DNA from: Pseudobutyrivibrio sp.
Lineage (GTDB): Bacteria; Bacillota; Clostridia; Lachnospirales; Lachnospiraceae
Direction of reading: 5' to 3'
Assembly (NCBI RefSeq): GCF_017471675.1
Contig: NZ_JAFUSK010000076.1
Span: 193 to 64,192, forward strand
Length of the DNA: 64,000 bases
Position 1 is the stretch's first letter, and every line of letters starts with the position of its first letter. The notes beneath the pieces were generated by a model. It was not told the DNA's origin. It searched no databases and saw only the letters and a list, made by a program, of their open reading frames with translations. This document shows, piece after piece, positions 1 to 64,000 of this stretch. The position numbers were made by a program, and so were the translations under genes.

Positions 1-1
1 T

Positions 2-85
2 GTCTGTGAGATACATACAGTACCGACAGAATTGTCAAACCTTGAAAGAACACGTGTAATAAAGAATGCGAGTTGTGGCATTTAG
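2..85 (+). CDS. Possible 3' end of a gene entering the window
   Basis: Frame open from base 2 (VCEIHTVPTELSNLERTRVIKNASCGI) to TAG at 83-85; too short to assign. Confidence 0.3.
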   Translation, partial: VCEIHTVPTELSNLERTRVIKNASCGI

Positions 86-99
86 AAAATCAGCAATTC

Positions 100-205
100 T
101 TCGACTGTGCAAGCAGCTAGGGGTGTTTACTGAGCTCTTGACGGACACACTTAAAGCATTCGTCAGCTAGCCCAGGGCAGGTGTGAGGGGACCTGGGGCT
201 AAATC
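100..205. other. GC-rich structured intergenic element (two hairpins with complementary loops)
   Basis: TGACG 139-143 pairs with CGTCA 161-165; AGCCCAGG 169-176 pairs with CCTGGGGCT 192-200; loops carry CACAC 146-150 and GTGTG 181-185. Confidence 0.4.
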
Positions 206-284
206 CACATTTTCGCATTTCTTGTATGTCCGTTAATAGCAACTTGTGATATACTAAACACAAATTGTGTTTGAAGGAAATAGT

Positions 285-1277
285 ATGGATAAATTTGAAA
301 CCTTGGGTTGCCAGTTCGAGGGCAAGCGGGTTCTTTATATAACAACTAAAAATCTGGATTATATCAGGGTTACGCAGGAGATTGATTACCTACAGCAAAA
401 GGCAGCCGGCCTTACGGTAATCGGAAGCAAAAGTAAGAGCTATCCTAAGAGGCTTGCCTATGTGTGGCTTAGTCTAATTAGGCAGTCCGTGAGGGATGTT
501 GATGTGGTCTTTGTGGGATTTTCACCTCAGCTGGTGGTTCCGTTTTTTAGGAGAAAGCTTAAGAGAAGGCAGCTGTTTATAGATTTCTTTATATCGGTGT
601 ATGACACCATGATTATGGATAGAAAGAAGTTTAGGGACGGTGGCCTGGTGGAGAAGCTTACCCATAAGCTGGATGAAGCTACCATCAAAAGTGCAGATTA
701 TGTAGTGTGTGATACTGTGGCTCACGGCACTTTTTTCTCAGAGGAATTTGGAAAAGAAATTGATAAGATTTACGTGTACTATCTGCATGCTAATAAGGCT
801 ATTTATCACCCTATGGCAGATGTCGGCATCGAGGCAAAAAGCGAAAAAAAGAAGGTGCTGTACTTTGGTTCTATCCTAAACCTTCAGGGGGTGGATGTAA
901 TCTTGGATGCCGTTAGGGAATTTGCAGATGATGATAGAATCAGCTTTGAGATAATCGGCCCAATATCAGATAAGATGCAAAAACCGATTCAGCCAAACGT
1001 AACTTATATTGATTGGCTTACACAGGAGGATTTGGCTAAGCATATCGGAGTAGCAGATTTGTGCCTGGCAGGTCATTTTTCTGGGAATATTATGAAGGCT
1101 AAGCGAACCATCCCTGGTAAGGCATATATCTATGAGGCTATGGAAAAGCCAATGATACTTGGTGATGGCATGGCCAACCACGAATTGTTTAATGCCGACA
1201 AAAAACATATTTTTGTAGAAATGGGAAATCCAAAGGCACTGGCTGGTGCAATAAGGGATTATTTTGAATATGAGTGA
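285..1277 (+). CDS. GT-B fold (family 4-like) glycosyltransferase
   Basis: ATG 285 after AAGGAA; C-terminal KVLYFGSILNLQGVDVILDA...IGVADLCLAG...GKAYIYEAMEKPMIL resembles the Glycos_transf_1 region. Confidence 0.75.
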   Translation: MDKFETLGCQFEGKRVLYITTKNLDYIRVTQEIDYLQQKAAGLTVIGSKSKSYPKRLAYVWLSLIRQSVRDVDVVFVGFSPQLVVPFFRRKLKRRQLFIDFFISVYDTMIMDRKKFRDGGLVEKLTHKLDEATIKSADYVVCDTVAHGTFFSEEFGKEIDKIYVYYLHANKAIYHPMADVGIEAKSEKKKVLYFGSILNLQGVDVILDAVREFADDDRISFEIIGPISDKMQKPIQPNVTYIDWLTQEDLAKHIGVADLCLAGHFSGNIMKAKRTIPGKAYIYEAMEKPMILGDGMANHELFNADKKHIFVEMGNPKALAGAIRDYFEYE

Positions 1278-3120
1278 GATTAAAGAATATAAACAACCTA
1301 CTAATAAAATAGAAAAGGGTCTGCTTTATTTGCAGCATTATGGTGTGAAAAAGACTGTGGCCAAGACCATCAGAAAAATGATGGGTCATGACCAGGAACA
1401 CTATAGCTATAGGCAGTTTTTAAAGGAGAACCCTGTTAGCGAGCAGGAACTTGAAAATCAGCGCCAGACAGTGTTTGCGTATAATCCAGTTATTAGTATC
1501 GTAATTCCGTTATACAATACAAAGGAGAAGTTTCTTACAGAGCTGATTCATTCCTTTACGGATCAGACTTATCCACATTGGCAGCTTTGCCTTGGGGATG
1601 GCAGTCCTAAGGAAGGTCTTTACGATATTATTAAGGCTGCCACAGGCGGCAAATGGGATGAGAGAATCGTCTATAAAAAGCTTACTGATAATACGGGAAT
1701 CGCTGGTAATACTAATGCAGCTATGGAGCTTGCCACTGGAGATTATATCGGATTTACGGATCATGATGATTTGATAACACCAGATGCAATGTATTATATT
1801 GCAGAGGCTCTTAATAAAGATAGAACAATCGAAGCAATCTATTCCGACGAGGATAAGATTGATATGGAGGGCAAGGAGTATTTCCTTCCTCATTTTAAAT
1901 CAGATTTCAATATTGATTTGTTATGCTCTCATAATTATATCACCCATCTGTTTGTTGTCAGGGCAGATATTGCAAAAGCAAGCGGCGGTATCCTTTCTGA
2001 GTTTGATGGAGCACAGGACCATGATTTTGATTTGAGAGTCCTTGAAAAATGCACTAACATCTATCATATTCCAAGGGTGCTTTATCACTGGAGATGCCAT
2101 CCGGATTCTACAGCAGACCATCCAGAGGCAAAGATGTATGCCTACGAAAACGGCAGACGTGCTGTGGAGAACCATTATAAGAGACTTGGAATTCCAGCAA
2201 GGGTAGAGCTTGATACTCATCTGGGATATTATAGAACTATATATGAGTGGCCAGATACACCACTTCTTTCTATCATCATTCCTAATATGAATCATGAGGA
2301 GGATTTGAAGGAATGTATCGATAGCATTGTGGAGAAGACTACTTATCCTAATTATGAATTTATAATTGTGGAAAACAATTCTGCTGATGAAAAGCTTCGT
2401 GGATATTATCAGGAACTGGAAAGAAGAAACGATATTAGCGCAAGAGTGTGTGATTTTACAAAGGCACATCCTGATACAAAGGGTACCTTTAATTTCTCTG
2501 CACTTATTAATTATGGTGTGCGCCAGGCTCTTGGCGAATATCTGCTTCTTCTTAATAACGACACAAGGATGATTAATGGTGATGCCATTTCAGAGATGAT
2601 GGGCTTCATCAGAAGAGAAGATGTGGGAGCAGTAGGTGCAAGGCTTTACTATGGCAATAATACTGTGCAGCATGCAGGCCTTATTATTGGTCTTGGTGGT
2701 GTTGCTAATTCCCAGTTTTTAGGAAGTGGCAGAGAGCAGGTAGGATATTTTTACAGAAGCACCTGCGTCCAGGATTTGTCAGCAGTTACAGGTGCATGTC
2801 TTCTTACAAAGCGCTCTGCATTTAATACAGTAGGTGGCTTTGATGAGGGGCTTGCAGTAGCATTTAACGATGTGGATTATTGCCTTAAGCTTAGGGCAAA
2901 AGATTTGCTGTGTGTTTACACACCATTTTCAGAGTGGTATCATTTAGAATCTGTCAGCCGTGGCCTTGACCATGAGGATCCAGATAGAAAGGCCAGAATG
3001 GATGCAGAGACAAAATATTTTATGACAAAGTGGAAGGATACATACAGTAAGGGAGACCCTTATTACAATCCTAACTTGTCACTTACAAAATTTGATTATT
3101 CTTTTAAGAGTAAGGAGTAG
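1264..3120 (+). CDS. Two-domain family 2 glycosyltransferase
   Basis: Two GT-A modules: ISIVIPLYN...FTDHDD and LSIIIPNMN...LLLNND...AVTGACLL...FNDVDYCLKL. Confidence 0.9.
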   Translation: MNMSEIKEYKQPTNKIEKGLLYLQHYGVKKTVAKTIRKMMGHDQEHYSYRQFLKENPVSEQELENQRQTVFAYNPVISIVIPLYNTKEKFLTELIHSFTDQTYPHWQLCLGDGSPKEGLYDIIKAATGGKWDERIVYKKLTDNTGIAGNTNAAMELATGDYIGFTDHDDLITPDAMYYIAEALNKDRTIEAIYSDEDKIDMEGKEYFLPHFKSDFNIDLLCSHNYITHLFVVRADIAKASGGILSEFDGAQDHDFDLRVLEKCTNIYHIPRVLYHWRCHPDSTADHPEAKMYAYENGRRAVENHYKRLGIPARVELDTHLGYYRTIYEWPDTPLLSIIIPNMNHEEDLKECIDSIVEKTTYPNYEFIIVENNSADEKLRGYYQELERRNDISARVCDFTKAHPDTKGTFNFSALINYGVRQALGEYLLLLNNDTRMINGDAISEMMGFIRREDVGAVGARLYYGNNTVQHAGLIIGLGGVANSQFLGSGREQVGYFYRSTCVQDLSAVTGACLLTKRSAFNTVGGFDEGLAVAFNDVDYCLKLRAKDLLCVYTPFSEWYHLESVSRGLDHEDPDRKARMDAETKYFMTKWKDTYSKGDPYYNPNLSLTKFDYSFKSKE

Positions 3121-3122
3121 CT

Positions 3123-4103
3123 ATGAAACTTATCATTCAAATTCCATGCTATAACGAGGCAGAAACACTTGAGATAGCTCTTAACGATTTGCCTAAGCAT
3201 ATTGATGGAATAGATGAAATCGAATATTTAATAATTAATGATGGCAGCAAGGATAATACTGTAGAAGTGGCCAGAAAATGGGGAGTTAATTACGTGGTTA
3301 ATTTCCGCCGCAACAAAGGCCTTGCTTATGGATTTATGGCAGGCATTGATGCATGCCTTAGAAATGGTGCAGATATTATCGTAAATACGGATGCAGATAA
3401 TCAGTATGTAGCAGATGATATTGAGCTTTTGGTTCGTCCTATTCTAGAGGGCAAATCTGATATTGTAATCGGCGAGCGTCCAATCGATGCCACTGAGCAT
3501 TTTTCGCCACTTAAGAAAAAGCTTCAGCATTTGGGAAGCTGGGTTGTGCAGAAGGCTAGTAATTCAGATATTCCAGATGCTCCAAGTGGATTTAGAGCTT
3601 ATTCAAGGGATGCAGCAATGCGTCTAAATGTCACAAACGATTACACATATACTCTTGAGACAATCGTTCAGGCTGGTAGAAACAAAATCGCTCAGACAAG
3701 TGTACCAATCAGAACTAATGGGGAGCTTCGTCCATCACGTCTTTTCAATAGCATGATGGGATATGTTAAGAAATCTATGGTTACAATCCTTAGAGCTTAT
3801 CTTATGTATCAGCCACTTAAGACATTTAGTGTGCTTGCAATTATTCCATTTATCGTAGGTCTTGGGGTGATTATTCGCTTCCTTGTTTTTGTAGCAATGG
3901 GTAATTCTGCAGGTCACATTCAATCTCTTATTTTAGGATGTACTCTTCTTATCATGGGATTTATTTCTCTTATGATTGCACTTATAGGAGATTTGCTTGC
4001 TAAGAATCGTAAGCTTTTAGAGGACATTGAATATCACACTAGAAAAATGGATTATGACGGTGTGAAGAATAATGATGGATATAAAAACAACAATAATTTA
4101 TAA
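3123..4103 (+). CDS. GT2, polyprenol-phosphate glycosyltransferase (DPM1/GtrB-like) with C-terminal TM helices
   Basis: MKLIIQIPCYNEAE, INDGSKD, NTDADNQY, DAPSGFRAY; two hydrophobic C-terminal segments. Confidence 0.85.
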   Translation: MKLIIQIPCYNEAETLEIALNDLPKHIDGIDEIEYLIINDGSKDNTVEVARKWGVNYVVNFRRNKGLAYGFMAGIDACLRNGADIIVNTDADNQYVADDIELLVRPILEGKSDIVIGERPIDATEHFSPLKKKLQHLGSWVVQKASNSDIPDAPSGFRAYSRDAAMRLNVTNDYTYTLETIVQAGRNKIAQTSVPIRTNGELRPSRLFNSMMGYVKKSMVTILRAYLMYQPLKTFSVLAIIPFIVGLGVIIRFLVFVAMGNSAGHIQSLILGCTLLIMGFISLMIALIGDLLAKNRKLLEDIEYHTRKMDYDGVKNNDGYKNNNNL

Positions 4104-4142
4104 TTGTATTATATAGATGGGGAAGTAACAGGGGGATAAGCG

Positions 4143-5567
4143 TTGTACAAAAAGAAAAAACGCTCTTGGGTAAAGCACTTGGATTTTATCATCCTTGATT
4201 TGCTGGCAGCGGAACTGGCACTTTATTTGGGTGTTATGATTAAGTTCAACGGAAGCATTATCTTTTTGGACAAATTCGAATGGTTCAACCTATATCAGAA
4301 TTTGGTTAAGATATTGCCTTTCATTGACTTGGCAGGTGTGTTTTTTACAGAGACCTACAAGGGCATTTTGCGGAGAACTAAATATGAAGAATTGATATCT
4401 ACTATCTGGCATTCAGCTGTGAATTTCCTTGGCGTGCTTTTGTATATGTACATGTCTAAGACTTCTTATATGCACTCTAGAACAGTACTGGGCGTGCTTG
4501 CTATTGGCATGGTTGTTTTTTCTTATTTGTTCAGAGTGGGATGGAAGCGTGTCATCAGACGTCGTAAGCTGTCAGATGTAAACAAGACTGCCATGGTAGT
4601 GGTAGCAGAATCTGACAATGTAGAAAATTGTCTTAACGAAATAGCACTTAGCCCATATCCTGAGTACAAGGTTGTGGGAGTTGCAGTTGTAGATAAAGAT
4701 ATGACAGGTCAGACAATTCAGGGAATTCCTGTTATTGCCAGTGCAGATACACTTTTTGAATATCTTCGCACCAGCGTGGTAGACGAAGTTTTCTTAGATG
4801 GTAACACCAGAAAAAGCGAGGAAAGCCTTGCAACAAGGCTGGTAGAGCAGGGGCTTACAGTGCATATACCACTTGTGCACACCAGCAATCTTATGCCTAA
4901 TCGTATAATGGAAAAATATGGTCAGTATATAGTGCTTACCACAAGCATGCATATTGCTAATAATCGTCAGGCATTTGCTAAGAGATTAATGGATATTATA
5001 GGTGCTATTGTGGGGCTGTTTTTTACATTAATAGCATTTATTATTTTTGCACCAATCATCAAAATCCAGTCACCTGGTCCTGTGTTCTTTACCCAGACCA
5101 GAATCGGAAAAAACGGTCGTAAGTTTAAGTTTTACAAATTCCGTACCATGTACATGGATGCTGAGGAACGAAAGAAAGACTTGGTAGAAAAGAATGAAAT
5201 CAAAGGAAATATGTTTAAGATGGAGAATGATCCTAGAGTTATTCCTATTGGGCGTTTCCTTAGAAAACATTCTATTGATGAATTACCACAGTTTTTAAAT
5301 GTATTGGTAGGAGATATGTCTCTTGTGGGAACAAGACCACCTCTTGAGGACGAATACGAAAACTACGCATTGCATCACAGAGCCAGACTATCTATTAAGC
5401 CGGGTCTTACTGGTATGTGGCAGGTTAGTGGACGTAGTGATATCAAGGATTTTGAGCAGGTGGTGGCACTTGATACAGAGTACATTTCCAACTGGTCATT
5501 AGGATTAGATATTAAGATAATACTTAAAACAGTAGCAGTTGTATTTGGGGGAAAGGGCTCGAAGTAG
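4143..5567 (+). CDS. Priming sugar transferase (undecaprenyl-phosphate glycosyl-1-phosphate transferase, CpsE/WcaJ family)
   Basis: N-terminal TMs; KRLMDIIGA, PGPVFFTQTRIGKNG, FYKFRTM, SIDELPQFLNVLVGDMSLVGTRP, KPGLTGMWQVSGRS. Confidence 0.95.
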   Translation: MYKKKKRSWVKHLDFIILDLLAAELALYLGVMIKFNGSIIFLDKFEWFNLYQNLVKILPFIDLAGVFFTETYKGILRRTKYEELISTIWHSAVNFLGVLLYMYMSKTSYMHSRTVLGVLAIGMVVFSYLFRVGWKRVIRRRKLSDVNKTAMVVVAESDNVENCLNEIALSPYPEYKVVGVAVVDKDMTGQTIQGIPVIASADTLFEYLRTSVVDEVFLDGNTRKSEESLATRLVEQGLTVHIPLVHTSNLMPNRIMEKYGQYIVLTTSMHIANNRQAFAKRLMDIIGAIVGLFFTLIAFIIFAPIIKIQSPGPVFFTQTRIGKNGRKFKFYKFRTMYMDAEERKKDLVEKNEIKGNMFKMENDPRVIPIGRFLRKHSIDELPQFLNVLVGDMSLVGTRPPLEDEYENYALHHRARLSIKPGLTGMWQVSGRSDIKDFEQVVALDTEYISNWSLGLDIKIILKTVAVVFGGKGSK

Positions 5568-6931
5568 TGGCAGAAAATTATTTTTCATTAGTAGTCTGGA
5601 CCAACGAGACTGATATGGATAATTTTAAGGACTGTCTCGAGTCCATTGATGAACAGGAATATCGCGAATTCGAATTATATATTTTAGATAACAATCCATC
5701 AAATGAGATTGAGGTGACTATCAAGGAATTCTTCCCGGATATCGTTGATAAGGTTCACTATCGTAGGCTGAAAAAGAATAATGGCGCAGCTTACGCTTAT
5801 AATGTGGGCCTTCATTTTGCAGAAGGGAATTATGTGGTTTTCTTTGGGCAGCATGATAGATTAAGTGGAAACACTCTTAGTGCCCTAAATGAAAAGATAG
5901 AAGCCTTAGATAACAAGGATTGTATTGTCTATGCCGACCATGATGAACTGGTTGGTCTCGATAGAAAAAATCCTCATTTCAAATCAGATTTTAATAAAGA
6001 ATTATTTTTGCAGACAGATTACGTAGGGGATTTTGTCTGCATCTCAAAAAGCTTAAGTAGCAGGCTTGGGGAGTTTAACGAAAAGGCAAAGACATCCTAT
6101 TTATACGAATACATTCTAAGGGCAGCCTTTAAGAATGAACCTATTGTCCATGTGCCATCTCTTATCTATCACAAAAGAACAAGTGATAGGGCAATGAATA
6201 AGGAAGAGCGCAAGGCAGCAGAGTACTACTGCAAGGAGCACATGGCACTGGCTATTTCTTATTTAGGACAGGAAGAGGTTTTCTGTGACGGAAGAATCGA
6301 TGCTTCATTGAAAAAGTGGCATTTGAATTATGATGATTCTACATTTAGAAGATTTTCCAGCAATTACATGTTTCTAAGAGATGAAAATGTTAAGCTATAC
6401 ACCAGAAACAATGTAAAAAAGATGTATGCTTATCTATGTCAGCCTGATGTGGCTGTGGTGGGTGTGCGTTTTATAGATAGAGGCTTTAAGGTGGATAACG
6501 TGGGATATATCTTTGACACTGATGGTGCATGGTATCCGGCTTTTCACGGGCAAAGCCTGTTTAGGGATACATACGATGGAATAGGCAGTATGCCCCGTGA
6601 TGTATCTGTTGTAGACTGCGGATGTTGCCTGATAGATGCCAAGGTATACAGGATGCTTCACGGCTTTGACACAAGACTTACAGGACAGGATGCCATGTTT
6701 GATTTTTGTCTGAGGGCAAGAAAGCGTGGCTATAGGGTAATTGTTCTGCCAAGGGTGGTTGCCAGATGGAAGGATAGGGAAGTAGAAACTCCAACAGATA
6801 ATCATCAGCTGATTATGGAGAAGCATGGTGATTTTATACAAAAAGGTGATGAATTTTACAATAAAAATCTACCTATTGGAATGGAAAACTATATTCTTCC
6901 CGGAACACAAGAACAAAAAGAAGAAGATTAA
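5567..6931 (+). CDS. Degenerate GT2-like protein, paralogue of 1264..3120
   Basis: Shares PHFKSDFN and YADHDE/YSDED blocks and the C-terminal FDFCLRAR...GDEFYNKNL with 1264..3120. Confidence 0.7.
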   Translation: MAENYFSLVVWTNETDMDNFKDCLESIDEQEYREFELYILDNNPSNEIEVTIKEFFPDIVDKVHYRRLKKNNGAAYAYNVGLHFAEGNYVVFFGQHDRLSGNTLSALNEKIEALDNKDCIVYADHDELVGLDRKNPHFKSDFNKELFLQTDYVGDFVCISKSLSSRLGEFNEKAKTSYLYEYILRAAFKNEPIVHVPSLIYHKRTSDRAMNKEERKAAEYYCKEHMALAISYLGQEEVFCDGRIDASLKKWHLNYDDSTFRRFSSNYMFLRDENVKLYTRNNVKKMYAYLCQPDVAVVGVRFIDRGFKVDNVGYIFDTDGAWYPAFHGQSLFRDTYDGIGSMPRDVSVVDCGCCLIDAKVYRMLHGFDTRLTGQDAMFDFCLRARKRGYRVIVLPRVVARWKDREVETPTDNHQLIMEKHGDFIQKGDEFYNKNLPIGMENYILPGTQEQKEED

Positions 6932-6971
6932 ATTTGTATTTTATAAAATGCCATAGAATGCTCCCATATTC

Positions 6972-7012
6972 TTGACAAGTCTAGAATGAGTAGAGTAGAC
7001 TAGCATAGTCTA
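6972..7012 (+). promoter_or_regulatory. Putative sigma70 promoter of the LCP gene with a palindrome over the -10
   Basis: TTGACA 6972-6977, N18, TAGACT 6996-7001; palindrome TAGACTA-gca-TAGTCTA 6996-7012. Confidence 0.45.
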
Positions 7013-7071
7013 TTGCTTTAAAAAGTAGTAGCAAATTTGGTATCAAACTTAAGATTGGAGATATTCAGTTA

Positions 7072-8682
7072 ATGAGTAATTTCGAAGATTACGATTTGAG
7101 ACATGGAGAAGGCACAGGCCGTCGCAGACCTGCTAACAGACCTTCAGGAAGACCAAGTGGAAGCAGACCAAACGGAGGCAGACCAAACGGAAGCCGTCCA
7201 GTTAACAGAAATGGTCATAGCAGTCGTCCAAGTGGTTATTCAAATCATTCCATGGATTTAGATGACGAAATAGAATTATACGAGTACGATTCACAGTACG
7301 GATTTGAGGAAGATGATATGCCAGCTAGACGTTCAGCATCAAGCAGTGCCAGAAGGGCATCTGCCAGCCGCTCAGGAAGACCAGGTGGCAGTAGACCAAG
7401 TGGTAGACCTGGCAATCATTCAGGCAGCCACTCAGGTAGCTCTAGAAAGCCAGCATCCAAATCATCTGCAAAGGACAGCAGAGATGCAAGAGCAGTAGCT
7501 AGAGGCGGTGCAAGACGCCCAGCAGGAAAGAATGCTAAGAAGAAAAAGATGAAGCGCACCATTTTTGTTGTGGAGATTGCGGTACTTCTTGTTATCCTTA
7601 TTGTATTCTTCTTCTGGAGTAAGTTCGGTAAGGTTAATTGGGACAATATTAACATGGAAGAGCTTGAAAACGATAGCTTGGATGCAGAGACAAAGGAAGT
7701 CCTTAGCCAATATACAACCCTTGCACTTTTCGGTGTGGATAACCGTTCTAACGGTAATCTTGATACTGGTAACTCAGATACAATCATCCTGGTGTCAATT
7801 AACAACGACACTAAGGAAGTGAAGATGGTATCTGTTCAGCGTGATACTTACCTACAGGTTGAGGATGACAAATACAGAAAATGTAACTATGCATATAACC
7901 ACGGTGGTGTTGAATCAGCTATCGAGATGCTTAATAAGAACCTTGACCTTAACATAGCAGGTTATGTATCAGTTGATTTCAATGCAGTTGCTATGGTTGT
8001 TGATGACTTAGGCGGTCTTGACCTTGAGGTTACTCAGAAGATGATTGATACAAATAACCCAGAGACAGGTCAGAATGCACTTGCAGGTTATATTGCCGAG
8101 GTTGAAAACGTTCTTAAGTATTACCCAGATAAGGAAGAATACTGGGATAGAAATGACTGCTACTTTGATAAGCCAGGTGTATATCACATGAATGGTGCTC
8201 AGGTAGTTGGTTACTGCCGTAACAGATACGCAGTTGATAACGATTACGGTCGTGCTGAGAATCAGCGTAAGGTAATTAAGCTTTTAATTGAGAAGGCAAA
8301 GCATGCCAAGGTATCACAGCTTAATGATATTTGCGATGATGTATTCCCTAAGATTTCTACAAGTCTTAGCATGGGACAGTGCTTGTCGATGGCTACAGCT
8401 GTTGGTGATTACGAGGTTACAAACTCAACAGGTTTCCCATTTGCACTTAAGACTGCTAAGATTAGCTCTAAGATAGGTAGTGTAGTTGTTCCTTGTACAC
8501 TTACAAGCAATGTAGTTACACTTCATGAGTTCTTGTACGAGCAGGAGAATTACGATGCAACAGATGATGTAGTTGATAAGATTAGCGATTACATTCAGAA
8601 CGAAACTGGTTTCTCAGAATCTAGTGCTGAGATTAATCAGACACCGGATATGTCATCATCAGATGAAAAAGAGAAAAAATAA
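7072..8682 (+). CDS. LCP (LytR-CpsA-Psr) glycopolymer transferase with a long low-complexity N-terminus
   Basis: Single TM then LFGVDNR, GNSDTIILVSIN, VSVQRDTY, YCRNRY, DYGRAENQRKVI. Confidence 0.92.
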   Translation: MSNFEDYDLRHGEGTGRRRPANRPSGRPSGSRPNGGRPNGSRPVNRNGHSSRPSGYSNHSMDLDDEIELYEYDSQYGFEEDDMPARRSASSSARRASASRSGRPGGSRPSGRPGNHSGSHSGSSRKPASKSSAKDSRDARAVARGGARRPAGKNAKKKKMKRTIFVVEIAVLLVILIVFFFWSKFGKVNWDNINMEELENDSLDAETKEVLSQYTTLALFGVDNRSNGNLDTGNSDTIILVSINNDTKEVKMVSVQRDTYLQVEDDKYRKCNYAYNHGGVESAIEMLNKNLDLNIAGYVSVDFNAVAMVVDDLGGLDLEVTQKMIDTNNPETGQNALAGYIAEVENVLKYYPDKEEYWDRNDCYFDKPGVYHMNGAQVVGYCRNRYAVDNDYGRAENQRKVIKLLIEKAKHAKVSQLNDICDDVFPKISTSLSMGQCLSMATAVGDYEVTNSTGFPFALKTAKISSKIGSVVVPCTLTSNVVTLHEFLYEQENYDATDDVVDKISDYIQNETGFSESSAEINQTPDMSSSDEKEKK

Positions 8683-8692
8683 CTAGTTAATC

Positions 8693-8730
8693 AATGAGGA
8701 TTGACCATGAGGCCAATCCTCATTTTACTT
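8693..8730 (+). terminator. Rho-independent terminator
   Basis: AATGAGGATTG / CAATCCTCATT stem followed by a T-rich tract. Confidence 0.8.
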
Positions 8731-8789
8731 TTATGTTAAATAGTAGTAAAATGTAGAGGCTTTTATAATGCAAAGAAAGGAATTTTTTT

Positions 8790-10622
8790 ATGTGTGGAAT
8801 AGTAGGTTACGTAGGAAAATCACAGGCTGCGCCTATACTTTTGGATGGACTTAGTAAGCTAGAATATAGAGGCTACGATTCAGCAGGAATGGCTGTATAT
8901 GATGGTAGCAAGATAGAATATGAAAAGGCTAAGGGACGTCTTCGTCTTCTCAGCGAAAAGACCCATGATGGTGCTACAATGCAGGGTACTATCGGTATTG
9001 GTCATACACGTTGGGCTACACATGGTGAGCCTAGCGAGACAAACGCTCATCCACATCTTAACGAGGATGAAACAATCGCCGTTGTCCACAATGGTATTAT
9101 CGAAAACTACGCAAAGCTTAAGGATAAGCTTATCAAGCGTGGATATAATTTCAAATCTGAAACAGATACAGAGGTAGTTGCACACCTTCTTGATTATTAT
9201 TACAAGGCAGGCAATGATCCTCTTGCATGTGTTACAAAGGTTATGCACCGTGTTGAGGGTGCTTATGCCCTTGGTATTATTTTTGCAGATTATCCAGATC
9301 AGATTTATTCAGTTCGTAAGGACAGCCCACTTATCGTAGGTCTTGGTAAGGATGGCAATCTTATTGCATCTGATGTACCAGCTGTTCTTAAGTACACACG
9401 TGAAGTTTACTTTATCGAGAACGAGGAAATCGCTCGTCTTTCAGAAGGCAGCATTGAGTTCTTCGATGTTGATGGACAGCCTATTGAGAAGCAGTCTAAG
9501 ACAATCGATTGGGATGTAGATGCAGCAGAAAAGGGTGGTTACGACCACTTTATGATTAAGGAAATCCACGAGGAGCCTAAGACTGTTCGTGATACACTTA
9601 ATCCTCGTATCAAGAATGACACAGTTGATATTGAAGAGCTTGGTATGACAGATGAAGAGATTAGAGCAATCTCACGTATCCGTATTGTTGCCTGCGGTAG
9701 TGCATATCACACAGGTGTTACAGCTAAGTATGTATTCGAAGATATGGCTCGTATTCCAGTAGAGGTAGATATCGCTTCAGAGTTTAGATATCGTAATCCA
9801 ATCCTTCAGGAGAACGAGCTTGTTATAGCAATCAGCCAGTCAGGTGAGACAGCTGACACTAAGGAAGCTGTTAGAATGGCACGTGCAATGGGCAACATGA
9901 CACTTGCTATTGTAAATGTAGTAGGTTCATCTATTGCCCGCGAAGCTGAAAAGGTTATGTACACATGGGCTGGTCCTGAGATTTCAGTTGCTACCACAAA
10001 GGCTTACTCTGCTCAGCTTATAGCTCTTTACTTACTTGCTATGAAGTTTGCAGATGTTAGAGGACTTCTTCCAGCAGATGAGATGAAGTCTCTTATTGCA
10101 GATTTAAAGAAGCTTCCAGAGCAGATTGAGATGCTTCTTGGAAATAAGGAGCGTATCCAGAAATTTGCTAACCGTTTCGTTGCAGCTAAGGATGTATTCT
10201 TTATCGGTCGTGGTATCGATTACGCTATCTCTATGGAAGGTTCACTTAAGCTTAAGGAGATTTCTTATATCCATTCAGAGGCATACGCAGCTGGCGAGCT
10301 TAAGCATGGTACAATATCTCTTATTGAAGAGGGTACTCTTGTTGCAGCAGTGGCAACACAGGATAACATCTATCCTAAGACAGTATCTAACATTGTAGAA
10401 TGTAAGACTCGTGGAGCATTTATCCTTGCTGTTACTACAGTAGGTCATGAGGATATTGAGGATGTTGCAGATTATGTAATGTACATCCCACAGACTAACA
10501 AGTATTTTGCTAACTCACTTGCAATCATTCCACTACAGTTATTTGGTTACTATGTATCTGTGGGCAAGGGATTTGATGTTGATCATCCAAGAAACTTAGC
10601 AAAATCAGTTACTGTTGAATAA
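8790..10622 (+). CDS. glmS: Glutamine-fructose-6-phosphate aminotransferase
   Basis: MCGIVG, LEYRGYDSAG, GHTRWATHG, SQSGETADT, GELKHG, PRNLAKSVTVE. Confidence 0.99.
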   Translation: MCGIVGYVGKSQAAPILLDGLSKLEYRGYDSAGMAVYDGSKIEYEKAKGRLRLLSEKTHDGATMQGTIGIGHTRWATHGEPSETNAHPHLNEDETIAVVHNGIIENYAKLKDKLIKRGYNFKSETDTEVVAHLLDYYYKAGNDPLACVTKVMHRVEGAYALGIIFADYPDQIYSVRKDSPLIVGLGKDGNLIASDVPAVLKYTREVYFIENEEIARLSEGSIEFFDVDGQPIEKQSKTIDWDVDAAEKGGYDHFMIKEIHEEPKTVRDTLNPRIKNDTVDIEELGMTDEEIRAISRIRIVACGSAYHTGVTAKYVFEDMARIPVEVDIASEFRYRNPILQENELVIAISQSGETADTKEAVRMARAMGNMTLAIVNVVGSSIAREAEKVMYTWAGPEISVATTKAYSAQLIALYLLAMKFADVRGLLPADEMKSLIADLKKLPEQIEMLLGNKERIQKFANRFVAAKDVFFIGRGIDYAISMEGSLKLKEISYIHSEAYAAGELKHGTISLIEEGTLVAAVATQDNIYPKTVSNIVECKTRGAFILAVTTVGHEDIEDVADYVMYIPQTNKYFANSLAIIPLQLFGYYVSVGKGFDVDHPRNLAKSVTVE

Positions 10623-10693
10623 ACCGTCACTTAGTCGTCACATTTCGGGATTATTCTACGTTCATGAAATGAAAAATCAATGGAGGCGAGTTT

Positions 10694-12121
10694 ATGAGCG
10701 ATTTTTATTCAAACAACACAAATAACGATACAAACAATACTGGGGATACTGGTTCATATACAAGTGAATCAACAAATACAAGTCAAACAAGTAGCTCTAC
10801 TACTAATGGTTCTTATTCTTATAAGAGGGATGAGATTAACCAGGGTGAATCATATTATCAGTGGTCACCTTATGATGATGGCAGAAGAAACAAGAAAGCA
10901 AAAAAGTCATCTGGCTTTGGGGCAAAGCTAGGCAGGACAGCAGCTATTGCACTTGTTTTTGGATTAGTTGCAGGCCTTGCATTCCAGTCAGTGGTTACTG
11001 TATCTAACAAGTTCCTTAAGGAAGATACGCCACAGGTAGCACAGACACAGCAGGCGTCAAGCAGTAGTGATTCAGGTAAGATATCCAGCTCAGCTACAGC
11101 TACAACTACATCATCTACAGTTTCAACAGATGTTTCATCAATTGTAGAAAATGTTCTTCCTGCTATTGTACAGGTTACAAATGCAGGGCTTAAGGAATAT
11201 ATGACATTCTTTGGAACAGTACAGCAGCCTACCACATCAGCTGGTTCCGGTATCATTGTTTCACAGGATGAGGACAACATCTACATCGCTACTAACAATC
11301 ATGTAGTTAGCGGTGCCGAGACACTTACAATCACATTTAACGATGGTGAGGCAGTAGAAGGAACAATCAAGGGAACAGATTCATCCTGCGACCTTGCAGT
11401 TGTTGCAGTTGCAATCAAGGATATTAAGGAAGACACATTATCAGAGATTAAAGTTGCCACACTTGGTGATTCAGATTCAACAGTAGTTGGCGAGGCAGCT
11501 ATCGTAATCGGTAACGCAATGGGCTATGGTACATCAGTTACTAACGGTATCATATCTGCTAAGGACCGTGAGGTTTCTATTACAGATGATGATGGTAATG
11601 TTGTTACAAACAGCCTACTTCAGACAAACGCAGCTGTTAACCCTGGTAACTCAGGTGGTGCACTTTTAAATGCTAAGGGCGAGGTCATTGGTATTGTATC
11701 TGCTAAGCTTGCTGAGGAAAGCGTAGAGGGTATGGGATATGCAATTCCTATTTCATACGCATGGAACATCATTCAGCAAATGGTAGACAACGATGTTGTT
11801 TCAGAGCTTGAGGCATCATACCTTGGAATAGCTGGTAGGGATATCACATCAGAGATGTCAGAGCAGTACGAAATTCCAGTTGGTGTTTATGTAGCACAGG
11901 TAGTTGAAGGCTCTGGTGCTGAGGCAGCAGGTATCGAAACAGAGGATGTTATCACATCATTCAACGGACGTAAGGTAACATCAGTTAACACACTTAACAA
12001 TATCATGAAATATTTGCCAGCAGGCTCTACTGTTGAAGTAAAGGTTGCCAAGGCAAACAAGGATTATGAGGAAGAGACTATTCAGGTAACACTTACTCAT
12101 AAGATTGAATCAGTACAATAA
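10694..12121 (+). CDS. htrA: HtrA/DegP serine protease with PDZ domain
   Basis: TM anchor; GSGII, TNNHVV, DLAVV, NPGNSGGAL triad; YLGI PDZ motif. Confidence 0.93.
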   Translation: MSDFYSNNTNNDTNNTGDTGSYTSESTNTSQTSSSTTNGSYSYKRDEINQGESYYQWSPYDDGRRNKKAKKSSGFGAKLGRTAAIALVFGLVAGLAFQSVVTVSNKFLKEDTPQVAQTQQASSSSDSGKISSSATATTTSSTVSTDVSSIVENVLPAIVQVTNAGLKEYMTFFGTVQQPTTSAGSGIIVSQDEDNIYIATNNHVVSGAETLTITFNDGEAVEGTIKGTDSSCDLAVVAVAIKDIKEDTLSEIKVATLGDSDSTVVGEAAIVIGNAMGYGTSVTNGIISAKDREVSITDDDGNVVTNSLLQTNAAVNPGNSGGALLNAKGEVIGIVSAKLAEESVEGMGYAIPISYAWNIIQQMVDNDVVSELEASYLGIAGRDITSEMSEQYEIPVGVYVAQVVEGSGAEAAGIETEDVITSFNGRKVTSVNTLNNIMKYLPAGSTVEVKVAKANKDYEEETIQVTLTHKIESVQ

Positions 12122-12126
12122 AAAGT

Positions 12127-12163
12127 AAAAAAATGGGTACAAATCATGTACCCATTTTTTTTT
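12127..12163 (+). terminator. Rho-independent terminator
   Basis: AAAAAAATGGGTACA-aatca-TGTACCCATTTTTTT. Confidence 0.85.
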
Positions 12164-12182
12164 ATGTGTTACAATGTAGGCT

Positions 12183-12620
12183 ATGAATAAGAAAAAGGTT
12201 ATATTTGGAATTTTAATTGCTGTATGGATTTGTGTCATTTGGGGACATAGCATGCAGCCGGCAGTAGTGTCAGAAGGAGAAAGCGGCAGATTTTTAGCCG
12301 TAATTAATAAGGTGTTGCCATTCATCACTAACGATGATAATGGAATGTACATAGTCAGAAAGACAGCTCATTTTACAGAATATGCAATACTTGGAGTGCT
12401 GTTATGTTTGGAATTTGCCACATACATTAAGGGCTGGTTTAAAAGATTTGTTAATCCTGAGATGGCAGCATTGTTTGTGGCTTTTGTGGATGAGACGATT
12501 CAGCTTTTTGTTGAGGGCAGATCGGGTCAGGTATCTGATATTTGGATAGATATAGCAGGTGCTGCACTTGGAATAATTATCACCCTTGCTATCATTGGAA
12601 ACAAGCGTAATAGAAGATAG
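12183..12620 (+). CDS. VanZ family membrane protein
   Basis: VRKTAHFTEYAILG and DETIQLFVEGRSGQVSDIWID. Confidence 0.88.
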   Translation: MNKKKVIFGILIAVWICVIWGHSMQPAVVSEGESGRFLAVINKVLPFITNDDNGMYIVRKTAHFTEYAILGVLLCLEFATYIKGWFKRFVNPEMAALFVAFVDETIQLFVEGRSGQVSDIWIDIAGAALGIIITLAIIGNKRNRR

Positions 12621-12681
12621 ATATTAAAGCAGCTGACAATGTGATAAAATAAGTAATAAAGGCAAAAAAGGGAGGCATCGT

Positions 12682-13614
12682 ATGGGAAAGAAAAGAATAG
12701 TTATTGCACTTGGACATGACGCTCTTGGCACTACAGTGCTAGAACAATGGAATGCTACTAAACGCACAGCTGTGGCTGTGGCAGAGTTTATCAAGCAGGA
12801 TTATCAGGTGGTTATCACCCACAGTAACGGACCACAGGTTGGCATGATTCACACAGCACTTTCAGAGTTTTATCAGAATCATCCTGATTACACACCTACA
12901 CCTATGTCGGTTTGTTCTGCAATGAGTCAGGGTTATATCGGTTATGATTTGCAGCAGGCTATTCGTTCTGAATTAGTAGGCCGTGGTATTTATAAGCCCG
13001 TTTCTACTATTCTTACACAGGTTACTGTTGATCCGTATGATGAAGCTTTCTACAAGCCTACCAAGATAATCGGACGTGTTATGACAGCTGAGCAGGCTGA
13101 GGCTGAGGAGGCTAAGGGCAACCACACAGTTAAGGTAGATGGTGGCTATCGCAGAATCGTGGCAGCACCTAAGCCTATTGAGATTGTTGAAATTGATGCT
13201 ATCAAGGCTCTGTGCGATGCAGACCAAGTGGTTATTGCAGCAGGCGGTGGTGGAATACCAGTACTTACTCAGGATAATTCACTTAAGGGGGCATCAGCTG
13301 TAGTGGAGAAGGATATTGCAGCAGGGCTTCTTGCTTCAGAGCTGGATGCAGATATGTTAGTAATTCTTACTAGCGTAACAAAGGTATGTAAGAATTTTGG
13401 CAAGTTAGATGAGCAGCCACTTGATTATATTTCAGTAGCAGATGCTAAGAAGATGTTAGAGGCTGGAGAATTTGGCGAGACTGATATGGCACCAAAGATT
13501 CAGGCTGCCATAGATTATATTGGGGATTCAGCTATTAGAAAGGTATTAATTACCAAGCTGTCAGATGCTGGCAATGCTGTAGGCGGACAGACTGGTACAA
13601 TGATAGGAAAATAA
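12682..13614 (+). CDS. arcC: Carbamate kinase
   Basis: IVIALG, THSNGPQVG, SQGYIGY, KPTKIIG, YRRIVAAPKP, GGGGIPV, AVVEKD, MAPKIQAA. Confidence 0.9.
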   Translation: MGKKRIVIALGHDALGTTVLEQWNATKRTAVAVAEFIKQDYQVVITHSNGPQVGMIHTALSEFYQNHPDYTPTPMSVCSAMSQGYIGYDLQQAIRSELVGRGIYKPVSTILTQVTVDPYDEAFYKPTKIIGRVMTAEQAEAEEAKGNHTVKVDGGYRRIVAAPKPIEIVEIDAIKALCDADQVVIAAGGGGIPVLTQDNSLKGASAVVEKDIAAGLLASELDADMLVILTSVTKVCKNFGKLDEQPLDYISVADAKKMLEAGEFGETDMAPKIQAAIDYIGDSAIRKVLITKLSDAGNAVGGQTGTMIGK

Positions 13615-13618
13615 AGTA

Positions 13619-13697
13619 AACCTTCCTCTTGAGGGTCAATGTCATTAAGTAGTCATCATGACTTAATGACGTTGCCTAAGGGGGAGGTTATTTTTTT
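13619..13697 (+). terminator. Long imperfect hairpin followed by T7 (terminator)
   Basis: AACCTTCCTC...CAATGTCATTAAGT pairs with ACTTAATGACGTTG...GGGGAGGTT, then TTTTTTT. Confidence 0.7.
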
Positions 13698-13730
13698 GCA
13701 AATTTTTCATAAAAAACTTAAGTTAGGCTC

Positions 13731-13784
13731 TTGAAACTTATTGAAATTTGTGATAAATTTACTTAGGCGTTAGAGAGGGCTAAC
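13731..13784 (+). promoter_or_regulatory. Putative feo promoter and DtxR/SloR-type metal operator
   Basis: TTGAAA 13731-36, N17, TGn-TAAATT; palindrome GTTAG-N6-CTAAC 13769-13784 just downstream. Confidence 0.4.
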
Positions 13785-13869
13785 ATAAATTTGATATACC
13801 AAACTTTAATTGGATTAAATTTAATTTAGCGCAATCTACCAAAAGTTTTACATGTAAAAGGAAGTATAT

Positions 13870-14082
13870 ATGATGCCATTAGTAGTAGCGCCAACTGGCG
13901 AAGAACAAATGATTAAAAGAATCGGCGGTTCAGAAGAAGTGAAGCGTCATTTACAGGAGCTTGGTTTTGTACCAGGCGGCTTTGTAACAGTAGTTAACGA
14001 AATAGGCGGCAACCTAATCGTTAATGTTAAAGAATCAAGAGTGGCTGTAGATAAGCAGCTTGCTCAGAAAATTATGGTTTAA
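13870..14082 (+). CDS. feoA: Ferrous iron transport protein A
   Basis: 70 aa; HLQELGFVPG, VNVKESRVAVDKQLAQKIMV. Confidence 0.92.
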   Translation: MMPLVVAPTGEEQMIKRIGGSEEVKRHLQELGFVPGGFVTVVNEIGGNLIVNVKESRVAVDKQLAQKIMV

Positions 14083-14169
14083 CATGAATGCGAGCAGATT
14101 GAGCTTACTCAATCTTACGGCGTTCTAGTAAGCGAAGCTTACATATTTTAAGTATAAAAGGAGAGAAGC

Positions 14170-14397
14170 ATGAGAACACTTAAAGATGTGAATGTCGGTG
14201 AGACAGTGACAGTGGCAAAGCTTGATGGCGAAGGCGCTGTAAAGAGAAGAATCATGGACATGGGAATTACAAAGGGTGTAGAAATCTATGTTAGAAAGAT
14301 TGCTCCACTTGGTGACCCGGTAGAGATTACAGTTAGAGGATATGAGCTTTCTGTACGTAAGGCTGATGCAGAAATGATTCAGATAAAGGAGGATTAA
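14170..14397 (+). CDS. feoA: Ferrous iron transport protein A (second copy)
   Basis: RRIMDMGITKG, APLGDPVEITVRGYELSVRKADA. Confidence 0.95.
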   Translation: MRTLKDVNVGETVTVAKLDGEGAVKRRIMDMGITKGVEIYVRKIAPLGDPVEITVRGYELSVRKADAEMIQIKED

Positions 14398-14401
14398 TAA
14401 A

Positions 14402-16777
14402 GTGGGAATTCGTATTGCACTTGCAGGTAATCCAAACTGCGGTAAGACTACATTATTTAACTCACTCACAGGTTCTAACCAGTTCGTAGGTAACTGGCCA
14501 GGTGTTACTGTAGAGTATAAGGAAGGTAAGTACAAGGGTGACAAGGAAGTTACTATCGTGGATCTTCCAGGTATCTATTCACTTTCACCATACACATTAG
14601 AGGAAGTTGTTTCTCGTAACTATCTTATCGATGAAAAGCCAGATGCTATCATCAATGTTATTGATGGTACTAACTTAGAGAGAAACCTTTATCTCACAAC
14701 ACAGATTGTTGAGCTTGGCATTCCAGTAGTTATTGCTATCAACATGATGGATGTTGTAGAAAAGAACGGTGACAAGATTAATGCTAACAAGCTTTCAGAG
14801 GAAATTGGTGTTCCTGTAATCGAGATTTCTGCTCTTAAGAACAGAGGTCTTAAGGAAATCGTTGCAGCAGCTACAAAGGCTGCAAAGGAAGCAAATCCTC
14901 AGTCACCAAAACATAGATTTGACGGCTCTGTAGAGCATGCACTTGCTCATATTGAGGAGCTTTGCCTACATAACATCGATGACGAAAATGTTCAGAGATG
15001 GTATTCAATTAAGCTATTCGAGCGTGATACAAAGATTCAGGAAAAGCTTGGTCTTTCTTCAGATGTTATTGAACATATCGAAAAGGATATTGCCTCTTGT
15101 GAGAAGGAAATGGATGATGATTCAGAATCGATCATCACAGGCGAGAGATACAATTACATCGGTACAATCATTAATGGTTGTGTGAAGAAGGCAGCTAAGG
15201 GAATGACTACATCTGATAAGATTGATCAGATTGTAACTAACAGATTCCTTGCACTTCCAATTTTTGCTATTGTAATGTTTATTGTTTACTATGTATCAGT
15301 TACAACAGTTGGAACATGGGCAACAGACTGGGCAAATGATGGTGTATTCGGTGATGGATGGCACTTATTTGCAATCGGTTCAAAGGCGTATACAGAAGCA
15401 GCTGATGAGTACACAGCAAATCAGCTTATTGTTGATGGATATGACCTTATTGTAGAGGAGACAGGCGCTGAGCCTACAGGCGAATTTGAGTATCCTGTAG
15501 AGGACGAGGAGACAGCGGCCGTTGAGTATGAAAAAGCGACACTTGAGGATTATGAGGCTGCAAAGGCTTATGTAGAGTCAAATGAGGAGCCAGACCCAGC
15601 AAACTATGGCGTATGGATTCCTGGTATTCCAGTATTTGTAGAAGCTGGTCTTGATGCAATTAATTGTAACGATGTTGTTAAGGGACTTATCCTTGATGGT
15701 ATCGTAGCAGGTGTTGGTGCAGTTCTTGGATTCGTTCCACAGATGCTTGTACTTTTCATCTTCCTTGCATTCCTTGAGGCATGCGGTTACATGGCCAGAG
15801 TTGCATTCATCATGGACCGTATCTTCAGAAAGTTTGGTCTTTCAGGTAAGTCGTTCATTCCAATGCTTATTGGTACAGGTTGTGGTGTTCCTGGTATCAT
15901 GGCATCACGTACTATCGAAAATGATAGAGACCGTAAGATGACAATCATGACAACAACATTCATTCCATGTGGAGCTAAGCTTCCATTTATCGCAATGGTA
16001 GCAGGTGCTATCTTTGGCGGTGCTGCTTGGGTTGCACCTAGCGCTTACTTCCTTGGAATTTTTGCAATCATTACATCAGGTATTATGCTTAAGAAGACAA
16101 AGATGTTTGCTGGTGATCCAGCACCATTCGTTATGGAGCTTCCAGCATACCACTGGCCAACAGTAGGTAACGTGCTTCGCAGCATGTGGGAGCGTGGCTG
16201 GTCATTCATTAAGAAGGCTGGTACAATTATCTTACTTTCAACAATCGTAGTTTGGTTCTGTACATTCTTTGGTGTTGTTGATGGTGCATTTACAATGCTT
16301 GAGGAAGACCAGATTGATCATTCTATTCTTGCAGCAATTGGTAAGGCACTTGCTTGGATATTCATTCCACTTGGATTTGGTGATTGGGAGGCAACAGTTG
16401 CTTCTATCACAGGTCTTGTTGCTAAGGAAAACATCGTTGGTACACTTGCTATTATCTACGGTGCATCTGGCGATGTATACGAGACAATGCGCGCAGCATT
16501 TACAAACGCATCAGGTTTTGCTTTCCTTGCATTCAATCTTCTTTGCGCTCCTTGCTTCGCAGCTATGGGTGCAATCAAGCGTGAGATGAACAACACTAAG
16601 TGGTTCTGGAGAGCAATCGGATATCAGTGTGGTTTCGCTTGGGTAATCGGACTCATTATCTACCAGGTTGGTAAGGTCTTCACAGGCGAAGGATTCACTT
16701 TCGGAACAATCTTTGGAATCGCAGCTATCTGCTGTCTTATCTACGGATTATTCCGCAAGGACAAGTACAATAAATAA
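14402..16777 (+). CDS. feoB: Ferrous iron transporter B
   Basis: GNPNCGKTTLFN, VGNWPGVTVE, DLPGIYSL; membrane domain with GCGVPGIM and PFVMELP. Confidence 0.98.
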   Translation: MGIRIALAGNPNCGKTTLFNSLTGSNQFVGNWPGVTVEYKEGKYKGDKEVTIVDLPGIYSLSPYTLEEVVSRNYLIDEKPDAIINVIDGTNLERNLYLTTQIVELGIPVVIAINMMDVVEKNGDKINANKLSEEIGVPVIEISALKNRGLKEIVAAATKAAKEANPQSPKHRFDGSVEHALAHIEELCLHNIDDENVQRWYSIKLFERDTKIQEKLGLSSDVIEHIEKDIASCEKEMDDDSESIITGERYNYIGTIINGCVKKAAKGMTTSDKIDQIVTNRFLALPIFAIVMFIVYYVSVTTVGTWATDWANDGVFGDGWHLFAIGSKAYTEAADEYTANQLIVDGYDLIVEETGAEPTGEFEYPVEDEETAAVEYEKATLEDYEAAKAYVESNEEPDPANYGVWIPGIPVFVEAGLDAINCNDVVKGLILDGIVAGVGAVLGFVPQMLVLFIFLAFLEACGYMARVAFIMDRIFRKFGLSGKSFIPMLIGTGCGVPGIMASRTIENDRDRKMTIMTTTFIPCGAKLPFIAMVAGAIFGGAAWVAPSAYFLGIFAIITSGIMLKKTKMFAGDPAPFVMELPAYHWPTVGNVLRSMWERGWSFIKKAGTIILLSTIVVWFCTFFGVVDGAFTMLEEDQIDHSILAAIGKALAWIFIPLGFGDWEATVASITGLVAKENIVGTLAIIYGASGDVYETMRAAFTNASGFAFLAFNLLCAPCFAAMGAIKREMNNTKWFWRAIGYQCGFAWVIGLIIYQVGKVFTGEGFTFGTIFGIAAICCLIYGLFRKDKYNK

Positions 16778-16824
16778 GCCTTCCCCCTCTGGGGGAAGGT
16801 GTCAGCGCAGCTGACGGATGAGGG
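16778..16824. repeat. REP-like double-hairpin palindromic element
   Basis: GCCTTCCCC-ctct-GGGGGAAGGT followed by GTCAGC-gca-GCTGAC and GGATGAGGG; no poly-T tail. Confidence 0.6.
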
Positions 16825-16832
16825 TAATAATC

Positions 16833-16970
16833 ATGGGAACAGCAATAGTAATTCTAATCCTAGCCGCTATCGTAGGCGCAATTATTCGCTCAATGGTAAA
16901 GGCACATAAACGTGGCGAACACCCAGCCTGCGGTGGCGATTGTAGCCACTGTGGTGGCGGTTGTCACTAG
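16833..16970 (+). CDS. FeoB-associated Cys-rich membrane protein (45 aa, not in ORF track)
   Basis: MGTAIVILILAAIVGAIIRSMVKAHKRGEHPACGGDCSHCGGGCH; TM plus CGGDCSHC; directly after feoB, before the terminator. Confidence 0.88.
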   Translation: MGTAIVILILAAIVGAIIRSMVKAHKRGEHPACGGDCSHCGGGCH

Positions 16971-16979
16971 GAAAATATT

Positions 16980-17013
16980 GTCCCTTGGCTTTTCTTAGCC
17001 AAGGGACTTTTTT
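16980..17013 (+). terminator. feo operon terminator
   Basis: GTCCCTTGGCT / AGCCAAGGGAC then T6. Confidence 0.88.
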
Positions 17014-17030
17014 CGTGGGTTATTAAATGA

Positions 17031-17167
17031 GCAACACATCAATAAAGTCGGCAAGCGCGAGCAGGGGGGCGCCATGCCTGACCATGGGTGGGGCCCACTC
17101 CGGCGGGCTCCCATGGTTAGGTATGGAGGGTGCCCTGCGGGAGCATGAGAACCTACGACTGTGTTGC
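17031..17167 (+). other. GC-rich rod-shaped structured element (ncRNA or dispersed repeat)
   Basis: Nested pairings GCAACAC/GTGTTGC, AGTCG/CGACT, GCAGGG/CCCTGC and a 15-bp stem 17074-88/17110-24. Confidence 0.55.
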
Positions 17168-17199
17168 GGACTCTGGTGGTTTTTGGTATCATTTGAAGT

Positions 17200-18288
17200 A
17201 TGAGTGAGAATATAAAATTTTCCGTGATAATGCCTACTTATGGGGTGGGCGACTATATTGGCGATGCCCTAGGCTGCCTCTCAATGCAGACCTATGACAA
17301 CTTTGAAGTAATCATCGTGGATGATTGTTCCCCTGATAAATCAGGTGAAATAGCCAACAGTTTTACCCAAAGGGATGATAGATTTTTCTATGTAAAGCAT
17401 AGCGAAAATAAAGGTGTTTCCGAAGCAAGAAATACAGGCATTGAACATGCCACGGGAGATTATATTCTCTTTTTAGACCCAGATGATTTGTATGAGCGTG
17501 ATTTGCTGAGGGTATGTGCAGCAGTGCTAGAACGTAATCCTGTGGATTTGCTGGTATATAGCTTTACTGAGGATTATCGTAATTACGAATCAGGCAGGAT
17601 TGAATATCGTAAATGCGTTAGCTTAGAGCAGATGGATTATGATGACGATATGGTTACCACAAGTGACCCTGCAACCATTCATAAAATGGCCATGCAAATG
17701 GAAGCTATCACAATGCTTGGGTATCCTTGGAACAAGTGTTATAAGACAAGCGTTATCAAGGAACATAGTCTTAAATTTCAGCAGATAAAGCATGTAGAGG
17801 ATATTTTATTTAACTGCGATTTCCTTGATTACACCACATCTCTTACAGTGCTAAATGACGTGCTGTATCATTATAGAAATCAGGGGCAGGCCCGCCTCAC
17901 AGGTGGCGCTATTGATGACTATTTCAAGCTTCAGAAGATTCGTGTGCAGCGAATCTATGACCAGCAACAGCAGTGGAAGACCTGCGACTTTGAAGCTCTT
18001 GGAACTCTTTCTAAGATATATTTCAGAAGCTTCCAATCAGCTATGGTTCGCCAAATTGAAGGTGGTATCAAGTGCGATGATATTTTAAAATGGTGTAACG
18101 CCGAGTCAGAGACAGAACTCTATCAGGAGATGAAGAAATATCTTCCTGACGATTCTAAAACCCTTAAGTTTTTATACAAGCCTCTGGCTCAGGGAATGTT
18201 TGGCACAGCCCTTAAGCGTGCCCGCATCATGGAATACACCAAGCACCACTTCCCGGGGATTTTCAATAGGGCGAAGCAGTTAAGGTAG
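17200..18288 (+). CDS. Family 2 glycosyltransferase
   Basis: FSVIMPTY, IIVDDCSPD, NKGVSEARNTG, FLDPDD. Confidence 0.9.
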   Translation: MSENIKFSVIMPTYGVGDYIGDALGCLSMQTYDNFEVIIVDDCSPDKSGEIANSFTQRDDRFFYVKHSENKGVSEARNTGIEHATGDYILFLDPDDLYERDLLRVCAAVLERNPVDLLVYSFTEDYRNYESGRIEYRKCVSLEQMDYDDDMVTTSDPATIHKMAMQMEAITMLGYPWNKCYKTSVIKEHSLKFQQIKHVEDILFNCDFLDYTTSLTVLNDVLYHYRNQGQARLTGGAIDDYFKLQKIRVQRIYDQQQQWKTCDFEALGTLSKIYFRSFQSAMVRQIEGGIKCDDILKWCNAESETELYQEMKKYLPDDSKTLKFLYKPLAQGMFGTALKRARIMEYTKHHFPGIFNRAKQLR

Positions 18289-18319
18289 TGGGTATTATCA
18301 TATCCTGCCCTTTAGATGA

Positions 18320-18401
18320 GCCTGTAGGTAACAAAGATTTATGTTCTAAAGCGAGACATCCTGTCGAGCGTAGAATATAAATCTTTGTTACCGTAACAGG
18401 C
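18320..18401. repeat. Long palindromic (REPIN/MITE-like) element
   Basis: 22-bp arms 18327-48 and 18371-92 with one mismatch, plus GCCTGT/ACAGGC outer arms. Confidence 0.6.
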
Positions 18402-18486
18402 GGACTACAGGAAATCAAGGGGTAATATTTGCTTTTGTAGATACAGTAGGTTATAATTTAGTTAGTTGTGAGAAGGAGGGTTTACT

Positions 18487-18624
18487 ATGACTGAGGGCGG
18501 TTTTTTAATTTTCTTTTTTGCATTAATTTTATTGGTAGTCATCGTAGCTGTTATCGCAGTTGTGTCTGCGGTTTCAGGTGCAGCGGCAGCGATTGCCGAC
18601 GAAGAGGATGGCGAAGAGGATTAA
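18487..18624 (+). CDS. Small single-pass membrane protein, 45 aa (not in ORF track)
   Basis: RBS AAGGAGGG; MTEGGFLIFFFALILLVVIVAVIAVVSAVSGAAAAIADEEDGEED. Confidence 0.8.
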   Translation: MTEGGFLIFFFALILLVVIVAVIAVVSAVSGAAAAIADEEDGEED

Positions 18625-18630
18625 CTAATT

Positions 18631-19455
18631 TTGGATATAAAAATCTTTATAGCGACTCACAAACCATGCCTGTTACCTGAACAGGATTGTTACGTGCCAA
18701 TTCATGTGGGAGCGAAGGGCAAAGATAATATTTCATATGAAGAGTGTGGCATTAATAAACCAGGAGCATTAGTTAGAGATGATTCTGGTGATAACATCTC
18801 TGAGAAGAACCCATACTATTGTGAGCTTACAGCTACTTATTACATCTGGAAAAATATTACGGCGGATGTGGTTGGCTTGTGCCACTACAGACGCTATTTT
18901 TCTTCTAAGAAAAATAGCGGAGATGATGAGAATCCATTTAAAAATATTCTGTCTGAGGCAGAGATTAGCACATTGATGTCAGAGTACGATATTGTAGTAC
19001 CAAAGACTAATAAGTACTTTATCGAGACTCTTTATAGCCATTATTCACATACATTGGATGGTAGCCATTTGGATATAGCCAGGGAGGTTATGGCTCAGCT
19101 TTATCCGAAGGATCTTAAGTATTTGGATGCCATCTATTCTAAGACAAATGGAAGTATGTATAATATGTGCATTATGAAAAAGGATTTGTTCGATGCCTAC
19201 TGTGAGTGGATGTTTAATTTACTTGCAGGTGTGGAGGAAAGAATCGATGTATCAAATCTATCTGCATTTCAGGCCAGATTGTTTGGTCGTGTGTCAGAGA
19301 TTCTTATGAATGTATGGATACTAAAAGCATCTAGCGAGGGTCATTCAGTGACTGAGGTGTCAGCAGCCTACACAGAAAAGATTAACTGGGTAAAAAAGGG
19401 CGTTTGGTTTCTTCAAGCCAAATTTTTCGGAAAAAAATATACTAAAAGTGCGTAA
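18631..19455 (+). CDS. DUF4422-type glycosyltransferase (galactofuranosyltransferase-like)
   Basis: IFIATHK, YVPIHVGA, DDSGDNISEKNPYYCELTA, VGLCHYRRYF, RLFGRVSE. Confidence 0.85.
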   Translation: MDIKIFIATHKPCLLPEQDCYVPIHVGAKGKDNISYEECGINKPGALVRDDSGDNISEKNPYYCELTATYYIWKNITADVVGLCHYRRYFSSKKNSGDDENPFKNILSEAEISTLMSEYDIVVPKTNKYFIETLYSHYSHTLDGSHLDIAREVMAQLYPKDLKYLDAIYSKTNGSMYNMCIMKKDLFDAYCEWMFNLLAGVEERIDVSNLSAFQARLFGRVSEILMNVWILKASSEGHSVTEVSAAYTEKINWVKKGVWFLQAKFFGKKYTKSA

Positions 19456-19464
19456 ATTATACAA

Positions 19465-19502
19465 AGCCATTGTTCAAATAAGATTGAATAATGGCTATTT
19501 TT
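19465..19502 (+). terminator. Probable terminator
   Basis: AGCCATTGTTCAA / TTGAATAATGGCT then a T tract. Confidence 0.65.
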
Positions 19503-19560
19503 TATATTATTTTAGTGATAAAATACAGTGTCAAAAAAGTTAGTAATAGAAATTTGCAGT

Positions 19561-20370
19561 ATGAAAAAGAAAAAAATTAGTGTTATTAAAATATTACTGT
19601 TTGCCATAATGCTGTATATCTTGTTAGGCTTTTTCAATCCATTGGTGACAGTAAAATATGATTTATCATTCGATAATTTGCCTGAGCAGATGGAGGGCTA
19701 CAAGATTGTCCAAATTACAGATTTTCACTGTAAAGAATTTGGCAATAAAGAAGATGAGCTGGTTAACATGGTTAAGAGCTGTGAACCAGATTTGATAGTC
19801 CTTACTGGTGATTTTGTTGACGAGAAGCATACTACTGAAAATGCCAGATATCTGTTAGAGGGAATAAAGGACATAGCTCCAATTTATTATGTCACAGGCA
19901 ACCATGAGTTTTATTCGGGTTCTCCTTATCCTGAGTTTAGGGATATCTGCGAGGAGAATGGCATAACAATACTAGAGAATGAAACTGTAGAAATTAAGTA
20001 TAAGGATACCAGCTTTTTACTTACTGGTCTTGATTTTGTCAACTCCGTGGCGCATATGAAGGATGTAATTGGATATGCAGACAATAGTTACTTTAATGTG
20101 CTTTTGTATCACGATTCCTCCAAGTTCAATTTTCTATCGGAATACGGATATGACTTAGAGTTCGCAGGTCATGGCCACGGCGGCCTTATTCGCTTGCCAC
20201 TTGTTGGTGGGTTACTTGGCTCAGATTATCATCTTTTCCCTAAGTATGATTATGGAATCTTCAAGGAAAAGAACACCACAATGGTAAACAGTTCCGGCTT
20301 GGGAGATGCTAGAGTGCCTAGATGGAATAATCCTAGGGAAATAGTGCTGGTTACATTACATAAAAAATAA
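19561..20370 (+). CDS. Metallophosphoesterase (YkuE/calcineurin-like), N-terminal TM
   Basis: QITDFH, LTGDFVD, VTGNHE, LLYHD, AGHGHGG; ATG 19561 preferred. Confidence 0.9.
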   Translation: MKKKKISVIKILLFAIMLYILLGFFNPLVTVKYDLSFDNLPEQMEGYKIVQITDFHCKEFGNKEDELVNMVKSCEPDLIVLTGDFVDEKHTTENARYLLEGIKDIAPIYYVTGNHEFYSGSPYPEFRDICEENGITILENETVEIKYKDTSFLLTGLDFVNSVAHMKDVIGYADNSYFNVLLYHDSSKFNFLSEYGYDLEFAGHGHGGLIRLPLVGGLLGSDYHLFPKYDYGIFKEKNTTMVNSSGLGDARVPRWNNPREIVLVTLHKK

Positions 20371-20386
20371 TAGAGATTAATGATTG

Positions 20387-20419
20387 GAAAGTAGTTCTTA
20401 ATGACTACTTTCTTTTTTT
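20387..20419 (+). terminator. Rho-independent terminator
   Basis: GAAAGTAGTT / GACTACTTTC then a T tract. Confidence 0.8.
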
Positions 20420-20602
20420 CGCAACAATTGATAATTTATTGTGAAGGAATTGTGAAGACGGTGTGTATTATTTGTGTTTTTGTACTTAAAAAAATATAAA
20501 GGTGGTGTAATTTTCAGTATTGTGCCAATTGAGTAGATTGTCATTTTAATGTAAACTTCAAAAGTATTAATTAAAATTGCGAAAAATATCCGAGGAAATA
20601 TT

Positions 20603-21694
20603 ATGGATTTAAAAAATATAAAAATTAAGAATACATTGGGCATGTTTGATATGACTAAAGGTGTGATTATGATATTAGTCATTTTAGCCCATACATATGG
20701 ATTGTTTGAGGGAATTTCTGCTAACAGTCCATTTATGCTTGTAGCATTGCTTTTGATGGTGCTTGGCTGTGCCGCTATGCCAATACTTTTTGTTGTTAGT
20801 GGTTACGGCTTTAGAAAGATGCCATTCAAAAAGTGTTTGAAGAAGCAGTTTGAAATACTGATTATACCTTATATAGTGACAGCACTTATCACATGCATAG
20901 TGCACTGTATTTCGTATTATATTTTGTACGGTGGCAAGAGAGTATCGGTTATGGAAACTGCTAAGGTATTCATTGCTTTTGCATTTGGTTTTTCTAATCA
21001 CATGTGCGAGGGAATGTTTGCCAATGTAGCCTGTGGCCCAATATGGTTTTTATTAGCCCTTGTCATAGCTAATCTTATGTTTAATCAATTACTACATTTC
21101 TTTGAGGGTAAGAAGCTATTGCTTGCAGCCTTATTGGTATCTTGTTTGGGATGGCTACTTGGATATGTTGTAATTCTTCCTTGGAATATAAATCAGGGAT
21201 TGGTTGCTACCTTATATGTAGCACTAGGATATTACGCTAAAAAGACTAGATTATTCACTTCAGAAATACCATTAAAATACAAGCTTTTAGTGCTGGTATC
21301 TTTGATTATTAATATTGTATTGATATGTCAGAACAAGGCGTATGATATGTCTAGCAATGATTATGGCGCAGGAATAATTACTATAGTTATAGAGGGAATA
21401 CTTTCTATTGCTTTAATATATTTGTTCCTTCTAATGAATTCATTACGTGGAAGAATAAGTAACCTGATAAGAAGCATAGGACGAGGTTCATTATACGTTT
21501 TATGCGTACATACAATTGAAATGATGGGTGCTGGAAAGTATATCCAGTATGATTTTGCTAACAATTGGCAGGGAAGCTTATGGCTAAGAAGTTTGATAAT
21601 ATTTACAGTCAGACTTGTTCTGGTAATGGGCATAACATGTGCTTTCGTTCGCATCAAAACTGCTATTTATAATAAGCAGATAATTAAAAATTGA
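20603..21694 (+). CDS. Acyltransferase family 3 membrane protein
   Basis: FDMTKGVIMILVILAH, MPILFVVSGY, PIWFLLAL, SLYVLCVH; about 10 TM segments. Confidence 0.85.
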   Translation: MDLKNIKIKNTLGMFDMTKGVIMILVILAHTYGLFEGISANSPFMLVALLLMVLGCAAMPILFVVSGYGFRKMPFKKCLKKQFEILIIPYIVTALITCIVHCISYYILYGGKRVSVMETAKVFIAFAFGFSNHMCEGMFANVACGPIWFLLALVIANLMFNQLLHFFEGKKLLLAALLVSCLGWLLGYVVILPWNINQGLVATLYVALGYYAKKTRLFTSEIPLKYKLLVLVSLIINIVLICQNKAYDMSSNDYGAGIITIVIEGILSIALIYLFLLMNSLRGRISNLIRSIGRGSLYVLCVHTIEMMGAGKYIQYDFANNWQGSLWLRSLIIFTVRLVLVMGITCAFVRIKTAIYNKQIIKN

Positions 21695-21714
21695 ATTTAT
21701 TAAGGAGAAAATGT

Positions 21715-21945
21715 ATGAATGAGATATATAGCAGATTAGCAGCAATTATTGAGGATGTGGCTGACATTCCTCAGGATGAATTCAACGAGGACAGCTCTCT
21801 TATGATGGATTTGGATTTGGCTTCACTTGAGATTATGGCTATTATCGCCAGAATCGAAAAAGAGTTTTCCATTAAATTCACTGAAGATGAATTATTATCT
21901 GTAGAAACATTAAGAGATGCAGTTGAGGTTATTTCAGCTAAATAA
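21715..21945 (+). CDS. Acyl carrier protein
   Basis: RBS AAGGAG; acidic 76 aa; DLDLASLEIM (phosphopantetheine Ser), IEKEFSIKF. Confidence 0.88.
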   Translation: MNEIYSRLAAIIEDVADIPQDEFNEDSSLMMDLDLASLEIMAIIARIEKEFSIKFTEDELLSVETLRDAVEVISAK

Positions 21946-21989
21946 TCTGTTTGTATATAGTTATTAGGTTTTATTGAAAGGAATGAGAA

Positions 21990-23396
21990 ATGTTTAAGTT
22001 TTTAGAAGCGCTTGAGAAGTATAAAAATGAGTGCGCCTTTGCCTTCTTAGATGGCGAAAACAAAGTAGAAGTTAGCTTTGAAAAGTACTATTCAGATGTT
22101 AAGAAATGTGCCTATAATATGGAATCTATTATGGGACCTTTAGACGGTAAGCATGTCGCTGTAATCGGTTTGAACAGCTACGAATATGTAGTAGTTATTT
22201 GTGCTCTTATGTTCAGTAGAGCAGTGTTGATTCCACTTAACTTCCGTGAGACACAGGATAATCTTGAGTTCGCAGTTAACCATGCTGAGGTTGAATATTT
22301 AATATCAGATGCATCAAAGGATTACGATTTTGGTTCTCATGTTAAGAATCTTAAATATGCAGATATCCTTGGTGGTGAAAACGAAAAGGAACTTACAGAC
22401 TTTACTGAAGAAGAAGCAGACAAGCTATTTATGATAGTTTTCACATCTGGAACAACAAGTTTGTCAAAGGGTGTAGCTCTTTCTATTGGCAACATTTTCA
22501 AAGAAGAAAAAATCGCATTGCCTGAGAAGTATTCTCATGGTTTTAAAGCTGTTCCAGGTTTTAGAGTATACACTAATTTCCCATTCTATCACATCGGTGG
22601 TCTTCTAGCTTGGGTTACATGGGCAGAGCATGGCTGTACAATGGTTCAGAGTGCAAATCCTATGAACGTGTTAGAGGATTTGTTACATCAGGAAATCGAT
22701 TATGCATGTGTTATTCCAGCCACTGTTAAGCTTTGGTTAAAGCAGATTAGACGTGGTAATATGGATAGACTGGGAAATGTTAAAATCATTACAACAGCAG
22801 GTGCTCCTGTAAGTGTTGATGACGTTAAAGAAATCCAGTCTCATGGTATTGCATTTGGTCAGTATTATGGAATGACCGAATGTGGTGGAAATATTACATT
22901 CAACTTTGATATGGAAAACCATATCGCATCTGTTGGCCGTTGTTATGATGACGGTTCAGTAGAAATCATCGATGGCGAAATCTGTGCACGTTACTGGGGC
23001 AACATGATGGGCTATTACAAGGACGAGGAAGAGACTGCAAAGGTACTTAGGGACGGCCTTGTTTATACAGGCGATTTGGGATATGTAGATGACGAAGGAT
23101 ATGTTTTCATCACAGGAAGAAAGAAGAACCTTATTATTCTTTCAGGCGGTGAAAATGTTAGCCCGGAAGAGCTTGAGAGATATTTACAGAAAAATGAAAA
23201 TGTAAAAGAGTGCCTGGTATACGAAGACAACGACAGAATTGCAGCCGGCATCTTTTGCGATGAAGCATGTCAGGAAGAAATCCAGACATACGTTAACGAA
23301 TTAAATAAAACTTTACCTATCTACAAGAGAATTTACAAGCTCGAATTCCAAAATCATGAATTTGAGAAGACTGCTCTTGGTAAGTTGAAGAGATAG
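21990..23396 (+). CDS. AMP-binding (acyl-CoA/acyl-ACP ligase) adenylation enzyme
   Basis: FTSGTTSLSKGV, YGMTECGG, YTGDLG, ITGRKKNLIILSGGENVSPEELE. Confidence 0.92.
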   Translation: MFKFLEALEKYKNECAFAFLDGENKVEVSFEKYYSDVKKCAYNMESIMGPLDGKHVAVIGLNSYEYVVVICALMFSRAVLIPLNFRETQDNLEFAVNHAEVEYLISDASKDYDFGSHVKNLKYADILGGENEKELTDFTEEEADKLFMIVFTSGTTSLSKGVALSIGNIFKEEKIALPEKYSHGFKAVPGFRVYTNFPFYHIGGLLAWVTWAEHGCTMVQSANPMNVLEDLLHQEIDYACVIPATVKLWLKQIRRGNMDRLGNVKIITTAGAPVSVDDVKEIQSHGIAFGQYYGMTECGGNITFNFDMENHIASVGRCYDDGSVEIIDGEICARYWGNMMGYYKDEEETAKVLRDGLVYTGDLGYVDDEGYVFITGRKKNLIILSGGENVSPEELERYLQKNENVKECLVYEDNDRIAAGIFCDEACQEEIQTYVNELNKTLPIYKRIYKLEFQNHEFEKTALGKLKR

Positions 23397-23405
23397 ATTT
23401 GATGA

Positions 23406-23431
23406 AACCACCTCGGGAGAGGTGGTTTTTT
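23406..23431 (+). terminator. Terminator, repeat copy 1 of 3
   Basis: AACCACCTCGGGAGAGGTGGTTTTTT; also at 25785 and 28207. Confidence 0.85.
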
Positions 23432-23436
23432 GCTTG

Positions 23437-23514
23437 TTGTGAGATTTTTTCTCACACAGTATTGACACATTAAATGAAGGCATAATATAATAACTGTGAG
23501 AAAAAATCTCACAA
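23437..23514 (+). promoter_or_regulatory. Sigma70 promoter bracketed by a perfect 20-bp inverted repeat
   Basis: TTGTGAGATTTTTTCTCACA 23437-56 and its reverse complement 23495-514 flank TTGACA 23462-67 / TATAAT 23486-91. Confidence 0.75.
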
Positions 23515-23528
23515 TAGGAGGCGATGAT

Positions 23529-24770
23529 ATGGTATTCGAATTCACTTTTAATAATTATCGTTCATATAAAGATGAAGCGACTTTGAGTTTTGTTTCTAAG
23601 CCTATAAATGAACATGAAAGTAGCCTGATAGAGGCGATGGATGAGAAGTTACTTCCAGTGAATGTAATCTATGGTCCAAATGGTGGAGGAAAGAGTTCGG
23701 TATTACTAGCATTTAGATATATGGCTAGTCTTATTGTATTACCTTTTATTTCAATGCAGAAAATTAAAGGAGACAATGATGAGGTTGATATAGATGAAAT
23801 AGCAAAAAAATGGCAAGGATCATTTAAAAGAGAGAGCTATAAGTGGGATGAAACCTGTAATGATGAACCTTCTGCCTTTAGTGTTCTATTCCAGAAAAAT
23901 AATATAAAGTATAGATATGAGATATCCGTTCTAGATGACCGAATTGTTGGTGAGGGGTTGTATGTTCAAAGAAATGAGAATGATGTTGAAACTATATTTG
24001 AACGAGACTGGGATGATATTTCAATAAGTGAACGTATTCAAATCCCAATGGATATAAATGTAAATAAGAATCTTCCATTTTTAGTATATCTTGGGATGCT
24101 ATTAGATTTAGAGGAAGTGGATGAAACAATCGTATTTTTCTTCTCAATAAAATATATTAACTTTGATAAGAACAATATAGATCATTCAATCCCAATAGGT
24201 AAGATCGTTGAAAATAAAAATCGAATTCTTCCAATTACTCAAAAAATGGGCATACCAATTTGTGATTTTAGGGTGGAATATGATGACAACGGAATCATCA
24301 AACATGTTTTTGCAAAACATGTTATTAACGGACAAGCTTCGCAGAAAGATATAGATTTTAATGCTGAATCTAGCGGTACCAGGAAGATTTTTAGTCTAAT
24401 CTATACATTGATTGAAAGTATAGATAACGGTGATATAGTTGTTATAGATGAATTAGATGCAAAGCTACATCCTTTATTATTACAGTGCATTATAGATTTG
24501 TTTACTAATCCAGGAATAAATAAGAATGGAGCACAATTGTTATTTACATCTCATGATATTATAACTATGTCAAATGAGGTCTTTAGACGAGACGAAATAT
24601 GGTTTGCTGCAATTAATGATAATGCAGAATCATTTCTATATTCACTTGCTGATTTCAAAAAGGCCAATGGAAAGAAGCCAAGAAATGATGAAATGTACGG
24701 AAAGCAGTATTTAGAAGGCCGATATGGCGCGGACCCTTACATAATGAGAATATCTGAGTGGGAGGATTAA
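23529..24770 (+). CDS. AAA_21 ATPase (RloA/AbiLi-like)
   Basis: FTFNNYRSYKD, IYGPNGGGKSS, ESSGTRK, VIDELDAKLHP, QLLFTSHD, RRDEIWF, YLEGRYGADP; RBS AGGAGG. Confidence 0.9.
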   Translation: MVFEFTFNNYRSYKDEATLSFVSKPINEHESSLIEAMDEKLLPVNVIYGPNGGGKSSVLLAFRYMASLIVLPFISMQKIKGDNDEVDIDEIAKKWQGSFKRESYKWDETCNDEPSAFSVLFQKNNIKYRYEISVLDDRIVGEGLYVQRNENDVETIFERDWDDISISERIQIPMDINVNKNLPFLVYLGMLLDLEEVDETIVFFFSIKYINFDKNNIDHSIPIGKIVENKNRILPITQKMGIPICDFRVEYDDNGIIKHVFAKHVINGQASQKDIDFNAESSGTRKIFSLIYTLIESIDNGDIVVIDELDAKLHPLLLQCIIDLFTNPGINKNGAQLLFTSHDIITMSNEVFRRDEIWFAAINDNAESFLYSLADFKKANGKKPRNDEMYGKQYLEGRYGADPYIMRISEWED

Positions 24771-24772
24771 GT

Positions 24773-25462
24773 GTGAGCCTAAAACCTATTAAGAAAAGTG
24801 ACGCGAAAAAGTTGGACAAAATGAAAGCTAAGAAGCGTACAACAGAATTAACGGAATTGCCACCTAGGATATTAATTGTTTCCGAAGGAACTAAGACGGA
24901 ACCATATTATTTTGAAATATTAGCTGAAAAAATAAATAGTAAAAGTAGCAAGATGACAAGTGGTGCTAGAGTCGTGGTTGAGGTTGAAGGTACCGGAAGA
25001 AACACAACTGGTTTATATAGCCATCTGGAAAACAAATACACAAGTGCTGATTTGGCAAATTATAAGCAAATTTGGCTAGTTTATGATAAGGATGATTTTC
25101 CTAAAGATAGATTCGACAATGCAGCAAGTAAGGCGAAAGAGCGGAATAATAGCAAATTTAATGCTGCTTGGTCTAATCAAAGTTTTGAATTATGGTTAGT
25201 TTGGCATTTTCAAGATTATTTTGCTGAGAGCCATAGGAAGGAGTACATCAAGGTACTAGATAAGTATGTTTCTCATTATGAAAAAGGTGACAAAGAAGTC
25301 TATTACTATATATTGAAAAACGGAGATATAAAAGAGGCTATAAAGAGAGCAAAAAGACAAGAAAGAATGTATGTAGATGATGGAGTGATGGTTCCTTCGC
25401 AGATGAAATGTGCATCTACGGTATACAAGTTGGTTGAAGAATTGATGCAATATATTAATTGA
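24773..25462 (+). CDS. RloB family (TOPRIM-like) protein
   Basis: LIVSEGTKTEPYYF, WLVYDKDDF, AWSNQSFELWLVWHF, STVYKLVE; GTG 24773 after GGAGG. Confidence 0.88.
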   Translation: MSLKPIKKSDAKKLDKMKAKKRTTELTELPPRILIVSEGTKTEPYYFEILAEKINSKSSKMTSGARVVVEVEGTGRNTTGLYSHLENKYTSADLANYKQIWLVYDKDDFPKDRFDNAASKAKERNNSKFNAAWSNQSFELWLVWHFQDYFAESHRKEYIKVLDKYVSHYEKGDKEVYYYILKNGDIKEAIKRAKRQERMYVDDGVMVPSQMKCASTVYKLVEELMQYIN

Positions 25463-25571
25463 GTATAGATTCTTGTTTTTTTCAGAAAAAGAAAAGAATC
25501 CATAGATATTATTTTGGGGTATGCAATAATGTTAATTCGCTTATTACCACAGGAGGGAGGTAGAAGATTAT

Positions 25572-25772
25572 ATGTTTGTATTAATGAGCGATGAAGAAAT
25601 GAAGGAAGCATACGGGGATTATAGGGAGAGTATTGGCGAAGCTAAAAACACACTAAAATCCATAAGAAACATTATGGAAACCCTTGATGTTTCTGCTGAA
25701 AAAGCCATGGACATATTAAAAATCCCAGCCGACCAAAGAGTAACATTCCAGGAAAAGATAAATCGGGAATAG
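25572..25772 (+). CDS. Small protein resembling the C-terminal module of Rpn/PD-(D/E)XK proteins (copy 1)
   Basis: RBS AGGAGGGAGG; SIRNIMETLDVSAEKAMDILKIP; near-duplicate at 27997. Confidence 0.65.
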   Translation: MFVLMSDEEMKEAYGDYRESIGEAKNTLKSIRNIMETLDVSAEKAMDILKIPADQRVTFQEKINRE

Positions 25773-25784
25773 ATGAAATTTATT

Positions 25785-25809
25785 AACCACCTCGGGAGAG
25801 GTGGTTTTT
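25785..25809 (+). terminator. Terminator, repeat copy 2 of 3
   Basis: AACCACCTCGGGAGAGGTGGTTTTT. Confidence 0.85.
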
Positions 25810-25825
25810 GTTGTATTGATAGGAT

Positions 25826-25952
25826 GCTAAAGGTTGCACCTAACATTTAACAATTGCTAAAGAGTGCTAAAGGTTACTAAAGGTTGCACCTCGGATTGGT
25901 TGATTGCTAAAGGTTGCTAAAGGTTGCACCTTTAGTGAATAACGCTTATAAT
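25826..25952 (+). repeat. 10-bp-phased CTAAAGGTT(GCACCT) repeats overlapping a promoter
   Basis: Units start at 25827, 25857 (variant), 25867, 25877, 25907, 25917; TTGCAC 25924-29, N17, TATAAT 25947-52. Confidence 0.8.
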
Positions 25953-25975
25953 ATGAGTAATAGGAGGTATTAGCA

Positions 25976-27079
25976 ATGCAAAATCCTTTTACACATGCTT
26001 TTGGCGCACAGCCTAACAAATACATATCAACAAATTTAGAAGAATCTATATATGAGAATTTTAGCTATCCAAGTCCTTCGGAAAAATGCTATATAATAAC
26101 AGGGGTTAGAGGCTCTGGAAAGACAGTAATGATGTCTTCTATATCCCGCAGACTTATGGAAAATGATGATTGGGTGATATGCAACCTAGTATTGTCAGAT
26201 GATATATTGAACCAGTTTGCTGCATCATTGGCGGAAAATAAAATATGTGCAAAACATTTTGTGAAAGCTTCTAATATGTCCATTTCGATGCTTGGCATTG
26301 AGGCCGGAATAGAATACGACAAAGAAAAGATTTTTGATATTCATATCCTGATAGGGAAACTTGTCCAGACACTTGCTGAAGCAGGAAAAAAGGTGATGAT
26401 AACACTTGACGATATTTATGTATCTGATGGAATGATAGCTTTTGCTCAGGAATTTCAGCATTTATTAATTGATCATAGAGATTTGCCAGTCTATTTGTTA
26501 ATGACGGGATTGTACCAAAACTATCGGGAATTGACTGATGTGAAAAATGAAAAATTAAAAGGTTGCACCTTCCTAACAAGGACCCTGGATAGAGAAATAC
26601 CACCTCTTGACGATAGTCAGATGGCAGTGTCGTATTTTAATACCTTTGGAATTGATGAAAAGGAGGCTATTAAGCTAGCTAAAATGACAAAGGGATATGC
26701 TTTTGCGTATCAGCTGTTAGGATATTGGTACTTCGAAAAATATGTTAATAAAAATGAAGAGGTTCGCGATGTAGAGGTAGAATATAGAAGTGAACTGATT
26801 AAATATTCGTATAACAAGCTATGGAGTGAACTATCTGAAAAAGATAAGGAGATAGTGTATGCATTAGTAGAGCTTGAGGCTGATGAGAATCGTGTGAAAC
26901 GAGCAGAAGTCATCAACTATATGAATTCACAGGGGACGGCCGTAACCTCGTCTACGTTCAACAAATATAGAGAACGCCTTCTTGGAAAAGGTATAATATC
27001 TACATCGGAAAATAGAGATGGGTATATTTGGTTACCGCTTCCACAATTTGGAAATTTTGTTCGATTGTATCATATGTAA
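25976..27079 (+). CDS. P-loop ATPase (AAA_16/archaeal ATPase-like) with C-terminal winged helix
   Basis: ITGVRGSGKTV, MITLDD, LLMTGL; C-terminal LSEKDKEIV...SSTFNKYRERLLGKGII. Confidence 0.8.
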   Translation: MQNPFTHAFGAQPNKYISTNLEESIYENFSYPSPSEKCYIITGVRGSGKTVMMSSISRRLMENDDWVICNLVLSDDILNQFAASLAENKICAKHFVKASNMSISMLGIEAGIEYDKEKIFDIHILIGKLVQTLAEAGKKVMITLDDIYVSDGMIAFAQEFQHLLIDHRDLPVYLLMTGLYQNYRELTDVKNEKLKGCTFLTRTLDREIPPLDDSQMAVSYFNTFGIDEKEAIKLAKMTKGYAFAYQLLGYWYFEKYVNKNEEVRDVEVEYRSELIKYSYNKLWSELSEKDKEIVYALVELEADENRVKRAEVINYMNSQGTAVTSSTFNKYRERLLGKGIISTSENRDGYIWLPLPQFGNFVRLYHM

Positions 27080-27158
27080 CTATCAGATGAACATAATATG
27101 TATCGAACAAGGAAAATTGGTGAGATACCTTTCTGAACATAGGAGGGAGGAAAATTAG

Positions 27159-27863
27159 AGAAGGTTAATCAGGAATAACATATTTGCTAGTCATGCAAGC
27201 CAGATTGCATTAGAAGATAGGACTTATAATAATTTTACATTGAATGTGACCTTTCCTCATGCATCGGTTTTATTCCTTAGAAGTAGGGAGGATATGCCAA
27301 AAGAAATGAATGTAAACATTAATACGCCAGGCGGAAGTTGTTCATATCCTGTTAAGGTGGTGCGTGTAAATGATTACAGTTTAGATGATATTTTTGAAAA
27401 GAAATTGTATTTTTTACTTCCGTTTTATCTTTTTACCAAAGAGAAAGAATTACCAGAAATGGAATGTGATATCAGTAAGGCAGATAATCTTATCAGAGAG
27501 TATGAAAACATGCTGATACGTATAGATAAATTGGTAGAAAACAATGACTTGTCAGTATATTCGCGAGGTGTTATTATAAAATTAATCATAGAAGTGAATG
27601 AAAAACTCACAAATAAATATAAGAATGTAAATCAGAGAGTAGGTGATTGCATGGGTGGAAAAGTATTAGATTTAGATATTATTAAGGCACATGATGCAGG
27701 AAAAAGTGAGGGCTATGCAGAAGGACGTGCGGAAGGTATTGAAGAAGATAGTATTATTCATATACGCAATATAATAAATAACTTAAAGCTAACAGCAGAG
27801 CAGGCAATGGAGGCTCTTGGAATAGCTAAGAGTGATTATAATAAGTATATAAATATGTTATAG
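27159..27863 (+). pseudogene. 5'-truncated Rpn/PD-(D/E)XK-like nuclease gene remnant
   Basis: Frame open from 27159 (ASQIALE...TLNVTFPHASVLFLR) with no RBS/ATG; C-terminal EGYAEGRAEG...IRNIINNLKLTAEQAMEALGI tail. Confidence 0.6.
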
Positions 27864-27873
27864 AACATATGGG

Positions 27874-27892
27874 GAGCGCCTTTGAGGCGCTC
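27874..27892. terminator. Short GC hairpin, possible terminator
   Basis: GAGCGCC-tttga-GGCGCTC. Confidence 0.5.
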
Positions 27893-27996
27893 TTGTCATG
27901 TTATCAATAAAATGCTGGTATTTGTATCAAAAAAGGAAAACTGATGAGATACCTTTCTGACCCATTGCTGATCACAGGAGGGAGGTAGAAGATTAT

Positions 27997-28185
27997 ATGT
28001 TTGCATTAATGAGCGATGAAGAAATGAAGGAAGCCTACGGGGATTATAGGGAAGAAATTGTGTTGTTAAAATCCATAAGAAACATTATGGAAACCCTAGA
28101 TGTTTCTGCTGAAAAAGCCATGGATATATTAAAGATACCAGCTAACCAAAGAGGAACATTCCAGGAAAAGATAAATCAGGAATAG
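27997..28185 (+). CDS. Small Rpn-C-terminal-like protein (copy 2)
   Basis: Same leader CACAGGAGGGAGGTAGAAGATTATATG as copy 1; protein nearly identical apart from an internal indel. Confidence 0.65.
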   Translation: MFALMSDEEMKEAYGDYREEIVLLKSIRNIMETLDVSAEKAMDILKIPANQRGTFQEKINQE

Positions 28186-28206
28186 ATTTAAATAGTAGAG
28201 TATATT

Positions 28207-28232
28207 AACCACCTCAGGCGAGGTGGTTTTTT
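28207..28232 (+). terminator. Terminator, repeat copy 3 of 3
   Basis: AACCACCTCAGGCGAGGTGGTTTTTT. Confidence 0.85.
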
Positions 28233-28369
28233 GCATAGGGCATTTACCTCAAAATAATGTAAGCGATGTCTATTTCACATATACTTAAAAAAAACTACAA
28301 ATTAATCTCACAGCAAAGGAATAATATATAAAAAGGTACATGCATGGAGATATTTGGGATGGTGGTAGT

Positions 28370-31300
28370 ATGGTTAGAAAAAGATTTTTGCGAATGGTAT
28401 CGTTATTTTTGACGATTATCATGGTTAGTTCTAGTGCTGAAAGTAAGATATTGGTTAGTGCTGAAGATATGTCGGATGAAGAGGTGAAGCAGGTAGATTC
28501 TATTGAGGAACAAAAAAACGAGTTGGAAGATTCTACCCAAAATAAAGAAGAATTGAAACAGAAAGAAAGAGATGAATCTGAGAATACGGGAAAGGACGAA
28601 ACTGATGAAAAGGAAAAAGAAATGGCTTTTGTTTATGCAGGGGATAAATATGAAGAAATTATAGATGATGAAAATATAAATTTAAATATAAAGCGAGAAT
28701 TGTTTGGGGGACTGGTAGCAGCTGAAGAACCGGAGAAATCGGAAGAAAAAATGGAGGAAGAACGTGAATGGGCAGTTTTGGTAAGCGATAATTATAATCA
28801 TCTTGCAATTGCTCCTTCAGCAAATAAGGCTAAATCAGGAGATACTGTGTCTATAGTTGTAGCGGTAGATGTGGGGTATCGTTTGAAAAACATAACAGTT
28901 ATTTCAGTGGATAATAATTCAATATCAAATATAAGTCCTGTATCAACTGGCGATAATACATATAAATATACTCAGCCGGATTGCAACGTTAAGATAATTG
29001 CATCTGCAGAAAAAGATAGCTATTCAGTTGCATGGCCTAGTGTACCGCTTGGTAATGGTACTGTTTCTATTGTGGATATTATTAAAGGGTCAGAGGACTC
29101 AATGGCATCAGGTATTACAACTGCCAGTTTTGGAGATAAGGTAATCATGGAGGTGGCACCAGCTGCTACATATAGCCTTTCTTCGATTGAAGTAACCTTT
29201 AGTGATGGTCAGGTTTGCAATGGATTAAAAAACTTTGACGGTAAATACGAATTTACTATGGTTGCAGCAAATGTTTTATCGATAGTTGCAACATTTTCTA
29301 AATATGTTGCATTGACCGATTTGACGAAGCCAGTAATAGTTGATGCTGATAATAGGGTAGTACCTCAAGTGGGCGACAGGTTAAATGCTATAAGTGCTGC
29401 ATTACCAGTTACATGGGAATGGTATGCTGATGGTGTATTGATTGATAATACTATGAGTGAGACGCCTGAAATATATGTGCTCACTATGAACGAAGTTGGA
29501 AAAACTATTATGGTAGTTGCTAAACAACTTCAAAACACAGGAGATGGGCAACAACCTGTTGAAGTAGAGCAGATATCTGAATTGACTGAACCAGTTATAA
29601 TAGGAGAAGGAACCATTATTTCTCAAGAAGAAGCGACATCTGCGGTGACTTATGATTATTATAATGAAATTGCTTTAATTGCACCTGAATATGAGGCGGC
29701 ACTTGACGGAAATAGTTTAATGGGTGAATCTCAATTAGCTATTACAGATGTACTTAACTTGTCATCAGAAAGAGTAATTTATGTTCGCAGGAAGGCCAAT
29801 GTTGGAACAAGAGCTAGCTTATGGACGTCAGTAGTACTTCCAGAAAGACCAGCATCACCTATATTGTCAACTGTGAGTCCATCAAACGGGCTTGCTTATA
29901 ATGGGAAAATAGTTGGAACAACAACTGCTATGGAATATAAGTTGGCTAGCGAGTTGGAATATCAAAGAGCTTCTGATAGTTTTACAAATGCCAAAGCTGG
30001 AACTTATCAGGTGAGAGTTGCTGCGACGAATACTTCGTTTGCGGGAAAGACCGCAGAAGTAAATGTTGTAGTACCCTATACAGAACTTACAGATGAAAGA
30101 AAACCTGTTATTGGAAATATCACAGCAGCTCGTACGCTTCCATATGTTGGTGATGTATTGAAGGTAACTACAACTGCTGGACCTGGAATAACATATGAAT
30201 GGTACGCAAATGGCTCATTGATTTTGGGGGTTACAGGGGATACTTATGCTTTGCCACCCTCTGCATATAATAAGAGAATTACAGTAAAGGCAATTCAATC
30301 GGCCAATGTAGATGGGGCTGGACACCCAGAAAGGGAAATTTCGATTACATCCGTAGCAGTTGGTCCGGTTAAGAAAAATCCAGTTGGGACTTTATCTAGT
30401 ACTGATTATGAAAAATATTTACGAATAGATTATTCTGATGAGACAGCTAAAGCAAATTCGGGCTATGAACTTAACACTTCGAAAGGACGAACAGGCTTTG
30501 AAACAATAAAACTTTCTTCACTTATTGATAGAAGTACTAATCGTTGTTTCTATGTAAGACAAAAGGAAACTGACTATAACGAAGAGGGGGATTGGACTAA
30601 AATAGAGTTGGCAGCTCGTCCGGCTGCACCATCAGGTCTATCAGTTGAAAAAACTTCAGATTCTGACGAGGAAGATGGAAAAATAGTTGGAACAACATCT
30701 GCTATGGAGTATAAATTGACAAGTGTATCTAACTATCAACAGGCGACTGATGGTTTTACATTGGTAAAGATTGGAAGTTATCATGTAAGGTATGCTGCTT
30801 CGGAAAATAGTTTTGCCAGCAAAACAACTACCGTAAGAGTAACACCTGGTACAAATAAAAAGAAAAATGATGAAGATGATGAAAATAAATCAAAGGCTAA
30901 AAAGAAGGTAACAAGTACAAAGACTTCAAAGAAGATAAATAAAAATACTGACGATACTAAACGTTCTGCAAGAATTAAAGACGAGAGTGGGCTTTGGTAT
31001 GAAATTCCTAGCGAAACCCGAAATAGTTTAAATAAGATAATGAAAGCTTCGGGAGGTGAGATTATAGATGCCAATGCATTATTATATGGAAATGCCGACG
31101 GATTTGAAACAAAGCAAGTTGGCGGCAAACCAGTAGCGCTCATTCTTGGGGCTGGTGCTATTGTAATAGAAGTTGATAATCCGGATTCTAATGTTATGCT
31201 AACCAATGCATTTGATGTGGCAAGTGCAGTTTTTACGAAGGAACAGTTAGAACTTGCCGAACAGGGGTGTGTTTTTGAGATAATGTTATCTTCTGCAAAT

Positions 31301-31831
31301 ATAGAAGAAAAAGATGTTTCAGAACCAATCATGTCTGTTATTAATGAAGGAATTGAAGAATACAATGAGGATTATCCAAATTTGTTGAAAATAGGCTTTT
31401 TGGATATAAATCTCATGTATCAGATTGATGGGCAGGGATGGACAGGGATTACTGAGACATATGAACCTATTGGATTTGTGCTAAGTTTACCAGAGGATTA
31501 CATGAGTTCAATGGATACATTCTTCATTCTACGTGAACATGAAGGCGAGGTAACTTTACTTGATGATGAGGATGAAGATTTGAATACGGTAACAGTCTCG
31601 ACTAGACAATTTTCCACCTATGTTTTAATGCACAATTCCACGGTGCCAATAACGAATTTTGACTCGGAGGTGGCTAAAACAGCTAAGGCAGATGCTGAAA
31701 TAAATGGAAACATCTGGAAGCTACTATTTGGTGCTATGGTTGTTTTGAATTTAGCCTTAGTGGGATTCTACGTGTACAGAAGAAAGAAGATACTGGCTGA
31801 GATAAAATCTTATGTAGGATTAGATAGATGA
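28370..31831 (+). CDS. Large secreted, C-terminally anchored surface protein with repeated Ig/Fn3-like modules
   Basis: Signal peptide MVRKRFLRMVSLFLTIIMVSSSAES; duplicated modules (W/YEWYAxG; GKIVGTTxAMEYKL); C-terminal TM plus RRKK. Confidence 0.8.
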   Translation: MVRKRFLRMVSLFLTIIMVSSSAESKILVSAEDMSDEEVKQVDSIEEQKNELEDSTQNKEELKQKERDESENTGKDETDEKEKEMAFVYAGDKYEEIIDDENINLNIKRELFGGLVAAEEPEKSEEKMEEEREWAVLVSDNYNHLAIAPSANKAKSGDTVSIVVAVDVGYRLKNITVISVDNNSISNISPVSTGDNTYKYTQPDCNVKIIASAEKDSYSVAWPSVPLGNGTVSIVDIIKGSEDSMASGITTASFGDKVIMEVAPAATYSLSSIEVTFSDGQVCNGLKNFDGKYEFTMVAANVLSIVATFSKYVALTDLTKPVIVDADNRVVPQVGDRLNAISAALPVTWEWYADGVLIDNTMSETPEIYVLTMNEVGKTIMVVAKQLQNTGDGQQPVEVEQISELTEPVIIGEGTIISQEEATSAVTYDYYNEIALIAPEYEAALDGNSLMGESQLAITDVLNLSSERVIYVRRKANVGTRASLWTSVVLPERPASPILSTVSPSNGLAYNGKIVGTTTAMEYKLASELEYQRASDSFTNAKAGTYQVRVAATNTSFAGKTAEVNVVVPYTELTDERKPVIGNITAARTLPYVGDVLKVTTTAGPGITYEWYANGSLILGVTGDTYALPPSAYNKRITVKAIQSANVDGAGHPEREISITSVAVGPVKKNPVGTLSSTDYEKYLRIDYSDETAKANSGYELNTSKGRTGFETIKLSSLIDRSTNRCFYVRQKETDYNEEGDWTKIELAARPAAPSGLSVEKTSDSDEEDGKIVGTTSAMEYKLTSVSNYQQATDGFTLVKIGSYHVRYAASENSFASKTTTVRVTPGTNKKKNDEDDENKSKAKKKVTSTKTSKKINKNTDDTKRSARIKDESGLWYEIPSETRNSLNKIMKASGGEIIDANALLYGNADGFETKQVGGKPVALILGAGAIVIEVDNPDSNVMLTNAFDVASAVFTKEQLELAEQGCVFEIMLSSANIEEKDVSEPIMSVINEGIEEYNEDYPNLLKIGFLDINLMYQIDGQGWTGITETYEPIGFVLSLPEDYMSSMDTFFILREHEGEVTLLDDEDEDLNTVTVSTRQFSTYVLMHNSTVPITNFDSEVAKTAKADAEINGNIWKLLFGAMVVLNLALVGFYVYRRKKILAEIKSYVGLDR

Positions 31832-31839
31832 GTAATCTG

Positions 31840-31871
31840 ATGCCTCGGCACTATTGTGCCGAGGCATTTTT
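31840..31871. terminator. Terminator between convergent genes
   Basis: ATGCCTCGGCAC-tatt-GTGCCGAGGCAT-TTTT. Confidence 0.85.
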
Positions 31872-31907
31872 GGTCTACATAGCACTCCTAATAATCCCTC
31901 CCTAAAT

Positions 31908-33284
31908 CTAATTAGATTCTGTATCTCTATAATGCAATAATATTATTAGATAAAACATAAGGAAGGCGTACATATTCTTGGTGCTTAGCATACCTAATAA
32001 GTAGCATAATATGTAAAACATATGATATTTGTTTTTATATGAAATGATTATCATAAAAGCAAATAGTGCGCACATTCCAAGTAGACCAATGATGCCTTCA
32101 TCACAAAAGATTTCTACTATACCTACATCATATACATAGGAAATGGTCCAACGGTCCTTACCATCAGGAAAATGCCAATAGTACTGAACTTTTCCTCTGT
32201 TTGCTGCAGAAGCACCTAACCCAAATATAGGATTCTTTTTTGCAACGTAAAGTATACCAGTTAACTGTCTGGTTCTTGAAATAGAACCATTTATATTTTT
32301 TCCGTATCCTGATGAATCAGAAGGTGCATCTTCATCTAAATCATAATCAAAACCCACTTCATTCAAAATGGACTTTCCTGTTCCTACGTAATAATATTGT
32401 AGTGTTGGACTGATAATGCTTACTATACTCATGTAGATTAGGAGAACTAGTACAATTAAAGCTGCATTTTTGATAAAAAGTATTCTTCTTGAATTGCCTT
32501 CTAAAATATACATCATATAAACAAAGGCGATAATAATATAAAAGAACATATCAGAACGAGATCCTGAATGGATGACAGCAAGTGCATTTAGCCCTACAAT
32601 GAATAAATATCTATTTTGTTTTGTGGTGTCATATAAATAGCATATAAGAGGAAATATAAAGACGCACATATTCCCAAAAAGTGCTGGCGCCGTAAATGAT
32701 GAATTGATTCGCAATAGACCTAGTCTATAATAGCGGATGTTGTTCATGTCTCGTGTAACTGTATAAAGGGCATCAAATAGTCTTATTTCAAAGATACTTT
32801 CTATTATTCCTATAATAAACAAGAAAGAGGCTGTCCAAACTACAATCTTTATTATTTTCTTGATTTCTTCTTTTGAAGGGCTAATAAGGTAAAAAGCAAT
32901 TAATAAAAATAATTGCTCATAAAGAATTAAAAAAATGGTTTTAATTGCCTGCCCGGTTATTATTGAACCATGTAGATTGGTAAATATTCTTAGAAGAAAA
33001 TATCCTAATAGAAAAAAATATTCCTTCGGTAATTTTTTTAGATTTATATTTTTTAAATGCAAACTTCTTTTTCTGTTAATAACTGCATAAATGAAGAGGG
33101 TAATAAACATCATTCTTGCAACTGTAAGAACAGGAAAATTTATAGAAAACTCTACACCATAAAAAGGGGGGAGGAATAGCATGCATGGTACAAATAAATA
33201 TAGGTATTTTTTATTTACAAAAAAGTAGATATTAGCAACAAATAAAACTAAAGAAAATGCTATCAAAAATACTTGGTTAAACAT
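31908..33284 (-). CDS. O-antigen ligase/Wzy_C family membrane protein
   Basis: Multi-TM; RINSSFTAPALFG, HSGSRS, ISRTRQ, PIFGLGA, EGIIGL. Confidence 0.75.
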   Translation of the reverse strand: MFNQVFLIAFSLVLFVANIYFFVNKKYLYLFVPCMLFLPPFYGVEFSINFPVLTVARMMFITLFIYAVINRKRSLHLKNINLKKLPKEYFFLLGYFLLRIFTNLHGSIITGQAIKTIFLILYEQLFLLIAFYLISPSKEEIKKIIKIVVWTASFLFIIGIIESIFEIRLFDALYTVTRDMNNIRYYRLGLLRINSSFTAPALFGNMCVFIFPLICYLYDTTKQNRYLFIVGLNALAVIHSGSRSDMFFYIIIAFVYMMYILEGNSRRILFIKNAALIVLVLLIYMSIVSIISPTLQYYYVGTGKSILNEVGFDYDLDEDAPSDSSGYGKNINGSISRTRQLTGILYVAKKNPIFGLGASAANRGKVQYYWHFPDGKDRWTISYVYDVGIVEIFCDEGIIGLLGMCALFAFMIIISYKNKYHMFYILCYLLGMLSTKNMYAFLMFYLIILLHYRDTESN

Positions 33285-33321
33285 ATATATAGGAACTCCA
33301 GTTGGTTTATTTTACACTACA

Positions 33322-33354
33322 GTTGATTTAACGTTGATTTAACGTTGATTTAAC
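33322..33354. repeat. Tandem repeat (GTTGATTTAAC)x3
   Basis: Three perfect 11-mers in the 72-bp gap between two minus-strand genes. Confidence 0.95.
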
Positions 33355-33356
33355 GT

Positions 33357-34061
33357 TTACTTATCATTTAAAAAATCTTCAAATGATGAATAGTAATTTG
33401 AATTAGATTCTTTCAAATATTTAATGCTTAGCTCTTTGCAATTTTCAAGATTTAGTCTGTCTTCAAAAGTGTTTGTTATATCAGAAAAGTTATCTTTTGA
33501 TGTAAAAATAGGAAAATAAGAGTTGAACAATCTGATATCAGGATTTTTGTGGTATTTATTTCTATAGTACTCTCTGATGGTTTTAGCTTCTTCTATCTGC
33601 TTGCTAGCTCTTTTTCTCATAAACTCTTCTACAGACATTATTCTTTTGGCGGGAATACCAGCGTAAACAGAGTTCTTTTCGCAATGTGAAGTTACAAGAC
33701 TTCCGGCGCCAATAATAACATTGTCTTCTATGATGGCTCCGCCTAAAATAGTAGCCCCCCATCCAATAAAAATGTTGTTGCCAATAAGAACGGGTTGTTG
33801 ATTTCCGAGGATTCTTCCATCCATATTCTTGAATACTTTCCAACTGTAATCATGTGTCATGATTGTAACAGGACCGGTGAGAGCAACATTATCTCCAATT
33901 TTAAGCATATAAGGATTCTGAGTATCAATGATAGTTTCTGTAGGAAGGTAAATTCTGAAGTTTTTTCCGATATGAACTCCGCATGAACGTAAATGTTTCT
34001 CGTATGTAGAGGAAGTGGCTTTATATCCATATAATAGTTTCCTAAAAATATTTTTAATCAT
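33357..34061 (-). CDS. Hexapeptide-repeat (LbH) O-acetyltransferase
   Basis: LKIGDNVAL, IMTHDYS, VLIGNNIFIGWGATILGGAIIEDNVIIGAGSLV, VYAGIPAKRI. Confidence 0.9.
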   Translation of the reverse strand: MIKNIFRKLLYGYKATSSTYEKHLRSCGVHIGKNFRIYLPTETIIDTQNPYMLKIGDNVALTGPVTIMTHDYSWKVFKNMDGRILGNQQPVLIGNNIFIGWGATILGGAIIEDNVIIGAGSLVTSHCEKNSVYAGIPAKRIMSVEEFMRKRASKQIEEAKTIREYYRNKYHKNPDIRLFNSYFPIFTSKDNFSDITNTFEDRLNLENCKELSIKYLKESNSNYYSSFEDFLNDK

Positions 34062-34239
34062 ATTCTTTATTTATGCTCCTTATGATTTCGTTTTTATATA
34101 ATAAAACATTTTACATATTATCATAGTTTAAAAAAAATGGCGAGAATTAGAAGATAGATGATAAATATAATTGTGGCTAAATTGTGAAAAGTTACACAAT
34201 AAAATAAAAAAATATACATATATTTTTACTAATAAGTAA

Positions 34240-34269
34240 TTGTCAACATATAACGCCAGGTTGTATAAT
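34240..34269 (+). promoter_or_regulatory. Putative promoter of the main Wzx/Wzy operon
   Basis: TTGTCA-N18-TATAAT, 66 bp upstream of the ATG. Confidence 0.5.
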
Positions 34270-34335
34270 TCATCAGTATGGAAATTTATGAACTTTTATC
34301 TTAAAAATATGAATTAATTTAATAGGGAGTTATAT

Positions 34336-35538
34336 ATGAAAGTTTTAATGGTAAACAAGTTTCTATATCCTAATGGAGGATCGGAGACTTATATTTTCAA
34401 GCTAGGAGAAGCACTATCAGCCAAGGGACATGAGGTTCAGTATTTTGGTATGGAGCATGAGGGACGTTGCGTTGGCAATAGGGTAAATGCTTACACATCA
34501 GATATGGATTTTCATGATGCTAGTAAGTTTGAAAAGATGACATATCCTTTGAAGACTATTTATTCAAAGGAAGCTCGGCAAAAGATTAGGTTGGTGTTAG
34601 ATGATTTTAAGCCAGATGTTGTTCACCTGAACAATTTTAATTATCAGCTCACACCGTCTATTATATTAGAAATAGTCAAGTGGAGAAAGCAGACAGGACA
34701 AAGCTGTAGAATTGTATTTACAGCACATGATTATCAGCTTGTTTGCCCAAACCACATGTGTAACAATCCAAACACTCATGAGAATTGCGAAAAATGTTTA
34801 TCTGGTAAATTTATTAATTGTACAAAAGGTAAATGTATTCATGGAAGCACAGCAAAAAGTTTTATAGGTACACTCGAAGCTTCATTCTGGAAGCTTAAGG
34901 GGACATACAAATATATTGATAAGTTTATTTGCTGTAGTGAATTTATGAAGAGTAAGCTTGATAGCAATCCTCTATTTGCAAAAAAGACGGTTGCTATTCA
35001 TAATTTTATTGAATCTATACATTGGGTAGAGGTTGAAAAGGAAAATTATGTTCTTTACTTTGGAAGATATTCTGAGGAAAAGGGTATTCGTACACTTATC
35101 GAGGCAGCAAAGAGAATGCCCGAAGTGAATTTTATTTTTGCAGGTAAGGGTCCACTTGAAGATTTACTTAATGATGTGGATAACATCAAGAATGTGGGTT
35201 TTCAAAGTGGAGAAAATTTATCAAATCTTATTCGCAAGGCTAAGATGTCAGTTTATTCATCAGAGTGGTATGAGAATTGTCCATTCTCTGTTATGGAGTC
35301 ACAGATGTATGGTACACCAGTAATCGGTGCAAACATCGGTGGAATCCCAGAGCTCATCAAGGTTGGTGAGACGGGACTTCTTTATGAGAGCGGAGATGTC
35401 GATCAGCTTTGTGATGCTATCCACACAATCTGGCAGGATGATAGCAAAGCAAGGGTTATGCATGATGCATGTAAGGAATTAAGCTTTGACACTATTGATG
35501 AATATTTGGGTAAAATATTAAAGATTTACGAGGGTTAG
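34336..35538 (+). CDS. Family 4 glycosyltransferase
   Basis: GGSETY, LYFGRYSEEKG, YENCPFSVMES, GANIGGIPE. Confidence 0.92.
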   Translation: MKVLMVNKFLYPNGGSETYIFKLGEALSAKGHEVQYFGMEHEGRCVGNRVNAYTSDMDFHDASKFEKMTYPLKTIYSKEARQKIRLVLDDFKPDVVHLNNFNYQLTPSIILEIVKWRKQTGQSCRIVFTAHDYQLVCPNHMCNNPNTHENCEKCLSGKFINCTKGKCIHGSTAKSFIGTLEASFWKLKGTYKYIDKFICCSEFMKSKLDSNPLFAKKTVAIHNFIESIHWVEVEKENYVLYFGRYSEEKGIRTLIEAAKRMPEVNFIFAGKGPLEDLLNDVDNIKNVGFQSGENLSNLIRKAKMSVYSSEWYENCPFSVMESQMYGTPVIGANIGGIPELIKVGETGLLYESGDVDQLCDAIHTIWQDDSKARVMHDACKELSFDTIDEYLGKILKIYEG

Positions 35539-35541
35539 AAT

Positions 35542-36555
35542 ATGAGTGTGAAAAAAAATAGAGATATTTGGATAGATAATTGTAAGGTGTTTGCTATTTC
35601 AGCTGTTGTTATATGTCATTTCTTTGAATCTATGATGAAAGCGGATTTAGTTTCAGATTCATTCTTATATGAGTGGTTTGAACATACAGCTAGGTTTTAT
35701 GCAGTTAATCTATTTTTTATCTGTAGTGGCTTCTTGTATCAAAAGTATTCAAAAGTGAATTCGGTTGCTACATGGGTTAACAATATAAAGAAAAAATTTA
35801 TAGCATTTGGTGTTCCTTATTTTGTATTTACATTTGCGACCTGGATTTTAAAGACTGCATTTTCGAGTTCGGTAAATACAAAGGTTGATGGGTTGGGATA
35901 TATATTGTTCGCACATCCAACAGCCCCATATTGGTATCTTTATACATTGTTATTTATTTTCATGATTACAGTAACTGTAGAAAATAAAAAACAGATGTAT
36001 ATACTATTAGCTATTGCATTTGCTGCTAAAATAATAAGATTTTGTGGATTAGAAACCGGTTTATATTTTATAGATAGAACTCTTGATAACTGGGTATGGT
36101 TTGTAATTGGAATGGCGATTGCAAAGGATGTAATAAAACTAGTTAATGCCGTGTTCGGCTATATAATATTGGCATTACTACTTGTTAGCAGTGTGTATAT
36201 TGAAATGTATTTATCTGGAAATACAAAGGTAGCATTTGTAGCGGGGCTTGTATTGTGCTACGCAATAGCAAGTATTTTACATTCTATATTTTCAAATGGA
36301 GAGCAGAATAAGGTATTTGCGGTTATAGCGAAGTATTCAATGCCTATCTTTTTGATGCATACATTGTTCGCGGCAACATTTAGAATAGTTTTATTTAAGG
36401 TAGGAATAGATAATGCTGTCCTCCATATTATTTTGGGATTGGTAGTAACATTTGTTGGTCCAATAATTGGAATGATTGTTATGGAAAAAATTAGACCTTT
36501 GGATTTTATTGTATATCCAACACGTTATATTAAGTTAAAGAAAAAGGAGTATTAA
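35542..36555 (+). CDS. Acyltransferase family 3 (polysaccharide O-acyltransferase)
   Basis: WIDNCKVFAI...CHF, FFICSGFLY, PYWYLYTL, SMPIFLMH. Confidence 0.85.
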   Translation: MSVKKNRDIWIDNCKVFAISAVVICHFFESMMKADLVSDSFLYEWFEHTARFYAVNLFFICSGFLYQKYSKVNSVATWVNNIKKKFIAFGVPYFVFTFATWILKTAFSSSVNTKVDGLGYILFAHPTAPYWYLYTLLFIFMITVTVENKKQMYILLAIAFAAKIIRFCGLETGLYFIDRTLDNWVWFVIGMAIAKDVIKLVNAVFGYIILALLLVSSVYIEMYLSGNTKVAFVAGLVLCYAIASILHSIFSNGEQNKVFAVIAKYSMPIFLMHTLFAATFRIVLFKVGIDNAVLHIILGLVVTFVGPIIGMIVMEKIRPLDFIVYPTRYIKLKKKEY

Positions 36556-36557
36556 AA

Positions 36558-37730
36558 ATGGCTGAAAAGAAATTAAACGGAACCGTAATTGTAACTTACA
36601 GATGTAATGCTCGTTGCTCTATGTGCAATAGATACAAGGCACCATCAAAGCCTGAGGAAGAGATTTCAATCGAGACAATCAAGAAGCTTCCTAAGATGTA
36701 TTTCACAAACATCACAGGTGGTGAGCCTTTCATCAGAACAGATATCAAGGATATCGTTCGTGAGCTTTATAAGAAGTCTGATCGTATCGTTATTTCTACA
36801 AACGGTTTCTTTACAGATCGTATCGTAGATTTATGTAAGGAGTTCCCACAGATTGGTATTCGTATTTCAATCGAGGGACTTGAGGAGACAAACAACAAAA
36901 TCAGAGGTCTTGATAATGGTTTCCAGAGAGGTTACCAGACTCTTAAGACTCTTCGTGAGATGGGTATGAAGGACGTTGGATTCGGTATGACAGTTCAGGA
37001 TATGAACGCTCCAGATCTTGTACCTCTTTACCAGCTTTCAGATGAGATGGGTATGGAGTTTGCTACAGCATCTCTGCACAACAGCTTCTATTTTGTAGAG
37101 GCAAAGAACATTATCAAGGATCGTCCAATGGTTGCTCAGAACTTCGAGAACCTTGTTAACGAGCTTCTTGCAAGCAAGAGCCCTAAGAAGTGGTTCAGAG
37201 CTTACTTCAACCACGGACTTATCAACTACATTTATGGACAGAAGAGACTTCTTCCATGTGATATGTCATTTGATACATTCTTCATAGATCCATACGGTGA
37301 TGTAATGCCATGTAATGGTACAAAGGATAAAGAGGTTATGGGTAACCTTAATAACCAGTCTTGGGATGAACTTTGGAATTCTCCAGAGGCTGAGCAGGTT
37401 CGTTCAAAGGTTAGATGCTGTGACAGAGATTGCTGGATGATTGGTTCAGTTTCACCTGCAATGCACAAGTACATCTGGGTACCACTCTGGTGGGTAATCC
37501 GTCACAAGGCTAAGTTCTGGACAAAGAAGAAGTACAGCATGTACGAGAACAAGATTGTTCGTGATCTTCGCGATGGCAAGGTTACAAAGGAAGATCTTGA
37601 TAAGTGCAGTACTTGTGATATGTGTGCTACTGTAAACAATGGTCTTTCAGCAGCTTCTATGGAGCAGCTTAAGAATAAGACTGGCGAGGAAATCGTAGAC
37701 GCTGATATCGCAGCTCAGATGAATAAATAA
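36558..37730 (+). CDS. Radical SAM / SPASM-domain protein
   Basis: CNARCSMC, ITGGEP, LPCDM, IDPYGDVMPC, CCDRDCW. Confidence 0.92.
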   Translation: MAEKKLNGTVIVTYRCNARCSMCNRYKAPSKPEEEISIETIKKLPKMYFTNITGGEPFIRTDIKDIVRELYKKSDRIVISTNGFFTDRIVDLCKEFPQIGIRISIEGLEETNNKIRGLDNGFQRGYQTLKTLREMGMKDVGFGMTVQDMNAPDLVPLYQLSDEMGMEFATASLHNSFYFVEAKNIIKDRPMVAQNFENLVNELLASKSPKKWFRAYFNHGLINYIYGQKRLLPCDMSFDTFFIDPYGDVMPCNGTKDKEVMGNLNNQSWDELWNSPEAEQVRSKVRCCDRDCWMIGSVSPAMHKYIWVPLWWVIRHKAKFWTKKKYSMYENKIVRDLRDGKVTKEDLDKCSTCDMCATVNNGLSAASMEQLKNKTGEEIVDADIAAQMNK

Positions 37731-37761
37731 AAAAATTAACTAATTAAGATGAGGTATTTTT

Positions 37762-38775
37762 GTGGTTATAATATCAGATTGCTTGAAAAATAATTTAGAT
37801 GAGGGTTGTATAAAGGTAGCGTCAACTATTTCAAAGAAATTGAAAAAGGCTGGGGCTACTGTTGTGGCTGCTAATTGCGATTGTGATTATGCAGATTATA
37901 AAATTTCCGCAAATAAGATTTATACAAATAAAGAATTATATAATGCAATTTCTGAGTCGAATGGAGATATTTTATATATCCCATTCGCCTCAAATACCTT
38001 AGGATCTGCTGTAAGGACTTTTAACTTGGTTAGAAAAACAGGTTCGAAGATTAACGTTCTGTTTTCATTAAGATGGAACATGAATTGTTTAACTAAGTGG
38101 CTGCTTAAGGCTAGTAAATGCCGAGTAATTACAATTAGCCAGGAGTCCTACGAATTTTTTAAGAAGGAAATTCCAGGTGTAGCTGTTCATAATGTACAGG
38201 TTGGCGTTGACACATCAAAGTTTAAGCCTGTTTCAGAAGATCAGAAGAAGGCTCTTAAAGAGAAGTATGGTTTACCTCTTGATAAGACGGTTGTTCTACA
38301 CGTTGGACATTTGAAGCATGGTAGAAACATAGATGTTTTCTTAGATATTGATGATGATACCTATGCTGTTTTAGTATTCAGTGCTGTCACAGAGAAGGAT
38401 TTAGATCTCAAGAGAGAACTGGAGAAAAAGAAAAATATAAAGATTATAGAGGATTATGTTCCTAATATAGAAGAAATATATCAGGCTGCTGATATATATG
38501 TATTCCCAATTGTAGCTGAGAATAACAGTATAGATGTACCATTATCTGTATTGGAAGCTGCTGGAACTAATTGTAAGATTATTTCTACAAAATATAAAGA
38601 AATAGCTTATTTTGATGATGCCGAGGGATTCCACAGAGTATCTAATGAAGAAATGAATAATCTTCAGGGCATCATTAATGAAGTTTCAAAAGAAACAAGT
38701 GTTAATACTAGTATCATAGCTGAAAAGTATGACTGGGCTAAAGCACTAAATGACCTGAAAGAGATTATTAGATAA
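37762..38775 (+). CDS. Family 4-like glycosyltransferase
   Basis: VGVDTSKFKP, LHVGHLKHGRN, EIYQAADIYVFP, PLSVLEAA. Confidence 0.85.
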   Translation: MVIISDCLKNNLDEGCIKVASTISKKLKKAGATVVAANCDCDYADYKISANKIYTNKELYNAISESNGDILYIPFASNTLGSAVRTFNLVRKTGSKINVLFSLRWNMNCLTKWLLKASKCRVITISQESYEFFKKEIPGVAVHNVQVGVDTSKFKPVSEDQKKALKEKYGLPLDKTVVLHVGHLKHGRNIDVFLDIDDDTYAVLVFSAVTEKDLDLKRELEKKKNIKIIEDYVPNIEEIYQAADIYVFPIVAENNSIDVPLSVLEAAGTNCKIISTKYKEIAYFDDAEGFHRVSNEEMNNLQGIINEVSKETSVNTSIIAEKYDWAKALNDLKEIIR

Positions 38776-38780
38776 TTATA

Positions 38781-39821
38781 TTGGAGGATAAGTTCTTGGA
38801 AAAGCTAGTATCAATTATTGTACCAGTTTACAATGTTGAAAAATATTTAGATCGATGTGTTAATTCACTTATCAATCAGACATATTCAAATATTGAGATT
38901 ATCCTGGTTGATGATAAAACCAAGGATTCCTCTGGGGCTATGTGTGATTTATGGGCTCAGGAGCGTGATAATATCCAGGTTGTTCATAAAGAAAAAAATG
39001 AAGGCTTGGGATATGCTAGAAATACTGGTTTAGAATATGCAAAAGGTGATTATATCCTTTTTGTGGATTCAGATGATTATATTGAAAATACTCTTTGCGA
39101 AAAAGCTATAAAGCGTCTTGAAGAATCTTCTTCTGACATTTGTTATTTTGGTCACAAGAAGGATATTAATGGCAAAATTGTTGAAAGTGATTTAAGCGCT
39201 TTAAAGAATGAATATGAAGGCGAAGCTATTATAAATGATTTTCTTCTCAATACTTTAGCTCAGGCAGAGTGTGAATCTGGTGCGCCTAGAATCGGAATGT
39301 CTGCATGGAGAATTATGTATAGAGCAGAAGTGATCAGAAATAATAATCTTAAGTTCTATTCAGAACGTGATTATTTGAATGAGGACATGTTCTTCAGAAT
39401 CCATGTGGTTCAGTGCATAAAGAAAGTGGCAGTAATACATGAGAATTTATATTACTATTGCTACAATGGTGCGTCATTAACAACAAGCTATCGTAAGGAT
39501 AGATTTGAGGCATCAAAGAGAATGTACGAAAAGCTTGTAGAAGAGACTAATGTGTTTGATAACAAGGCAATTAAGCATAGATGTGAACGTGCTTTCATGA
39601 ACAATTTGATGGTTTGTGTTAGACAGGAAGTTACTTTCAAAGCAAGAGAAGATGTTGATTGCAAGGGACAGTTAAAGAAGTATTGTTCTGATTCTTTGGT
39701 TCAGGAAGTTATGCACGATTATCCAATTAATAAGATGCCAATTCAGCCTAGATTACTTTATTCTGCAATAAAGTTCAAATTGGTATTTTTAATTGAGTTA
39801 TTGGTTAGTTTAAAGGGCTAG
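38781..39821 (+). CDS. Family 2 glycosyltransferase
   Basis: VSIIVPVYNVEKYL, ILVDD, GLGYARNTG, FVDSDD. Confidence 0.93.
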   Translation: MEDKFLEKLVSIIVPVYNVEKYLDRCVNSLINQTYSNIEIILVDDKTKDSSGAMCDLWAQERDNIQVVHKEKNEGLGYARNTGLEYAKGDYILFVDSDDYIENTLCEKAIKRLEESSSDICYFGHKKDINGKIVESDLSALKNEYEGEAIINDFLLNTLAQAECESGAPRIGMSAWRIMYRAEVIRNNNLKFYSERDYLNEDMFFRIHVVQCIKKVAVIHENLYYYCYNGASLTTSYRKDRFEASKRMYEKLVEETNVFDNKAIKHRCERAFMNNLMVCVRQEVTFKAREDVDCKGQLKKYCSDSLVQEVMHDYPINKMPIQPRLLYSAIKFKLVFLIELLVSLKG

Positions 39822-39844
39822 TTTTTATACAGGAGAGAGTAAAA

Positions 39845-40747
39845 ATGGAAAAGATTAGTGTTTTAATGTGCACTTATAATGAACCAATCGAATGGGTATC
39901 ATTAACTTTGAATTCTGTGCTAAATCAAACATTAAAAGCAGATGAAATAGTTATTATTGTGGATAATCCTAATAATAATGAGATGATAGATTTTCTAAAG
40001 GCTGAGCAGGCTAAGAATGACACTATCAAAGTTTATATAAATGAGCAGAATATGGGTCTTGTTAAGAGCTTAAATCGCGGTCTCACATTTTGTTCAGGTG
40101 ATTACATTGCAAGAATAGATGCAGATGATATTGCATTGGAAAATAGATTTGAAGAGCAGATGAAATTCATCAAGGAGAAGAATGTGGATCTTGTTGGTGC
40201 AGGTTTCTACGTTTTCTATGATGATGAGATTCTAAAAACCAACATAGGCGTTGAAAATGCAAAATACTGTGAGAAGATTATGAATTACAACAGTATCATT
40301 GCACATCCTACTTGGTTTATGAAGAAAGAAGTGCCTGAAAAATTAAATGGATACAGGGACATTGATTCATGTGAAGATTTAGATTATCTCCAGAGAGCAG
40401 TTTTAATGGGATTCAAGGTGGCAAACGTCAGAGAACCATTATTAAAGTATAGAGATAATCCAAATAGTATTTCTCATGTTAAGAAGACAAAGCAGCACTT
40501 ATTAAAGACTTTATTATGTGAGTGCTATAAGAATAAAAAGATAATCTCAGAAAATGAGATTCAGCAGTATCTTAACAGCGAGCAGTATAAGAAGGATTTT
40601 AAGCGTAAAGAGACATATGACTCAATAAAGGACAAGAAGCTTGGAAAAGCAAAAGAGCTTGTCCAGGAAGCACAAAATGGAGTTTTGGATATTGAGTTCA
40701 TGATTCGCCTTAGAAACTTCAAGGTTAATTATTGGAAGAACAAGTAG
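39845..40747 (+). CDS. Family 2 glycosyltransferase
   Basis: ISVLMCTYNE, GLVKSLNRG, ARIDADD, IAHPTW, EDLDY. Confidence 0.92.
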   Translation: MEKISVLMCTYNEPIEWVSLTLNSVLNQTLKADEIVIIVDNPNNNEMIDFLKAEQAKNDTIKVYINEQNMGLVKSLNRGLTFCSGDYIARIDADDIALENRFEEQMKFIKEKNVDLVGAGFYVFYDDEILKTNIGVENAKYCEKIMNYNSIIAHPTWFMKKEVPEKLNGYRDIDSCEDLDYLQRAVLMGFKVANVREPLLKYRDNPNSISHVKKTKQHLLKTLLCECYKNKKIISENEIQQYLNSEQYKKDFKRKETYDSIKDKKLGKAKELVQEAQNGVLDIEFMIRLRNFKVNYWKNK

Positions 40748-40771
40748 TAGATACATTTGTAAGGAAATCGT

Positions 40772-42004
40772 ATGAAAATACAAAAATATTATAAATTGAA
40801 TATTGATGTTATAGACATCTTGGTAGTTGCTTTGCTTACAGCAATGTTGTTCTGGACGCAGACAAATTTTGGCACGGCCAACTATGCTTTATTGAAGCGT
40901 TCTAGAAATATTTTTCTTATATTAACTTGTGGAGTTTTATTGGCAAAGCAGGGATATATTTTTAAACCTAAAAATATTTTTAACAAGGATTTTTTGTTAG
41001 TTATATCACCTTATTTGTTTATTACAGTTTTGTCCATTTTCGAAGTAATAATCGATGGTGGTATTAGTTGGAAAGCAACTATTAGAGAAAATTCTGATGC
41101 GTTTATTCCATGTACAATAGCTTATGTCTTTTTTTACATCTATAGGACAAAAGTAATTGATTTCATTTATATGGCAAGTGTAATAAATTATACTTTTTAT
41201 ATTATTATGTTTGGAGTCAAATATGGTCCGGGCGGATATCTGAGAATCTTCCAGATTATGGAGATGGAAGAGAAGATGATGTCAAAGACACTTGAGGTTC
41301 ACGAAGTAACCTTTATGTTTGGTTTATTACTAATTTATTATTTAATAAATTATAAGGAGACAGATAAGAAAAAAATAATCGTCACGCTATTATATTTTGT
41401 AATAGGTAATAAACGAATTCTATTTGCTTCAGTTGCATTTGCTTTATTAGGGTATTTATATTTTAAGAAACATGAAAAGAAGATATGGATTTGGGCAGTA
41501 GGATTGTTGATTATTGTTTTTGGTTGGCTCTTCTTTGTTAATAGTCCATTTTATGAATTATCTGCAATGGCGCTTGGTATTGAATTGAACAGTAGAACAT
41601 TTTCTAATGGTGGATTATATGGTCAGTTAGCTGGCTATTATACAATGAGTCCATTATATATTGGTCATGGTGTTGGTTTTGTTCATTCTGTAATGATTAG
41701 TCAGCTGATTTCAGGAGCTGTAGGTACATCAGGATTCCATAATGATATCTTAAAGTATTACATAGATTTGGGATTCATACCATTTACTATATTTATTGTT
41801 TCGTTGATATGTATTATCCCAAGACGTTTAAAGAAGGATTATTCTGCGGAAAATGCAGTTCGTTATCTTGCTTTTTTAACACTTACATTAATTTGTTGGA
41901 CCACAGATAATCTTGCCACTTACCCTAATTATTTATTATTATCATTTGTTCTCTATTACTATTCTGTAATGGGGAATGAATCATCGACAGGAGAGAGTTG
42001 TTAA
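40772..42004 (+). CDS. Wzy-like polysaccharide polymerase
   Basis: About 10 TM; GNKRI, NSRT, GHGVGF, FHNDILKYYIDLG; position between GTs and flippase. Confidence 0.75.
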   Translation: MKIQKYYKLNIDVIDILVVALLTAMLFWTQTNFGTANYALLKRSRNIFLILTCGVLLAKQGYIFKPKNIFNKDFLLVISPYLFITVLSIFEVIIDGGISWKATIRENSDAFIPCTIAYVFFYIYRTKVIDFIYMASVINYTFYIIMFGVKYGPGGYLRIFQIMEMEEKMMSKTLEVHEVTFMFGLLLIYYLINYKETDKKKIIVTLLYFVIGNKRILFASVAFALLGYLYFKKHEKKIWIWAVGLLIIVFGWLFFVNSPFYELSAMALGIELNSRTFSNGGLYGQLAGYYTMSPLYIGHGVGFVHSVMISQLISGAVGTSGFHNDILKYYIDLGFIPFTIFIVSLICIIPRRLKKDYSAENAVRYLAFLTLTLICWTTDNLATYPNYLLLSFVLYYYSVMGNESSTGESC

Positions 42005-43108
42005 ATGAAGATTGCAGTAGTAACAGTTTACGATAGTATTGTAAATTTTGGGTCATTCTTGCAGGCTTACGCTTTAAAGAAATCCCTTGAGGATTTAGGT
42101 CATGAAGTTTACTTTGTTGAGAGAATGGCTACAGAAGATATTGTAGGTCGTTTCAATAAAATTGCTTTGGCAAATAGTAAGGTTAAGGAAGTTCCATTTT
42201 GGAATTTGCCAAGAAAATATAGCAGATATAAGAGGTACAAAAGAGCTTGTACTATTAATAATGAAAGACTTGCAGTATCAGTAAAAGATTGGGAGCTTTT
42301 AAATGTTATTTCAAAAGAGGAAGCTCTTAATTGTGATTGTATTATCTGTGGTAGTGATGAAATTTGGAATAAGAATAATAAAGACATAGATTTTGATTTT
42401 TACACATGCCGCTGGGCGAAAAACATTCAGAAGTATGCATACGCTATAAGTAGTGGAGATATGAAATTCGAACAGCTTGATAGCGATGAAGCTGAGTGGT
42501 TAAGTACATTTGAGTACTGCTTGGCAAGGGATGAGAATACTTTAGAGGTATTAAAGCAGTCTAAAGGAAATGTTTGGGATAATATCGTATGTGATCCTAC
42601 AATTCTTTATGGAAGTAAGAACTTTAAAACAGAGAAGCATTCCTCTGAAAAATATGATTTACCAGAAAGATATATGTTAGTTTACTCTTATGTGTATACT
42701 GCAAAGCAGAAGCAGATGTTGAGAGAGTACGCTAAAAAAAACGATTTAAAGATTGTATCTGTATCTTTGGATGCAGACTTTGCAGATATGACTATTTTTA
42801 CATCGGCATTAGATTTCCCATACCTTATGAAGAAGGCTGAGTGTGCTTATGTAGCAACATTCCATGGTTGTATCTTTGGAATGATGTATGCTAAAAAGCT
42901 CGCTATAGTTCCAAGATTACCAAAGATTGAATCAATTGTTAGAGTATGTGGTGCAGAGAAATATTTAATTAAAGAAGATTTTTCTTCAGATGATTTAGCT
43001 GCAACATTAGAGTCAGAAGTAAATCATACAACAATTGATGATAAGCTAGAGGCAATTAAAGAAAAATCACAGGATGCACTTGCTAAGATGCTCCAGCAGA
43101 ACATTTAG
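42005..43108 (+). CDS. Polysaccharide pyruvyl transferase family protein
   Basis: NFGSFLQAYAL, ICGSDEIWN, AYAISSG, LARD, CDPTIL, TFHG. Confidence 0.88.
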   Translation: MKIAVVTVYDSIVNFGSFLQAYALKKSLEDLGHEVYFVERMATEDIVGRFNKIALANSKVKEVPFWNLPRKYSRYKRYKRACTINNERLAVSVKDWELLNVISKEEALNCDCIICGSDEIWNKNNKDIDFDFYTCRWAKNIQKYAYAISSGDMKFEQLDSDEAEWLSTFEYCLARDENTLEVLKQSKGNVWDNIVCDPTILYGSKNFKTEKHSSEKYDLPERYMLVYSYVYTAKQKQMLREYAKKNDLKIVSVSLDADFADMTIFTSALDFPYLMKKAECAYVATFHGCIFGMMYAKKLAIVPRLPKIESIVRVCGAEKYLIKEDFSSDDLAATLESEVNHTTIDDKLEAIKEKSQDALAKMLQQNI

Positions 43109-43129
43109 GCAGAATTGAAAGATTAGATT

Positions 43130-44548
43130 ATGGCAAAAAAAAATAAAAGTAAAGAATTAATTAAAAATACAGCGATAATATCATTTGGTAAAATGTGTAC
43201 TCAGCTTGTTAGTTTCTTGCTGATGCCTTTTTACACAGCTATATTAACAACACAGGAATATGGTGTAGTTGACTTGGTTGTAACATATGGTCAGCTTTTA
43301 TTACCTGTATTTACACTCCAAATGGAGCAGTCACTTTTTAGATTTCTTCTGGATGTTAGAGATTCTGATGAAAAGAAACACGATATTATATCTGATATCA
43401 TGTCAATCACTTTACTGATGTCTGTTGTATTGAGTGGTGTATTTGTTGTAATATCATTTTTCATTAATACTGGTTATAATTACCTGTTATTGGCTAATTT
43501 ATGGGCGACACTTATTGTAACAATGCTTCTTCAGATTTCTAGAGGTTTTGGTATTAATAAGGTTTATGCCTTTGGTAGCTTTATATCAGCGGCTGGTCAG
43601 GTGACATTAAATATCGTATTTATTTTATGGTTAAGAATGGGTGCTACCGGAATGATTGCTGCAATGATTATTTCGCAATTAATTGCTGCAGTATTTGTTG
43701 CAAAGAGCATACATCTTGGAAAGTATTTATCATTTAGAGCAGTAAAGTGGAGTTCGATTAAGGAGTATGTCGGATACTCAGCACCATTAGTTCCAAATGC
43801 TATTTCATGGTGGATATTAAATGCATCTGACAGAACTATTATCTTAAGATTCTTAGGAGTTGGATTTAACGGTATATACTCTGCAGCTAATAAATTCTCA
43901 GGAATTTATACTACACTATTTAATATTTTCAATCTTTCATGGACAGAATCTGTAGCATTATACCTTAAAGATAAGGGTGCTAGTGAAGAATATACAGACA
44001 TGCAGAATAAAGTTATTGGTTTGTGTATAACTACTGCCAACGGTATTATATATGTAATGCCATTTGCTTTTTCTATTCTAGTAAACCAGAAGTTCCATGA
44101 TTCGTTTTATCAGATTCCATTGTTAGTTATGGGAGCATTCTTCTCATCAATGGTAGGTTTGATTAGTGCTTATTATGTGGCCGTTAAGAATACAGCAACA
44201 ATAGCCAGAACTACAGTTTTTGGTGCAATTTGTAATATCGCATTAAACCTTGCTATGATAACAAAAATCGGATTATATGCAGCTTCTATCTCAACTGTTC
44301 TTGCATATCTTATTCTTTTTATAGTTAGAACTATTGATGTTAAGCGTAAGTTTAACATTAAGCTTAACAAGAAGCTTTTCCTTTCAGGTGTAGTTATGAT
44401 GGGTATTGGATATAGCACATACTTTATAGATAAGTTAGTGGTATATATTATTGCTTTTGTTCTGTATGCAATTTATGCTTTCGTTGTTAACAAAAGATTA
44501 ATTGTTAAGACTGTTGGAATGATAAAAAGAAAGTCTTTATCAAAATAG
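43130..44548 (+). CDS. Wzx flippase
   Basis: LIKNTAIISFG, LMPFYTAIL, YSAPLVPNAISWWILNASDR, GIYSAANKF; 12-14 TM. Confidence 0.92.
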   Translation: MAKKNKSKELIKNTAIISFGKMCTQLVSFLLMPFYTAILTTQEYGVVDLVVTYGQLLLPVFTLQMEQSLFRFLLDVRDSDEKKHDIISDIMSITLLMSVVLSGVFVVISFFINTGYNYLLLANLWATLIVTMLLQISRGFGINKVYAFGSFISAAGQVTLNIVFILWLRMGATGMIAAMIISQLIAAVFVAKSIHLGKYLSFRAVKWSSIKEYVGYSAPLVPNAISWWILNASDRTIILRFLGVGFNGIYSAANKFSGIYTTLFNIFNLSWTESVALYLKDKGASEEYTDMQNKVIGLCITTANGIIYVMPFAFSILVNQKFHDSFYQIPLLVMGAFFSSMVGLISAYYVAVKNTATIARTTVFGAICNIALNLAMITKIGLYAASISTVLAYLILFIVRTIDVKRKFNIKLNKKLFLSGVVMMGIGYSTYFIDKLVVYIIAFVLYAIYAFVVNKRLIVKTVGMIKRKSLSK

Positions 44549-44580
44549 GGTGTTAGTTTTATAGTTTAGAGAGGGAAAAA

Positions 44581-46335
44581 ATGAATTACTATTCAAACGA
44601 AAAAAACCAGTTAATGTTAATTTCTTTGCTTAAGCAGCATGGTATTAAGTATGTTGTTGCTAGCCCAGGAGGTACAAACTTATCTCTTGTAGCTAGTTTT
44701 CAGCATGACCCATGGTTTAAGTTATATTCATGTGTAGATGAGCGTTCAGCTGCTTACCTTGCATGTGGTATTGCAGAGGAGACAAATGAGCCAGTTGTAA
44801 TCAGCTGTACAGGAGCTACTGCTTCTAGAAATTATATGCCAGGTCTTACAGAGGCATATTATAGAAAGTTACCAATTTTGGCCGTTACTTCTGCTCAGGA
44901 GTGGGGTAATATGGGACAGCTTAGTCCACAGGCTATTGATCGTAGCGCCGTTCCAAAGGATATTGTTGTAGAAAGTGTAAATATTCCAGTTATCAATTCT
45001 TATAACGATGAGTGGGGTAGCAATATCAGAATTAATCAGGCCATTTTAGCATTAAAGAAAAATGGTGGCGGCCCAGCTCACATTAACCTCGCTGCACAGT
45101 GGAGTGATGACTTCTCAGTTAAAGAATTAAAGACTGAAAGAGTTATTAACAGATATACTGTTAATGATACTTTGCCAGCTATTGAAGGTGAAAAGGTAGC
45201 TGTATTTATTGGAGCCCATAGAAAGATGGACAAGGGATTACAGGATGCAATCGATGCCTTCTGTGAGAAGAACAACGCTCTTGTTTTTGTGGATCATACT
45301 AGTAACTATTTTGGAAAATATAGAATTTTCCCAAGCATCTTATTCCAAGATAACTACACATCAGACAATACAAAGATTGATTTATTAATTCATATCGGTG
45401 ATGTATCTGGAGCATATTATAAGTTCAATATTAAGCGTGTATGGAGAGTAAATCTTGATGGAATGATTAGAGATTACTTCCATAAGCTTGAGAATGTTTT
45501 TGAAATGGATGAGAAGACATTCTTTGAGTACTATGCAAAGAATCCTAAGAAAAATGTTGGTTCTGGATATTACGAGAGCTGCAAGCAGGAATGTGATGAC
45601 TTATTAAACAGATTACCCGAGTTGCCATTCTCAAATCTTTGGATTGCAAGCCAGACAATTGACAAGCTTCCAGATAATGCACAGTTACATTTAGCAATTC
45701 TTAATTCGTTAAGAACATGGAACTATTTTGCTGGAAAGAACAACATGGTTTCATTTTCAAATACAGGTGGTTTCGGTATCGATGGTATCGTTTCATCTGC
45801 AGTTGGAGCATCTTTAGTAGCTCCAGAGAAGCTTATCTTCTGTGTTGTTGGTGATTTAGCATTCTTCTATGATTTAAACTCTATCGGTAACAGACATATT
45901 GGTAATAACTTAAGAATTATCTTAGTAAACAATGGTCGTGGAACAGAGTTTAAGAATTATTGGACACCAGGTTCATATGCTCTTGGTGATGAGACTGATG
46001 AGTACATTGCAGCAGCAGGTCACTTTGGTAACCAGTCACCAAAACTTGTAAAGAATTATGCAGAGAACCTTGGATTTGAGTATATTTCTGCTAGTGATAA
46101 AGAGTCTTTCGAAAAGAGTATTGCATACTTCACACAGGCAAAGTGTACAGATAAGCCAATTTTATTTGAAGTATTCACTAACAGTAAGGATGAGAGCGAT
46201 GCTCTTCACATTGCAAAGAATATGAAGCAGGGTTCTATTCTTCAGGCAAACAACCAGAAGAAGATTGCAAAGGATATTCTTGGCGAGAAGAACATAAATA
46301 AACTTAAGAAGATTAAGAACATCATTAAAGAGTAA
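44581..46335 (+). CDS. MenD-like thiamine diphosphate-dependent enzyme
   Basis: VASPGGTN, DERSAAYLACG, SNTGGFGIDG, GDLAFFYD...NNG; no other men genes nearby. Confidence 0.85.
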   Translation: MNYYSNEKNQLMLISLLKQHGIKYVVASPGGTNLSLVASFQHDPWFKLYSCVDERSAAYLACGIAEETNEPVVISCTGATASRNYMPGLTEAYYRKLPILAVTSAQEWGNMGQLSPQAIDRSAVPKDIVVESVNIPVINSYNDEWGSNIRINQAILALKKNGGGPAHINLAAQWSDDFSVKELKTERVINRYTVNDTLPAIEGEKVAVFIGAHRKMDKGLQDAIDAFCEKNNALVFVDHTSNYFGKYRIFPSILFQDNYTSDNTKIDLLIHIGDVSGAYYKFNIKRVWRVNLDGMIRDYFHKLENVFEMDEKTFFEYYAKNPKKNVGSGYYESCKQECDDLLNRLPELPFSNLWIASQTIDKLPDNAQLHLAILNSLRTWNYFAGKNNMVSFSNTGGFGIDGIVSSAVGASLVAPEKLIFCVVGDLAFFYDLNSIGNRHIGNNLRIILVNNGRGTEFKNYWTPGSYALGDETDEYIAAAGHFGNQSPKLVKNYAENLGFEYISASDKESFEKSIAYFTQAKCTDKPILFEVFTNSKDESDALHIAKNMKQGSILQANNQKKIAKDILGEKNINKLKKIKNIIKE

Positions 46336-46359
46336 TTCGGTAAAATCGAGGAGAGAATA

Positions 46360-47205
46360 ATGGGCGTTAAAACAAAGTTTTTGTATTTTGTTAAGCAGAT
46401 TTAAAGTGCAGTAAAAGAAGAAAAGATTACTAAAGTAATAGTTCCAACAGATAAGGATGAGATTTTAGCAGGTAAAAATGCTGTTATTGTTGGTGGAACT
46501 GGCGGAATTGGACTTGCAATTGCTGATACATTAAGAAATAGTGGATGTAATGTTGTGATTACAGGTAGAAGTCAGGAAAAGGCTGAAGCATCTGCTAAGA
46601 AAATGGGCGGTGAAAACATCCGTGGAGCAGCTCTTGATATTTCTAATATCGATCAGATTAGAACAAGAATTCCAGAGATTGCAAATATGTTCGATAATTC
46701 ATCTATCGACATTCTTGTTAATGCTGCCGGTGTTATCAGTACAGTTGATTTTCTTGATGTAACGGAGGAACAATGGGACACATTGATGGATGCAAATTTA
46801 AAGGGCTTATTCTTTACTAGTCAGGTTGTTAGTAAACATATGATTGAAAAAGGAATCAAGGGTCATATTTTAAATATTTCATCAGCATCATCATTAAGAC
46901 CAGCTTGGAAGCCATATCAGATTTCTAAGTGGGCTGTAAATGGATTTACTAAGGGATTAGCAGATACATTATTGCCATATGGTATTATATGTAATGGAAT
47001 TGCTCCTGGTCCTGTTGCAACCCCCATGATGAAAAAAGAAGGGGACGAGTCTTTATACAATCCAACAAATCCAGCGGGAAGATGTGCAGCTTCAGAAGAG
47101 ATTGCTAATTTAGCTTTATTTTTGGTGAGCTCAATGGGAGATTTAGTGGTTGGAGAGACATATGTAATTTCTGGTGGTGGCGGAACTATTTCGTATCACA
47201 AGTAA
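46360..47205 (+). pseudogene. SDR oxidoreductase interrupted by an in-frame TAA at codon 15
   Basis: RBS GAGGAG, ATG 46360, TAA 46402-04; same frame continues through GGTGGIG, VNAAG, YQISK and NGIAPG. Confidence 0.8.
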
Positions 47206-47251
47206 TGAATGGTAGTACAGTTTGATATAAAAACATAATTCATAATTGCGC

Positions 47252-47294
47252 AATAGACTGTAGTTCTGTTAATCTGAGTTACAGTCTATTTTTT
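47252..47294 (+). terminator. Terminator ending the Wzx/Wzy operon
   Basis: AATAGACTGTA / TACAGTCTATT then T. Confidence 0.75.
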
Positions 47295-47531
47295 ATTGAT
47301 GGAGATTTTGTACAATAAAATGTTTTATTTGCATCATGTCACTATTTCACAAAAAGTATGTATTAGAGTATATCTTGTAACTTAATCAACACATTAGGAA
47401 ACATAATATTTTATTTAACATTCTGAAAATATATACTACACCGTTTAATTACAAACTAATCACAATTTATTTATATACTAAAAACACTAGCACGACAAAA
47501 ACATTTGTCGGGAAAGGATTGGGGTGTGCTT

Positions 47532-64000: not shown

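Follow-up and report, generated by a model that had tools for sequence, protein, structure and literature searches.

A pyruvyl transferase, MenD-like ThDP enzyme and reductase gene set in a Pseudobutyrivibrio glycan locus that probably adds an ether-linked hydroxy-acid side group to a surface sugar

The window analyzed here is a stretch of 64,000 nucleotides of a Pseudobutyrivibrio sp. genome (contig NZ_JAFUSK010000076.1), in which a tightly packed Wzx/Wzy operon is encoded on the forward strand. A promoter-like site (34240-34269, 11 of 12 matches) lies upstream of the operon genes. Pfam searches and gene spacing assigned to the upstream part of the operon (34336-42004, forward strand) genes for a GT4, an Acyl_transf_3 protein, a radical SAM/SPASM protein, a GT4-like protein, two GT2 proteins (38781-39821 and 39845-40747), and a Wzy-like polymerase (40772-42004). 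The 3' end of the operon consists of four genes on the same strand, which encode a polysaccharide pyruvyl transferase (PT; 42005-43108, 367 aa, PF04230), a Wzx-type flippase (43130-44548, 472 aa, PF01943 Polysacc_synt, 3e-15), a MenD-like ThDP enzyme (44581-46335, 584 aa, TPP_enzyme_N and TPP_enzyme_C), and a classical SDR ketoreductase (46360-47205, 281 codons, adh_short). The PT gene starts immediately after the stop codon of the Wzy-like gene, the gaps between the four genes are 21-32 nt, and no terminator was found 3' of the SDR gene by a simple scan. The ORFs that a first-pass annotation of this DNA had named were recovered at exactly the same positions; its assignments of the PT, the ThDP enzyme, and the SDR were correct, but the flippase between the PT and the ThDP enzyme had been left unnamed.

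The PT matched the PF04230 (PS_pyruv_trans) profile with 75.6 bits (8e-21, cut-off 25.3) over profile positions 1-272 of 280, while no solved structure was related to it by a sequence match at E values up to 1. The PF04230 domain and the kind of locus are shared with CsaB, WcaK, Pvg1, and GumL, which are ketal-forming pyruvyl transferases (reviewed in PMC6801904). These enzymes act alone to form cyclic pyruvate ketals, whereas the window PT has a ThDP enzyme and a reductase as genetic partners, to which it is fused in some organisms. The review of pyruvylation makes no mention of thiamine (PMC6801904). The characterized PF04230 enzymes yield cyclic ketals and not free enol ethers, an observation that counts against the chemistry that we favor below. 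As for the flippase, members of the same cluster (c6_486) occupied the same position between the PT and ThDP genes in 16 other loci of the comparison described below, and a second flippase type (c3_512) was present in 44 loci.

The SDR frame ending at 47205 scored 126.8 bits against adh_short. It starts at the ATG at 46360, with GGAGAG upstream at 46350-46355, and it encodes the TGxxxGxG motif, the N-S-Y-K tetrad, and an N-terminal extension of approximately 35 residues that is typical of the family. In this assembly alone, the frame is broken by an in-frame TAA at codon 15 (46402-46404, forward strand), where near-identical relatives have TCA (Ser); an intact orthologue of 281 aa is present in the loci L010 and L011. 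The longest clean SDR ORF (46555-47205) lacks the TGxxxGxG nucleotide-binding motif. Position 46407 is a second difference private to this assembly, and metagenome contigs from four runs of three studies all had C at 46403 and A at 46407. The earlier assignment of an SDR holds for the protein class, with the corrections that the gene starts at 46360 and that its frame is cut at codon 15 in this assembly. If the stop is real, the side group discussed below would remain a 4-oxo acid.

We then examined the ThDP enzyme, for which the best NCBIfam model was menD (TIGR00173). The score against this model was 167.7 bits, below the curated cut-off of 244.2, whereas true MenDs of the same phylum scored 460-512 bits; one member of the family reached 238.9 bits, just under the cut-off. 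Proteins of this family carry the database label "thiamine pyrophosphate-binding protein", with menD as the best curated model. The closest solved relatives were all MenD (EC 2.2.1.9; PDB 2X7J, 5EJ4, 3LQ1/9E9B, and 7TIN), with which the enzyme shares the three-domain ThDP fold. The family profile aligned with MenD over the full length (E 2.5e-86) and with acetolactate synthases at approximately 1e-22. Catalytic Glu54 and the GDL...NN ThDP motif (G424-N451), both shared with MenD, are intact in the window enzyme, and E54, G424-D425-L426, and N450-N451 were invariant across 46 family members.

The residues that bind the MenD substrates were different. R32, R106, R409, R428, I489, and F490 in Bacillus subtilis numbering are the strictly conserved substrate residues of MenD, and R428 is its main 2-oxoglutarate-binding arginine (PMC2914249). 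All nine true MenDs in our comparison read R-R-R-R-I-F at these positions. In the window enzyme, R32, R106, R428, and I489 are replaced with T32, Q106, T395, and E456, respectively, while R409 and F490 are retained as R378 and F457, as is MenD Q118 (Q117); R378, which in MenD serves both substrates, is the only one left of the four active-site arginines. At the position of R428 (Thr395 in the window enzyme), 104 of 125 family members carry Val or Thr, and Glu456 is nearly invariant in the family, in contrast to Ile in MenD. In a FastTree phylogeny, the nine MenDs formed one clade with 100% support, and the window protein was placed on the other side together with 124 proteins from glycan loci, its family being the sister group of MenD. 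When 400 genomes were sampled from the order to which a Paucibacter locus belongs (NCBI class Betaproteobacteria), all proteins obtained outside the seed genome had the arginine signature of MenD; the small alignment from this sample was unreliable at position 456, and residue 456 was not taken from it.

The top curated model and all of the best solved structures are MenD, and automatic annotation would give this protein the name of a genuine MenD (SEPHCHC synthase), a menaquinone biosynthesis enzyme that would be located in a glycan locus by chance. We consider this extremely improbable. Besides the low score, the loss of three of the four strictly conserved arginines and of the Ile, and the position outside the fully supported MenD clade, the rest of the pathway was missing. 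In the genome, which is 98.2% complete, menA had no match, the best match to menB reached 134 bits (cut-off 342.7) and that to isochorismate synthase 175.6 (cut-off 224.75), and no true menD was found above the cut-off. The first-pass annotation had stated that there is no menaquinone context, and this holds genome-wide, with no men pathway gene above cut-off; other men genes, the presence of which it had named as evidence against its own reading, were looked for and none was found. A menaquinone role was rejected, as it failed four independent tests, namely score, residues, tree, and pathway.

To learn in what company the family occurs, we used a genome collection with one genome per species, which held at least approximately 590 related stretches, and analyzed the best 80, which come from at least eight phyla. 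Cultured carriers of the cassette include Bacteroides intestinalis, Selenomonas ruminantium ATCC 12561, Shewanella hanedai JCM 20706, Moryella indoligenes DSM 19659, and Proteiniphilum acetatigenes DSM 18083. The window PT was similar (approximately 25% identity) to the PTs adjacent to the ThDP genes in 49 of the 80 other loci. Among the 57 well-flanked loci, defined by at least 3 kb on both sides of the ThDP gene, 50 have a reductase gene directly adjacent to the ThDP gene, 43 have a PT gene no more than 3 kb from it and 47 no more than 10 kb, and 43 have both PT and reductase. The remaining loci count against our preferred reading: 10 of the 57 had no PT within 10 kb, and five had no recognized reductase. 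In these five loci without SDR, extended-SDR-like protein, or AKR, no reductase was recognizable among the neighbors except a GT2-nitroreductase fusion (L053). The reductase slot was filled by unrelated types, namely classical SDRs, extended-SDR-like proteins (in roughly one cassette in three), and AKRs carrying an Fe-S domain, and this interchange fits a simple carbonyl reduction. Natural fusions were also found, joining ThDP enzyme and PT (P0131, P0171, P0173, and P0186), GT2, reductase, ThDP enzyme, and PT (P0134), AKR, Fer4, and ThDP enzyme (P0122, P0126, and L069), and GT2 and SDR (L073); four of them were confirmed on DNA. The cassette was present in an ABC-transporter-type locus as well, which suggests that it acts in the cytoplasm.

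The co-occurrence analysis that had been proposed as a check on the three genes thus showed their linkage by cross-phylum synteny and natural fusions. Judged from these gene arrangements, the PT/ThDP/reductase trio is a real functional unit, and the earlier idea that the three genes together serve an unusual acid substituent and not menaquinone is supported by synteny, fusions, and the absence of men genes. Full-text searches of the literature turned up no publication on the trio in a glycan context, only two megapolipeptin/chitinimine papers.

The first-pass annotation had likened the trio to YerE, and a pathway of this kind would proceed differently from the one that we favor. In such a pathway, a keto-sugar carbonyl would receive an acyl unit from the ThDP enzyme by 1,2-addition, the new side-chain ketone would be reduced by the reductase, and the resulting branched sugar would then be pyruvylated by the transferase. 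A ThDP carboligase followed by a reductase is indeed the established layout of the yersiniose A pathway of Yersinia pseudotuberculosis (YerE/YerF), and the extended-SDR-like reductases have a fold typical of nucleotide-sugar enzymes. However, YerE is a flavoenzyme of the acetolactate synthase type that acts on a CDP-4-keto sugar, whereas the window enzyme is of the MenD type by the profile comparison given above. In Pfam scans of the ORFs, neither an NDP-sugar 4,6-dehydratase nor any other gene for making keto sugars was found in the operon, and among the 80 loci a dehydratase/epimerase cluster was present in only nine, with no consistent keto-sugar-forming companion. Direct fusions of ThDP enzyme and PT, as well as the megapolipeptin product described next, point to a pyruvyl unit as the partner instead. 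The YerE analogy is therefore not supported, and we regard this pathway as quite unlikely.

By annotation and product, the closest precedent of the trio is the pair MgpK/MgpL of Paraburkholderia megapolitana. Megapolipeptins contain 2-hydroxy-4-oxoheptanedioic acid joined via its C2 oxygen, and their gene cluster encodes the PT MgpK and the ThDP lyase MgpL, annotated as a SEPHCHC synthase, which were proposed to make this moiety; a related cluster in which the PT has no such partner yields a simple pyruvate acetal (PMC11411415, PMC13291983). The roles of MgpK and MgpL are proposals, and the authors offered lipid peroxidation as an alternative source (PMC11411415, PMC13291983). As in the window, where the two lie in one operon, a PF04230-type PT is paired with a MenD-like ThDP enzyme, and the product has the skeleton that would arise if an acyl anion were added to an enolpyruvyl unit. 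The megapolipeptin pair differs in that it decorates a lipid hydroxyl of a PKS-NRPS-PUFA product and not a sugar, in that its donor is evidently 2-oxoglutarate, giving a C7 diacid, and in that no reductase is involved and the 4-oxo group is retained.

With this precedent, we infer that the PT, the MenD-like enzyme, and the SDR, together with a dedicated Wzx and GT2, constitute a mobile glycan-tailoring cassette that would extend a PEP-derived enolpyruvyl unit by an acyl anion and then reduce the ketone; we give this chemistry about an even chance of being right. The substrate of the cassette would be the lipid-linked repeat unit while it grows on the cytoplasmic side. The PT would first transfer a C3 enolpyruvyl unit from phosphoenolpyruvate to a sugar hydroxyl. 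The ThDP enzyme would then decarboxylate a 2-oxo acid to generate an acyl anion, and subsequent Stetter-type 1,4-addition, as in MenD, would take place on the CH2= carbon of the enolpyruvyl group instead of isochorismate, giving an ether-linked 2-alkoxy-4-oxo acid. Reduction of the 4-oxo group by the reductase would finally leave a 4-hydroxy group. Among natural Stetter-type enzymes MenD is the textbook case, and an enolpyruvyl ether is part of its own substrate. Genes of the window family differ from menD in lying in glycan loci, where they adjoin or are fused to PT and reductase genes. On the other hand, the alkene of an enolpyruvyl ether is electron-rich and accepts Michael additions poorly, which counts against this proposal. 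The first two steps may run in either order, and the ThDP enzyme acting first, on PEP, is the order proposed by the megapolipeptin authors (PMC11411415, PMC13291983); the description of MenD as a natural Stetter-type enzyme is likewise in the literature (PMC2914249).

The first-pass annotation had proposed that a MenD-type enzyme would use 2-oxoglutarate to give a C4-acid unit, which the transferase would attach. Although the megapolipeptins offer a real precedent for a C4 unit derived from 2-oxoglutarate, together with a PT and a MenD-like gene in their cluster (PMC11411415, PMC13291983), 2-oxoglutarate is doubtful as the donor in the window because the MenD arginine for this substrate is Thr395 here, and use of this donor was not supported by the predominance of Val and Thr at the site. 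The loss of a single arginine is not proof against 2-oxoglutarate; five distant family members retain an Arg of the R428 type in the same cassette layout. From these residues, a small 2-oxo acid such as pyruvate appears more likely than 2-oxoglutarate as the donor, and pyruvate would give a 2,4-dihydroxypentanoate 2-ether. Attachment of a finished C4 acid by the transferase found no support either; the PT family and the megapolipeptin product make it more likely that the PT supplies a C3 enolpyruvyl unit for extension by the ThDP enzyme.

It is also conceivable, though unlikely, that the enzyme is a plain decarboxylase working with an aldehyde reductase. A free 2-oxo acid would in that case be decarboxylated to the aldehyde, and this would be reduced to an alcohol or hydroxy acid that is attached to the glycan afterwards, or the diol of which is pyruvylated. 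An example is the conversion of 2-oxoglutarate via succinic semialdehyde to 4-hydroxybutyrate, the C4 acid of the first-pass annotation. Glu456, in place of the MenD Ile, would correspond to the catalytic Glu of pyruvate decarboxylases and would also suit an enzyme that simply releases an aldehyde, and all of the interchangeable reductase types are able to reduce aldehydes. Yet the cassette lacks an activating enzyme (kinase, nucleotidyltransferase, or CoA-transferase) needed to attach a free hydroxy acid, the donor of PF04230 enzymes is PEP and not a hydroxy acid, and the GT2 and PT fusions argue for tailoring on the glycan itself; the loss of the MenD 2-oxoglutarate arginine also disfavors the example given. 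A phosphonate route through PEP mutase and phosphonopyruvate decarboxylase was rejected, as no PEP mutase family was found by Pfam in the window ORFs and the enzyme is of the full three-domain MenD type.

The cassette occurs in hundreds of bacterial species and probably adds an ether-linked hydroxy-acid side group to a surface sugar. Ethers of this kind are known, since 2-ethers of 2,4-dihydroxypentanoic acid occur in Providencia alcalifaciens O31, as part of its O-antigen (PMC10609480), although no Providencia carrier was among the best 80 of the approximately 590 matches. We put forward only tentatively, as a possibility that could well prove wrong, that the cassette is the route to ether-linked 2,4-dihydroxy acids on glycans such as Providencia O-antigens. 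Its ThDP enzyme would then be a natural "Stetterase" on a glycan-bound or PEP-borne enolpyruvyl group, and the cassette would represent a new class of polysaccharide tailoring that horizontal transfer has carried into at least eight phyla and that is common among Bacteroidota and Clostridia of the gut.

One practical consequence is that menD-like labels on such genes may falsely suggest a capacity for vitamin K2 in gut bacteria. If the proposed chemistry is true, carbon-carbon extension of a pyruvyl group would be a new decoration of surface polysaccharides, the origin of rare ether-linked hydroxy acids in O-antigens would be explained, and biocatalysis would gain many natural Stetter-type enzymes that differ in their donor pockets. 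Acidic side groups of capsules shape recognition by phages and antibodies, and a mobile cassette that adds one would bear on the diversity of gut strains.

The glycan operon of the window is composed of co-directional, tightly spaced genes, of which the first begins near 34336, behind a promoter-like site at 34240-34269. Its first part encodes a GT4, an Acyl_transf_3 acyltransferase, a radical SAM/SPASM enzyme (36558-37730; flanked by the acyltransferase and a glycosyltransferase), a GT4-like protein, two GT2 enzymes, and a Wzy-like polymerase, in this order. The operon ends with a polysaccharide pyruvyl transferase (PS_pyruv_trans; PT, 42005-43108), a Wzx flippase (43130-44548), a MenD-like ThDP enzyme of 584 aa (44581-46335), and a classical SDR (46360-47205), with gaps of 21, 32, and 24 nt. 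The first-pass annotation had placed and named the PT, the ThDP enzyme, and the SDR correctly but had left out the flippase in the middle.

We compared the ThDP enzyme with MenD. The best curated model was menD, with a score (167.7 bits) below its cut-off of 244.2 bits; true MenDs sampled in the same phylum scored 460-512 bits, and the two formed separate groups. Because a profile of 46 family members was aligned over its full length with MenD structures at an E value of 2.5e-86, versus approximately 1e-22 for acetolactate synthases (ALS), the sequences place the glycan ThDP family as a sister of MenD and not of ALS or YerE. The cofactor machinery of the family (Glu54, GDL, and NN) was invariant. 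In Bacillus subtilis MenD, strictly conserved residues have been assigned to the substrates by mutagenesis, R32 and R106 to isochorismate, R428 mainly to 2-oxoglutarate, and R409 to both (PMC2914249). In the window enzyme, R32, R106, R428, and I489 were replaced with T, Q, T, and E, respectively, and R409, F490, and Q118 were retained. The seven compared sites read R-R-Q-R-R-I-F in all nine true MenDs and T-Q-Q-R-(V/T)-E-F in most of the 125 glycan family members. In the tree, the MenDs formed a single clade with 100% support, and the window protein fell on the other side. The host genome (98.2% complete) gave zero matches to MenA and none above the cut-off to MenB, isochorismate synthase, or MenD, which upholds the earlier statement that there is no menaquinone context. 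The presence of other men genes, named beforehand as evidence against the proposal, was not borne out. Taken together, the score, the replaced residues, the tree position, and the absence of men genes from the genome rule out a true MenD. Another protein (565 aa; L107, G114:C42:7955-9202) scored 238.9 bits, slightly below the cut-off, with an intermediate signature, R-R-Q-R-L-E-F; its apparent place in the tree is among the glycan proteins, and proteins of this kind are at high risk of annotation as MenD.

The family of the window ThDP enzyme is large: a word-index search gave at least 8000 clusters, and at least approximately 590 confirmed stretches came from scanning a collection with one genome per species for a peptide pattern. 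The best 80 of these belonged to Bacteroidota (36), Bacillota (22), Pseudomonadota (11), Verrucomicrobiota, Actinomycetota, Spirochaetota, Synergistota, and Chloroflexota, and their ThDP enzymes were all about 50% identical to that of the window, a level across phyla that marks them, as judged from sequence, as horizontally traded glycan-locus genes. HMMs made from cassette neighbours were run on all 80 loci, all neighbouring ORFs were clustered, and co-occurrence was counted in the 57 loci having at least 3 kb on both sides of the ThDP gene. A reductase adjoined the ThDP gene in 50 of the 57 loci and was found anywhere in 52 (27 classical SDRs, the window's subfamily; 24 extended-SDR-like; one AKR). 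The PT lay within 3 kb in 43/57 loci and within 10 kb in 47/57, and both partners were present in 43/57. A dedicated flippase (two types, in 44 and 16 loci) and a GT2 immediately 3' of the PT were also regular members. The usual order was flippase-reductase-ThDP-PT-GT2 in Bacteroidota and Pseudomonadota, and PT-flippase-ThDP-reductase in Bacillota, including the window. Natural fusions comprised ThDP-PT in either order (P0131, P0171, P0173, and P0186), a single 1653-aa GT2-reductase-ThDP-PT protein (P0134), AKR-Fe/S-ThDP (P0122, P0126, and L069), extended-SDR-ThDP (P0157), and GT2-SDR (L073), four of which were verified on DNA as uninterrupted ORFs. Since one fusion is located in an ABC-transporter-type locus, the cassette chemistry is cytoplasmic. 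The co-occurrence analysis that had been proposed for the trio, together with the fusions, thus bore out that PT, ThDP enzyme, and reductase are a functional unit.

The replacement of the reductase by non-homologous types, and its absence at times, fits a simple, dispensable carbonyl reduction. One cassette locus without SDR, extended-SDR, or AKR encodes a GT2-nitroreductase fusion of 639 aa (L053:3807-5723), which may be a fourth kind of cassette reductase. In another (L004:18210-19502 and neighbours), an extra PT stands beside an FrhB/F420-dehydrogenase-like Fe-S flavoprotein; such a pairing of PT and reductase recurs separately from the cassette and might yield lactyl (1-carboxyethyl) ethers.

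In the open literature searched, we found no treatment of the trio in glycan loci. The sole precedent found for the PT and ThDP pairing is a natural-product, not a glycan, system: megapolipeptins carry 2-hydroxy-4-oxoheptanedioic acid, whose C2 oxygen links it to a hydroxyl of the lipid. The authors propose that this moiety is built by two products of the megapolipeptin cluster, the PF04230 transferase MgpK and the ThDP lyase MgpL, the latter annotated as SEPHCHC synthase; where a sister cluster has only the transferase, an ordinary pyruvate acetal results (PMC11411415, PMC13291983). The heptanedioate skeleton would be expected if, by analogy with MenD, an acyl anion derived from 2-oxoglutarate underwent 1,4-addition to an enolpyruvyl group at its methylene carbon. 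Carried over to the cassette, the PT would put a PEP-derived C3 unit onto a sugar hydroxyl, the ThDP enzyme would lengthen it, and the reductase would turn the 4-oxo into a 4-hydroxy group; the first two steps could occur in either order, as the megapolipeptin authors suggest PEP as the first target of ThDP action. The YerE-like route to a branched sugar raised in the first-pass annotation has less in its favour because the ancestry is of MenD type, not ALS type, because the window operon and most cassettes lack keto-sugar-forming genes, and because ThDP enzyme and PT are directly fused in some proteins. Alternatively, a plain decarboxylase and an aldehyde reductase would give a free hydroxy acid, the C4 acid suggested earlier. 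This gains something from Glu456 of the window enzyme, which we take to occupy the position of the catalytic Glu in pyruvate decarboxylases, but an activating enzyme for attaching the free acid is missing and the fusions are left unexplained.

As for the donor, the window enzyme lacks the arginine to which 2-oxoglutarate binding in MenD is mainly due, which speaks against the 2-oxoglutarate assumed earlier and makes a small 2-oxo acid, e.g., pyruvate, more likely. With pyruvate, the product would be a 2,4-dihydroxypentanoate 2-ether, a known substituent of the Providencia alcalifaciens O31 O-antigen (PMC10609480). Five distant family members with the same cassette layout retain the arginine, and therefore donors may differ among subfamilies. 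We know of no established biosynthetic route to the Providencia O31 ether.

Just downstream of the cassette, two convergent genes for proteins of 570-580 aa (47505-49247, plus strand; 52761-54473, minus strand), neither with a Pfam match, are separated at 49297-52741 by an IS110-family transposase gene (minus strand, 49497-50750) and the reverse transcriptase/maturase gene of a group II intron (51334-52653). Because the two flanking genes are immediate neighbours in a near-identical relative (L010), the mobile elements represent an insertion in the window strain.

The SDR gene starts at ATG 46360, preceded by GGAGAG, and its codon 15 is an in-frame TAA (46402-46404) in the window assembly; the next ordinary start codon, at 46555, is already past the TGxxxGxG nucleotide motif. 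In two relatives (L010 and L011; ThDP protein 98% identical), the gene is intact (281 aa) with TCA at codon 15, and metagenome contigs at least 95% alike over the SDR stretch (four runs, three studies) all have C at 46403, so the stop is private to the window assembly. A second private difference lies four bases further on, at 46407, with T in the window and A in the four runs and both relatives. Either a nonsense mutation has arisen here recently or the stop is an error, and two private changes within five bases could reflect a local assembly or sequencing error. Apart from this private reductase stop codon, its sole special feature, the window cassette shows nothing out of the ordinary for its family, which is widespread and uncharacterised.
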